DNA from: a virus
Lineage: Duplodnaviria; Heunggongvirae; Uroviricota; Caudoviricetes
IMG/VR virus record: IMGVR_UViG_2695420576_000002
Location: 1-12,124 of that record
Reading direction: 5' to 3' (one strand)
Length of the DNA stretch: 12,124 nt
Part shown: positions 1 to 12,124 of the stretch, piece by piece
How the letters are laid out: each line of letters starts with the position of its first letter
Numbering within the stretch: position 1 is the stretch's first letter
Notes under the pieces: generated by a model
Seen by the model: the letters and a program-made list of their open reading frames with translations, nothing else
Databases searched by the model: none
What the model was told of the DNA's origin: nothing
Position numbers and translations under genes: made by a program

Positions 1-558
1 GTGCCAACGTTGGCACATTTGGGAAAAGCCAAACTTTTCGAATTAATGACAGAAGACGACGAAGAGCTTGCCGAACTGGCCGACGGCGGCACAGTTGCCG
101 GCCTGACGCTTGACGACGTTGATCGCATGTCAGTACGTGAATTGCGTCAGGCCCTGCGCGAAGCGCGCGAAACCAACGCAGCACAACAGCGCGTACTCGC
201 TGACAAAAATGAAAAAATAGACTCACTCTCCACCAGACTGGAGAAGAAATCCCGTATTCAGCCGCCTGAGCCTGATGAAGAGGTTAAGAAGCTGCGGGCG
301 GAAGTGACAGCATTAGCGGTTGAGGCGGAATCTGCTATCGCCGTTCGACTGTCCAGCGCTTTTGAGACGCTGTGCGCATATTGTGCTGAAAACATGATTG
401 ATACCCCCAGAGACTTCATGGCAGGCCTGGTCTGTCAACTGGAAAGCACAGCGCGTAGCCTGCGCTCCACATTTGACCTGCCGGATGAGCCAACAGGCAA
501 TGCCGCGCCTTCATGGCTGACTGAGCCGACGCCACAGATTAACGGGCTGGAGGCATAA
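1..558 (+). CDS. hypothetical phage early protein, 5' partial (reading frame open to the window edge)
   Basis: ORF runs from base 1 to TAA at 556-558. The transposase ATG follows 4 bp later with GGAGG at 548-552, so it is co-oriented with the transposase operon. Acidic N-terminal part and coiled-coil-like middle; no family recognised. True start is probably upstream of the window. Confidence 0.5.
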   Translation: MPTLAHLGKAKLFELMTEDDEELAELADGGTVAGLTLDDVDRMSVRELRQALREARETNAAQQRVLADKNEKIDSLSTRLEKKSRIQPPEPDEEVKKLRAEVTALAVEAESAIAVRLSSAFETLCAYCAENMIDTPRDFMAGLVCQLESTARSLRSTFDLPDEPTGNAAPSWLTEPTPQINGLEA

Positions 559-561
559 CCA

Positions 562-2331
562 ATGAATGCTGCCCTGACTGAACGACTGGTTTATGTCGCC
601 CGCGCGGCACGTGACGCGGGGCATGGTAAACGCGGTGCAATATACGACGCTGCCTGTGCTGAACTTGGCATGTCCCGCGCCACTCTGCTGCGCAGGCTGA
701 AGGAGGTCTCTGTGACTGATAAACGCAAAAAACGCGCTGATGCCGGACGCAGCGCCCTGACCCGCGACGAAGCCGCGCTGATATCTGCCACACTGCGTGA
801 GGCCACCCGCAAGAACGGTAAGCGTCTCTATTCCATCGCGGATGCAGTGGAAACCCTGCGGGCTAACGGCTTTATCTCCGCAGGCAGAACAGATGAAACC
901 ACCGGTGAGTTTTTCCCGTTGTCCGAAGATGCCATCAGTCGTGCCCTGCGTAACTATGGCCTGCACCCGGAACAACTGGATGCTCCTGCGCCGCATACCG
1001 AAGTGGCCAGTCTGCATCCCAATCATGTCTGGCAGATTGATGCCTCGCTCTGCACGCTTTACTACCTGAGCAATGGACACAAAGGGCTGCAGGTGATGGA
1101 CAGCGCGAAGTTCTACAAGAACAAACCCGCTAACCTTGCCCGTATCGCCAGTGACCGCGTGTGGAGTTACGAGATTACCGACCATGCCAGCGGCTGGATT
1201 TACGTTGAGTATGTGACGGGTGCGGAATCCGGTGAGAACCTGTGTTCTGTGCTTATCAACGCCATGCAGGAGCGTGGCGGCGCAGACGTGCTGCACGGCG
1301 TGCCAAAAATACTCTATCTCGACCCCGGTTCGGCAAACACCGCGGGTATGACGAAAAACATGTGCCGCTCACTGGGCATTGACCTGATAGCGCACAAGCC
1401 GCATAACGCCCGCGCCACCGGACAGGTGGAAAAGGCGCGTGACATTATCGAACGCAAGCTGGAGCCGGGTCTGAAGTTCCGGCCGGTTCACAGTCTGGAA
1501 GAACTCAACGCGCTGGCCGCGAAATGGCGCAGCCACTTTAACGCCACGGCTGTTCACAGCCGCCACGGTAAAACCCGCACGGATATCTGGCTGAAGATTA
1601 CTGCTGAGCAGCTGAAAAAAGCGCCTTCCGTTGAGGTATGTCGTGAACTGGCTGTGGCGGCACCAGAACTCCGCAAAGTCACGCCAAAACTTCGTGTCTC
1701 GTTCCGGGGCACTGAATTTGACGTATCAACGGTACCGGGCGTACTGGTTGGTGAAAAACTGATGATTACCCGTAACCCATGGCGCAGCGATGTGGCACAG
1801 GTGGTTCTGACCGGTGAGGACGGCCACGAGACGTTCTTCCTGGTCGAAGAGGTCAGAAAGAACGAGTTTGGCTTTGCTGAAGGCGCGGCGGTATTTGGCG
1901 AAAGTTACAAAGCCCTGCCGGAAACCCCGGCACAGATGGCGGCAAAAGAAACCGAAGCGCTGGTTACCGGTACAGACAACGCCGCAGATGCAGCCGCCGC
2001 ACGCAAGGCGAAGGCGCTGCCGTTCGGCGGGCGGCTTGACCCGTATAAACATATCGACGACACCACACTTCCGGCCTATATGCCGAAGCGTGGTCAGGCC
2101 TCTGACGTACGCGGGCCGCGCACTGAACAACGTCCCATGACTCATGTGGAGGCCGCGAAAGCCCTGCGCGATAAGTTCAGCGCCGACGGCCTTACCTGGA
2201 CGCCGGAACATTACCGCCAGTTAACGGCACAGTACCCGGACGGCGTACCGGAAGCCGCACTGGATGAAGTCATGGCCACGCTGACCACACCGGCCCGCAG
2301 CAGTGTTATCAGCATTGTTAACGGCAACTGA
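562..2331 (+). CDS. DDE transposase, Mu A-like (retroviral-integrase superfamily), 589 aa
   Basis: ATG at 562 with GGAGG 10 nt upstream. Candidate catalytic triad D160 (HVWQIDAS), D254 (LYLDPGS), E290 (TGQVEKA), giving the classic 35-36 residue D-to-E spacing. N-terminal region looks HTH-like. Shorter than MuA (663 aa) and unlike the MuA sequence as recalled. Confidence 0.85.
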   Translation: MNAALTERLVYVARAARDAGHGKRGAIYDAACAELGMSRATLLRRLKEVSVTDKRKKRADAGRSALTRDEAALISATLREATRKNGKRLYSIADAVETLRANGFISAGRTDETTGEFFPLSEDAISRALRNYGLHPEQLDAPAPHTEVASLHPNHVWQIDASLCTLYYLSNGHKGLQVMDSAKFYKNKPANLARIASDRVWSYEITDHASGWIYVEYVTGAESGENLCSVLINAMQERGGADVLHGVPKILYLDPGSANTAGMTKNMCRSLGIDLIAHKPHNARATGQVEKARDIIERKLEPGLKFRPVHSLEELNALAAKWRSHFNATAVHSRHGKTRTDIWLKITAEQLKKAPSVEVCRELAVAAPELRKVTPKLRVSFRGTEFDVSTVPGVLVGEKLMITRNPWRSDVAQVVLTGEDGHETFFLVEEVRKNEFGFAEGAAVFGESYKALPETPAQMAAKETEALVTGTDNAADAAAARKAKALPFGGRLDPYKHIDDTTLPAYMPKRGQASDVRGPRTEQRPMTHVEAAKALRDKFSADGLTWTPEHYRQLTAQYPDGVPEAALDEVMATLTTPARSSVISIVNGN

Positions 2332-2341
2332 GGAGGGAAAC

Positions 2342-3508
2342 ATGCTGGTACTGAAGCAGCAACTGAAAGAGGCCCGTATTCCACAGGCGGTGGTGGCGAG
2401 AGCTGTCGATGTTTCTGAGGCCACGCTGGCCCAGATTGTGAATCATAACGCGTGGCCCCGCACCAGCCCCGGAGAAGTGCGCCGGCGTCTTGCGTCCTGG
2501 CTGGAAAGTCAGGGGATTGATACAACGAAGAGTTTTGATGCTGTACAGGGCGCGGCCACGCCCCGTACAGCGGGTACCACAGATAAAACGAGCCTCAGTG
2601 AGGAAGAGAATATGTTACTCAAAAAACAGGTGTTATTTCCAGCAACCAAAAAAGCGTTTGGTCTTTTCCGTGACCCGTTCGCCGACGAAGCCATGCAGGG
2701 TTCTGATGATGTGTTCACCACCCCGGATATTCGCTACGTGCGTGAGGCGTTGTACCAGACAGCCCGTCATGGTGGGTTTATGGCCGTCATCGGTGAGTCC
2801 GGTGCGGGTAAATCCACGCTGCGCCGCGACCTGACTGAACGTATCAACCGCGAGAATGCGCCGGTAATTGTTATCGAGCCATACATCATCGCTATGGAAG
2901 ACAACGATGTGAAAGGGAAAACCCTGAAGGCAGCAGCGATTGCCGAAGCCATTATCAGTACCATCGCACCACTGGAAAGCATCAGACGCAGTCAGGACGC
3001 CCGCTTTCGCCAGTTGCATCGCGTCCTGAAAGACAGCAGCCAGGCGGGGTTCAGCCACGTTCTGGTGATTGAGGAGGCCCACAGTCTGCCCATTCCGACA
3101 CTGAAACACCTCAAACGCTTTTTTGAGCTGGAGTCCGGTTTCAAAAAACTGCTGTCCATCGTGCTGATTGGCCAGCCGGAACTGGCGACAAAACTGTCTG
3201 AACGCAATATGGAAGTCCGTGAAGTCGTTCAGCGCTGTGAGGTGGTCGAACTTCTGCCTCTGGACAATAACCTTGAAGAGTTTCTGACGTTCAAACTGCA
3301 ACGGGCCGGTAAACAACTGACGGACATTATGGACGCCAGCGCAGTGGATGCCATACGTGCCCGCCTGAGCAATCCGGGAAGTCATCGTAAAAATATGGTC
3401 AGCCTGCTGTATCCGCTGGCCGTCAGTAACCTGGTAATAGCCGCCATGAATCTGGCCGCTGAAATCGGGGTTCCACAGGTCAACGCTGACGTTGTCAAAG
3501 GGGTTTAA
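2342..3508 (+). CDS. transposition target-DNA activator ATPase, Mu B-like AAA+ protein, 388 aa
   Basis: Start chosen at ATG 2342 (AGGAGGG at 2331-2337) rather than the ORF-track start at 2303. Walker A GESGAGKST and Walker B-like VLVIEEAH. N-terminal HTH-like segment. Sits directly after the transposase, as B does in Mu. Confidence 0.8.
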   Translation: MLVLKQQLKEARIPQAVVARAVDVSEATLAQIVNHNAWPRTSPGEVRRRLASWLESQGIDTTKSFDAVQGAATPRTAGTTDKTSLSEEENMLLKKQVLFPATKKAFGLFRDPFADEAMQGSDDVFTTPDIRYVREALYQTARHGGFMAVIGESGAGKSTLRRDLTERINRENAPVIVIEPYIIAMEDNDVKGKTLKAAAIAEAIISTIAPLESIRRSQDARFRQLHRVLKDSSQAGFSHVLVIEEAHSLPIPTLKHLKRFFELESGFKKLLSIVLIGQPELATKLSERNMEVREVVQRCEVVELLPLDNNLEEFLTFKLQRAGKQLTDIMDASAVDAIRARLSNPGSHRKNMVSLLYPLAVSNLVIAAMNLAAEIGVPQVNADVVKGV

Positions 3509-3510
3509 TA

Positions 3511-3780
3511 ATGAAATCCACCACAGGTATCAACCAGCAAATCAGCAAAGTGCAGTCAGCCATTATGGCGCTTAAGGCGACGAACACGGATGTACAAAGC
3601 ATCACCATCAGGGGTAACAAACCTGTCATCCGCGTTTCCCGGAGTGCGCATTGCATGCGCATGCTTGAGCAGGGAAAGGCCTGTTATCTGTATACCGGTC
3701 ATGACCACAGGGGACATTTCCGTCAGGGCGTTTTCGAACTGCACGGCTGTCGCGTCGTGTGGCCGGAATCTTTGTGGTAA
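3511..3780 (+). CDS. hypothetical small protein (89 aa)
   Basis: ORF starts 3 bp after the B stop, same strand, within the operon. No recognisable motifs. Confidence 0.45.
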   Translation: MKSTTGINQQISKVQSAIMALKATNTDVQSITIRGNKPVIRVSRSAHCMRMLEQGKACYLYTGHDHRGHFRQGVFELHGCRVVWPESLW

Positions 3781-3807
3781 TCAGCACAACAGGAGGAGTC
3801 ATAAAAT

Positions 3808-4338
3808 ATGGCAAAAAGTACAAAAGGGGCAAAACGTATCAAAGCCGCAGCAGCACTCTGGGTGCCGGGGACACGCGAAGAGGTCATTGAGGGAATCAGA
3901 CTGCTTGGTGACGCGCAACGTGAACTGGTCAGGGCTGAAACAGAAATGAATGACACCATTGGCGACATCACTGCACGTTATGCCCCGCTCACCGAGAGCC
4001 TGAAAAAACGCATGGCCGAACTGCAGTCCGGTATCCAGACATGGTGTGAGGCGCACCGTGATGAACTGACCGGCAACGGGAAGGTGAAGTTCGCTAACCT
4101 CACCACCGGCGAGGTGCAGTGGCGAAACCGTCCGCCGTCAGTCAGCATTCGCGGGGCGGATAATGTCATTGAACTGCTGAGACGTCTGGGGCTTGAGCGC
4201 TTTATTCGTGTAAAGGAGGAAATAAATAAAGATGCCATTCTGAATGAAAAAGAGGCTGTGAAAAATATTCCCGGTATTACCATAAAAAGTGATATTGAGG
4301 ATTTTTCAATAATTCCTTTTGAGCAGGATGTGCAGTAA
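3808..4338 (+). CDS. gam: Gam-like host-nuclease inhibitor / DNA-end-binding protein
   Basis: 176 aa. AGGAGG at 3791-3796. The translation closely resembles Mu Gam as recalled, including the C-terminal IEDFSIIPFEQ segment and internal segments such as ETEMND, RPPSVSIRG and RFIR.KEEINK. Confidence 0.85.
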   Translation: MAKSTKGAKRIKAAAALWVPGTREEVIEGIRLLGDAQRELVRAETEMNDTIGDITARYAPLTESLKKRMAELQSGIQTWCEAHRDELTGNGKVKFANLTTGEVQWRNRPPSVSIRGADNVIELLRRLGLERFIRVKEEINKDAILNEKEAVKNIPGITIKSDIEDFSIIPFEQDVQ

Positions 4339-4380
4339 ACACACCACGTTAATTATTTAATAAAAACATTTTCTTTTTTA

Positions 4381-4417
4381 TTCCGGCGTCAGCGCCGCGG
4401 GCTTCTGCACGCCGGAA
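4381..4417. repeat. perfect 9-bp inverted repeat TTCCGGCGT / ACGCCGGAA around a 19-nt GC-rich spacer
   Basis: Read directly from the gam to zinc-ribbon intergenic region. Preceded by a T-rich stretch, followed by the RBS and ATG at 4436. No U-tract after the stem, so it is not a classic intrinsic terminator. Confidence 0.6.
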
Positions 4418-4435
4418 ACAGAGGAGAATTAAATT

Positions 4436-4630
4436 ATGATATTTAAATGTATTCAGTGCGAGAGGGATATAACAGCCCTGCGTTTTCACAGCGCCATCGC
4501 CGTGATGTCCGGTAAGTATCACATACCTGCAGTACGTGTCACCCTGGTCTGCCCGTACTGCAGCCAGCATTTTTCGGCGGACGTGCCCGTCATGGAATTC
4601 TCCCGCCCTGACAGGGAGGACGCGCAATGA
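4436..4630 (+). CDS. zinc-ribbon protein (CxxC...CxxC), 64 aa; possibly an Ogr/Delta-like or Com-like regulator
   Basis: C5/C8 and C39/C42 pairs. N-terminus MIFKCIQC resembles the Ogr/Delta start MFHCPLC as recalled. RBS AGGAG lies upstream of the ATG at 4436. Confidence 0.5.
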   Translation: MIFKCIQCERDITALRFHSAIAVMSGKYHIPAVRVTLVCPYCSQHFSADVPVMEFSRPDREDAQ

Positions 4631-4899
4631 TTACCCCACAGGAAGCACGACAGCGCACCCGAACTCTTGTTGAACACTATGTCAACGAGTGTGAATGCCG
4701 CGACCTCACCGATGTGAAGCACGTCCTGACGGCGCTAATCAGCATGGCCACACAGGCCATTGTGGCGACCAACGGAAAGGAGGCTGCCCTGCAGGTACTG
4801 ATGAACACACTCACCCACACGGCAGAGCATGAGGTGCCGTACCGGATGGAAACCACTGCAGAAGGCGGCCTGCACATCACCGTCAGCCGGAAGCACTGA
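4627..4899 (+). CDS. hypothetical protein (90 aa)
   Basis: ATGA start/stop overlap with the upstream ORF at 4627-4630, suggesting translational coupling. RBS AGGGAGGA upstream. No family recognised. Confidence 0.45.
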   Translation: MITPQEARQRTRTLVEHYVNECECRDLTDVKHVLTALISMATQAIVATNGKEAALQVLMNTLTHTAEHEVPYRMETTAEGGLHITVSRKH

Positions 4900-4908
4900 G
4901 GGCGCGGC

Positions 4909-5205
4909 ATGACACGAAACACCGAACTCACCCGCACCGCCCTCTACCGTCTGGCCCTGCAGCGTTTCGGGCCGGACGCACAGGCCCTGAAACTGGCAGA
5001 AGAGGCCGCTGAACTGGCGGCCAGTGCCGCCCGCAACCTGAACGGACAGGGCAGCGAAAGTGACCTCGCGGCAGAGCTGGCAGACGTGGAAATCATGACA
5101 GAGCAACTGCGCCTTCAGGGGATGGACCGGCTGATTGACTTCCACAAACAGAAAAAACTGGAACGTCTGGCTGCACGACTGGGCGTGATTTACACGAACG
5201 AGTAA
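4909..5205 (+). CDS. MazG-like nucleotide pyrophosphohydrolase family protein (tentative), 98 aa
   Basis: About 100 aa and helical. Acidic motifs LAEEAAELA and ELADVEIM are spaced like the EExxE and ExxD metal-binding motifs of small MazG-type NTP pyrophosphatases. Assigned from motifs only. Confidence 0.45.
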   Translation: MTRNTELTRTALYRLALQRFGPDAQALKLAEEAAELAASAARNLNGQGSESDLAAELADVEIMTEQLRLQGMDRLIDFHKQKKLERLAARLGVIYTNE

Positions 5206-5219
5206 CCGGGAGGCATTCA

Positions 5220-5435
5220 ATGGCTGACATACTCAGGGAAATCACCGCATGGACACTGATTCTTACTGGCCTGGCGACATGCCTCAGTGCGGGGGCAGCC
5301 CTGGCTGCCCTGCTGATGCACATAACAACACAGTGGTTATGGGAAAAGCTTAAAGCAGCATACAGCCTGAAAGAGCTGTCCGACGCTGTCCGGGCATGGA
5401 AACGGCAGAAAAATACCGGAGATACAGAACAATGA
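5220..5435 (+). CDS. small membrane protein (71 aa, one predicted transmembrane helix)
   Basis: Hydrophobic segment WTLILTGLATCLSAGAALAALLM followed by a charged C-terminus. RBS GGGAGG upstream. Confidence 0.4.
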   Translation: MADILREITAWTLILTGLATCLSAGAALAALLMHITTQWLWEKLKAAYSLKELSDAVRAWKRQKNTGDTEQ

Positions 5436-6115
5436 CAGACCAGAATAAACACATTGAGAAACTGAAAAAGTTGCTGGCGCTGGCCGCATCCGGCAACCCG
5501 CACGAGGCCGCTCTGGCACTGCGCCGAGCCCGTAAACTGATGGATGTTCACGGCATCACACATTCCGACATTGCTATGAGTGATATTGATGAAACCATCA
5601 GTCACTACTGGCCGACAGGCAGTCTCCGTCCACCGCGCTACATGCTGGGCCTGATGAACATCATCCGCGAGGTATTTGGTGTTAACTCCATCATTCACCC
5701 CGGCACGCATCCGTCTGTGGGGTTCTACGGCAACCGGGAACGTGCGGCACTGGCTGCATACACCTGGGAAGTGCTGGCCCGTCAGCTGAAAAAGGCGCGT
5801 CAGCAGTATATCAGTGCACAGAACAAAAGAATAAAAACCGCCACCCGCACCAGCCGTGGAGACCAGTTTGCCGAAGGCTGGGTGCTGGCCGTTATCAGTG
5901 AAATACAGTCCTTTGCCCTGACCGATGATGAGCGTGAACTGATGCAGCAGTGGCTGGAACATAAATACCCGCAGACGCAAACCACCAGGGCGCGTAAACC
6001 GGGAAGAAGCCGCAATGGCGACGCCTCGCGCTATGCGGGGTTTCGTGAAGGGCAGAACGTCAGACTGCACCGCCCGGTCAGTGGGCAGGAACAACAGAAA
6101 CTGGAGGCCAGATGA
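5432..6115 (+). CDS. DUF2786-like phage protein, 227 aa
   Basis: Start chosen at ATG 5432 (ATGA overlap with the preceding stop, GGAGA upstream) rather than 5396. N-terminal IEKLKKLLALAASGNPHEAALALRRARKLM matches the conserved N-terminal signature of the DUF2786 family as recalled. Confidence 0.55.
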   Translation: MTDQNKHIEKLKKLLALAASGNPHEAALALRRARKLMDVHGITHSDIAMSDIDETISHYWPTGSLRPPRYMLGLMNIIREVFGVNSIIHPGTHPSVGFYGNRERAALAAYTWEVLARQLKKARQQYISAQNKRIKTATRTSRGDQFAEGWVLAVISEIQSFALTDDERELMQQWLEHKYPQTQTTRARKPGRSRNGDASRYAGFREGQNVRLHRPVSGQEQQKLEAR

Positions 6116-6342
6116 TTACGCTATCAGGTAAAAGCCGGAAATTAAAAGCCTGCCGAATATCTGCCAGATACCTTTTTGCCCGCGCCTTTTTTAAGAACGT
6201 CAGGCCGGGGATCACAATTGGTGTTATTGCCGGACGCGAACAGGTTGAAAAATACATGTCAGGTGCATGGTGGAATAACGACCCTGTCATTGCTGCCCGT
6301 AATATTCATATCGAATGGGGAGGTATTCAGAATGACTACTGA
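6112..6342 (+). CDS. hypothetical small basic protein (76 aa)
   Basis: ATGA overlap with the upstream stop and GGAGG at 6103-6107. However the 5' half is AT-rich and contains a palindrome and T-runs, so part may be regulatory rather than coding. Confidence 0.3.
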   Translation: MITLSGKSRKLKACRISARYLFARAFFKNVRPGITIGVIAGREQVEKYMSGAWWNNDPVIAARNIHIEWGGIQNDY

Positions 6343-6538
6343 AACCATTGTCTGTTTTCTTTTCTGGTATATGTACGCAGGATCATGCAGCGCAAGACTT
6401 CATCGTTCCCTGGGCTATGGCAGGCACTACGACACCGCGCATTACATCCTGTACATGACCGCCGTCATGTTGTTCTGGCCAGTCACCCTGCCAGCTGCAA
6501 CCGACATTGTTGCCGACAGACTGAAAAAAAGGAGATGA
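6331..6538 (+). CDS. small membrane protein (69 aa, two hydrophobic segments)
   Basis: ATG at 6331 with GGGGAGG at 6316-6322. Hydrophobic stretches IVCFLFWYMYAG and ILYMTAVMLFWPVTL. Confidence 0.4.
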
Positions 6539-6539
6539 T

Positions 6540-6989
6540 ATGCAGAAAAAACGCCTGATACAGCTTATCCATATTGCCCGTAATGAACTGGGTATGGATG
6601 AAGACACCTACCGCCAGATGTTACAGGGGCTGACCGGTAAAGCCTCAACCAAAGGAATGGATACCACACAACTAAACTGCGTGCTGGAATCCATGAAAAA
6701 GAAAGGCTTTCGCGTTAAACCAGCCAGAAAAGCCAGCTCCGGTTTACCGCTTGATAACCATCCGCAGTCCAGGAAAATTCGTGCGCTATGGCTTGAAATG
6801 GCTGCTGCCGGCATTGTTCGTGACCGTTCAGAAAATGCATTAGCGAGGTGGATCAAGCGGGAAACGGGCATCAGCGCCCTGCGCTGGCTCAGTACTGAAC
6901 AGGCAAGCAGTGTTATTGAGAAACTGAAGAAGTGGCAGCGCAGAGCTGCGGGAGTCAAACATGAGCGACCTGAATCAGTTTCGAAGTAA
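6540..6989 (+). CDS. gemA: GemA/gp16-like regulatory protein (DUF1018 family)
   Basis: 149 aa. The translation matches the gp16 family pattern as recalled (LIQLIHIA...L.GLTGK.S...M...QL..VLE.MK..GF). GGAG upstream of ATG 6540. Sits immediately before the mor-like gene, as in Mu. Confidence 0.7.
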   Translation: MQKKRLIQLIHIARNELGMDEDTYRQMLQGLTGKASTKGMDTTQLNCVLESMKKKGFRVKPARKASSGLPLDNHPQSRKIRALWLEMAAAGIVRDRSENALARWIKRETGISALRWLSTEQASSVIEKLKKWQRRAAGVKHERPESVSK

Positions 6990-7350
6990 GGGGCCGGAAC
7001 TCCTGGTGGAACTGGCACAGCATACCTCTGAGACCGTTCGCGAGATTATTGATATTGAGCCCGAAGTTGCCGACCAGATTGGTCAGGCCGTCGCGAACCG
7101 AATGATGCAGGTCTGGGGCGGGCAAAACGTTTATTTCCCGATGGGCATGGTATGGAAGGTCAGTCAGCGCGACCGGGAAATCTTCAGGGAGTTTAACGGA
7201 CGCAACCACCACGAACTGGCCCGCAAATTTGGTGTTTCGCTTCAGTGGGTCTACAGCGTGGTTAAGCGGGTAAGAAAAGAAGAACTGGATCGGATGCAGG
7301 GCAAGCTATTTGCTGATGAACCCGATGCAGATACGGAGAAAAAAGAGTAA
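6961..7350 (+). CDS. mor: Mor-like middle-operon transcriptional activator
   Basis: 129 aa, the same length as Mu Mor. C-terminal HTH region FNGRNHHELARKFGVSLQWVYSVVKR resembles the Mor/C family. Last gene of the early operon. Overlaps the gemA 3' end by 29 bp. Confidence 0.8.
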   Translation: MSDLNQFRSKGPELLVELAQHTSETVREIIDIEPEVADQIGQAVANRMMQVWGGQNVYFPMGMVWKVSQRDREIFREFNGRNHHELARKFGVSLQWVYSVVKRVRKEELDRMQGKLFADEPDADTEKKE

Positions 7351-7511
<161 letters not shown>

Positions 7512-7673
7512 CAAATACGGCAATCCCGACGATGGGGATCAGCGCCAGCACGGTAGCAACGGCCTGTACGCGGGTGATCATTTTCGGACCGACAATGTTC
7601 AGCAGGACGAAGATCCACAGCACCACGACGCAGGTGATGGTTAATACCAATGGATCTTTCAGAATCGGGAAGA

Positions 7674-7734
7674 AGTAACTTAAATATCTAACTTAAATAT
7701 CCTACGCCAAAGTAACTTAAATATCCTACGCCAA
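7674..7734. repeat. nested direct duplication within adiC: 22-bp unit TAACTTAAATATCCTACGCCAA at 7689-7710 and 7713-7734, plus a 13-bp partial copy at 7676-7688 (net +37 bp)
   Basis: Read directly from the sequence. Relative to the expected single copy encoding IGVGYLSYF, the extra 37 bp shifts the frame and creates a TAG stop (translation ...[15 protein letters not shown]). Confidence 0.8.
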
Positions 7735-7735
7735 T

Positions 7736-7777
7736 GACCACCATGGCGATATTGCCGACCACCATGGCGATATTGCC
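7736..7777. repeat. perfect 21-bp tandem duplication GACCACCATGGCGATATTGCC x2 within adiC (in-frame repeat of GNIAMVV)
   Basis: Read directly from the sequence. The - strand translation shows [13 protein letters not shown] where native AdiC, as recalled, has a single NIAMVV. Confidence 0.85.
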
Positions 7778-8074
7778 GATCCAGCAGGCCAGCCAGTAGA
7801 GGACGTTGGTTTGATAACCGAGAAACGGGCCAAAGCAGCGGCGGGCGTAAGCGTAAGAACCACCAGGACTTGGGTCGAGGAACGACATTTTGGCGTATAC
7901 CATCGAGAGCCCCAGCGCACCGATAATCGTCACCAACCATCCATAAATAGCAATCCCGCCAGTGGAGGCCAGGTTTGCAGGTAACAGAAAAACACCTGAC
8001 CCCATAATATTCCCCGACACCATCAGGGTGACGGGGATTAAGCCCACTTTGTGAGCATCAGCATCCGAAGACAT

Positions 8075-8210
8075 AATTAAACTCCTGCGAAGGCGAGCTT
8101 CGTGACAATAAATTACGTCATATCATACGCCTGCATTCGATAGTTGAATTATTATCGGCCGGGTTATCGCTGATGCCGTTATTAATATAGCTCTTCGTTA
8201 AGGTTAAAAA
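8075..8210 (-). promoter_or_regulatory. adiC upstream region (promoter and 5' UTR, with a small hairpin CGAAGCTCGCCTTCG just upstream of the RBS)
   Basis: Intergenic region between the adiY stop and adiC start. Assigned by position only; no -10/-35 elements were confidently identified. Confidence 0.3.
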
Positions 8211-8972
8211 TCAGGCGACAGTGCGTTCTCTGTGCTGACTAACATAATGCAGCGGCGTCATACCGTAGAAGTCTTTAAAGACAGAAATAAAGTACGACGT
8301 ACTGTTGTAGCCGCAGGACTGTGATACCTGAGAGATATTTTTACCGTCCATCATTAATTCATTTACGGCATAACGCATGCGGCAGGTGGTGATTATTTGG
8401 CTATAACTGGTGTTTTCGCTTTTCAGCTTTTTCTTTAACAGACTTGGGCTAAGACATAAACAACTGGCTACCATACTAAGATTCCAGTCTTTGTGGATAT
8501 CGCTTTCAATAATTTGATAAACGCTGTCACTTACACAATTACGTAACATATACATCATTAGTGAAAGGAATTTTTTACTGTCGAGAAAACGGGATAGCAC
8601 AGTGAATAATAATGCACGTGTTCGTTCCTTTTCTGACTCAGTTTCAGCGGGCATCATGCTATGCTGCGCGGCAACGCGAAAGACGTCTGGCGTCAGGCAT
8701 GGAAGGGTGAGGATGGGCGTAGCGCTACGTTGCCATACTGGTATTTGCGAGAGATCTTTATTCAGAAACCGGAGGTAATCTTTGATGATGTCGTGACTAA
8801 TATGAGCAACCAAAGTGTTATTAAGAGAGGAGACGTCGATAATATTATTTTCACAATTTAATAACGCCATGTGGTTAGCTTTAAGGCTAATAGGTTCTTT
8901 CCCATTCACCCTTATCCAGACATCTTTTTCAGTCAATAAAACAATACAAGGTTGGTCGCTGCAAATCCTCAT
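8211..8972 (-). CDS. adiY: AraC-family transcriptional regulator AdiY
   Basis: 253-aa translation matches E. coli AdiY as recalled. Conserved synteny adiC-adiY-adiA-melR. Confidence 0.9.
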   Translation of the reverse strand: MRICSDQPCIVLLTEKDVWIRVNGKEPISLKANHMALLNCENNIIDVSSLNNTLVAHISHDIIKDYLRFLNKDLSQIPVWQRSATPILTLPCLTPDVFRVAAQHSMMPAETESEKERTRALLFTVLSRFLDSKKFLSLMMYMLRNCVSDSVYQIIESDIHKDWNLSMVASCLCLSPSLLKKKLKSENTSYSQIITTCRMRYAVNELMMDGKNISQVSQSCGYNSTSYFISVFKDFYGMTPLHYVSQHRERTVA

Positions 8973-9163
8973 ACATGTACTCCTGAGTGCGAATAAAAGA
9001 CCAGTTCTCGCTAAAGCGAAGCGATACCGGGAAATGGTTATATAATTGTATGATGAATATAAACATGCATAAAAATAACGAGTTTTACTAATATTACAAA
9101 TTTTTATAGTAATTTCTCATGTACATATTTTTTTACAGGCTAAAAAAAGGATAAATAACAGGC
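8973..9163 (-). promoter_or_regulatory. AT-rich adiY upstream region (putative promoter)
   Basis: Strongly AT-rich stretch at about 9000-9160 between the adiA terminator and the adiY start. Assigned by position only. Confidence 0.3.
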
Positions 9164-9190
9164 AAAAAAAAGCGCGGGGTGGGACCGCGC
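9164..9190 (-). terminator. rho-independent terminator downstream of adiA
   Basis: On the - strand: 6-bp stem GCGCGG, 7-nt loop UCCCACC, stem CCGCGC, then U8. Lies about 120 bp downstream of the adiA stop. Confidence 0.6.
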
Positions 9191-9307
9191 AAAAAGCATG
9201 ACATTTTTTGTTTGCAGCAATTTTTATGAAAACGTTGCCATACTTAAAAGGCCTCAAGCCAGGCGGCGTAATGTTATTTAACAATTACGCCTTCAGCGGA
9301 ATAGTGG

Positions 9308-11578
9308 TTACGCTTTCACACACATAACGTGGTAAATACCGTCAATAATTTCTGTCCCTTCTGTTTCGTGTTCAAATCCAGGGAAATGATGGTCCCAGGA
9401 TTGCAGCGAGCGTAAATAACTTACTTGCGGACTGTTTTTATCGCCGAAGTTTTCACCAGACAGCAGCATCGGGATTCCTGGCGGATACGGGATAACTGAG
9501 TTTGCCGCGATACGTCCTGGCAGATTTTCAATGGATACCAGTTCGACATTGTTGTCGACAATCGCGTTGTACGCTTCACGCGGGGTGATTTCCGCCACCG
9601 GTAGGCCGGAATAGGCTTCATTCAACCGTGCGCCAGGGTTGTTTTCTTTCAGCCAGGCAAACATGGTGTCACCCAGATCGTGAATCCCCATGTTCGCGTA
9701 AGTGTCAGGATATTGTTCAACAAGTTCCGGCATCACCTGCGCCAGCGGTGTGTTGGCATCATAGTGGCGTTTGAAGGAGCAAAGGGTGTTAACCAGAGTC
9801 CCCCATTTCCCACGGGTCACGCCCATAGAGAACAGGAACATAATCTGGAAGTCAGTGGTACGGGTAGGCACAATGCCGTGGCGACCAAGCCAGGCTGTGA
9901 CCAGCGCCGCCGGAACACCGGTTTCTTCCAGTTCACCATCTTCACCCATTCCCGGAGCAAGGATGCTGACTTTAATCGGGTCGAGCATACTCCAGTTATC
10001 CGGAATATCTTTGAAGCCGTGCCAGCTTTCGCCCGGATGCATGACCCAGCAGTCCTGAACGGTGGTCAGCAGTTTGGTTGGTGCGTCAGCAAAGTCATAG
10101 GTTTTGCCGGTTTGTGGGTCGGTGACGACTTCTTTGTTCCACGGTTTGAAGAACCAGCTACCGTCAGCGGTGAACTCTTTATATAGCCGCGCCATCGCCT
10201 GACGGAAATCAACCGCTTCGTCGATCACTTCCTGGGTCAGTGACAGGCCGCTGTTGCCGTCCATCATCGACACCGCCACGTCGTTGGATGCGCAGATGGC
10301 ATACAGCGGGGAGGTGGTGGCATGCATCATGTAGGCCTGGTTGAAGCGGGAGAAGTTAATCGCCCCACGACCTTCACGTACATGAATATAAGAGGCCTGT
10401 GACAGCGCATTCAGCAGTTTGTGGGTGGAGTGGGTGGCGAAAACGGTAGGACCGTTGTGATCGCCAGGTTCGCCGCGCATGGCATAGTGATCGGCATAGA
10501 TCGGGTTGAAACGTGCATAGCCGTACCAGGCTTCGTCAAAGTGCAGACGATCGGAGGTTTTTTCCAGCAGATCCTGTGCTTCTTTAGCGTTATAACACAC
10601 GCCGTCATAGGTGCAGTTGGTCACCACGCAGTAAGACGGTTTTTGCCCGGCTTTGTCTTTGGTCAGCGGGCTTTCATTGATTTTCTTCTGCAAGGTTTCA
10701 GGTTGCATTTCCTGCGGATAGATTGGCCCGATAATGCCGTAGCGGTTGCGGCTTGGCACCATGTAGACCGGTTTCGCGCCTGTCAGCATCAAGCCTTGTT
10801 CGATGGATTTATGGCAGTTACGGTCAACGACCACTACATCGTTATCGGTCATGCAAGCCTGCATGATGGTGCGGTTAGAGCCGGAAGTACCGACGACTAC
10901 CGACCAGGAGCGATCGGCACCAAATACGCGTGCGGCATATCTTTCGCTTTCGCCAAATGCGCCAGTATGGTCAAGCAAAGAACCGAGGGAAGTGCGTTCG
11001 ATACCCATGTCGGTGCGGAACAGATTTTCACCATAATAGTCATGGTAGAAACGTCCGGCGGGTGTTTTGGTAAAACCAACGCCGCCCTGGTGGCCTGGCG
11101 CTGCCCAGGAATATTCATGGATGTCGCTATATTTCATCAGCGCGCTGAACAGTGGCGGCAATAGCTGCTGGCGGTAGCGGGTCATCGCGGCAACGGCGCG
11201 TCCGGCGATAAAGTCGGCGGTATCTTCCAGAATCCAGGCGAATTCATCGACAAGCTCCAGCAGATCCCGGTCCATTGCGGCGAGGGCTTTTTCCCGATCG
11301 CCCAACAGGAAGACCGGCACGTTTTGTTGGCGCTCATGAAGCTTACCGATCAATTGTCTGACGTTTTGATGTTCGTCCGGATGTTCCATTTGATAGCTGA
11401 ACATCAGGCAGTCAATGGCTTCGTTTGAAGAGAGAATGGCAAAACCATCATCAAAGGAGGTGGATTTAATCACGGTAACATTTTGCTGGCTTAAAGCATC
11501 TGCCAGACGCTCAACGGCGTTACCGACCCAGGTGTCTTGATGGAGAAACTCGCTTTCAACAATTAATACTTTCATCAT
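9308..11578 (-). CDS. adiA: biodegradative (acid-inducible) arginine decarboxylase AdiA
   Basis: Full-length translation matches E. coli AdiA as recalled (MKVLIVESEFLHQDTWVGNAVERLADAL... ending ...IDGIYHVMCVKA). The ORF has tandem ATG codons, so the true start may be 11575 rather than 11578. Confidence 0.93.
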   Translation of the reverse strand: MMKVLIVESEFLHQDTWVGNAVERLADALSQQNVTVIKSTSFDDGFAILSSNEAIDCLMFSYQMEHPDEHQNVRQLIGKLHERQQNVPVFLLGDREKALAAMDRDLLELVDEFAWILEDTADFIAGRAVAAMTRYRQQLLPPLFSALMKYSDIHEYSWAAPGHQGGVGFTKTPAGRFYHDYYGENLFRTDMGIERTSLGSLLDHTGAFGESERYAARVFGADRSWSVVVGTSGSNRTIMQACMTDNDVVVVDRNCHKSIEQGLMLTGAKPVYMVPSRNRYGIIGPIYPQEMQPETLQKKINESPLTKDKAGQKPSYCVVTNCTYDGVCYNAKEAQDLLEKTSDRLHFDEAWYGYARFNPIYADHYAMRGEPGDHNGPTVFATHSTHKLLNALSQASYIHVREGRGAINFSRFNQAYMMHATTSPLYAICASNDVAVSMMDGNSGLSLTQEVIDEAVDFRQAMARLYKEFTADGSWFFKPWNKEVVTDPQTGKTYDFADAPTKLLTTVQDCWVMHPGESWHGFKDIPDNWSMLDPIKVSILAPGMGEDGELEETGVPAALVTAWLGRHGIVPTRTTDFQIMFLFSMGVTRGKWGTLVNTLCSFKRHYDANTPLAQVMPELVEQYPDTYANMGIHDLGDTMFAWLKENNPGARLNEAYSGLPVAEITPREAYNAIVDNNVELVSIENLPGRIAANSVIPYPPGIPMLLSGENFGDKNSPQVSYLRSLQSWDHHFPGFEHETEGTEIIDGIYHVMCVKA

Positions 11579-11773
11579 TGCTTACCCGGTTATGAAGGAA
11601 TCTTCGTTGCGGGCAAGTATCTTCCGGCCTTTTCGGGCTGTAAAGCGCGTGAAAAACAAACATTTTTGAAATATTTATTTTTATAAACAATACGTTATGT
11701 GATTATTTTAAATTATTTTCACTGCTTATTATCGACGGCTAAACTATTTTTTTGGCTGATACTGATATCGTCT
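11579..11773 (-). promoter_or_regulatory. adiA upstream regulatory region (AT-rich, putative acid/anaerobiosis-inducible promoter)
   Basis: Intergenic region between the melR stop and adiA start, with a very AT-rich tract at about 11650-11760. Assigned by position; no specific sites identified. Confidence 0.35.
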
Positions 11774-12124
11774 TTAGCCGGGAAACGTCTGGCGGCGCTG
11801 TTGGCTAAGTTTGCGGTATTGTTGCGGCGACATGCCGACATATTTGCCGAACGTGCTGTAAAAACGGCTACTCGAACGAAAGCCTGCCGTCAGGGCAATA
11901 TCGAGAATACTTTTATCGGTATCGCTCAGTAACGCGCGAACGTGGTTGATGCGCATCGCGGTAATGTACTGTTTCATCGTCAATTGCATGACCCGCTGGA
12001 ATATCCCCATTGCATAGTTGGCGTTAAGTTTGACGTGCTCAGCCACATCGTTGATGGTCAGCGCCTGATCATAGTTTTCGGCAATAAAGCCCAGCATCTG
12101 GCTGTAATGCCGGATCAGTTAAGG
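11774..12124 (-). CDS. melR: melibiose operon regulator MelR (AraC family), 3' part; gene continues beyond the window end
   Basis: Translation ...HVKLNANYAMGIFQRVMQLTMKQYITAMRINHVRALLSDTDKSILDIALTAGFRSSSRFYSTFGKYVGMSPQQYRKLSQQRRQTFPG matches the MelR C-terminal HTH domain as recalled. Lies next to adiA as in E. coli K-12. The ORF-track M at 12097 is internal. Confidence 0.85.

Follow-up and report, generated by a model that had tools for sequence, protein, structure and literature searches.

Transposition genes of a probable BcepMu/B3-type prophage inserted in adiC of Escherichia coli

In the stretch of DNA analysed here (the window: 12,124 nucleotides, positions 1 to 12,124 of IMG/VR record IMGVR_UViG_2695420576_000002), positions 1-7513 are very probably one end, with the early operon, of a Mu-like transposable prophage that belongs to the BcepMu/B3 type, is in essence Escherichia phage PhiKM and lies in the adiC gene of E. 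coli, with two adjacent genes, A and B, as its transposition module. The DNA is 98.8% identical to that of PhiKM, a phage of the genus Bcepmuvirus, and 99.9% identical to prophages of complete E. coli genomes, and A and B have 100% identity with those of another copy. The mobile unit is the whole prophage of 37.4 kb, which has TG...CA ends and target duplications and is found at different sites. We found its end in 521 of the 5,426 complete E. coli genomes searched, in many different places, and the exact A protein adjoins ten different chromosomal loci. The initial annotation had assigned the element to a Mu-like lineage other than that of Mu and D108, and the homology of A and B agrees, the lineage being that of BcepMu and B3. 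Published accounts of this lineage, with its non-MuA transposase, go back to 2004; the finding is thus correct but ordinary.

Transposition genes and their operon

The genes that matter for this assignment, and the regions of A and B discussed below, are as follows.

1..558, plus strand: 3' part of a DUF3102-family gene, cut by the start of the window (phrog_1748, E 1.4e-81)
562..2331, plus strand: gene A, ATG start, 589 aa, putative rve-type DDE transposase of the BcepMu/B3 type
Regions of A: helix-turn-helix (HTH), residues ~1-150; catalytic core, ~150-370; beta-rich domain, ~370-430; helical C-terminus thereafter
1039-1041, 1321-1323 and 1429-1431, plus strand: codons of the candidate catalytic triad of A (D160, D254 and E290)
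2332..2337, plus strand: GGAGGG, Shine-Dalgarno sequence for B, directly after the TGA stop of A (2329-2331)
2342..3508, plus strand: gene B, 388-aa AAA+ ATPase (AAA_22, "ExeA family"), putative MuB analogue
Regions of B: N-terminal HTH, residues ~1-40; variable linker, ~41-100
2792-2815, plus strand: Walker A of B, GESGAGKS, residues 151-158
3059-3082, plus strand: Walker B of B, VLVIEEAH, residues 240-247
3808..4338, plus strand: Gam-like protein, of the kind that guards DNA ends against host nucleases (Pfam Phage_Mu_Gam, E 1.1e-40)
6540..6989, plus strand: GemA homologue (Pfam GemA, E 8.3e-41)
6961..7350, plus strand: Mor-family activator of middle/late transcription, the last gene before the phage end (Pfam Mor, E 1.3e-43)

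Judged by their Pfam and PHROGs matches and by the thousands of homologues returned by database searches, A and B are real genes and not chance open reading frames. The only Pfam domain found in A is rve (E 1e-8, 35.8 bits against a gathering cut-off of 32.6), and PHROGs assigns the protein to the transposase family phrog_310 (E 7.6e-148). When A is placed among the Mu-like phages, it shares 69% identity with BcepMu gp09 across 581 residues and 57%, over its full length, with the transposase of Pseudomonas phage B3; full-length relatives, down to 31% identity, occur in phages of Stenotrophomonas and cyanobacteria and in further Pseudomonas phages. The open reading frame at 562-2331 does encode the 589-residue transposase that had been proposed, with D, D and E at residues 160, 254 and 290 (in the contexts HVWQIDAS, ILYLDPGS and TGQVEKAR, respectively).

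For gene B, the program-made list of open reading frames gives 2303..3508 on the plus strand, with a GTG start and 401 residues. We rejected GTG 2303 as the start, since GGAGGG lies just before ATG 2342 and both PhiKM and RefSeq annotate ATG 2342. The position of this GGAGGG, abutting the stop codon of A, suggests that translation of the two genes may be coupled. Pfam identifies AAA_22 in B (E 3.6e-20), PHROGs the DNA transposition protein family phrog_296 (E 2.2e-93), and B is 59% identical to BcepMu gp08 and 56% identical to B3 ORF11 over its full length. An HTH_3 domain is precomputed in homologues of 74% identity. A single-sequence phmmer search of B against the PDB gave generic P-loop matches only. 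An hhalign comparison of the B family profile with MuB (E 2.6e-4) matched the HTH and both Walker motifs to their counterparts in MuB. The 388-residue protein with an HTH-bearing N-terminus ahead of Walker A is present as described, but that HTH is no difference from MuB, as the profile pairs the two; the extra length of B before Walker A is a variable linker of roughly 50 residues. B resembles MuB across the HTH and the AAA+ core, and we propose that it is distantly homologous to MuB, IstB and TnsC and would be their functional analogue.

The names that B carries in public records would suggest something else. RefSeq calls it an ExeA family protein, PhiKM has it as "Eha protein", and BcepMu gp08 is annotated as "exe/eha type II secretion pathway subunit", so that B might be taken for a secretion-related ATPase of the ExeA/GspA type with no part in transposition. 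The ExeA name, however, reflects the shared AAA_22 P-loop domain alone. B directly follows A, with a coupled start, in all phages of the group, it aligns to MuB from the HTH to past Walker B and falls with it in phrog_296, and secretion genes are absent nearby. We regard a secretion role as extremely improbable.

The surroundings of A and B match those of known phages of the group. Throughout the group a DUF3102 gene lies directly upstream of A, as seen in the E. coli copies, in B3 (ORF13), in phiSHP3 and in BcepMu (gp10), and mor has the same end-proximal place in BcepMu, B3 and phiSHP3; the same gene order is also seen in Lsp-JY19. The operon A-B-gam-gemA-mor reads towards the nearest phage end, with Mor ending at 7350 and the terminus at 7513. 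The module had been called Mu-type in layout. This is right for the order of genes inside the operon, but the operon is inverted with respect to the phage end and mor is end-proximal, as in B3 and BcepMu (PMC5977238). The same source describes B3-like phages as having an inverted early operon and transposition proteins unlike those of Mu.

BcepMu and the other members of Bcepmuvirus, including PhiKM, phiE255 and Klebsiella phage KP12, give full-length matches, with rve as the only Pfam domain of A and AAA_22/AAA_16 as the only ones of B. BcepMu also has the same operon order and orientation with mor beside the end; its termini are TG...CA, and positions 12 and 35 hold the G(A/C)GATAWWT repeats. 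It differs in its host (Burkholderia, here E. coli) and in its accessory early genes, for example in having genes for HU and an SSB-like protein in the stretch where Gam is found here; terminal repeat 1, moreover, is missing in the present copy. B3 (genus Beetrevirus; A is ORF12 and B is ORF11) is similar in A (57%), in B (56%), in the inverted early operon ending gemA-mor and in the DUF3102 gene before A. It differs in being a siphovirus with other structural genes and in its variant end repeats, GAGAAATAC and GCGATAAAG.

Outside the phages, the nearest relatives of A are transposases of the IS481 family (for example rlgA of Salmonella virulence plasmids), which share the HTH, the rve core and the D,D-35-E spacing of the last two residues. 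A scores 67.2 bits (E 1.6e-18) against the NCBIfam IS481 model, for which the equivalog cut-off is 224, and is thus related to the family without being a member. In A there is an extra C-terminal region of 200 residues, the first two aspartates are roughly 35 residues farther apart, a separate ATPase partner is present, and what is mobilised is a phage genome of 37 kb.

We considered the possibility that A and B came with a mobile element (an insertion sequence or transposon resembling IS481 or Tn552) that had inserted into the prophage, and are not the phage's own replication machinery. Besides the IS481 relationship, tblastn against plasmids gives matches of 25-26% identity over residues 30-388 (E down to 3e-13), and the BcepMu enzyme has been called Tn552/IS1604-like in the BcepMu annotation and in a passage of PMC2628397. 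That passage, citing Summer et al. 2004, describes the BcepMu-type transposases as rve-type, Tn552-related and associated with TG...CA termini. A passenger element would not explain why A and B occupy a fixed place in the operon (DUF3102 gene, A, B, ..., gemA, mor) in phages of 31-57% identity. The TG...CA ends and target duplications bound the whole 37.4-kb prophage and not A-B alone, and it is the whole prophage, not the gene pair, that occurs at different sites. No Staphylococcus, the source expected for Tn552, appears among the top ten organisms listed by tblastn against 72,556 plasmids (E <= 1e-3). A passenger origin is, in our estimation, highly unlikely, and we continue to treat A and B as the transposition module of the phage.

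Comparison with Mu and the candidate catalytic triad

Mu and D108 are, like the present element, transposable phages in which the genes of a DDE transposase and an AAA+ target ATPase are adjacent; gam, gemA and mor come next, and the termini are TG...CA. The lengths given earlier for MuA (663 aa) and MuB (312 aa) are accurate. In BLASTP comparisons, A has no match to MuA (best E 0.47) and B none to MuB (E 2.4). Pfam finds neither DDE_2 (PF02914), HTH_Tnp_Mu_1 (PF02316), HTH_Tnp_Mu_2 (PF09039) nor Mu-transpos_C (PF09299) in A, and does not find Phage-MuB_C (PF09077), the C-terminal DNA-binding domain of MuB, in B. In the controls, MuA matches all four of its domains (E 1e-15 to 1e-136), D3112 A matches two, and MuB matches Phage-MuB_C (E 4.9e-34). 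A tblastn search of A against 50,697 phage records matched just two Escherichia records, neither of them Mu nor D108. In agreement with the initial annotation, the proteins are thus not MuA and MuB, and the check for near-identity came out negative.

Gene order A-B-gam-gemA-mor as in Mu, TG...CA termini as in Mu, and PHROG families in common (MuA and A in phrog_310, MuB and B in phrog_296) might be read to mean that the module is an orthologue of the MuA/MuB pair of Muvirus (Mu, D108 and SfMu) that has merely diverged in length. That reading is refuted by the lack of BLASTP similarity to either protein, by the Pfam results (0/5 Mu-specific domains here against 5/5 in the Mu controls), by the absence of Mu and D108 from the tblastn matches, and by the 6-bp duplication, the different end repeats and the inverted operon; we give it practically no credence. 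Other differences from MuA lie within the protein. The triad residues of A are spaced 94 and 36 positions apart, against 67 and 56 in MuA, and A begins at column 129 of the common PHROG profile, which suggests that it has no counterpart of the enhancer-binding domain I-alpha of MuA. D3112 A/B is a more distant pair of the MuA type, and the D...E segment of its transposase aligns with A.

Alignment bears out the candidate triad proposed for A, all three residues being at invariant positions. Across 20 sequences, with identities as low as 33%, D160, D254 and E290 do not vary. D254 and E290, 36 positions apart, fall in an ungapped alignment on the catalytic D and E of the integrase cores of ASV (D121/E157) and PFV (D185/E221), with their retroviral D-35-E arrangement, and also pair with the "YVDNG...GVIER" segment of the MuA-type D3112 transposase; the alignments that fix these two residues are individually weak (E about 2e-3 against the PDB and 1e-6 pairwise against D3112). 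We propose on these grounds that A would work as a DDE transposase, with the triad coordinating catalytic metal ions.

Three other sources of residue pairings or folds were set aside. An hhalign comparison of the A and MuA families places D254 with MuA D336, E297 (not E290) with E392, and misplaces the first D; at a probability of 1.9% we rejected this pairing as unreliable and preferred the ungapped integrase and D3112 alignments. An AlphaFold2 model of full-length A, from a 47-sequence alignment of homologues of at least 68% identity, has a mean pLDDT of 60, with the core (150-365) below 50, and the core modelled alone has a pLDDT of 41; with the catalytic core below 50, these models were rejected as evidence on the triad. 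Foldseek, given the poor full-length model, returned IstA, TnsB and retroviral integrases from the PDB with TM-scores of at most 0.19, a result only consistent with the DDE superfamily, and MuA is not in the top 50, which is uninformative given the quality of the model.

Phage ends and the altered junction with adiC

The following features mark the end of the prophage in the window.

7471..7479, minus strand: subterminal repeat 2, GAGATATTT, putative transposase-binding site, 35-43 nt from the terminus
7494..7502, minus strand: position of terminal repeat 1, GAGATAAAT in all other copies and here GAGTTCCGT, 12-20 nt from the terminus
7512..7513, plus strand: terminal CA-3' of the prophage at the mor-proximal end; matches to other copies end at 7513, and the alignment to wild-type adiC resumes at 7514
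7514..7519, plus strand: AATACG, presumed copy of a 6-bp target-site duplication on the model of two complete insertions; the second copy lies outside the window

Complete copies have TG...CA termini, and two independent insertions have 6-bp duplications (GTCACC and GAAGAA). Mu duplicates 5 bp at its target site. The expectation that the end sequences could not be predicted from Mu has thus held, given the 6-bp duplication and the other repeats, though TG...CA is common to both. Each terminus has a pair of G(A/C)GATAWWT repeats, at 12 and 35 nt, a motif that comes from the present analysis and not from published work. A 43-kb locus contains exactly four occurrences of GMGATAWWT, all of them at positions 12 and 35 of one or the other end, a count that is partly circular as the motif was derived from the same ends; the one independent element is the register common to BcepMu and phiSHP3. 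BcepMu has both repeats in this register, phiSHP3 the position-12 site, and B3 a variant form.

At the end contained in the window, repeat 2 alone is present. Six substitutions at 7491-7499 destroy terminal repeat 1, where the canonical sequence of the junction is GTCATTTAT; the other 7,504 prophage bases have one difference from an E. coli copy. The 9-mer of the patch, CCACGGAAC, is identical to a piece of adiC that lies across the insertion site, at nearly equal distance from the duplication. The part of adiC beside the junction has templated microduplications at 7673-7709 and 7736-7756, and three microduplications in all lie within 300 bp of the patch. The variant at 7491-7499 occurs in 0 of 520 other E. 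coli copies and in 0 of 9 further loci, and none of the 10 contigs with the exact A protein has the insertion in adiC. Coverage of the window by any one complete E. coli genome is 62% at most. Neither the junction 32-mer nor a 40-mer spanning the patch occurs in GTDB representative genomes, and JGI metagenomes lack the 32-mer.

One reading of this junction is that the genes are intact but the copy is immobilised, its terminal repeat at the mor-proximal end having been overwritten so that A could not assemble there. BcepMu and phiSHP3 retain the repeat (B3 has a variant of it), six changes are concentrated in a patch of a prophage otherwise nearly identical to other copies, these changes recur in none of the other copies or loci, and the intact A and B are those of another copy. 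We think this reading unlikely. Binding at the repeat is itself a presumed function, the replacing 9-mer is identical to adiC from the opposite side of the insertion site, the junction was found in no other public record searched, and the change, which has three odd adiC microduplications no more than 300 bp away, may be an error of assembly or consensus. It is improbable, too, that patch and microduplications together are the scar of a template-switching repair of a strand-transfer intermediate, which would have locked an otherwise intact prophage in place; a more ordinary explanation would be that the boundary of a repeat was wrongly assembled or called in the consensus. To our knowledge, no such repair footprint has been described for the BcepMu/B3 group. 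The present copy, with terminal repeat 1 gone, may not be mobile.

Proposed mechanism and significance

In binding the ends, in capturing a target and in any target immunity, A and B would follow the biochemistry of Mu, IS21 and Tn7; a literature search found no in-vitro work on a transposase of the B3/BcepMu type. By this analogy, A would adopt a retroviral-integrase (rve) fold in which D160, D254 and E290 coordinate the catalytic metal ions, and its N-terminal HTH domains would recognise the G(A/C)GATAWWT pair found 12 and 35 nt in from each terminus. A would then pair the two ends, nick at the terminal CA-3' and join the ends to target DNA with a 6-bp stagger. B would coat target DNA in an ATP-dependent manner and hand the target to A, and Gam, GemA and Mor would follow from the same operon, transcribed towards the nearest phage end.

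This transposable prophage is present in roughly a tenth of complete E. coli genomes, and the value of the assignment is mainly one of bookkeeping. The current annotations of A and B ("integrase catalytic domain-containing protein" and "ExeA family protein") are uninformative, and a reader can therefore mistake the genes for a novelty or for MuA and MuB. With the identity as BcepMu/B3-type, the rules of Mu (the 5-bp duplication, the L1-L3/R1-R3 sites and the enhancer near the left end) should not be transferred to such prophages, and genome sequences themselves give the ends and the length of the duplication. In the present host, the insertion has knocked out adiC, the gene for the arginine/agmatine antiporter of acid resistance. 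The finding raises no new question; this second family of phage transposases would be a reasonable experimental system for end recognition, target choice and immunity.

Gene layout and lineage of the transposition module

The window, 12,124 bases of E. coli chromosome, holds one end of a prophage at 1-7513. The boundary falls at 7513, the A of a terminal CA, where alignments to other copies end. The features are as follows.

Features of the window (coordinates, strand, identity)
1-558, +, 3' part of a DUF3102 gene
562-2331, +, gene A (transposase)
2342-3508, +, gene B (partner ATPase)
3808-4338, +, Gam homologue
4909-5205, +, MazG-like nucleoside triphosphate pyrophosphohydrolase, early operon (phrog_2245)
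5396-6115, +, DUF2786/DUF7168 protein, early operon
6540-6989, +, GemA
6961-7350, +, Mor
7514 onward, all -, adiC (interrupted), adiY, adiA and the start of melR

Both reading frames of the initial annotation are present, a transposase of 589 aa with an ATG start and a B protein of 388 aa whose ATG, at 2342, lies 10 nt past the A stop codon with GGAGGG ahead of it; the sizes it gave for comparison (MuA 663 aa, MuB 312 aa) are also correct. An in-frame GTG at 2303, from a mechanical ORF list, would give a B of 401 aa, but was rejected as the start, all annotated homologues having the 388-aa form.

The proposal that the element belongs to a Mu-like lineage apart from Mu and D108 was upheld. In Pfam, A matches only rve, the general integrase core (E 1e-8, barely over the gathering score), and B matches AAA_22 and AAA_16. 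Controls in the same search gave DDE_2, HTH_Tnp_Mu_1, HTH_Tnp_Mu_2 and Mu-transpos_C for MuA, AAA_22 and Phage-MuB_C for MuB, and HTH_Tnp_Mu_1 and Mu-transpos_C for the D3112 transposase; none of the Mu-specific domains of these controls was found in A or B of the window. Near-identity to MuA or MuB was looked for by BLASTP and is absent, with no match of A to MuA (E 0.47) or of B to MuB (E 2.4). By contrast, the A-type and B-type proteins of the Burkholderia transposable phage BcepMu are 69% identical to A over 581 residues (gp09, BLASTP) and 59% identical to B over the whole length (gp08). In a tblastn search of 50,697 phage records with A, 69 matched, all of them full-length; just two were Escherichia records, with Mu and D108 not among them.

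Identity to A of phages matched by tblastn
PhiKM, 98.8%
Klebsiella KP12 and Escherichia Phi06_2974 B, 93.7%
Burkholderia BcepMu, phiE255 and relatives, about 69%
Pseudomonas B3, JBD25, JD18 and relatives, about 57%
Stenotrophomonas phiSHP3, 43%
Two cyanophages, 39-41%
Komp_PAO1_1, 31.5%

At the DNA level the window is 98.8% identical to the Escherichia phage PhiKM, which GenBank assigns to the genus Bcepmuvirus. Because of these relatives, the DNA identity to PhiKM and the lack of any match to MuA or MuB, we place the module with BcepMu and B3 among the Mu, D108, B3, D3112, BcepMu and SfMu groups. Within the transposable phages it is a typical representative of the BcepMu/B3 family, which was described in 2004. 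According to the KS10 paper (PMC2628397), which cites Summer et al. 2004, transposases of the BcepMu type are of the rve type and Tn552-related, and the termini are TG...CA. IS481-family transposases are the nearest relatives of A outside phages, sharing 25-26% identity with it over residues 30-388 (E down to 3e-13), a likeness well short of family membership.

The layout had been called Mu-type, and this is half right. The genes A, B, gam, gemA and mor follow one another as in Mu, but the orientation of the operon is opposite. In Mu the A gene, close to the left end, is read in the direction away from that end, whereas the early operon of this prophage is read towards the nearest phage end, so that mor is end-proximal. 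BcepMu, B3, phiSHP3 and Lsp-JY19 have the same inverted operon with a DUF3102 gene directly before A, and a published account also gives an inverted early operon for B3-like phages (PMC5977238). Several small genes lie between gam and gemA, including the MazG-like and DUF2786/DUF7168 genes, whose products are conserved in the E. coli prophage copies.

A gene of the DUF3102 family, coding for about 300 aa, was found directly upstream of the transposase in every group member examined, for example in the E. coli copies, BcepMu (gp10), B3 (ORF13) and phiSHP3 (orf17); it occupies 1-558 in the window, 8993-9904 in the NZ_LR883012 locus (L004), and 6485-7438 and 5066-5992 in two further loci compared (L003 and L008). 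Since its position before the transposase is fixed, an accessory role in transposition or its control is suggested for the DUF3102 protein.

Candidate catalytic residues of A and relation of B to MuB

Residues 160, 254 and 290 of A are D, D and E, as the initial annotation placed its candidate triad, and all three are invariant in an alignment of 20 family members reaching down to 33% identity. Invariance alone is indecisive, because other acidic residues in this alignment, such as D207, E222, E297 and E301, are invariant as well. A phmmer search against PDB aligned 'GVPKILYLDPGSANT...ATGQVEKAR' of A without gaps on 'AIPKVIHSDQGAAFT...SSGKVERKN' of PFV integrase, pairing D254 with D185 and E290 with E221. 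A profile of the A family, searched against PDB, placed the D254/E290 segment on the ASV integrase core (E about 2e-3), where the counterparts are D121 in 'IKTDNGS' and E157 in 'MVERAN', and BLASTP placed it on 'GVPAIFYVDNGS...ARGVIER' of the MuA-type D3112 transposase (E 1e-6). These three independent alignments fix D254 and E290 as the predicted last two residues of the triad; they stand 36 residues apart, as in the classical D-35-E arrangement. D160, found where the rve match begins, is in 'HVWQIDAS', the usual context of a first aspartate, and its segment aligns with 'HIWQGD' of a retroviral integrase. The spacing differs from that of MuA, at 94 against 67 residues from D to D and 36 against 56 from D to E. 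E297 in place of E290, as given by a profile-profile alignment to the MuA family, was rejected, that alignment being too weak (probability 1.9%). Since this alignment is so weak and two AlphaFold runs on A gave no usable core model, the support for D160/D254/E290 comes from sequence, and they stay a candidate triad.

B and MuB both have an AAA_22 P-loop core and both belong to PHROG family 296. A profile of the B family matches MuB (E 2.6e-4; B residues 12-289 on MuB residues 18-213) and pairs Walker A (GESGAGKS with GNPGVGKT), Walker B (VLVIEEAH with LVIIDEAD; from residue 240 in B) and the N-terminal HTH of each protein. The extended HTH-bearing N-terminus claimed for B is thus correct as to length, but its HTH does not set B apart from MuB, being a feature common to both: Walker A starts at residue 151 in B against 100 in MuB, and the extra 50 or so residues are a poorly conserved linker (about residues 41-100). 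B also lacks the MuB C-terminal domain (Phage-MuB_C). HTH_3 is precomputed in many B homologues of 74% identity, and the RefSeq name 'ExeA family protein' for B is due only to the P-loop domain.

Prophage ends, dispersal and a proposed mechanism

A complete copy in E. coli NZ_LR883012 (L004 2038-39434) is 37,397 bp long, and its early end is 99.9% identical to window 1-7513. This complete element starts with TG and finishes with CA, with the 6-bp duplication GTCACC on either side; for a second copy, located upstream of ycaL, the duplicated bases are GAAGAA. The target duplication of Mu is 5 bp, against 6 bp in these two copies. The NZ_LR883012 copy lies in an NlpC/P60, gpK-like tail gene of a lambdoid prophage. 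Another copy (L006, NZ_CP025851) carries IS100, of the IS21 family, within a baseplate gene, and the far phage end has, as in Mu, a Gin-like recombinase beside tail-fibre genes.

The repeat G(A/C)GATAWWT occurs at positions 12-20 and 35-43 inward from both termini, and these are the only four occurrences on either strand of the 43-kb locus. BcepMu shares both repeats and their register. In phiSHP3 the position-12 repeat is present, and a GCGATAT variant lies one base away from the second site. B3 has both as variants, and Mu attL is unrelated. We consider these repeats putative transposase-binding sites. One match to the end-repeat motif GAGATATTT, at 8332-8340, falls inside adiY and is put down to chance, since about 0.6 matches would be expected by chance in the window.

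The phage end is present in 521 of 5,426 complete E. coli genomes, and the exact A protein in 575 blocks of the assembly collection; among the matches listed, 10 places of exact A adjoin 10 different chromosomal genes.

What we establish here is homology, domain make-up, an invariant triad, termini, duplication length and dispersal; the steps of transposition we infer by analogy with Mu, IS21 (IstA/IstB) and Tn7 (TnsB/TnsC). The N-terminal HTH domains of A would bind the paired subterminal repeats, and A would bring both ends together, nick at CA-3' and join these ends to the target at positions staggered by 6 bp. B would bind DNA in an ATP-dependent manner and present the target to A. On a common PHROG transposase profile the match of A begins at column 129 and that of MuA at column 6, and in these phages about 8.5 kb separate the repressor-operator region from the end, compared with about 1 kb in Mu; together these hint that A may have no counterpart of the MuA enhancer-binding domain I-alpha.

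The junction with adiC

Against the NZ_LR883012 copy, the window has seven differences in 7,513 prophage bases, and six of them fall at 7491-7499. These six substitutions in nine bases change the terminal repeat from GAGATAAAT to GAGTTCCGT, the canonical form at this position being GTCATTTAT; the variant is absent from 520 other E. coli copies and from nine further loci. The new 9-mer, CCACGGAAC, is wild-type adiC sequence from 11-12 nt left of the insertion point, and in the lysogen this source should be at the other junction, some 37 kb off. Over the 270 bp that follow, the remnant of adiC has two insertions relative to wild type, both frame-disrupting: one of 37 nt at 7673-7709 (-), which consists of two partial copies (16 nt and 21 nt) of the sequence after it, and a clean 21-nt tandem duplication at 7736-7756 (-), GACCACCATGGCGATATTGCC. 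Apart from these, 7514-8200 matches several E. coli genomes at 100% identity. Two origins are considered for the cluster of changes, an artefact of assembly or consensus at a repeat boundary and the scar of template-switching repair at integration; this junction was found in no other record among complete E. coli genomes, GTDB representatives and JGI metagenomes. Should the change be genuine, the transposase can probably not use this end of the prophage, despite A and B being identical to those of other copies.

The prophage splits adiC, the gene of the arginine/agmatine antiporter, about 500 nt into its 1,338 nt (window 7514-8074), and adiY and adiA, downstream, are intact. None of the complete RefSeq E. 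coli genomes has a prophage at this site. The initial reading of the module is supported overall, the lineage being the known BcepMu/B3 one. The element is almost identical to a deposited phage and is carried by about a tenth of sequenced E. coli, and a strain with adiC split in this way should lack arginine-dependent acid resistance.

Follow-up and report, generated by a model that had tools for sequence, protein, structure and literature searches.

A variable early-gene stretch of seven small genes between gam and gemA in a BcepMu-type prophage of Escherichia coli

The interval between gam and gemA of a Mu-like prophage common in E. coli holds seven small genes, o1 to o7, and is probably the BcepMu-type counterpart of the semi-essential early region of phage Mu, forming the distal part of a long early lytic operon. 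Variable early-gene stretches of this kind are known from Mu-like prophages and the present one is ordinary; its genes are real and mostly uncharacterised. Comparison with relatives suggests a mosaic of two layers, with o1, o3 and o5 conserved and with o2, o4, o6 and o7 restricted to particular lineages or swapped as modules. Every biochemical activity and biological role discussed below for the seven genes is one that we infer.

The prophage and the layout of the gam-gemA interval

The window (the whole stretch of DNA analysed, 12,124 nucleotides) carries a transposable prophage of the Bcepmuvirus, or BcepMu, type. It is 98.9% identical to Escherichia phage PhiKM, which is classified as a Bcepmuvirus, and about 12% of complete E. 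coli genomes contain the element. The insertion site is adiC, and the prophage ends at about 7490, since the likeness to another prophage copy breaks off at 7490 and the match to host adiC runs from 7492. The genes are arranged in the order A, B, a gene at the kil position, gam, the seven ORFs, gemA and mor, all on the plus strand (Table 1).

Table 1. Coordinates of the seven ORFs, their boundary genes and the stem-loop, in window positions
Feature	Position	Strand	Family or match
gam (host-nuclease inhibitor), left boundary	3808..4338	+	Pfam Phage_Mu_Gam PF07352, E=1e-40; 61.5% identical to Mu Gam
conserved stem-loop, gam-o1 spacer	4368..4429	+	GC-rich core 4383-4415
o1, 64-aa four-Cys zinc-ribbon protein	4436..4630	+	phrog_3401, E=1e-40
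o2, 90-aa lineage-restricted protein, N-terminal third hypervariable	4627..4899	+	phrog_3691
o3, 98-aa minimal MazG-like protein (all-alpha NTP pyrophosphohydrolase superfamily)	4909..5205	+	phrog_2245, E=5.5e-34
o4, 71-aa single-pass membrane protein, present/absent module	5220..5435	+	phrog_3958
o5, 227-aa basic DUF2786 + DUF7168 protein, conserved backbone gene of the interval	5432..6115	+	Pfam, phrog_421
o6, 76-aa basic protein, pI 10.2, Enterobacterales only	6112..6342	+	phrog_3681
o7, 68-aa protein, two hydrophobic segments	6332..6538	+	phrog_6436
gemA, right boundary	6540..6989	+	Pfam GemA PF06252, E=8e-41; 44% identical to BcepMu gp02, 36% to Mu GemA
mor, final gene before the prophage end at about 7490	6961..7350	+	54% identical to BcepMu gp01

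An earlier reading made from the sequence alone had described seven small ORFs from gam to gemA, and their exact positions are borne out by the CDS coordinates of all seven in an annotated identical prophage copy in RefSeq. The same reading drew the cassette over 4339-6538; the plus-strand ORFs, bounded by gam and gemA, span 4436-6538, and the remaining 4339-4435 is not coding and contains a conserved stem-loop. The ATGA start/stop overlaps that it listed at 4627, 5432 and 6112 can be read directly in the sequence. Packing is tight throughout, neighbouring genes either overlapping by 4 nt or 11 nt (the latter between o6 and o7) or being separated by gaps of 1-14 nt, and 1 nt separates the o7 stop from the gemA ATG at 6540. 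A Shine-Dalgarno sequence of the GGAG type is located 6-10 nt upstream of each of the seven starts, and no promoter-like or terminator-like site was found on the plus strand within 4339-6538. The layout alone points to co-transcription and translational coupling. Upon loss of the repressor, the operon would be transcribed through A, B, the kil-position gene, gam and the seven genes, and then through gemA and mor at the phage end, such that seven closely packed genes, each with its own ribosome-binding site, would be produced together early in lytic growth.

The stem-loop between gam and o1 has a minimum free energy of -29.5 kcal/mol as RNA (z=-4.35 relative to shuffled sequences), and in its lower stem a U-rich tract is paired with the o1 Shine-Dalgarno sequence GAGGAG at 4421-4426. 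It is kept in related loci (KP12, L060/L062 and L061), with a compensatory change from CG to UA at the base of the stem. We considered whether this hairpin is an intrinsic terminator and rejected this, as neither strand has a U-tract following it. A stable hairpin occluding the o1 ribosome-binding site could mean that the distal genes are perhaps separately regulated. An Rfam scan of the whole window found nothing.

Coding status and the conserved genes

Each of the seven ORFs has a full-length match to a PHROG family, with E values from 1e-34 to 1e-77, and pooled dN/dS values against relatives are 0.06-0.44 across all seven, compared with 0.03 for gam. All seven are genes. That some could be chance open frames, or decaying remnants of a defective prophage, might be argued from their very short length, from the PhiKM record, in which a minus-strand ORF is annotated instead of o1, and from the disruption of adiC by the prophage together with a frameshift in a neighbouring gene of one related copy. 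We consider this extremely improbable, since dN/dS is below 1 for all seven with many alleles compared, the full-length PHROG matches are accompanied by Shine-Dalgarno sites in every case, and each protein is already catalogued, in identical form, on at least 1000 public contigs. At the contested o1 locus the cysteine ligands are conserved and substitutions cluster at third codon positions of the plus-strand frame (30-32 versus 13-16), while the minus-strand ORF opposite it is broken in relatives.

The family assignments proposed from the sequence alone (a zinc ribbon, a MazG-like protein, a DUF2786 protein and two membrane proteins) were right, as judged from Pfam and PHROG matches, motifs and hydrophobic segments. 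In o1, the residues C5, C8, C39, P40 and C42, which make up two CxxC knuckles, are invariant among homologues with identity down to 22%, and dN/dS is 0.06-0.16. Matches of o1 to Pfam zinc fingers are weak and below threshold. Homologues directly follow gam in Klebsiella, Dickeya-type, Brenneria and Symbiopectobacterium relatives, and o1 would represent a zinc ribbon of the older layer, placed after gam.

For o3, 1625 representative homologues were found, and in 60 of these examined together E31 never varies and conservation is 90% or higher at E32, E35, E56 and D59, corresponding to the EExxE and ExxD metal-binding motifs. The phrog_2245 family is labelled 'nucleoside triphosphate pyrophosphohydrolase', and public sources name o3 an NTP pyrophosphatase. 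Links to solved structures are weak (E=0.03-0.2): neither the single sequence nor an eight-sequence profile matched any, and a 60-sequence profile aligned EExxEL...EExxDV with PDB 5ie9 at E=0.03 and also picked 2q5z, 2q73 and 2gta. The protein itself falls below the Pfam gathering threshold (15.5 bits to PRA-PH against a cutoff of 21.3) and has no MazG match, whereas 11 of the 60 homologues match Pfam MazG weakly; no BLAST-level similarity to other phage MazG proteins was detected among 50,697 phage records. The conserved motifs together with the weak profile links support a MazG-like status for o3, as predicted from sequence. It is present in Dickeya, Symbiopectobacterium and Klebsiella relatives, and its product would most likely hydrolyse a non-canonical or signalling nucleotide, such as (p)ppGpp, keeping the host permissive.

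The o5 protein contains DUF2786 (PF10979; residues 8-44, 43.0 bits against a cutoff of 23.9, E=4e-11) followed by DUF7168 (PF23771; residues 46-189, 90.4 bits against a cutoff of 25.5, E=1e-25). Homologues are syntenic, lying between Gam or DUF3164 and GemA, in Mu-like phages of Pasteurella, Pseudomonas (two genera), Ralstonia and Burkholderiales. The structure of o5 is predicted with confidence and has a helical-hairpin N-terminus and a KH-like alpha/beta core, its only likeness, a weak one, being to KH domains. A Foldseek search with this model against the PDB gave no significant match, nor did sequence and profile searches against solved structures; against BFVD, Foldseek matched only uncharacterised DUF2786-type proteins, in many unrelated phages. 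Assignment of the core as a type I KH domain (beta-alpha-alpha-beta-beta-alpha) was rejected, as the GXXG loop is absent and the model has a single helix between strands 1 and 2. The C-terminal tail of o5, PV-SGQEQ-KL, is conserved. A search of full-text literature turned up DUF2786 in just four passing mentions and DUF7168 nowhere. Most likely, o5 would act as a nucleic-acid-binding helper of replicative transposition or of early gene expression.

Exchangeable genes and their possible roles

The view that the gam-gemA interval is the plastic part of the early operon is supported: it measures between 41 bp and about 3.4 kb in 64 distinct related loci, and prophages that are otherwise near-identical differ by the exchange, loss or gain of individual genes with sharp boundaries. 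The comparison across related prophages that the sequence-only reading had proposed identifies o4, o6 and o7 as lost, replaced or interrupted. Its description of the whole as an accessory cassette fits o2, o4, o6 and o7, which are lineage-restricted or swapped, but not o5, conserved across several bacterial orders, or o1 and o3, conserved across genera of Enterobacterales.

Counts of alleles and of gene presence refer to about 680 prophage copies from complete E. coli genomes. The o2 protein falls into 41 clusters, nearly all from E. coli, and DNA identity drops to 50-73% over 4621-4740 between flanks that are 95-100% identical; dN/dS is 0.38, and no Pfam or PDB assignment was found. In o4 (dN/dS 0.43) there is one hydrophobic segment, with a Kyte-Doolittle 19-residue maximum of 1.98. 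The gene is present in 557 of the prophage copies, is cleanly deleted (5190-5430) in one type of relative (L033), and is preceded in another (L032) by a 364-nt insertion with a 127-aa ORF. The 43 clusters of o6 share 58-99% identity with a strongly conserved core, and the gene, present in 686 E. coli prophage copies with a dN/dS of 0.41, is replaced by another ORF in L047 and L052 and split by a 1.26-kb insertion in L049. It has no Pfam match, and AF2 models it poorly, as three helices with a pLDDT of 58.6.

Two alleles of o7, about 40% identical to one another, are exchanged such that DNA identity is 40-50% exactly over 6320-6545 and 96-100% in the flanks. The allele in the window is present in 480 of the roughly 680 copies, the two being split about 70:30, and dN/dS for o7 is 0.14. 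A longer 120-aa ORF with a TTG start (6176-6538) was considered as the o7 gene and rejected, as its extension does not survive the replacement of o6 in L047 and a strong Shine-Dalgarno sequence precedes the ATG at 6332. In Brenneria and Symbiopectobacterium relatives the o7 slot is filled by a lipobox protein, and none of the variant ORFs that fill the interval in relatives (127, 135, 152, 105, 189, 96 and 196 aa, and the lipobox protein) belongs to an informative Pfam family, so that these neighbours offer no hint of function.

We propose that o2, o4, o6 and o7 constitute a young layer, whose genes come and go or switch alleles through recombination at their boundaries, and that this layer probably tunes the takeover of particular hosts. 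Searches yielded no homology or fold information for four of the seven proteins, an NCBIfam scan gave no usable match for any ORF, and PADLOC defence models gave no match at E<=0.01 for the seven or for the kil-position protein. For all seven genes, a role in anti-defence, host shutoff or exclusion is pure conjecture.

A less likely reading, which overlaps the early-region interpretation and does not exclude it, is that the interval is an anti-defence island, in which the product of at least one of o2, o4, o6 and o7, or else o3 through the signalling nucleotide of an immune system, would be a dedicated inhibitor of a host defence, made early so as to protect the transposing phage. The genes share the earliest lytic transcript with the adjacent gam, which is known to act against RecBCD, and the variation is at the level of whole genes, with presence or absence and the two divergent o7 alleles occurring in otherwise identical prophages. 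The N-terminus of o2 diverges fast and dN/dS is raised in o2, o4 and o6 (0.38-0.43) relative to gam, but all of these values are well below 1. There are precedents in anti-CRISPR genes within plastic regions of Pseudomonas Mu-like phages (PMC4378225) and in a phage MazG-like anti-defence protein, Atd1, which hydrolyses ppGpp and relieves TIR-based abortive infection (bioRxiv 10.1101/2022.06.09.495361). By sequence, o3 resembles the MazG superfamily and Atd1 in being a single unit of about 100 residues with EExxE and ExxD motifs, phage-encoded and with predicted early expression; it differs from the superfamily in scoring below the Pfam thresholds and in having no BLAST-level likeness to other phage MazG proteins. 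Against the anti-defence proposal, no sequence or fold link to known anti-defence proteins was found, the o6 structure prediction is uninformative, and small ORFs without assigned roles fill such regions in most phages, defence-acting or not. Doubtful, too, is a bolder proposal in which the o7 slot is an arms-race locus with o7, o4 and o2 as new envelope-acting counter-defence or host-takeover effectors and, separately, o5 is an unrecognised nucleic-acid-binding cofactor of replicative transposition.

It is improbable that o4 and o7 are morons made by the resting prophage, blocking other phages through superinfection exclusion or altering the envelope in lysogenic conversion. Both have membrane-type hydrophobic segments, the lipobox protein in the o7 slot of relatives suggests that the slot favours envelope-directed products, and G+C content is lower at 4200-4600 and 6000-6600 than in adjacent genes. 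However, these genes overlap or abut their neighbours in a repressor-controlled early operon and so have no autonomous promoter-gene-terminator layout. The absence of any internal plus-strand promoter-like or terminator-like site, in a stretch lying within the early lytic operon, speaks against the prophage expressing these genes for superinfection exclusion, a role that had been among those suggested.

Comparison with known Mu-like phages

The Mu region encoding gp11-gp15 is in the same early-operon position, between Gam and GemA/Mor, on the same strand and with the same packing of small genes, and its flanks are homologous to those in the window (Gam, GemA and Mor; Table 1). The likeness does not extend to the small genes themselves: in a tblastn search of Mu positions 1-11000, which include gp11-gp15, none of the seven proteins found anything better than E=0.1, and none is similar to a characterised Mu early protein. 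Mu has neither a DUF2786 nor a MazG-like gene, and whereas the operon in the window, like that of BcepMu, reads outward to the phage end, in Mu the late genes follow mor. BcepMu has the same architecture, its genome end likewise being occupied by mor and gemA (B 59%, Mor 54% and GemA 44% identical), and a pyrophosphatase gene, gp06, in the equivalent stretch, which favours the activity predicted for o3, but it has DUF3164 in place of Gam together with HU-like and SSB-like genes, and the seven proteins have no tblastn match to BcepMu, including gp03-gp07.

Pseudomonas Mu-like phages have been described as a core with accessory 'regions of genomic plasticity' containing ORFs of 34-100 codons (Cazares et al. 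2014; PMC4378225). Those of the left, early arm resemble the present interval in being at fixed loci, in differing between near-identical phages and in having mostly no known function (PMC4378225). An o5 homologue is present in Pseudomonas Mu-like phages, but their variable genes belong to other families, and their anti-CRISPR locus is in the late region and not between gam and gemA.

This prophage is carried by about one complete E. coli genome in eight, many of these from human isolates, and six of its seven genes in this early interval have no known role. Host-takeover and anti-defence proteins have come from the early accessory genes of temperate phages. Our comparison narrows a screen for such functions to o2, o4, o6 and o7, the exchangeable genes worth screening; o3 and o5, being conserved, are likelier to act in some general step of the Mu-type lytic programme, and knowing what DUF2786/DUF7168 does would give an annotation to a family that occurs in very diverse phages.

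Early operon and host junction

The window comprises the early operon of a Mu-like transposable prophage (base 1 to about 7490), all of whose genes are on the plus strand, followed by E. coli chromosome. From 3400 to 7400 the sequence is 98.9% identical to Escherichia phage PhiKM (genus Bcepmuvirus). As in BcepMu, mor and gemA lie at the extreme end of the genome with the early operon reading outward, in the prophage too; the phage is therefore not truncated past mor, and this is a normal phage end. Within the 7350-7700 region the prophage ends at about 7490 and host adiC, which encodes the arginine/agmatine antiporter of acid resistance, starts at 7492, such that this copy transposed into adiC. 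This junction is absent from all 5426 complete E. coli genomes, and the gam-to-gemA cassette (4339-6538) is present at 696 places in 629 of them.

Several other observations concern the flanking genes. The adiC remnant (7676-7779) carries three short, perfect tandem duplications, of 13, 24 and 21 bp, not seen in reference adiC, which may reflect decay of the disrupted gene or an assembly artefact. In strain FDAARGOS_1267 the annotation treats the gene at the kil position (L001 8172-8442) as a pseudogene with a frameshift, and a Pfam search with the protein of this gene gave no match. The C-terminal third of mor (7141-7350) is itself mosaic, with 71-78% DNA identity in the related locus L027, against 95-100% for the remainder of gemA and mor.

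Features of the window, with pooled dN/dS against allelic copies and occurrences (places) in complete E. coli genomes
Feature	Position	Strand	Length (aa)	dN/dS	Places	Remark
DDE transposase	562-2331	plus
ExeA/MuB-type ATPase	ends at 3508	plus
kil-position gene	3511-3780	plus	89			phrog_2041, function unknown
gam	3808-4338	plus		0.03	678	comparison for dN/dS
Stem-loop	4368-4429					gam-o1 spacer
o1	4436-4630	plus	64	0.06-0.16		four-Cys zinc ribbon
o2	4627-4899	plus	90	0.38		no family assignable
o3	4909-5205	plus	98	0.21		MazG-like (putative)
o4	5220-5435	plus	71	0.43	557	one clear transmembrane segment
o5	5432-6115	plus	227	0.16		DUF2786 + DUF7168
o6	6112-6342	plus	76	0.41	686	predicted structure too poor for use
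o7	6332-6538	plus	68	0.14	480 (window allele)	two hydrophobic segments
gemA	6540-6989	plus
mor	6961-7350	plus
Broken adiC, then adiY and adiA	from about 7492	minus				host

Seven genes between gam and gemA

The seven small ORFs proposed between gam and gemA, and their ATGA overlaps at 4627, 5432 and 6112, are borne out. In addition, o6 and o7 share 11 nt, o7 stops 1 nt ahead of the gemA start, and gaps of 9 and 14 nt divide o2 from o3 and o3 from o4, leaving the 97 nt between gam and o1 as the sole real spacer. Each start is preceded by a GGAG-type ribosome-binding site, as read from the sequence, each product matches a PHROG family along its whole length, and all seven are RefSeq CDS calls in an identical prophage copy. 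Public databases already list every one of the exact proteins as hypothetical, each on at least 1000 contigs. The dN/dS values (0.06-0.43) show that all seven are real genes under purifying selection, which is more relaxed for o2, o4 and o6.

The PhiKM record (L002 2450-2671) annotates a minus-strand ORF in place of o1. We rejected this ORF as the gene at the o1 site, because substitutions here are concentrated at third positions of the plus frame and the minus-strand ORF is broken in relatives; these observations show plus-strand o1 to be the gene, in line with the invariance of its four cysteines, and indicate that the PhiKM call is a mis-annotation.

The gam-o1 spacer contains a stable conserved stem-loop (MFE -29.5 kcal/mol, z -4.35) whose lower stem includes the Shine-Dalgarno site of o1. 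The stem-loop persists in relatives from Klebsiella and elsewhere, with a compensatory replacement of CG by UA. It does not qualify as a canonical terminator, no Rfam family was found for it, and it may serve to control translation or RNA processing.

Conserved and exchangeable genes

We collected 89 loci encoding Gam relatives and located each window protein in them. The expected plasticity of the interval was confirmed, with lengths from 41 bp to about 3.4 kb over the 64 distinct loci containing both gam and gemA. Identity profiles in 60-nt bins show entire modules exchanged within prophages that elsewhere have 95-100% identity: DNA identity falls to 40-50% over exactly 6320-6545 (o7) and to 50-73% over the first third of o2 (4621-4740), o4 is cleanly absent (5190-5430) from some relatives, others have a 364-nt insertion with a 127-aa ORF ahead of it, and in two loci (L047 and L052) an unrelated ORF replaces o6. 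The replacement genes are as anonymous as o1-o7, and a Pfam scan gave no informative family for them. Core and accessory behaviour of the same kind as in this exchangeable layer is described for Pseudomonas Mu-like phages (PMC4378225).

In one viral contig (L049, about 9424-10640) a 1.26-kb insertion, which is probably an IS element, interrupts o6, and the prophage thus tolerates loss of o6, at least when integrated. Brenneria, Symbiopectobacterium and one further Enterobacterales relative (L006 7678-7872, L005 8461-8661 and, for the last, L061 7622-7804) encode in the interval a protein of 60-66 aa that carries a lipoprotein signal (MIIGFVLLVSAC...); it lies directly upstream of gemA, the o7 slot of E. 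coli, in the first two, and after gam in the third.

Homologues of o5 with 33-38% identity lie in the interval from Gam (or DUF3164, its analogue) to GemA in prophages of Burkholderiales and other beta-proteobacteria, in Pseudomonas Casadabanvirus JBD24 and Beetrevirus JD18, in Pasteurella phage AFS-2018a and in many Ralstonia phages. The o3 protein has 57-76% identity in Klebsiella, Dickeya-type and Symbiopectobacterium relatives, and o1-like zinc ribbons directly follow gam in several genera, with the four cysteines invariant down to 22% identity; o2 is almost confined to E. coli and o6 to Enterobacterales. The cassette thus consists of two interleaved layers, one old and conserved (o1, o3, o5), the other young and exchangeable (o2, o4, o6, o7). 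The view of the cassette as accessory therefore stands for a plastic early stretch, but not for o5, its largest gene, nor for o1 and o3, which are conserved components rather than accessory cargo.

Predicted proteins and possible roles

The family guesses of the sequence-only reading (a zinc ribbon, a MazG-like candidate, a DUF2786-like protein and two small membrane proteins) proved correct, and none of the seven proteins resembles Mu gp11-15 or BcepMu gp03-07.

The o3 family is large (1625 representative homologues), with E31 invariant and E32, E35, E56 and D59 at least 90% conserved; these residues make up the two acidic motifs, EExxE and ExxD, of the all-alpha NTP pyrophosphohydrolases. 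A profile built from 60 sequences aligns both motifs with 5ie9, a solved nucleotide pyrophosphohydrolase (E=0.03), and also matches 2q5z, 2q73 and 2gta; 11 of the 60 homologues match Pfam MazG, and phrog_2245 and some source annotations name a pyrophosphohydrolase. Because o3 itself falls below Pfam thresholds, we file it as a putative MazG-like protein at the superfamily level only; BLAST detected no similarity between o3 and other phage MazG genes. A published precedent is Atd1, a MazG-like phage protein that hydrolyses ppGpp and alleviates the toxicity of TIR-STING and retron-TIR (bioRxiv 10.1101/2022.06.09.495361), and by this precedent the most attractive guess, as a lead, is that o3 may remove an alarmone or signal nucleotide. 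In two relatives (L062 8281-8793 and L060 8237-8857) the MazG-like gene has a C-terminal extension of about 70 residues without a Pfam match, which suggests domain accretion on a pyrophosphohydrolase.

The o5 protein is unambiguously of the DUF2786 + DUF7168 type, and its fold is predicted confidently (pLDDT 87, pTM 0.78, from a 37-sequence alignment). The model has a helical hairpin at its N-terminus, a core of beta-alpha-beta-beta-alpha order and long helices, and its C-terminal tail, of lower confidence, contains a conserved 'PV-SGQEQ-KL' motif. Foldseek gave no significant match in the PDB, though KH domains recur, and in BFVD returned only DUF2786-type uncharacterised proteins of very diverse phages. 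By definition o5 is not a KH domain, as it lacks the GXXG loop. The predicted fold and a pI of 10.1 modestly favour nucleic-acid binding; we found nothing on its function in the literature.

No promoter-like or terminator-like site was found on the plus strand inside the cassette and, because the genes also lie on one strand and overlap or abut, o1-o7 would be transcribed within the early lytic operon, under repressor control, and translated together. The semi-essential early region of Mu supplies helper and host-takeover functions, which benefit lytic growth without being strictly required, and o1-o7 would fit this role by analogy. It had been proposed that any of them could act in anti-defence, host shutoff or superinfection exclusion. 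Sequence, fold and defence-model searches gave no evidence for an anti-defence role, with no match of any of the seven to defence models, and prophage-borne exclusion is unlikely since, from the layout, expression would occur only in the lytic operon. The o7 allele swap, the o4 on/off state and the variable o2 N-terminus are compatible with an arms race and not specific to one. The cassette belongs to a known kind of phage region, of which it is an ordinary and uncharacterised example; its main worth is as a short, ranked list for functional screening.

What the first reader, a model, noticed from the sequence alone, without database searches (positions are those of the whole stretch)
4381..4630. 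Perfect inverted repeat immediately upstream of a small zinc-ribbon gene
A 9-bp perfect inverted repeat with a 19-nt GC-rich spacer containing a CCGCGG palindrome lies between gam and the zinc-ribbon ORF, about 20 bp before its RBS. It lacks a trailing U-tract, so it is more likely an operator, an RNA processing or attenuation structure, or a partial internal terminator that sets expression of the downstream accessory genes. The zinc-ribbon protein resembles small phage transcription or translation activators of the Ogr/Delta or Com type.
Basis: partly seen in the sequence, partly recalled or inferred. Interest (0 to 1): 0.4.

Follow-up and report, generated by a model that had tools for sequence, protein, structure and literature searches.

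The report
Conserved hairpin cassette in Mu-like phages
The inverted repeat is real and is one copy of a conserved, apparently undescribed "AT-rich leader, GC-rich hairpin, ribosome-binding site" cassette that sits between early genes of Mu-like phages (phage Mu included) and marks where accessory genes get swapped; it is not a control site for the neighbouring zinc-ribbon protein.

Summary
The 9-bp perfect inverted repeat (4381-4389 / 4409-4417, 19-nt spacer, CCGCGG inside, no U-tract) is there. It ends 3 nt before the Shine-Dalgarno sequence, not about 20 bp. A repeat of this size is not beyond chance. Conservation shows it is real: the 37-nt core is nearly invariant in 148 related loci, while the downstream zinc-ribbon protein falls to about 31% identity and the upstream gene is replaced. 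One arm pair covaries (C-G to U-A).

The window is the early operon of a BcepMu-like transposable prophage inserted in adiC. Phage Mu, D108, SfMu and over 100 viral contigs carry a colinear cassette in the same early-operon context, with an invariant GGCG/CGCC stem base, covarying inner pairs, and homologous flanks in Mu and D108. Some phages carry two or three copies, each before a different small gene. Recombination breakpoints fall inside or at the edge of the cassettes.

The best reading is an intercistronic mRNA stem-loop and portable translation-start cassette. In this E. coli lineage it also masks the SD through an upstream U-tract, and it serves as a crossover linker, like T4 PeSL elements but without a promoter or terminator.

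The zinc-ribbon protein matches neither Ogr/Delta nor Com. Mechanism is inferred; conservation, structure and mosaic junctions are shown.

The parts
3808..4338 (+). gam (host-nuclease inhibitor), the last core early gene before the cassette
   Evidence: Pfam Phage_Mu_Gam 1.1e-40; phrog_491 2e-73
4339..4435 (+). Whole intercistronic cassette (leader, hairpin, linker, SD). It is the only large gap in the early operon 562-7350.
   Evidence: ORF list and RefSeq annotation of an identical prophage. 91% identical over 55 nt to the Klebsiella phage KP12 cassette although the left flank gives no hit and the right flank only a 33-nt patch.
4355..4361 (+). ATTTAAT motif of the AT-rich leader
   Evidence: By eye, present in the window group, the KP12 group and Mu/D108 leaders
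4369..4379 (+). Pyrimidine tract TTTTCTTTTTT. Bases 4371-4379 pair with the SD region 4420-4428.
   Evidence: MFE and centroid structure. Mean pair probability 0.78 at 37 C. P(SD unpaired) is 0.003 native, against 0.32 with the left flank shuffled and 0.59 after 5' truncation at the hairpin. The tract is conserved in the W-type family (pi 0.069 against 0.13-0.19 in flanks).
4381..4389 (+). Left arm of the inverted repeat (basal stem; contains the family-invariant GGCG at 4385-4388)
   Evidence: GGCG/CGCC invariant in 24 of 24 representatives across all types. Arm position 3 covaries C-G to U-A between phage groups.
4390..4408 (+). Apical part: CAG/CUG (4390-4392 with 4405-4407) and GCC/GGC (4394-4396 with 4400-4402), GCG loop, bulges C4393, UU4403-4404, C4408. 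CCGCGG at 4395-4400 is incidental.
   Evidence: Fold. The common polymorphisms fall on unpaired positions or give G-U (my reading of the haplotypes).
4409..4417 (+). Right arm of the inverted repeat (contains the invariant CGCC at 4410-4413)
4416..4421 (+). AAACAG linker
   Evidence: Shared by the window group, the KP12 group and Mu/D108
4421..4426 (+). Shine-Dalgarno GAGGAG of the zinc-ribbon gene, predicted to be masked
4436..4630 (+). 64-aa zinc-ribbon gene (CxxC-x30-CPxC), the first accessory gene after the cassette; function unknown
   Evidence: phrog_3401, unknown function, 1e-40. No Ogr/Delta or Com hit. AF2 pLDDT 85, three-stranded zinc ribbon. Best PDB match is the NrdR zinc ribbon at E 0.06. 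Only 14 clusters among 1.8 billion representatives.

Best explanation
The repeat is the stem of a conserved intercistronic RNA hairpin. It belongs to a family of cassettes in the early polycistronic operon of Mu-like transposable phages. Each cassette runs from the stop codon of one gene to the ATG of the next. It consists of an AT-rich leader, a GC-rich extended hairpin with an invariant GGCG/CGCC base and a small G-rich apical stem-loop, an A-rich linker and the SD.

Proposed mechanism (inferred): the hairpin forms in the early mRNA. It starts 42 nt after the gam stop codon, out of reach of terminating ribosomes. It would act as a stable structural barrier at the border between the core early genes (transposition genes and gam) and the variable accessory genes, and it would define a standard translation-start context for whatever gene follows.

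In this E. coli lineage the U-tract just 5' of the hairpin also pairs with the SD, closed by the hairpin as a clamp. Translation of the zinc-ribbon gene would then be constitutively throttled, unless the AU-rich leader is cleaved, for example by RNase E. Cleavage would free the SD and leave a protective 5' hairpin.

Shown: because the roughly 60-90 nt cassette is conserved among otherwise diverged phages, it is also where crossovers occur, so accessory genes are exchanged as cassettes.
For: Context: the window is a BcepMu-like prophage early operon. The gam-to-zinc-ribbon gap is the only large gap in that operon.

Conservation: the core is nearly invariant in 148 of 148 loci. Nucleotide diversity is 0.041, against 0.13-0.19 in the flanking coding and SD regions. 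Conservation is not explained by a minus-strand ORF.

Structure: z = -4.5. The W-type arms have one compensatory pair. In the Mu-type family two stem pairs covary cleanly (CG 12 / UA 9 and GC 6 / AU 5, none broken), with 92% of cells paired against 28-54% when the partner columns are slid. In the cross-type alignment GGCG/CGCC is invariant and pair 5 is UA 18 / CG 6. All types fold to the same architecture.

Same element in phage Mu and D108, directly after gam, with homologous flanks.

Arrays of two or three copies, each preceding a different gene.

Breakpoints inside the hairpin or at cassette edges.

SD masking in this lineage. It is predicted to be insensitive to temperature from 20 to 50 C.

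Every cassette read or found here is followed, on the same strand, by an SD and a start codon.
Against: - No transcript data were available. RNA-level rather than DNA-level action is not proven, and the minus strand folds equally well.
- Single-sided substitutions are not clearly biased toward G-U on the + strand: about 7 G-U events against 5-6 A-C events in the W-type (my count on the 21 haplotypes). In the Mu-type alignment G-U appears in 6 cells.
- SD masking by the leader is not a general property of the family. Native against shuffled left flank gives 0.32 against 0.35 for Mu-type and 0.17 against 0.21 for W-type overall.
- Strong conservation of loop and stem sequence is more than a simple stability hairpin needs, and hints at an unidentified protein partner.
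- The Mu-type covariance model does not score the window hairpin significantly (7.1 bits, E 1.4). The link between the types rests on colinear alignment, shared flanks and intermediates (L160 at 15.6 bits; T3 type).
- The outer GGCG/CGCC and the apical motif of the Mu-type set were imposed by the search pattern.
Confidence: 0.5

Rival explanations
1. The primary selected role is at the DNA level. The cassette would be a recombination linker, by homologous patch or by a dedicated recombinase or structure-specific protein that recognises the GGCG...CGCC hairpin. It would mediate cassette-like gain, loss and replacement of early accessory genes, as PeSL or integron attC sites do, with any effect on RNA secondary.
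For: Breakpoints lie inside the hairpin and at cassette edges in L195 against L212. The cassette is an island of 83-97% identity between unrelated flanks. Arrays flank single genes. At least 15 downstream and 24 upstream gene families adjoin such hairpins, by a loose hairpin finder whose hits were not all checked. Sequence-level conservation of the stem base and apical loop suggests protein recognition. PeSL is a precedent (PMC2839356).
Against: Crossovers at any conserved patch are expected without selection for recombination. No recombinase is associated with the cassettes. Most phages carry one copy only (about 3 of 100 loci have more). Constant orientation and a fixed position next to the SD fit an expression signal equally well.
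Confidence: 0.25
2. Partial terminator or attenuator. The hairpin would pause or terminate a fraction of early transcripts after gam, lowering transcription of the accessory block.
For: A stable GC-rich hairpin (-21.7 kcal/mol core) lies at the core/accessory border. PeSL stem-loops without obvious U-tracts reduced lacZ read-through strongly (PMC2839356).
Against: No U-tract follows the hairpin in any member read here; AAACAG or TGAA follows. The terminator scan finds nothing at this site. Mor lies downstream in the same operon, and by established knowledge of Mu it is needed for middle transcription, so strong termination would be costly.
Confidence: 0.12
3. Operator or translational operator bound by the adjacent zinc-ribbon protein (Com-like or Ogr-like autoregulation).
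For: The strict W-type hairpin and a zinc-ribbon gene co-occur in 148 of 148 loci. The hairpin masks that gene's SD in this lineage. Sequence-level conservation suggests some protein partner.
Against: Family members precede many unrelated genes, and in Mu gene 11, not a zinc-ribbon gene, follows the hairpin. The L160 variant precedes a MazG-like gene. In L079 and L139 another ORF separates the hairpin from the zinc-ribbon gene. The hairpin stays invariant while the protein drops to 31% identity and becomes strongly acidic. There is no Com or Ogr/Delta profile match. Arm centres are 28 bp apart and a conserved spacer lies between them, which by general knowledge of dimer operators is atypical.
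Confidence: 0.06
4. Chance inverted repeat with no function.
For: A 9-bp perfect inverted repeat is not rarer than expected in 12 kb.
Against: Conservation, covariation, family-wide recurrence and arrays.
Confidence: 0.01

Closest known systems
PeSL (promoter-early stem-loop) cassettes of T4-type phages (Arbiol et al. 2010, PMC2839356; PMC4122927)
   Same: A conserved composite motif of about 60-100 bp fills the gap from a stop codon to the next ATG. It contains an AT-rich segment, a G/C-rich stem-loop and the SD. It is associated with small variable genes, occurs in arrays, and recombination junctions map within the motif, including the loop.
   Different: No sigma-70 promoter could be found (and my reading of the leaders). 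No terminator signature. It lies inside one long operon of temperate transposable phages. The stem is GGCG/CGCC rather than GGGG/CCCC. No minicircle evidence.
Intercistronic stabiliser hairpins in polycistronic mRNAs (for example REP in malE-malF; established knowledge, not tested here)
   Same: A stable GC-rich hairpin without a U-tract lies more than 20 nt after a stop codon, at a boundary between genes that would be expected to differ in expression level.
   Different: Not a REP or BIME sequence, and no Rfam family matches. It is phage-specific, abuts the next SD, and its loop and base are conserved in sequence.
Mu com-mom translational control, and RBS-occluding leaders opened by processing (lambda N leader, adhE with RNase III; established knowledge)
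   Same: In this lineage a helix sequesters the SD of the downstream gene next to a stable hairpin. A small zinc-binding protein gene lies nearby.
   Different: The zinc-ribbon protein is not a Com homologue. It is encoded downstream of the hairpin, not upstream. Masking is not conserved across the family. No processing site has been shown.
Integron attC sites
   Same: Imperfect palindromes at the junctions of promoterless gene cassettes that are expressed from an upstream promoter.
   Different: No integrase, no attC R/L box organisation, and the flanks are conserved as well, which points to homologous rather than site-specific exchange.

Membership tests
Intrinsic (Rho-independent) terminator | GC-rich hairpin | tested here: met
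   Core -21.7 kcal/mol, z -3.3
Intrinsic (Rho-independent) terminator | U-tract immediately 3' of the stem | tested here: not met
   AACAGAGGAG follows. The terminator scan lists no site here. The same is true in all relatives read. The T-tract lies 5' of the hairpin.
Ogr/Delta zinc-finger late activators (Pfam PF04606) | Match of the zinc-ribbon protein to the family profile | tested here: not met
   Not listed by hmmscan against Pfam-A at E <= 10; none in NCBIfam
Mu Com translational activator (Pfam Com zinc-ribbon family) | Match of the zinc-ribbon protein to the family profile | tested here: not met
   Not listed by hmmscan against Pfam-A at E <= 10. The profile search of 1.8 billion representatives finds only 14 clusters, nearly all short proteins (one weak hit is a 2850-aa protein); that library carries no names or annotation.
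Mu Com translational activator (Pfam Com zinc-ribbon family) | Binding to an RNA stem-loop that opens an occluded start site | not testable with these tools
   Occlusion is predicted. Binding needs a gel-shift. Acidic family members argue against it.
T4-type PeSL cassette | Conserved intergenic composite motif with a stem-loop and SD, from stop codon to next ATG | tested here: met
T4-type PeSL cassette | Strong sigma-70-like early promoter within the motif | tested here: not met
   No promoter-like site at 4339-4435. By my reading, the Mu and KP12 leaders lack a usable -35/-10 pair.
T4-type PeSL cassette | Flanks variable small genes; recombination junctions fall within the motif | tested here: met
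T4-type PeSL cassette | Terminator activity of the stem-loop; minicircle formation | not testable with these tools
   Needs reporter assays and inverse PCR
Mu-like early-operon hairpin cassette (family defined here: W, M and T3 types) | GGCG...CGCC basal stem, covarying fifth pair, 29-30 nt from GGCG to CGCC, AT-rich leader, A-rich linker plus SD, in the early operon in the sense orientation | tested here: met
   The window sequence aligns colinearly with 23 representatives, and every invariant column is present. The Mu-type-only covariance model, however, gives 7.1 bits, which is not significant.
fourU-type RNA thermometer | U-run pairs with the SD | tested here: met
   4371-4379 pairs with 4420-4428
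fourU-type RNA thermometer | The helix melts in the physiological temperature range | tested here: not met
   Predicted P(SD unpaired) is 0.001 at 20 C, 0.007 at 37 C and 0.03 at 50 C. This is a thermodynamic prediction only.
Lambda-type nut site (boxA + boxB) | boxA consensus YGCUCUU(U)A 5' of a short hairpin with a purine-rich loop | tested here: not met
   The window has UUUCUUUUUUAUU and a 37-nt extended hairpin. Only Haemophilus phage SuMu shows a boxA-like CGCTCTTTAA.

The most novel reading that the evidence does not exclude
Mu-like transposable phages, including the paradigm phage Mu, would carry a dedicated cassette system in their early operon. A sequence-conserved hairpin (GGCG...CGCC with a G-rich apical loop) would be recognised by a still unidentified phage or host protein. 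It would both control the mRNA processing and translation of each accessory gene and actively promote excision, insertion and replacement of those genes. That would be a promoterless analogue of T4 PeSLs or integron cassettes operating inside a single transcription unit.
Probability: 0.3. Interest if true: 0.7.

Novelty: new variant of a known kind. Interest (0 to 1): 0.55.

Why it matters
The semi-essential early region of Mu-like phages is where host-takeover and anti-defence genes accumulate. How that region stays expressible while its genes are constantly swapped is not explained.

A conserved leader-hairpin-RBS cassette offers a concrete, testable answer. It is present in Mu itself, in 621 of 5,426 complete E. 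coli genomes for this variant, and in at least 170 viral contigs.

It also gives a practical marker for delimiting accessory-gene cassettes in transposable prophages. And it provides a simple genetic handle in Mu: the 98-nt gap between gam and gene 11.

Tried and rejected
- Rfam 15, on the window and on five related loci at E <= 1: no family.
- Literature searches on Mu early-transcript terminators and BcepMu intergenic structures, the Mu semi-essential region, hairpins in transposable phages and the hairpin sequences themselves: nothing describing this element. The Mu genome paper (PMID 11922669) is not held, so an earlier mention there cannot be excluded.
- Minus-strand ORF 4349-4627 as the cause of conservation: not kept open in relatives.
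- Sigma-70 promoter in the leader: none.
- CsrA site: the Mu-type loop has GGGGA, but the W-type loop has no GGA, so this was rejected by reading.
- nut-like boxA: does not fit the window.
- RNA thermometer: no predicted melting.
- Strand assignment from G-U against A-C substitutions: inconclusive.
- One covariance model for all types: the Mu-type model does not reach the W-type. A joint model would have matched its own seeds, so it was not built.
- Zinc-ribbon function: profile search, structure prediction and fold search gave only a generic zinc ribbon.
- Ungapped anchored comparisons are upset by 1-nt indels in the T-tract, so they were replaced by blastn of the separate segments.
- A comparison of L217 with L227 was dropped because the upstream-ORF assignment was doubtful.

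Full report
**Observation**

The window carries TTCCGGCGT at 4381-4389 and its exact complement ACGCCGGAA at 4409-4417, with 19 nt between them. CCGCGG lies at 4395-4400, and no T-run follows the repeat.

The repeat ends 3 nt before the Shine-Dalgarno GAGGAG (4421-4426) and 18 nt before the ATG of a 64-aa ORF (4436-4630).

A perfect 9-bp inverted repeat with a spacer of 3-30 nt is not statistically remarkable. The window has three distinct ones, against 1.5 +/- 1.6 in dinucleotide shuffles, and 24 of 200 shuffles have at least as many. As RNA, 4370-4440 folds to -28.4 kcal/mol (z = -4.5). The stem extends inward through CAG/CUG and GCC/GGC. Outward, the pyrimidine tract 4371-4379 pairs with AGAGGAGAA at 4420-4428, which contains the SD.

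**Context**

The window holds the early operon of a BcepMu-like transposable prophage:
- DDE transposase (562-2331)
- MuB-like AAA ATPase
- an 89-aa gene
- Gam (3808-4338)
- the zinc-ribbon ORF
- several small genes, including a MazG-like gene and a DUF2786/DUF7168 gene
- a GemA-like gene (6540-6989)
- Mor (6961-7350)

Region 3800-5200 is found at 90% identity or more in 621 of 5,426 complete E. coli genomes, and at 97% in Escherichia phage PhiKM. From about 7512 onward the window is E. coli core chromosome (adiC fragment, adiY, adiA, melR). The gap between gam and the zinc-ribbon gene (97 nt) is the only large intergenic gap in the operon.

**Conservation of the hairpin**

Loci were retrieved through the zinc-ribbon protein alone, so they are unbiased with respect to the hairpin. 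They came from 13 species (14 loci) of Enterobacterales genomes and 77 viral contigs. All carry the hairpin.

The 37-nt core has only 21 haplotypes. Counting also the loci found by a pattern scan, all 148 loci with a hairpin have a zinc-ribbon-like ORF downstream.

In the diverse group the nucleotide diversity of the core is 0.041. The corresponding values are 0.13-0.15 in the flanking coding DNA and 0.19 in the SD region.

The two main groups differ by a compensatory change in arm pair 3, C-G to U-A. The common spacer polymorphisms fall on unpaired positions or give G-U. Rare variants produce both G-U and A-C, roughly 7 against 5-6 events, so they do not indicate a strand (my reading).

CCGCGG is usually CCGTGG. 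A minus-strand ORF over the region is not kept open in relatives, so it cannot explain the conservation.

**The hairpin is not tied to the zinc-ribbon gene**

- In L079, L080 and L139 an extra 61-aa ORF lies between the hairpin and the zinc-ribbon gene.
- In the Klebsiella phage KP12 group the upstream gene is a 203-aa protein unrelated to Gam.
- In Klebsiella phage Kp4866-3 a near variant of the hairpin precedes a MazG-like gene, with no zinc-ribbon gene.
- Segment-wise blastn against KP12 shows the cassette as an island of 83-97% identity. The left flank, the right flank or both give no hit, or only short residual patches, in the window, L017, L062, L103 and L160.

**The same element is in phage Mu**

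Mu, D108, SfMu and Yersinia Mu-like phages also have a gap of about 98 nt after gam. It contains, in order:
- ATTTAAT...CACATTCTTTTAATTA
- the hairpin TGGCGCGATGCGTCAGGGGATTGCTCGCGCC
- TGAAACAG
- an SD and the ATG

The flanks resemble those of the KP12 and window cassettes (70-78% by global alignment, against a 52-62% noise level for unrelated segments), while the stem sequence differs.

A pattern that left the inner stem free found this "M-type" hairpin in at least 120 viral contigs. It has 28 haplotypes, a minority of them chance matches in GC-rich coding DNA, and it lies before many different genes.

In the M-type alignment two stem pairs covary cleanly: CG 12 / UA 9 and GC 6 / AU 5, with none broken. 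Overall 92% of cells are paired, against 28-54% when the partner columns are slid.

A 24-sequence alignment of the W-type (window), an intermediate, the M-type and a third "T3" type is colinear in 56 columns. GGCG and CGCC are invariant, and pair 5 is UA 18 / CG 6. All types fold into the same extended hairpin.

Some caution is needed:
- A covariance model built from the M-type alone does not score the window hairpin significantly (7.1 bits).
- The intermediate L160 scores 15.6 bits.
- GGCG/CGCC and the apical motif of the M set were imposed by the search pattern.
- No Rfam family matches any of the types.

**Arrays and recombination**

L240 has two copies flanking a 134-aa gene. L195 has three copies about 460 nt apart, each preceding a different gene. 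L212 has two copies.

Comparison of L195 with L212 gives three results:
- The 200 nt to the left of the first hairpin are about 98% identical, up to GGCGTAAA. The sequences then diverge inside the hairpin.
- The first hairpin core of L212, together with about 16 nt of linker, equals the second copy of L195.
- The last copies are identical, with 200 identical nt on the right but only the roughly 34-nt leader on the left.

Mosaic junctions therefore coincide with the cassettes. A loose hairpin finder, whose hits were not all checked, counted at least 15 downstream and 24 upstream protein families next to such hairpins. Small zinc-ribbon-like proteins are one recurrent downstream type, also after M-type hairpins.

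**Mechanism**

Shown: a conserved, structured, orientation-constant intercistronic element, recurring across the family, with crossovers at it.

Inferred: it acts in the early mRNA. Three observations fit this:
- The hairpin starts 42 nt after the gam stop codon, beyond a terminating ribosome.
- It ends at the 5' edge of the next ribosome-binding site.
- No U-tract follows it.

This fits a decay or processing barrier and a standard translation-start context better than a terminator.

In the window's own lineage the SD is predicted to be fully masked. P(SD unpaired) is 0.003, rising to 0.32 when the left flank is shuffled and to 0.59 after truncation at the hairpin. The masking does not melt between 20 and 50 C.

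This suggests either constitutively low translation of the zinc-ribbon gene, or activation by cleavage in the AU-rich leader. Masking is not general across the family. Conservation of the stem base and the loop sequence hints at an unknown protein partner.

**The zinc-ribbon protein**

- It has CxxC-x30-CPxC.
- Its only family match is phrog_3401, of unknown function.
- Neither Ogr/Delta nor Com is listed in Pfam at E <= 10, and NCBIfam gives nothing.
- The first search found 16 homologues, many of them frameshifted assemblies. The profile search found 14 clusters among 1.8 billion representatives.
- The AlphaFold model (pLDDT 85) is a three-stranded zinc ribbon. Its best PDB match is the zinc ribbon of NrdR at E 0.06, which is not significant.
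- Divergent members are strongly acidic, which argues against nucleic-acid binding.

**Comparison with known systems**

The closest concept is the PeSL cassette of T4-type phages. PeSL is a composite motif that runs from a stop codon to the next ATG. It has an AT-rich segment, a stem-loop and an SD, flanks variable genes, and has crossovers in the motif (PMC2839356).

The element here differs from PeSL in several ways:
- It has no promoter.
- It has no terminator signature.
- It lies within one operon of temperate transposable phages.
- Its stem is different.

No description of it was found in the searchable literature. The Mu genome paper could not be read.

**Verdict**

The repeat is real. 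It is a new variant of a known kind of element: a mobile intercistronic regulatory cassette. Interest is moderate to good, because phage Mu itself carries it and its function can be tested directly.

Noticed in passing
window 7350-8074 (junction at about 7511/7512): Homology to the E. coli core chromosome starts at about 7512, roughly 160 nt after Mor. A 128-aa amino-acid-permease fragment (adiC) is followed by adiY, adiA and melR. The transposable prophage therefore appears to be inserted in adiC, the arginine/agmatine antiporter of acid resistance. In strain E94 the same prophage lies next to an SDR pseudogene and gcvP.
   Followed up: partly
window 4527-4536 / 4554-4563: A 10-bp perfect inverted repeat (CTGCAGTACG / CGTACTGCAG) lies inside the zinc-ribbon coding sequence. 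It has a mismatch in PhiKM and is absent in KP12, so it is probably chance.
   Followed up: partly
window 4349-4627 (- strand); L002 3550-3771: The GenBank record of phage PhiKM annotates an antisense ORF here instead of the zinc-ribbon gene. That ORF is not kept open in relatives, so it is probably a mis-call.
   Followed up: yes
L150 1500-1560 (Haemophilus phage SuMu, downstream of gam): CGCTCTTTAAATC, which resembles a boxA, is followed 12 nt later by the hairpin CCCCCTCTTTGTCAAAGAGGGGG just before the next gene. This looks like a nut-site arrangement and was not examined further.
   Followed up: no
L175, L188, L217 (downstream of M-type hairpins); L103, L106, L017: Distant, partly very acidic zinc-ribbon proteins of 58-64 aa (MxxxC/LxxxCPxC ... 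CxxC ... NxF) recur as the first gene after hairpins of different types. This is a small accessory family of unknown function, typical of this position.
   Followed up: partly
window 4909-5205: The 98-aa product matches only the C-terminal half (113-211 of 218) of the PHROGs NTP-pyrophosphohydrolase (MazG-like) profile, so it may be a short or truncated form. In Kp4866-3 a 162-aa MazG-like gene follows the hairpin directly.
   Followed up: no
L001 6712-6981 (= window 3511-3780 by offset): RefSeq flags this 89-aa gene as a pseudogene with an internal stop in strain E94, while the window has an intact ORF (phrog_2041, 1e-36). Identity between the two sequences over this stretch was not checked.
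   Followed up: no

What the first reader, a model, noticed from the sequence alone, without database searches (positions are those of the whole stretch)
4909..5205. Candidate MazG-like NTP pyrophosphohydrolase in the phage early operon
The 98-aa protein has two acidic helical motifs (LAEEAAELA and ELADVEIM) spaced as in the small all-helical MazG/HisE-type pyrophosphatases. Phage-encoded members of that family have been proposed to hydrolyse alarmone or signalling nucleotides. If it is active, it could alter host nucleotide pools or counter nucleotide-based defence. The assignment is from motifs only.
Basis: inference. Interest (0 to 1): 0.45.

Follow-up and report, generated by a model that had tools for sequence, protein, structure and literature searches.

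The report
Small MazG-type nucleotide pyrophosphatase in Mu-like prophage
The 98-residue gene is a real, conserved phage gene that almost certainly encodes a minimal MazG/HisE-type enzyme cutting pyrophosphate off nucleoside triphosphates; this is a common kind of phage accessory enzyme, here unannotated, and its true substrate is unknown.

Summary
ORF 4909-5205 (+) lies in the early operon of a BcepMu-like transposable prophage inserted in adiC. It is 100% identical to a 'hypothetical protein' of Escherichia phage PhiKM.

- **Family size:** a profile of close homologues finds more than 10,000 cluster representatives. Nearly all are 85-110 aa and unannotated (PHROG 2245).
- **Conserved motifs:** the acidic tetrad E32-x-x-E35 ... 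E56-x-x-D59 and a basic K83/R86 pair are nearly invariant.
- **Pfam:** this protein itself stays below Pfam thresholds. However, 54 of 113 relatives hit PF03819 (MazG) and one passes the gathering score.
- **Synteny:** the gene is held between gam and gemA/mor in Mu-like phages down to about 42% identity. In other phages it sits in DNA replication and recombination modules.

The best reading is an early-expressed, Mg2+-dependent (d)NTP pyrophosphohydrolase acting as a homodimer. Its substrate and role are not determined; pool sanitising, (p)ppGpp hydrolysis or counter-defence remain open. This is a new member of a known kind, of modest interest.

The parts
4909..5205 (+). Gene for the 98-aa minimal MazG/HisE-type all-alpha NTP pyrophosphohydrolase (stop codon included)
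4898..4902 (+). Shine-Dalgarno-like GAGGG, 6 nt upstream of the ATG; overlaps the stop codon of the upstream ORF (4897-4899)
   Evidence: Read directly from the sequence.
4999..5013 (+). Codons E31-E32-A-A-E35, the EExxE motif on helix 2; E32 and E35 are the predicted metal ligands
   Evidence: E31 is invariant and E32/E35 are conserved in >=90% of 113 relatives. Counts are 79-80 of 80 viral loci. The E-x-x-E pattern matches Glu35/Glu38 of S. solfataricus MazG (PMC2954211) and Glu119/Glu122 of Mtb MazG (PMC10014863).
5074..5097 (+). Codons E56-L-A-D59-V-E61-I-M63, the ExxD motif on helix 3; E56 and D59 are the predicted metal ligands
   Evidence: D59 is invariant; E56, A58, V60, I62 and M63 are conserved in >=90%. 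The stretch aligns with EELGDV of the Bacillus MazG 5ie9. The pattern matches Glu54/Asp57 of 1vmg.
5146..5169 (+). Codons K80-Q-K-K83-L-E-R86-L87, a conserved basic patch on the C-terminal half of helix 3/4; candidate triphosphate-binding residues (inferred)
   Evidence: K83 and R86 are conserved in >=90% and L87 is invariant. K83 is present in 79/80 and R86 in 79/80 viral loci. hhalign places this stretch on the 'KFERRF' segment of the catalytic C-terminal domain of E. coli MazG, but without statistical support.
4436..4630 (+). Context: 64-aa protein with two CxxC pairs (zinc-ribbon-like by inspection, PHROG 3401) that travels with the MazG-like gene
   Evidence: In relatives lacking the 90-aa ORF it lies directly upstream of the MazG-like gene (e.g. 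L025-L041). In the called protein P0036 it is fused to the MazG-like domain.
3808..4338 (+). Context: Gam (host-nuclease inhibitor), the upstream boundary of the syntenic block
   Evidence: Pfam Phage_Mu_Gam at E=1.1e-40. Synteny.
6540..7350 (+). Context: GemA-like (6540-6989) and Mor-like late activator (6961-7350), the downstream boundary of the syntenic block; the prophage ends at about 7512
   Evidence: PHROG 286, 532 and 836. PhiKM annotation. Synteny. Phage homology ends at 7513-7517 and adiC homology begins at 7512.

Best explanation
The gene encodes a minimal, single-domain member of the all-alpha NTP pyrophosphohydrolase superfamily (MazG / HisE / dimeric dUTPase).

Structure and chemistry. 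Each 98-aa protomer is a hairpin of two long helices. Two protomers would pack into the four-helix bundle that forms the active site (inferred by analogy with S. solfataricus MazG). E32 and E35 on one helix and E56 and D59 on the other would hold Mg2+. K83 and R86 would hold the triphosphate. The enzyme would cut between the alpha and beta phosphates, giving (d)NMP and pyrophosphate.

Expression and role. The gene is transcribed with the early operon of a BcepMu-like transposable prophage, between gam and gemA/mor, so it acts at the start of lytic growth. The most likely role is to clean or reshape the host (d)NTP pool while the phage replicates by transposition using the host replisome.

What is shown and what is inferred. 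Shown here: the gene is real, the fold, motif conservation, synteny and family size. Inferred: dimerisation, catalysis, substrate and physiological role.
For: - **Sequence profiles:** PHROG 2245 at E=5.5e-34, plus weaker hits to three other MazG-annotated PHROGs. PRA-PH is the only Pfam family with E<0.1 for this protein. Of 113 relatives, 54 hit Pfam MazG, 17 hit PRA-PH and 9 hit MazG-like, against at most 5 for any other family. P0171 scores 25.1 bits against a 22-bit cut-off.
- **Solved structures by sequence:** the family profile retrieves five MazG-type structures among 11-12 PDB hits: 5ie9 (E=0.009), 2q73, 2q5z, 2gta and 1vmg.
- **Motifs:** E31, D59, Q66 and L87 are invariant. E32, E35, E56, K83 and R86 are conserved in >=90%, and in 79-80 of 80 viral loci. 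The E-x-x-E ... E-x-x-D ligand pattern is documented for 1vmg, C. jejuni dUTPase and Mtb MazG.
- **Context:** the gene is syntenic between gam and gemA/mor in Mu-like contigs down to about 42% identity. In non-Mu phages it lies beside primase/helicase, ERCC4-type nuclease, DNA methyltransferase and RecE-like exonuclease genes.
- **Transcription:** no + strand promoter-like site and no terminator-like site was found in 4300-5500.
Against: - This protein itself passes no Pfam or NCBIfam curated threshold.
- Single-sequence search of the PDB gives nothing significant.
- hhalign against E. coli MazG is in the right motif register but statistically insignificant, with probability below 1%. This holds for the single sequence and for 101 homologues (those listed were at least 80% identical to E. 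coli MazG).
- Foldseek against the PDB gives no E<0.1 (run on the first, lower-confidence model).
- No assay, no dimer model and no coordinates were available to check the geometry of the four acidic residues.
- Nothing identifies the substrate.
Confidence: 0.7

Rival explanations
1. Alarmone hydrolase acting as counter-defence. The enzyme would hydrolyse (p)ppGpp, as reported for the MazG-like Atd1 of Pectobacterium phage PcCB7V and proposed for E. coli MazG. This would prevent stringent-response-triggered toxin activation or abortive infection during early lytic growth.
For: Atd1 is a short single-domain phage MazG-like enzyme. It is reported to act on ppGpp (Km about 50 uM) but not rNTPs, and to rescue cells from TIR-STING and retron-TIR (bioRxiv 10.1101/2022.06.09.495361). 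The target has the same size class, the same motif pattern and early expression. The host carries relA-mazEF-mazG.
Against: - The likely Atd1 gene (QQG33500.1, 86 aa, two genes from the nucleotidyltransferase; my identification) shows no significant similarity to the target: BLASTP E=0.25 and hhalign probability 0.4%.
- No nucleotidyltransferase is found in the window's operon.
- Cyanophage S-PM2 MazG neither binds nor hydrolyses (p)ppGpp and prefers dGTP and dCTP (PMC6850273). A phage MazG fold therefore does not predict alarmone activity.
Confidence: 0.15
2. Destroyer of an antiviral or immune nucleotide. The enzyme would selectively hydrolyse a host-made linear triphosphate that poisons or signals against the phage. 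Examples are chain-terminating ddhNTPs from viperin-like enzymes, dITP-type signals or other modified NTPs.
For: There is only indirect support. The chemistry (alpha-beta cleavage of a triphosphate) fits such substrates. Residues outside the metal site are family-specific, notably the invariant Q66 and the conserved W/F20-G21 and Q25. The gene is retained in many temperate phage lineages.
Against: There is no match to any PADLOC defence model and no recognised anti-defence gene among the neighbours. Literature searches found no phage MazG with such an activity. Neighbours in other phages are replication and recombination genes, which fits pool maintenance equally well.
Confidence: 0.08
3. Not an enzyme. 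It would be a small helical dimerisation or regulatory protein whose acidic motifs are a by-product of amphipathic helices, or a catalytically dead MazG-fold binder.
For: The protein is short and wholly helical. Family profiles also pick up designed coiled coils and a protein deposited as a STAS-domain anti-sigma-factor antagonist, 3zta, at E=3e-4. This protein passes no curated Pfam threshold.
Confidence: 0.05
4. A phage copy of HisE (phosphoribosyl-ATP pyrophosphatase) that supplements host histidine biosynthesis.
Against: Both hits are far below the curated cut-offs: 15.5 against 21.3 bits, and 14.6 against 42.7 bits. Relatives match MazG three times as often as PRA-PH. No histidine-pathway gene is nearby in the window or in related loci.
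Confidence: 0.02

Closest known systems
Sulfolobus solfataricus MazG SSO3215 (PDB 1vmg), the minimal MazG protomer
   Different: It is archaeal and chromosomal, and I know of no defined substrate for it. The loop between the two motif helices is 5 residues shorter (16 against 21 residues from the second Glu to the third). Sequence-only similarity is weak (profile E=0.36).
Bacillus-conserved MazG (PDB 5ie9), B. subtilis YpjD (2gta) and integron iMazG (2q73/2q5z)
   Same: These are the best sequence-profile matches among solved structures: E=0.009, 0.18 and 0.075-0.16. The alignment is in register at EExxE and ExxD. They are single-domain enzymes of about 100 aa. iMazG is also carried on a mobile element.
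   Different: E-values are borderline, and all are cellular or integron genes. From my memory of Robinson et al. 2007 (not checked here), iMazG is a tetramer with a preference for dCTP and dATP. Nothing here shows that the target shares that preference.
PHROG 2245 (phage 'nucleoside triphosphate pyrophosphohydrolase' family)
   Same: A direct, strong match: E=5.5e-34, covering residues 1-97 of the protein. This is the family the protein belongs to.
   Different: The PHROG name comes from remote-homology annotation, not experiment. The profile is 218 positions long and the target covers only positions 113-211, so some members carry an N-terminal extension or a second domain (see the longer relatives).
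Atd1, MazG-like anti-TIR defence protein of Pectobacterium phage PcCB7V
   Same: It is a short single-domain phage MazG/HisE-like protein with the same motif layout. It is a working example of a phage enzyme of this fold used against host immunity through (p)ppGpp depletion.
   Different: There is no detectable sequence relationship beyond the motif register. Atd1 sits next to a nucleotidyltransferase in a 146-kb lytic myovirus. The target sits in a Mu-like early operon with no such neighbour.
Cyanophage S-PM2 MazG and E. coli MazG (tandem-domain)
   Same: They belong to the same superfamily and perform the same chemistry. S-PM2 MazG shows that a phage-encoded member can be a true (d)NTP pyrophosphohydrolase, here preferring dGTP and dCTP (PMC6850273).
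   Different: E. coli MazG has 263 aa and two domains, and it clearly passes Pfam PF03819. The target is a single 98-aa domain below the Pfam threshold. hhalign to E. coli MazG is not significant.

Membership tests
All-alpha NTP pyrophosphohydrolase superfamily (MazG / HisE / dimeric dUTPase) | All-helical protomer whose two long antiparallel core helices match solved MazG/HisE protomers | tested here: met
All-alpha NTP pyrophosphohydrolase superfamily (MazG / HisE / dimeric dUTPase) | Four acidic metal ligands in the pattern E-x-x-E ... E-x-x-D on two helices | tested here: met
   E32, E35, E56 and D59 are conserved in >=90-100% of 113 relatives and in 79-80 of 80 viral loci. The pattern is as in 1vmg, C. 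jejuni dUTPase and Mtb MazG. Convergence of the four residues in 3D could not be checked because no coordinates were available.
All-alpha NTP pyrophosphohydrolase superfamily (MazG / HisE / dimeric dUTPase) | Four-helix-bundle active site formed within a protomer or by dimerisation | not testable with these tools
   Only single-chain prediction was available. Dimerisation is inferred from 1vmg.
All-alpha NTP pyrophosphohydrolase superfamily (MazG / HisE / dimeric dUTPase) | Divalent-cation-dependent hydrolysis of the alpha-beta phosphoanhydride bond of nucleoside triphosphates | not testable with these tools
   This needs a biochemical assay.
Pfam PF03819 (MazG domain) | Score at or above the gathering threshold (22 bits) | tested here: not met
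   The target gives no PF03819 hit at E<=10. The family consensus scores 14.8 bits. One relative, P0171, passes at 25.1 bits. 54 of 113 relatives hit at E<=0.1. The family therefore lies at the edge of this Pfam model, inside its clan.
Pfam PF01503 / TIGR03188 (HisE, phosphoribosyl-ATP pyrophosphatase) | Score above the curated cut-off, and histidine-biosynthesis context | tested here: not met
   Scores are 15.5 against 21.3 bits and 14.6 against 42.7 bits. No his genes occur in the window or in related loci.
PHROG 2245 | Significant full-length match to the family profile | tested here: met
   E=5.5e-34, 118.9 bits, residues 1-97.
Atd1-type phage (p)ppGpp pyrophosphatase | Detectable homology to Atd1 and adjacency to a phage nucleotidyltransferase | tested here: not met
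   BLASTP gives E=0.25 and hhalign gives probability 0.4% against QQG33500.1, my inferred Atd1. No nucleotidyltransferase is found among the operon's proteins.
Atd1-type phage (p)ppGpp pyrophosphatase | Hydrolysis of ppGpp/pppGpp | not testable with these tools
   This needs a biochemical assay.
Known anti-phage defence systems (PADLOC) | Match to any defence-system protein model | tested here: not met
   No hit for the target or for eight neighbouring early proteins.

The most novel reading that the evidence does not exclude
This unannotated family of more than 10,000 cluster representatives may not be a general house-cleaning enzyme. It may be a dedicated early counter-defence factor of transposable and other temperate phages. 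In that reading it would hydrolyse a specific regulatory or antiviral nucleotide, such as (p)ppGpp as Atd1 does, or a host-made toxic or signalling triphosphate. It might work together with the co-travelling protein with two CxxC pairs at 4436-4630.
Probability: 0.2. Interest if true: 0.6.

Novelty: new member of a known kind. Interest (0 to 1): 0.3.

Why it matters
The practical gain is annotation. This protein and its relatives, more than 10,000 cluster representatives in all, are almost all labelled 'hypothetical protein' and carry no Pfam domain. They can now be named as minimal MazG-type NTP pyrophosphohydrolases.

The biological point is that a nucleotide-pool enzyme is a stable part of the little-understood 'semi-essential' early region of Mu-like phages, held between gam and gemA/mor. 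These phages replicate with the host replisome and carry no nucleotide-metabolism genes in the early region examined here.

Published phage MazG enzymes differ in substrate: dGTP and dCTP for a cyanophage enzyme, ppGpp for Atd1. The family is therefore a cheap, testable candidate for either pool sanitation or counter-defence. None of this would surprise a specialist.

Tried and rejected
- **Single-sequence PDB search:** only noise (IWS1, designed repeats).
- **Shallow alignment:** the PDB profile search with the 16-sequence alignment A2 gave 5ie9 at only E=0.63. The AlphaFold model from A2 had pLDDT 83. Foldseek on that model gave no E<0.1, although DCTPP1, 1vmg and 5ie9 were near the top. A deeper alignment fixed the model.
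- **hhalign of the family alignment against E. coli MazG as a single sequence:** probability 0.6%.
- **Third large protein search:** I spent it on E. coli MazG to build a MazG profile. The 120 proteins listed were all at least 80% identical. The profile built from 101 of them had Neff 1.7. hhalign gave a 71-column alignment in the correct motif register but probability 0.4%. This was inconclusive and, in hindsight, a poor use of that search.
- **Atd1 comparison:** I located the probable Atd1 gene in PcCB7V by reading the whole annotated genome. No significant similarity was found.
- **Domain fusions:** Pfam on longer relatives with extra N- or C-terminal sequence gave nothing informative.
- **PADLOC on the target and its neighbours:** nothing.
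- **tblastn against deposited phages:** only 4 records, all unannotated or 'hypothetical'.
- **Rejected, opposite-strand 161-aa ORF:** codon-position pattern and homologues support the + frame.

Full report
**1. The observation**

The window carries, on the + strand, the early operon of a transposable (Mu-like) prophage.
- The genes in order are a PHROG 1748 protein cut by the window start, an rve-type transposase (562-2331), a MuB-like AAA+ protein (2303-3508) and Gam (3808-4338).
- A run of small ORFs follows, then a DUF2786/DUF7168 protein, GemA-like and Mor-like genes.
- The DNA is 99.3% identical to Escherichia phage PhiKM, classified as a Bcepmuvirus, in which the target is annotated 'hypothetical protein'.
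- Phage homology stops at about 7512, where a disrupted adiC begins.

The ORF named in the finding runs 4909-5205 and encodes 98 residues.
- A GAGGG sequence lies 6 nt before the ATG.
- The motifs LAEEAAELA (residues 29-37) and ELADVEIM (residues 56-63) are as described.
- Among related viral loci, substitutions fall 1732/1488/3103 by codon position, so this frame is the coding one.
- No promoter-like site on the + strand and no terminator-like site lies around it.

**2. Family**

- The protein has 46 close homologues in Enterobacterales, nearly all unnamed and without a Pfam domain.
- A profile of these, scored against 1.84 billion cluster representatives, finds 10,530 proteins at E<=1e-3 and 2,020 at E<=1e-10. 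Most are 85-110 aa.
- In 113 relatives that are 29-68% identical to the target, E31, D59, Q66 and L87 are invariant.
- A16, G21, Q25, E32, E35, L36, E56, A58, V60, I62, M63, K83 and R86 are kept in at least 90%.
- In 80 viral loci, the acidic positions E31, E32, E35, E56 and D59 and the basic positions K83 and R86 are each kept in 79-80.

**3. Is it MazG-like? Sequence evidence**

- The target matches PHROG 2245 ('nucleoside triphosphate pyrophosphohydrolase') at E=5.5e-34. It also matches three other MazG-annotated PHROGs weakly.
- In Pfam the only family with E<0.1 is PRA-PH/HisE, at E=0.023, below the cut-off. NCBIfam gives the HisE domain at E=0.029. By itself the protein therefore fails curated thresholds.
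- At family level the signal is clear. Of 113 relatives scanned one by one, 54 hit PF03819 (MazG), 17 hit PF01503 (PRA-PH) and 9 hit PF12643 (MazG-like) at E<=0.1. No unrelated family is hit by more than 5.
- One relative, P0171, passes the MazG gathering score at 25.1 against 22 bits.
- The family profile retrieves five MazG-type structures among its 11-12 PDB hits by sequence: 5ie9 at E=0.009, then 2q73, 2q5z, 2gta and 1vmg. The remaining hits are designed helical bundles and one likely chance hit.
- The 5ie9 alignment puts EExxE on EEMGE and E-x-A-D on EELGD.
- Profile-profile comparison with E. coli MazG was inconclusive. The register was correct over 71 columns, but the probability was below 1%. 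The template alignment I could build was nearly redundant.

**4. Is it MazG-like? Fold evidence**

- With the 64-sequence alignment, AlphaFold gives pLDDT 96.2 and pTM 0.81. The model has two long helices, 9-44 and 50-90, with G21-P22 marking the join of a short first helix (compare).
- 2yxh, 4qgp, 2q5z, 2p06, 2a3q (DCTPP1-type), 2gta and 3cra also appear.
[quoted passage not shown] Its metal ligands are Glu35, Glu38, Glu54 and Asp57 (PMC2954211).
- Mtb MazG uses Glu119, Glu122, Glu138 and Asp141, and C. jejuni dUTPase uses Glu46, Glu49, Glu74 and Asp77 (PMC10014863).
- The target's E32, E35, E56 and D59 reproduce this i, i+3 ... j, j+3 pattern.

I could not model a dimer or inspect coordinates.

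**5. Context**

- In viral contigs the gene keeps the same place, downstream of gam and upstream of gemA/mor. This holds from 100% down to about 42% identity, where GemA is only 35-40% identical.
- A 64-aa protein with two CxxC pairs (4436-4630) usually lies just upstream. In one called protein it is fused to the MazG-like domain.
- In more distant relatives with no detectable Mu genes, the neighbours are primase/helicase, ERCC4-type nuclease, DNA methyltransferase, RecE-like exonuclease, HNH endonuclease and a PAPS-reductase-like protein. This is a replication and recombination module.
- There is no match to defence-system models.

**6. Mechanism**

The best-supported reading is an early-expressed homodimeric Mg2+-dependent pyrophosphohydrolase that converts (d)NTPs to (d)NMPs and pyrophosphate.
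- **Shown:** the gene is real, its conservation, fold class, ligand pattern and genomic placement.
- **Inferred:** dimerisation, catalysis, phosphate binding by K83 and R86, and the substrate.

Published phage enzymes of this fold differ in substrate.
- Cyanophage S-PM2 MazG prefers dGTP and dCTP and does not touch (p)ppGpp (PMC6850273).
- Atd1 of phage PcCB7V is reported to act on ppGpp and not on rNTPs, and to blunt TIR-based abortive infection (bioRxiv 10.1101/2022.06.09.495361).
- I located the probable Atd1 gene. It is an 86-aa 'phosphoribosyl-ATP pyrophosphatase' two genes from the nucleotidyltransferase.
- Its similarity to the target is not significant beyond the motif register.

The alarmone idea therefore remains a minority rival, not the lead. 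Given the replication-module neighbours in other phages, I rank dNTP-pool cleaning or reshaping first.

**7. Comparison and novelty**

- The protein works like, and belongs to, the all-alpha NTP pyrophosphohydrolase superfamily. Its specific family is PHROG 2245.
- It is not a formal member of Pfam PF03819 or PF01503 by their thresholds. It is not a HisE orthologue, not an E. coli-type tandem MazG and not an Atd1 homologue.
- It is a new member of a known kind.

**8. Verdict**

The result is useful for annotation and gives a simple experiment, but it is ordinary for phage biology. I score interest at 0.3.

Noticed in passing
window 7676-7779 (- strand adiC): Three perfect, partly nested tandem duplications lie inside adiC: 13 bp x2 at 7676-7701, 24 bp x1.9 at 7689-7734 and 21 bp x2.1 at 7736-7779. 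They add 58 bp, produce the '[14 protein letters not shown]' translation and break the frame. In the complete E. coli genomes listed, this stretch aligns in three pieces spanning 331 bp for 389 query bases. That shortfall equals the 58 bp. No genome covered the whole query. It could be a real private mutation or an assembly artefact.
   Followed up: partly
window ~7512: The Mu-like prophage end abuts adiC at about codon 150, so the arginine/agmatine antiporter gene of the acid-resistance locus (adiC-adiY-adiA) is split by the insertion. None of 5,426 complete E. coli genomes has this junction; the best places cover either the phage part or the adi part only.
   Followed up: partly
window 4436-4630 (+); protein P0036: A 64-aa protein with two CxxC pairs (zinc-ribbon-like by inspection, PHROG 3401) travels with the MazG-like gene. 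In many relatives it lies directly upstream. In the called protein P0036 it is fused to the MazG-like domain, with 55% identity over 55 residues. It may be a functional partner, or the fusion may be a frameshift artefact.
   Followed up: partly
proteins P0012, P0029, P0031 (169 aa); P0051, P0058 and other relatives of 130-290 aa: Some family members carry a C-terminal extension of about 70 aa. Others carry N-terminal extensions or a second matched stretch, which may be a tandem domain. Pfam finds nothing in the extensions.
   Followed up: partly
window 562-7350 versus the phage end at ~7512: The early operon (transposase, MuB-like, gam ... mor) reads towards the prophage end, and mor is the last gene before the end. 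In the PhiKM record, tail genes follow on the other strand because that record is permuted. From memory, this is the BcepMu-type layout and not the Mu layout.
   Followed up: no
window 5220-5435 and 5396-6115 (+): A 71-aa predicted membrane-like protein (PHROG 3958) overlaps the mechanically called start of the DUF2786/DUF7168 protein. PhiKM annotates the latter from the position equivalent to 5432, so the true start is probably downstream of 5396.
   Followed up: no
locus L085 2104-3985 (Pectobacterium phage PcCB7V): An 86-aa 'phosphoribosyl-ATP pyrophosphatase' (QQG33500.1) lies two genes from a nucleotidyltransferase (QQG33502.1). It is probably the Atd1 of the TIR/STING anti-defence preprint. 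It too scores below the Pfam PRA-PH cut-off, at 19.6 against 21.3 bits.
   Followed up: partly

Follow-up and report, generated by a model that had tools for sequence, protein, structure and literature searches.

In Escherichia coli, the arginine-dependent acid-resistance system (Adi, or AR3) is encoded by adiA, adiY, and adiC, which lie beside melR and eptA. AdiC is reportedly essential for this system, a finding ascribed to Gong et al. 2003 and Iyer et al. 2003. The Adi system requires AdiC for arginine uptake as well as agmatine export, with AdiY-dependent promoters that are distinct for adiA and adiC (PMC12826058). The locus described here joins this system to a transposable phage, for which phage Mu, BcepMu, phiE255, and the Escherichia phage PhiKM are the relevant comparisons. 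Upon insertion, phage Mu duplicates 5 bp of its target. TG...CA ends, in turn, are characteristic of BcepMu-type phages with an rve transposase (PMC2628397).

The DNA that we analyzed (the window; 12,124 nt) is the complete contig AOQH01000112.1 of the E. coli draft assembly GCA_000397345.1 (2013-era). It carries the same adi genes in the same order and with the same sequence as the E. coli Adi/AR3 system, including intact promoter regions and the terminator, but differs in that adiC is split by a prophage at codon 168, which would leave the antiporter functionally missing. Positions 7757 to 12104 (approximately 4.3 kb) align without gaps and with 100% identity to E. coli D8, whose annotation lists adiY and adiA as intact. 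The statement of an earlier note that both genes are full length with a terminator between them is therefore borne out, as both match intact E. coli genes at 100% identity and a terminator-like hairpin is present (Table 1). The PGAP annotation places the adiA start one ATG later, resulting in 755 aa, and Pfam matches to OKR_DC_1_N, OKR_DC_1, and OKR_DC_1_C were found in AdiA. For the locus as a whole, we consider it highly probable that codon 168 of adiC was the insertion site of a BcepMu-like phage, that AR3 was lost as a result, and that the small lesions of the contig are draft errors.

Table 1. Coordinates of features in the window (position 1 is its first nucleotide).
Feature	Position	Strand	Evidence or remarks
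Early-gene (right) arm of BcepMu-like transposable prophage	1..7513	+	99.9% identity to ECKH-100, L4_E1441, and cS51a prophages
DUF3102 protein, partial	1-558
DDE/rve transposase	562-2331		Pfam rve; PHROG 310 transposase, E 8e-148
MuB-like ATPase	2342-3508		Pfam AAA_22; PHROG 296 transposition protein, E 2e-93
Gam	3808-4338		Pfam Phage_Mu_Gam
GemA	6540-6989		Pfam GemA
Mor	6961-7350		Pfam Mor
9-nt patch cccacggaa in place of the phage's normal gtcatttat	7491..7499	.	Alignment to siblings
adiC 5' fragment, wild-type codons 1-168	7514..8074	-	Pfam AA_permease_2 match
Right-hand copy of 6-bp target-site duplication	7514..7519	.	AATACG on + strand, CGTATT on adiC sense strand
Three perfect tandem duplications, +58 nt in total	7676..7779	.	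TRF; reconstruction from wild type
Tandem duplication, 13 nt	7676-7701
Tandem duplication, 24 nt	7687-7734
Tandem duplication, 21 nt	7736-7779
adiY-adiC intergenic region with adiC promoter region	8075..8210	-	100% identity to D8
adiY, AraC-family activator, 253 aa, intact	8211..8972	-	100% identity to D8
Terminator-like hairpin and T-run, downstream of adiA, between adiA and adiY	9162..9190	-	Hairpin GCGCGGTCCCACCCCGCGC then T8, 9172-9190
adiA, biodegradative arginine decarboxylase, intact, 756-aa ORF	9308..11578	-	100% identity to D8
melR 3' third; homology stops at 12104, approximately codon 201	11774..12104	-
IS4 terminal inverted repeat at contig end	12105..12124	.	TAATGCCGGATCAGTTAAGG = K-12 IS4 end TAATGCCGATCAGTTAAGG plus one extra G

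The phage arm encodes a DDE (rve) transposase together with its AAA+ partner (a MuB-like ATPase), Gam, GemA, and Mor, an early-gene set shared with phage Mu, which it further resembles in its TG...CA termini and in inserting inside genes at unrelated sites with a short target duplication. Over 98% of positions 1 to 7513, it shares 97.3% nucleotide identity with PhiKM (PQ738613.1), compared to approximately 69% identity with phiE255 and BcepMu over the transposase region. Unlike in Mu, the layout is BcepMu-like, with an outward-facing early operon at one end and late genes that run the opposite way to a gin-like invertase, the transposase (589 aa) has the rve core only, and the target duplication was 6 bp in two insertions instead of 5 bp. 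The prophage has a total length of about 37 to 37.5 kb, of which only the 7.5-kb early arm lies inside the window, while approximately 34 kb are found on the sibling contig IMG_VR_283. The terminus in the window (...GTCTAATCA at 7513) ends in CA and is the base at which the ECKH-100, L4_E1441, and cS51a prophages end as well, there beside unrelated host DNA; the element as a whole reads TGATGCGCC...GTCTAATCA, with TG...CA termini and a short target-site duplication. Further insertion sites comprise the torZ 3' end, a lambdoid tail gene, irp2, an ABC-transporter gene, and ycaL, and 562 copies of the phage end were counted in 533 of 5,426 complete E. coli genomes (approximately 10%). Thus, this PhiKM/BcepMu-like phage regularly disrupts E. 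coli genes, irp2 and ycaL among them.

Homology to adiC ends at approximately position 7512/7514, corresponding to nt 503-505 of the gene and codon 168, which is completed by the first phage base; an Asp codon and a stop follow. Only codons 1-168 adjoin adiY, in place of the single continuous gene for the 445-aa AdiC. On the adiC sense strand, this right junction reads ...GGGATTGC CGTATT|TGATTAGAC. It was also found in IMG_VR_283, in AOQB01000082.1, and in 4 independent Logan assemblies (SRR653724, SRR653737, SRR653739, and SRR653745), so that no fewer than 6 independent assemblies from sibling isolates share it, and the corresponding 169-aa adiC product without duplications is encoded on at least 11 contigs in a collection of approximately 15 billion proteins. 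The same adiC-phage junction occurs in none of the 5,426 complete E. coli genomes, and scans of viral_contigs returned no match for either junction sequence.

The reciprocal left junction was observed in 2 sibling assemblies (AOQO01000013.1 and AOQN01000005.1), in which a gin-like resolvase is followed by the phage end, CGTATT, adiC from codon 167 to the stop, eptA, basRS, and proP (...GGCGCATCA|CGTATT TGGCTGG). The right junction in the window and the left junction in the siblings together give a 6-bp target duplication, CGTATT; the cS51a copy of the phage is likewise flanked by 6 bp (CACCGA). With adiC joined to the terminus of a BcepMu-like prophage, the mobile element that had been proposed as the cause of the truncation is supported. 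The cut at codon 168 stands as well, but "lost" is the wrong word for the rest of the gene, since its 3' two-thirds are kept approximately 37.5 kb away across the prophage, as seen in the siblings. A deletion of the adiC 3' end is rejected, as the junction is the natural terminus of the phage and the 3' part is present in the siblings. By analogy to these assemblies, a partner contig of GCA_000397345.1 itself would be expected to carry the adiC 3' half. The ORF called for this part is a 267-aa fragment (M179-445). A fusion ORF of phage end and adiC 3' part, predicted with 295 or 287 aa, was found in neither length in the protein collection; this prediction assumed a 5-bp duplication, whereas the real one is 6 bp. 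P0001 (409 aa with an internal repeat), the top homology match, resembled the partner fragment but was rejected, as it originates from the unrelated and error-rich assembly GCA_029782595.1. Also rejected was P0005, an AdiA(1-104)::AdiC(169-445) fusion in the same breakpoint region, which originates from the unrelated run SRR31283775.

The event is of an ordinary and already known kind, the insertional knockout of adiC by a mutator phage. According to the proposed course, the approximately 37.5-kb BcepMu-like phage would have entered codon 168 in the ancestor of a small E. coli clone, generating the 6-bp duplication. In the window, its early-gene arm is joined to the adiC 5' third, followed by the intact adiY and adiA; the 3' two-thirds lie beyond the other phage end beside eptA, as seen in the siblings. 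The 5' fragment is predicted to yield residues 1-168 with an added Asp, and the 3' fragment no more than residues 179-445, expressed without their own promoter. Because neither of these fragments can make the 12-helix antiporter, and because the Adi system needs AdiC for both arginine uptake and agmatine export, AR3 should be lost: judging from gene structure, AdiA would still be inducible via AdiY, yet exchange of external arginine for agmatine would be impossible. Reconstitution of a functional AdiC from the two halves is unlikely, as no translatable product contains residues 169-178 and the 3' half lacks a promoter of its own, save for possible read-through from gin. A second adiC copy elsewhere in the genome is also unlikely a priori, because adiC is a single-copy core gene: across 5,426 complete E. 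coli genomes, it was found at 5,427 places distributed over 5,414 of them, which amounts to at most 13 extra copies. This natural E. coli clone is therefore predicted to be AR3-negative yet AdiA- and AdiY-positive and might be useful as a natural control strain.

The earlier note had furthermore described the adiC fragment as frameshifted. This is true of the contig as written, in which the three tandem duplications end the ORF (7688-8074, minus strand) at position 7688 after 128 aa; as a real lesion it fared less well, as the duplications are private to this contig, being present in none of the 6 sibling assemblies of the same junction nor in the wild type. Because they were found in AOQH01000112.1 only, the duplications, and with them the frameshift, are probably assembly artifacts. 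They could instead be real secondary mutations, reflecting the decay of an already dead fragment in one isolate, and it is in keeping with this that the copies are perfect and were deposited in a public contig. We nevertheless regard this as unlikely: 3 independent duplications would have accumulated in a stretch of 104 nt, with the remaining 12 kb of the window being the same as in siblings and relatives, and the 128-aa product is encoded on this one contig among approximately 15 billion proteins and by no other assembly or Logan contig. Moreover, a different duplication-like insert of 29 nt, likewise private, is present in adiA of the sibling GenBank assembly AOQB82, which indicates that this assembly series generates such errors, and further mosaics close to junctions are found in this series. 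In any case, the frameshift is irrelevant to adiC function.

A different question is whether the loss of AdiC was adaptive, i.e., a patho- or niche-adaptive inactivation of AR3 comparable to that of cadA in Shigella. The locus shares with the cadA 'black hole' and the pathoadaptive loss of decarboxylase systems in Shigella and EIEC that a mobile element is involved in inactivating an acid-response system built from an amino-acid decarboxylase and an antiporter. The allele is present throughout a clone of isolates, and independent adiC null alleles exist in other lineages (nonsense mutations at W170 and W172, a 1-nt deletion, and an adiA::adiC deletion fusion). These null alleles, however, come from a collection of billions of proteins without a denominator, whereas contiguous adiC is kept in 5,413 of 5,426 complete genomes. 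In contrast to the cadA case, only the antiporter is affected here, adiA and adiY are without decay, the phage inserts randomly, and neither convergence within one pathovar nor any anti-virulence effect is evident. The adi region of the window is identical to that of ordinary uropathogenic and animal E. coli strains, which, rather than Shigella, are its closest relatives. Since the phage interrupts unrelated genes elsewhere, nothing supports the Shigella-like pathoadaptive theme that had been suggested for this locus, and an adaptive origin appears quite improbable. The insertion would rather represent an accidental mutator-phage event, neither targeted nor demonstrably selected.

The terminal patch of the phage arm requires separate consideration. 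Its adiC sense-strand sequence, TTCCGTGG, is that of uninterrupted adiC just past the insertion point, and the patch differs from every other copy of these PhiKM/BcepMu-like phages: none of the 562 phage ends in 533 complete genomes contains it, and the best full-length identity is 92.9%. IMG_VR_283 exhibits a different mosaic at the same place. Two such mosaics of phage-end and uninterrupted-adiC sequence could point to samples in which lysogens are mixed with cells carrying an empty, restored adiC (e.g., after precise prophage loss), rendering function heterogeneous. Empty-site reads are, however, unnecessary as a source, since the same adiC 3' sequence, following the shared CGTATTTG, is likewise present in reads that derive from the other junction. 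In addition, the same kind of mosaic at the IS4/melR junction casts suspicion on the assembler, the Logan contigs are continuous through the junction, and precise excision of Mu-type phages is not known to occur at appreciable frequency. A mixed population is therefore very unlikely, and comparison with the sibling assemblies suggests that the patch is probably a mosaic consensus artifact. Also very improbable is the notion that the mosaics represent real empty-site molecules from a precise exit of the BcepMu-like prophage in part of the population, which would place AR3 under reversible, phase-variable phage control. Finally, although the contig demonstrably holds local assembly errors and the patch contains uninterrupted-adiC sequence, it is barely credible that adiC is really intact and its junction with the phage an assembly chimera, as the junction lies exactly at the natural CA terminus of the phage, recurs in the at least 6 assemblies named above, 4 of them independent Logan de novo assemblies, and has its reciprocal counterpart with the matching 6-bp duplication in the siblings.

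Insertional knockout by the phage thus being the preferred reading, the far end of the contig remains to be described. Neither the siblings nor independent assemblies reproduce the apparent frameshift, the junction patch, or the IS end of the contig, and minor lesions of such draft contigs should not be taken for biology without reads. The IS4 end itself, which matches the K-12 IS4 end at 19 of 19 positions, comprises only 20 nt directly at the contig end, and is odd in its extra G, is probably an error of the draft assembly. At the same melR position, AOQB82 contains an 18-nt IS4-end patch as a mosaic, and another sibling has wild-type melR.

The window is the whole of contig AOQH01000112.1 (draft assembly GCA_000397345.1) in reverse orientation, 12,124 bases, and consists of two blocks, a prophage (1-7513) and the chromosomal adi region (7514-12104). 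From 7757 to 12104, it aligns gap-free and at 100% identity with E. coli D8, whose annotation treats adiY, adiA, and melR as normal genes. This identity bears out the description of adiA and adiY as full length in the earlier note, and a terminator-like hairpin does lie between the two genes; the note's placement of the adiC break at codon 168 is confirmed by the end of homology (see the table); the fragment retains codons 1-167 complete plus two bases of codon 168.

Features of the window and further copies of the prophage end in E. coli comparison strains
Feature	Position	Strand	Remarks
adiC 5' fragment	start codon 8074 down to 7514/7512	-	homology ends at adiC nucleotide 503-505
Three perfect tandem duplications	7676-7779		13 + 24 + 21 nt, in adiC fragment
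adiY	8211-8972	-	253 aa, intact
Terminator-like hairpin, then eight T	9172-9190	-	between adiA and adiY
adiA	9308-11578	-	756-aa ORF, intact
IS4 terminal inverted repeat	12105-12124		20 nt at contig end; matches K-12 IS4 with one extra G
Prophage copy, cS51a			interrupts 3' end of torZ
Prophage copy, L4_E1441	L003 13515 onward		truncates lambdoid tail gene
Prophage copy, TUM2830	L024 8953 onward		truncates irp2 (yersiniabactin synthetase HMWP2)
Prophage copy, EC32	L025 8951 onward		truncates ABC-transporter gene
Prophage copies, several strains	H138-H145		truncate ycaL

The block that cuts adiC matches, at 99.9% identity, a prophage found in many E. coli genomes, and the prophage end adjoins different host DNA in each genome compared. 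According to Pfam and PHROGs, its proteins comprise a DUF3102 protein, a 589-aa rve-type DDE transposase, a MuB-like AAA+ protein, Gam, GemA, and Mor. Escherichia phage PhiKM is 97.3% identical over 98% of the block, while the Burkholderia phages phiE255 and BcepMu reach approximately 69% identity in the transposase region. The complete element in strain cS51a spans 37,556 bp, with late genes running leftward to a gin-like invertase and the early operon running rightward with Mor at the extreme end. It starts with TGATGCGCC and ends with GTCTAATCA, corresponding to the TG...CA termini that PMC2628397 describes in rve-transposase phages of the BcepMu type. The prophage belongs to the transposable, mutator-type phages and can insert at nearly any site. 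With its end detected in 533 of 5,426 complete E. coli genomes, this PhiKM/BcepMu-like phage is a frequent natural mutagen.

Without the tandem duplications, the adiC fragment is predicted to encode AdiC residues 1-168 followed by Asp and a stop codon (169 aa). Exactly this protein is present in the public protein collection, encoded on at least 11 contigs. Among these are IMG_VR_283 (40 kb), AOQB01000082.1 from a sibling assembly in GenBank, and Logan assemblies made independently from the runs SRR653724, SRR653737, SRR653739, and SRR653745. The right junction, at which ...GGGATTGCCGTATT is followed directly by TGATTAGAC..., is identical in IMG_VR_283, AOQB01000082.1, and the four Logan assemblies. 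The left junction was located through a 267-aa AdiC fragment (M179-445) and is present in the siblings AOQO01000013.1 and AOQN01000005.1, in which the phage left end (...GGCGCATCA) is followed by CGTATT and adiC. The order on these contigs is gin-like resolvase, phage left end, CGTATT, adiC from codon 167 to the stop, eptA, basR, basS, pmrR, and proP. The 6-bp direct repeat CGTATT is common to both adiC junctions (window 7514-7519; 906-911 of L022, a sibling contig with the left junction), and the cS51a insertion likewise has a 6-bp repeat, CACCGA (5616-5621 of locus L006 and 13514-13519 of locus L004). Thus, both of the two insertions with comparable ends carry a 6-bp target duplication, whereas that of phage Mu is 5 bp. 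Because both junctions are present and share the repeat, adiC was split by a transposition event rather than deleted, and the adiC-phage junction is not an assembly chimera. The antiporter gene is therefore not "lost", as had been claimed, since its 3' part from codon 167 is kept beyond the phage left end in the siblings; for GCA_000397345.1, we infer a partner contig built like these left-junction contigs. The adiC::phage allele is shared by the isolates of a small clone.

The earlier note had further described adiC as frameshifted. This is correct for the contig as written, where the three duplications add 58 nt and the reading frame closes after 128 residues. However, as a second lesion, the frameshift is private to this contig: the duplications are absent from all six other assemblies of the adiC-phage junction and from all wild-type sequences compared, and in the public protein collection the 128-aa product occurs on the window contig only. 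Outside the 104 bases of the duplications, no indel was found in the window relative to its relatives. Judging from these sequence comparisons, the duplications are very probably artefacts. Whether artefacts or real, they are functionally irrelevant, because adiC is already broken. Within adiA, AOQB01000082.1 (L009) carries a different 29-nt duplication-like insert of its own (GGTCTACATGGTGCCAAGCCGCGCTACAA, approximately 2855-2883), which divides the gene into ORFs of 314 and 466 aa and is absent from both the window and IMG_VR_283. This insert shows that the assembly series yields small duplication errors.

Mosaic patches were found at the junctions as well. A 9-nt patch at 7491-7499, inside the last 23 phage bases, reads TTCCGTGG on the adiC sense strand and matches uninterrupted adiC just past the insertion point, at an offset one base off wild type. 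It is absent from all 562 other copies of the phage end and is probably a consensus artefact; IMG_VR_283 carries a different phage-end/adiC mosaic at the same place. At the other end of the window, the IS4 terminal repeat is joined to melR at approximately codon 201, and AOQB01000082.1 has an 18-nt IS4-end patch (L009 1499-1518) inside an otherwise wild-type melR, at the position where the window contig stops. In IMG_VR_283, melR is wild type. melR may be IS4-interrupted in the clone, or the melR/IS4 join may represent a further junction artefact. Taken together, the duplications, the adiA insert, and the mosaics point to consensus errors of the assembly-series pipeline, clustered near insertion junctions, and it is such errors on top of the insertion that appear to have been read as a second lesion. 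The 9-nt patch leaves room for empty-site reads, which would span GGGATTGCCGTATTTGGCTGGTTCTGG; that the mosaics represent true empty-site molecules, i.e., precise prophage loss in part of the population, is nevertheless highly improbable.

Arginine-dependent acid resistance (AR3) was reportedly lost in the adiC (yjdE) mutants of Gong et al. in 2003 and Iyer et al. in 2003. In the Adi system, AdiA decarboxylates arginine, consuming a proton, while AdiC takes arginine in and agmatine out; adiA, adiY, and adiC each have their own promoter, and AdiY activates those of adiA and adiC (PMC12826058). The adiC promoter region still adjoins adiY, as do codons 1-168. The 3' part, located downstream of the phage gin gene, is translatable only from Met179, and residues 169-178 are absent from every translatable AdiC product. 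Neither piece amounts to a full 12-helix transporter, and the strain would be expected to be AR3-negative with AdiA inducible. A compensating second copy is improbable: among 5,426 complete genomes, 5,414 contain adiC, and the total of 5,427 places leaves room for at most 13 extra copies. The gin-like invertase gene (L022 256-1747) reads outward across the left end; the adiC 3' fragment follows after 116 nt in the same orientation, and read-through could transcribe this promoterless fragment. The intact acid-inducible adiC promoter (window approximately 8075-8210) faces into the right end of the phage and is oriented antisense to Mor.

Selection for adiC loss is improbable, and no result of this analysis supports it. 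The suggested link to a pathoadaptive theme of Shigella-like lineages is unsupported, as ordinary uropathogenic and animal strains of E. coli share an identical adi region, the phage also interrupts unrelated genes in other strains, and adiA and adiY are without signs of decay. The event itself is real but unremarkable: a mutator phage of a known type has inactivated adiC by inserting into it. Independent adiC nulls exist in unrelated lineages, namely nonsense changes of TGG (to TAG or TGA) clustered at two codons, Trp170 and Trp172 (L014-L021, codons 158-172), a 1-nt deletion, and, in one strain, an adiA(1-104)::adiC(169-445) deletion fusion (L027). These came up during the partner-fragment search of billions of proteins, and selection cannot be judged from them because there is no denominator; contiguous adiC is kept in 5,413 of the 5,426 complete genomes. 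An unrelated candidate (L007; GCA_029782595.1, JARCCX010028093.1) has an adiC with a 69-residue internal repeat; many of its neighbours (melA, adiA, basS) are in pieces, and the repeat looks like the product of an error-rich assembly rather than biology.

Follow-up and report, generated by a model that had tools for sequence, protein, structure and literature searches.

Perfect tandem duplications are a classic signature of real polymerase slippage, and in simple slipped-strand duplication the misalignment is normally guided by short flanking direct repeats. The concepts of SRS, FoSTeS and MMBIR are said to come from Chen et al. in 2005 and Hastings et al. in 2009; these mechanisms have been described chiefly for alleles that cause human disease and for stress-induced amplification in E. 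coli. It is established that complex mutations in clusters can stem from serial slippage and from short template switches (PMC5453318). The repair of Mu insertions employs proteins of double-strand-break repair and of replication restart, with RecABC and PriA acting near the phage ends (PMC3325207). Head-to-tail repeats of adjacent sequence may also be produced when short-read drafts are misassembled at the boundaries of repeats and mobile elements, with overlaps left untrimmed during gap closing, patching or consensus building; such repeats would lie within about one read length of the boundary and be found in a single assembly, and further one-off errors may occur at another repeat boundary of the contig.

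The stretch of DNA that we analysed (the window, 12,124 nucleotides) is the entire contig AOQH01000112.1 of the draft assembly GCA_000397345.1, which dates from 2013; no paper naming AOQH or GCA_000397345 was found in the literature. Positions 1–7513 hold, on the plus strand, the early region and the right end of a Mu-like transposable prophage. Its genes encode a DDE transposase (562–2331), Mor (6961–7350), an AAA+ MuB-like protein, Gam and GemA. The Pfam families found on the called genes (rve, AAA_22, Phage_Mu_Gam, GemA and Mor) and the RefSeq annotation of relatives were concordant, and the prophage region was 98.8% identical to Escherichia phage PhiKM. The DDE transposase, the MuB-like AAA+ ATPase, Gam, GemA, Mor and the terminal CA are all shared with a Mu-type insertion, as is the joining of one end to many host sequences, whereas, unlike in Mu itself, the early region here directly adjoins the right end.

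The terminus of the prophage, ...TCTAATCA with its terminal CA, ends at 7513, and the same terminus abuts 23 distinct host flanks in other genomes. Because one terminus is found at 23 different host sequences, 7513 is a true phage end, and adiC was interrupted after codon 168 and not deleted. The original prediction of an adiC remnant was thus correct in that the fragment belongs to adiC and keeps its first 168 codons, but the fragment is not the product of a deletion, since it was cut by the insertion of the Mu-like prophage. This 5' part of adiC lies on the minus strand at 7514–8074 and consists of wild-type codons 1–168 and 58 extra bp, up to the prophage end; to the right of it follow adiY, adiA and a fragment of melR. 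The Mu-type prophage insertion explains the truncation of adiC, but it does not explain the duplications described below.

Prophages of the PhiKM-like family were present in 644 of 5,426 complete E. coli genomes (about 12%), at many sites, among them the interior of other prophages, ycaL, paaZ and the cmoB–torZ spacer. In strain cS51a, CACCGA appears to flank the prophage on both sides, which hints at a target duplication of 5–6 bp and at a putative left end starting TGATGCGCC. We also noticed that public assemblies contain N-terminal fragments of AdiC in hundreds of distinct forms (around residues 108–190; examples are fragments of 110, 111, 113, 122 and 145 aa), several of them on 30–200 contigs each. 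It appears that adiC is recurrently inactivated, or broken at contig ends, across E. coli lineages.

To describe the anomaly within adiC, we aligned the region 7674–7777 directly to the wild-type gene. Strain D8 served as the wild-type reference; it is 100% identical to the window elsewhere over 7512–7688 and 7757–12104. It was found that the sole difference consists of extra copies of adjoining sequence, with a net gain of 58 bp. Tandem Repeats Finder reported three perfect tandem arrays, with 100% matches and 0 indels, and the alignment to the wild type confirmed them. A unit of 21 bp (GACCACCATGGCGATATTGCC) is present twice, at 7736–7756 and 7757–7777, and this perfect, in-frame duplication, which had been predicted, repeats the AdiC residues GNIAMVV (100–106). 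A 24-bp unit (AGTAACTTAAATATCCTACGCCAA) is likewise duplicated in frame, at 7674–7710 and 7711–7734, and repeats GVGYLSYF (residues 108–115); its first copy is split by an extra 13 bp. These 13 bp belong to the third array, a perfect duplication of the unit TAACTTAAATATC at 7676–7688 and 7689–7701, nested in the first 24-bp copy. It is the only one of the three that shifts the reading frame, and a premature TAG stop on the minus strand (7688–7690) spans its junction and ends a product of 128 aa.

The original prediction counted two separate duplication events, the second being a 37-bp gain at 7676–7734 built from two full copies and one partial copy of a 22-bp unit. The size of this gain, its coordinates and its effect, a frameshift followed by a stop, were borne out. 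Its composition is more accurately given as the 24-bp duplication and the nested 13-bp one, and there are therefore three junctions (13, 24 and 21 bp) in place of two events. Each of the three units occurs in a single copy in wild-type adiC. In 352 kb of other loci that we fetched, there were only 3 perfect tandem duplications with a period of 8–60. Given the single-copy units of the wild type and this low background, the duplications are not a matter of chance.

The anatomy of the junctions was then considered. A single 5'-to-3' pass over the wild-type sequence that jumps back three times, by 13, 24 and 21 nt, reproduces the window exactly, and the segments copied between the jumps are 22 and 46 nt long. 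Such an exact one-pass rebuild is compatible with a single event but is no proof of one. The microhomology was 0 nt at the 13-bp junction, 1 nt at the 24-bp junction and 2 nt (GA) at the 21-bp junction. Direct repeats of several nucleotides bounding the units, the short flanking homologies that had been suggested as an explanation of slippage, were not found at any of the three. The locus shares with simple slipped-strand duplication the perfect tandem copies of 13–24 bp but differs from it in that guiding direct repeats are absent and no recurrent hotspot is seen elsewhere. In the wild-type segment we found no hairpin or other stalling structure, as it folds no better than shuffled sequences do (z = -1.09). 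The duplications lie 163–265 nt from the prophage end, and the 4,348 bp of adjoining host DNA to their right contain zero substitutions relative to strain D8.

We then looked at where the duplicated and the plain alleles occur. The exact 128-aa product was found on one contig only, AOQH01000112.1 itself, and in the NCBI source only; its absence from Logan is informative only if the reads of the strain are in SRA. In contrast, adiC cut by the phage but free of the duplications, with a 169-aa product (...IAVFD), was found on 7 contigs, drawn from NCBI, the Logan read assemblies and ENA; the terminal D and the stop of this product are encoded by the phage end. These 7 contigs could all come from sister isolates, and not from re-assemblies of the same strain. 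None of the six partial combinations of the three duplications exists in the phage-cut context. Megablast with junction-only queries showed that the three duplication junctions are absent from the 5,426 complete E. coli genomes. Full-length AdiC with 7 extra aa, 8 extra aa or both is absent among about 15 billion proteins, so that a search for the duplications in strains with an intact adiC, a point raised in the original prediction, yielded none. Neither JGI metagenomes nor GTDB species representatives contained a match to the phage/adiC junction; the 21-bp junction was searched for in the former and the 24-bp junction in the latter, likewise without a match. Recurrence of the duplications in independent lineages, as expected of a hotspot, was not seen in the 5,426 genomes or the roughly 15 billion proteins. 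The survey of related strains for the same duplications, which had also been proposed, thus returned none of them; what it did return was the identical phage-cut allele without them. The duplications are peculiar to this one contig.

A sequence of 113 aa, which would also be expected from the 13-bp duplication alone, was present on 31 contigs. Recurrence of the 13-bp duplication by way of this product was considered and rejected as unproven, as the 13-bp junction is absent from all of the complete genomes. The cluster neighbours of the 113-aa sequence are plain wild-type prefixes of 108–113 aa, and its simplest reading is a Y114 nonsense mutation (TAC to TAA or TAG in codon 114), 1-nt deletions or partial genes at contig edges. 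Look-ups of AdiY, of a 68-aa phage protein with the change P52T and of the 107-aa MelR fragment returned only common alleles or unrelated disruptions of melR.

We also examined the right-end flanks of other insertions of this phage family. A perfect tandem duplication was found in 0 of 23 distinct flanks (12.7 kb in all), and the duplications are therefore no normal by-product of the insertion of this phage family. The existence of the plain phage-cut allele similarly indicates that the insertion event did not give rise to them, provided that the contigs which carry it share the insertion by descent.

Additionally, the contig carries other oddities of its own. Near the phage terminus, at 7491–7500 and thus in the same 290 bp as the duplications, the window has CCCACGGAAC in place of the GTCATTTATC found in every relative. 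The six substitutions of this patch are packed into 7491–7499, that is, 14–22 nt from the terminus. When the phage part was compared with two prophages that are 99.9% identical to it, only 7 differences were seen, namely these six bases and P52T. The latter is the A/C difference at position 6485 and lies in a 68-aa phage protein; its T variant is common, with about 30,000 blocks in the gene-position collection. All 22 relatives that we fetched and 532 complete genomes have TGTCATTTATC, and the window alone has TCCCACGGAAC; the patch was absent from these relatives and genomes and from IMG/VR. A natural phage variant was accordingly rejected as its origin, in view of its absence from IMG/VR and the 532 complete genomes, and copying from the left end of the phage was rejected as well, since the left end of a close relative does not contain it. 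There is no inverted copy of the patch within the window. Nine of its 10 bases (7491–7500) equal the sequence of the uninterrupted, empty-site adiC at a shift of 1 nt, a match that was reached in 1.8% of Monte Carlo trials in which the same six bases were changed at random. This resemblance to the empty adiC site is suggestive, being moderately significant and not overwhelming; the patch would be a mosaic that arose in the consensus, or else a templated one.

The far end of the contig is affected as well. Its last 20 nt (12105–12124) belong to the terminal inverted repeat of an IS4 element in melR, and this repeat contains one extra G, at about position 12113: the window reads GCCGGATC, whereas strain 7CC has GCCGATC. 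The melR/IS4 junction itself is the same as in strain 7CC, where a 13-bp target duplication, CAGCATCTGGCTG, flanks IS4. In the remaining 11.8 kb, only one difference from the closest relatives was seen, the common P52T variant; this single difference across the rest of the contig shows that the anomalies are local to the mobile-element boundaries. It is clear that both mobile-element boundaries of the contig carry private oddities.

Slippage or template switching on the one hand and an assembly artefact on the other, both of which the original prediction had named, remain the two live explanations. On balance, and with moderate confidence, we favour the second, in which the three duplications result from an error, of assembly or of consensus calling, confined to one part of a single draft contig of 2013, and were most likely never part of the bacterial DNA. 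The error would have arisen in the approximately 270 bp beside the point where adiC, as unique DNA, meets a mobile element, the Mu-like prophage. Successive pieces may have been appended with their overlaps left untrimmed during gap closing, patching or consensus building, which would give three backward restarts. The true allele would then be the plain phage-interrupted adiC with the 169-aa product ...IAVFD, as in the other assemblies. This reading is the most likely one because the duplicated allele is a singleton while the plain allele is on record in NCBI, Logan and ENA, because private oddities are found at both mobile-element boundaries (the patch at the phage end and the extra G in IS4), and because all anomalies on the adiC side lie at most 265 nt from the junction, about one read length. 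With the misassembly of short-read drafts the locus shares head-to-tail repeats within about one read length of a mobile-element boundary, confined to one assembly, and further one-off errors at the contig's other repeat boundary; three junctions in series, only 22 and 46 nt apart, are not typical of it.

Some observations speak against an artefact. Perfect tandem copies are, as stated above, what real slippage leaves. Without supporting reads, junctions with overlaps of only 0–2 nt are beyond what a pure de Bruijn-graph or overlap assembler can create, and only a concatenating or patching step would account for them. In addition, the pieces between the junctions, 22 and 46 nt, are shorter than normal reads.

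The main rival is a real mutation, which we regard as possible but less probable than an error of assembly. After the prophage had inserted, the polymerase would have dissociated and re-primed upstream three times, 13, 24 and 21 nt back, in a single event, by serial replication slippage or by template switching of the FoSTeS/MMBIR type. A single synthesis of this kind gives the exact window, and the microhomologies (0, 1 and 2 nt) fall within the described range of 0–5 nt. No intermediate allele is known in the phage-cut context, as one compound event predicts, and the 4.3 kb of flank without substitutions rule out a slow, independent accumulation. Most assemblers, moreover, need physical support for such junctions. 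As the gene was already inactive, there would have been no selection against the duplications. The locus shares with serial slippage, FoSTeS and MMBIR several switches within about 100 bp, 0–2 nt of microhomology, direct local copies and a lack of intermediates; compared with FoSTeS and MMBIR it would represent the simplest form, in which all three jumps are short, backward and on the same template. Against a real event of this kind stand the single draft contig as compared with the 7 contigs that carry the plain allele, the lack of a stalling structure in the folded segment, and the patch at the phage end and the extra G at the IS4 end, for which it does not account. In our judgement, a triple switch within 100 bp is also very rare when set against the error rate of draft assemblies of the period.

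The patch would be accounted for if all of the anomalies were real and came from one event tied to the prophage, an MMBIR-like repair footprint of transposase action beside a Mu-type prophage, but we consider this improbable. In an abortive induction, the transposase would nick the right end of the prophage, the replication fork would collapse, and an error-prone restart would switch template. Three of the switches would be the short backward jumps in the adiC flank, and a fourth would copy about 10 nt of the opposite adiC flank into the phage terminus, the opposite flank being kept close by the synapsed phage ends.

It is very improbable, and slightly more so, that the duplications, or at least the one of 13 bp, are footprints of mobile elements, such as a target-site duplication of an IS4 element that was later lost, or scars of the Mu-like insertion and its repair. 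IS4 is present in the strain, in melR at the end of the contig, and makes 13-bp duplications, as in melR of 7CC; the 13-bp duplication in adiC has this same length and zero microhomology, as the fill-in of a staggered cut would leave. The units of 21 and 24 bp, however, match no known element, and we know of no E. coli element that makes target duplications of either length. To our knowledge, E. coli also lacks classical end joining with which an excision site could be resealed. IS4 was not found at 7688/7689, in either orientation, in any of the 5,426 complete genomes. As for a scar of insertion, Mu repair does employ break-repair and replication-restart proteins near the ends (PMC3325207), but flank duplications were seen in none of the 23 independent insertions of this phage family, and the same insertion is known without duplications.

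Finally, three independent microduplications acquired by neutral drift after the truncation are effectively excluded and the least probable of all: insertions into the inactive gene would indeed be unselected, but the relaxed selection put forward earlier fails on the pattern. The 4,348 bp of adjoining host DNA contain zero substitutions relative to D8, alleles that carry just one or two of the duplications are absent from the phage-cut context, and three rare events within 100 bp of a 560-bp fragment are unexpected from independent mutation, which leaves one compound event or an artefact.

As adiC had already been inactivated by the prophage, the duplications have no functional consequence, whether they are real or not, and although adiC encodes the arginine/agmatine antiporter of an acid-resistance system, little biological weight attaches to them. 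The locus also calls for caution, because a cluster of mutations in a draft contig that lies next to a mobile-element junction and is absent from all other assemblies of the allele needs a check of the reads before it is interpreted. If the duplications are true, they would be a clean bacterial case of serial template switching in three steps at junctions nearly devoid of microhomology, and may link such switching to the end of a Mu-type prophage.
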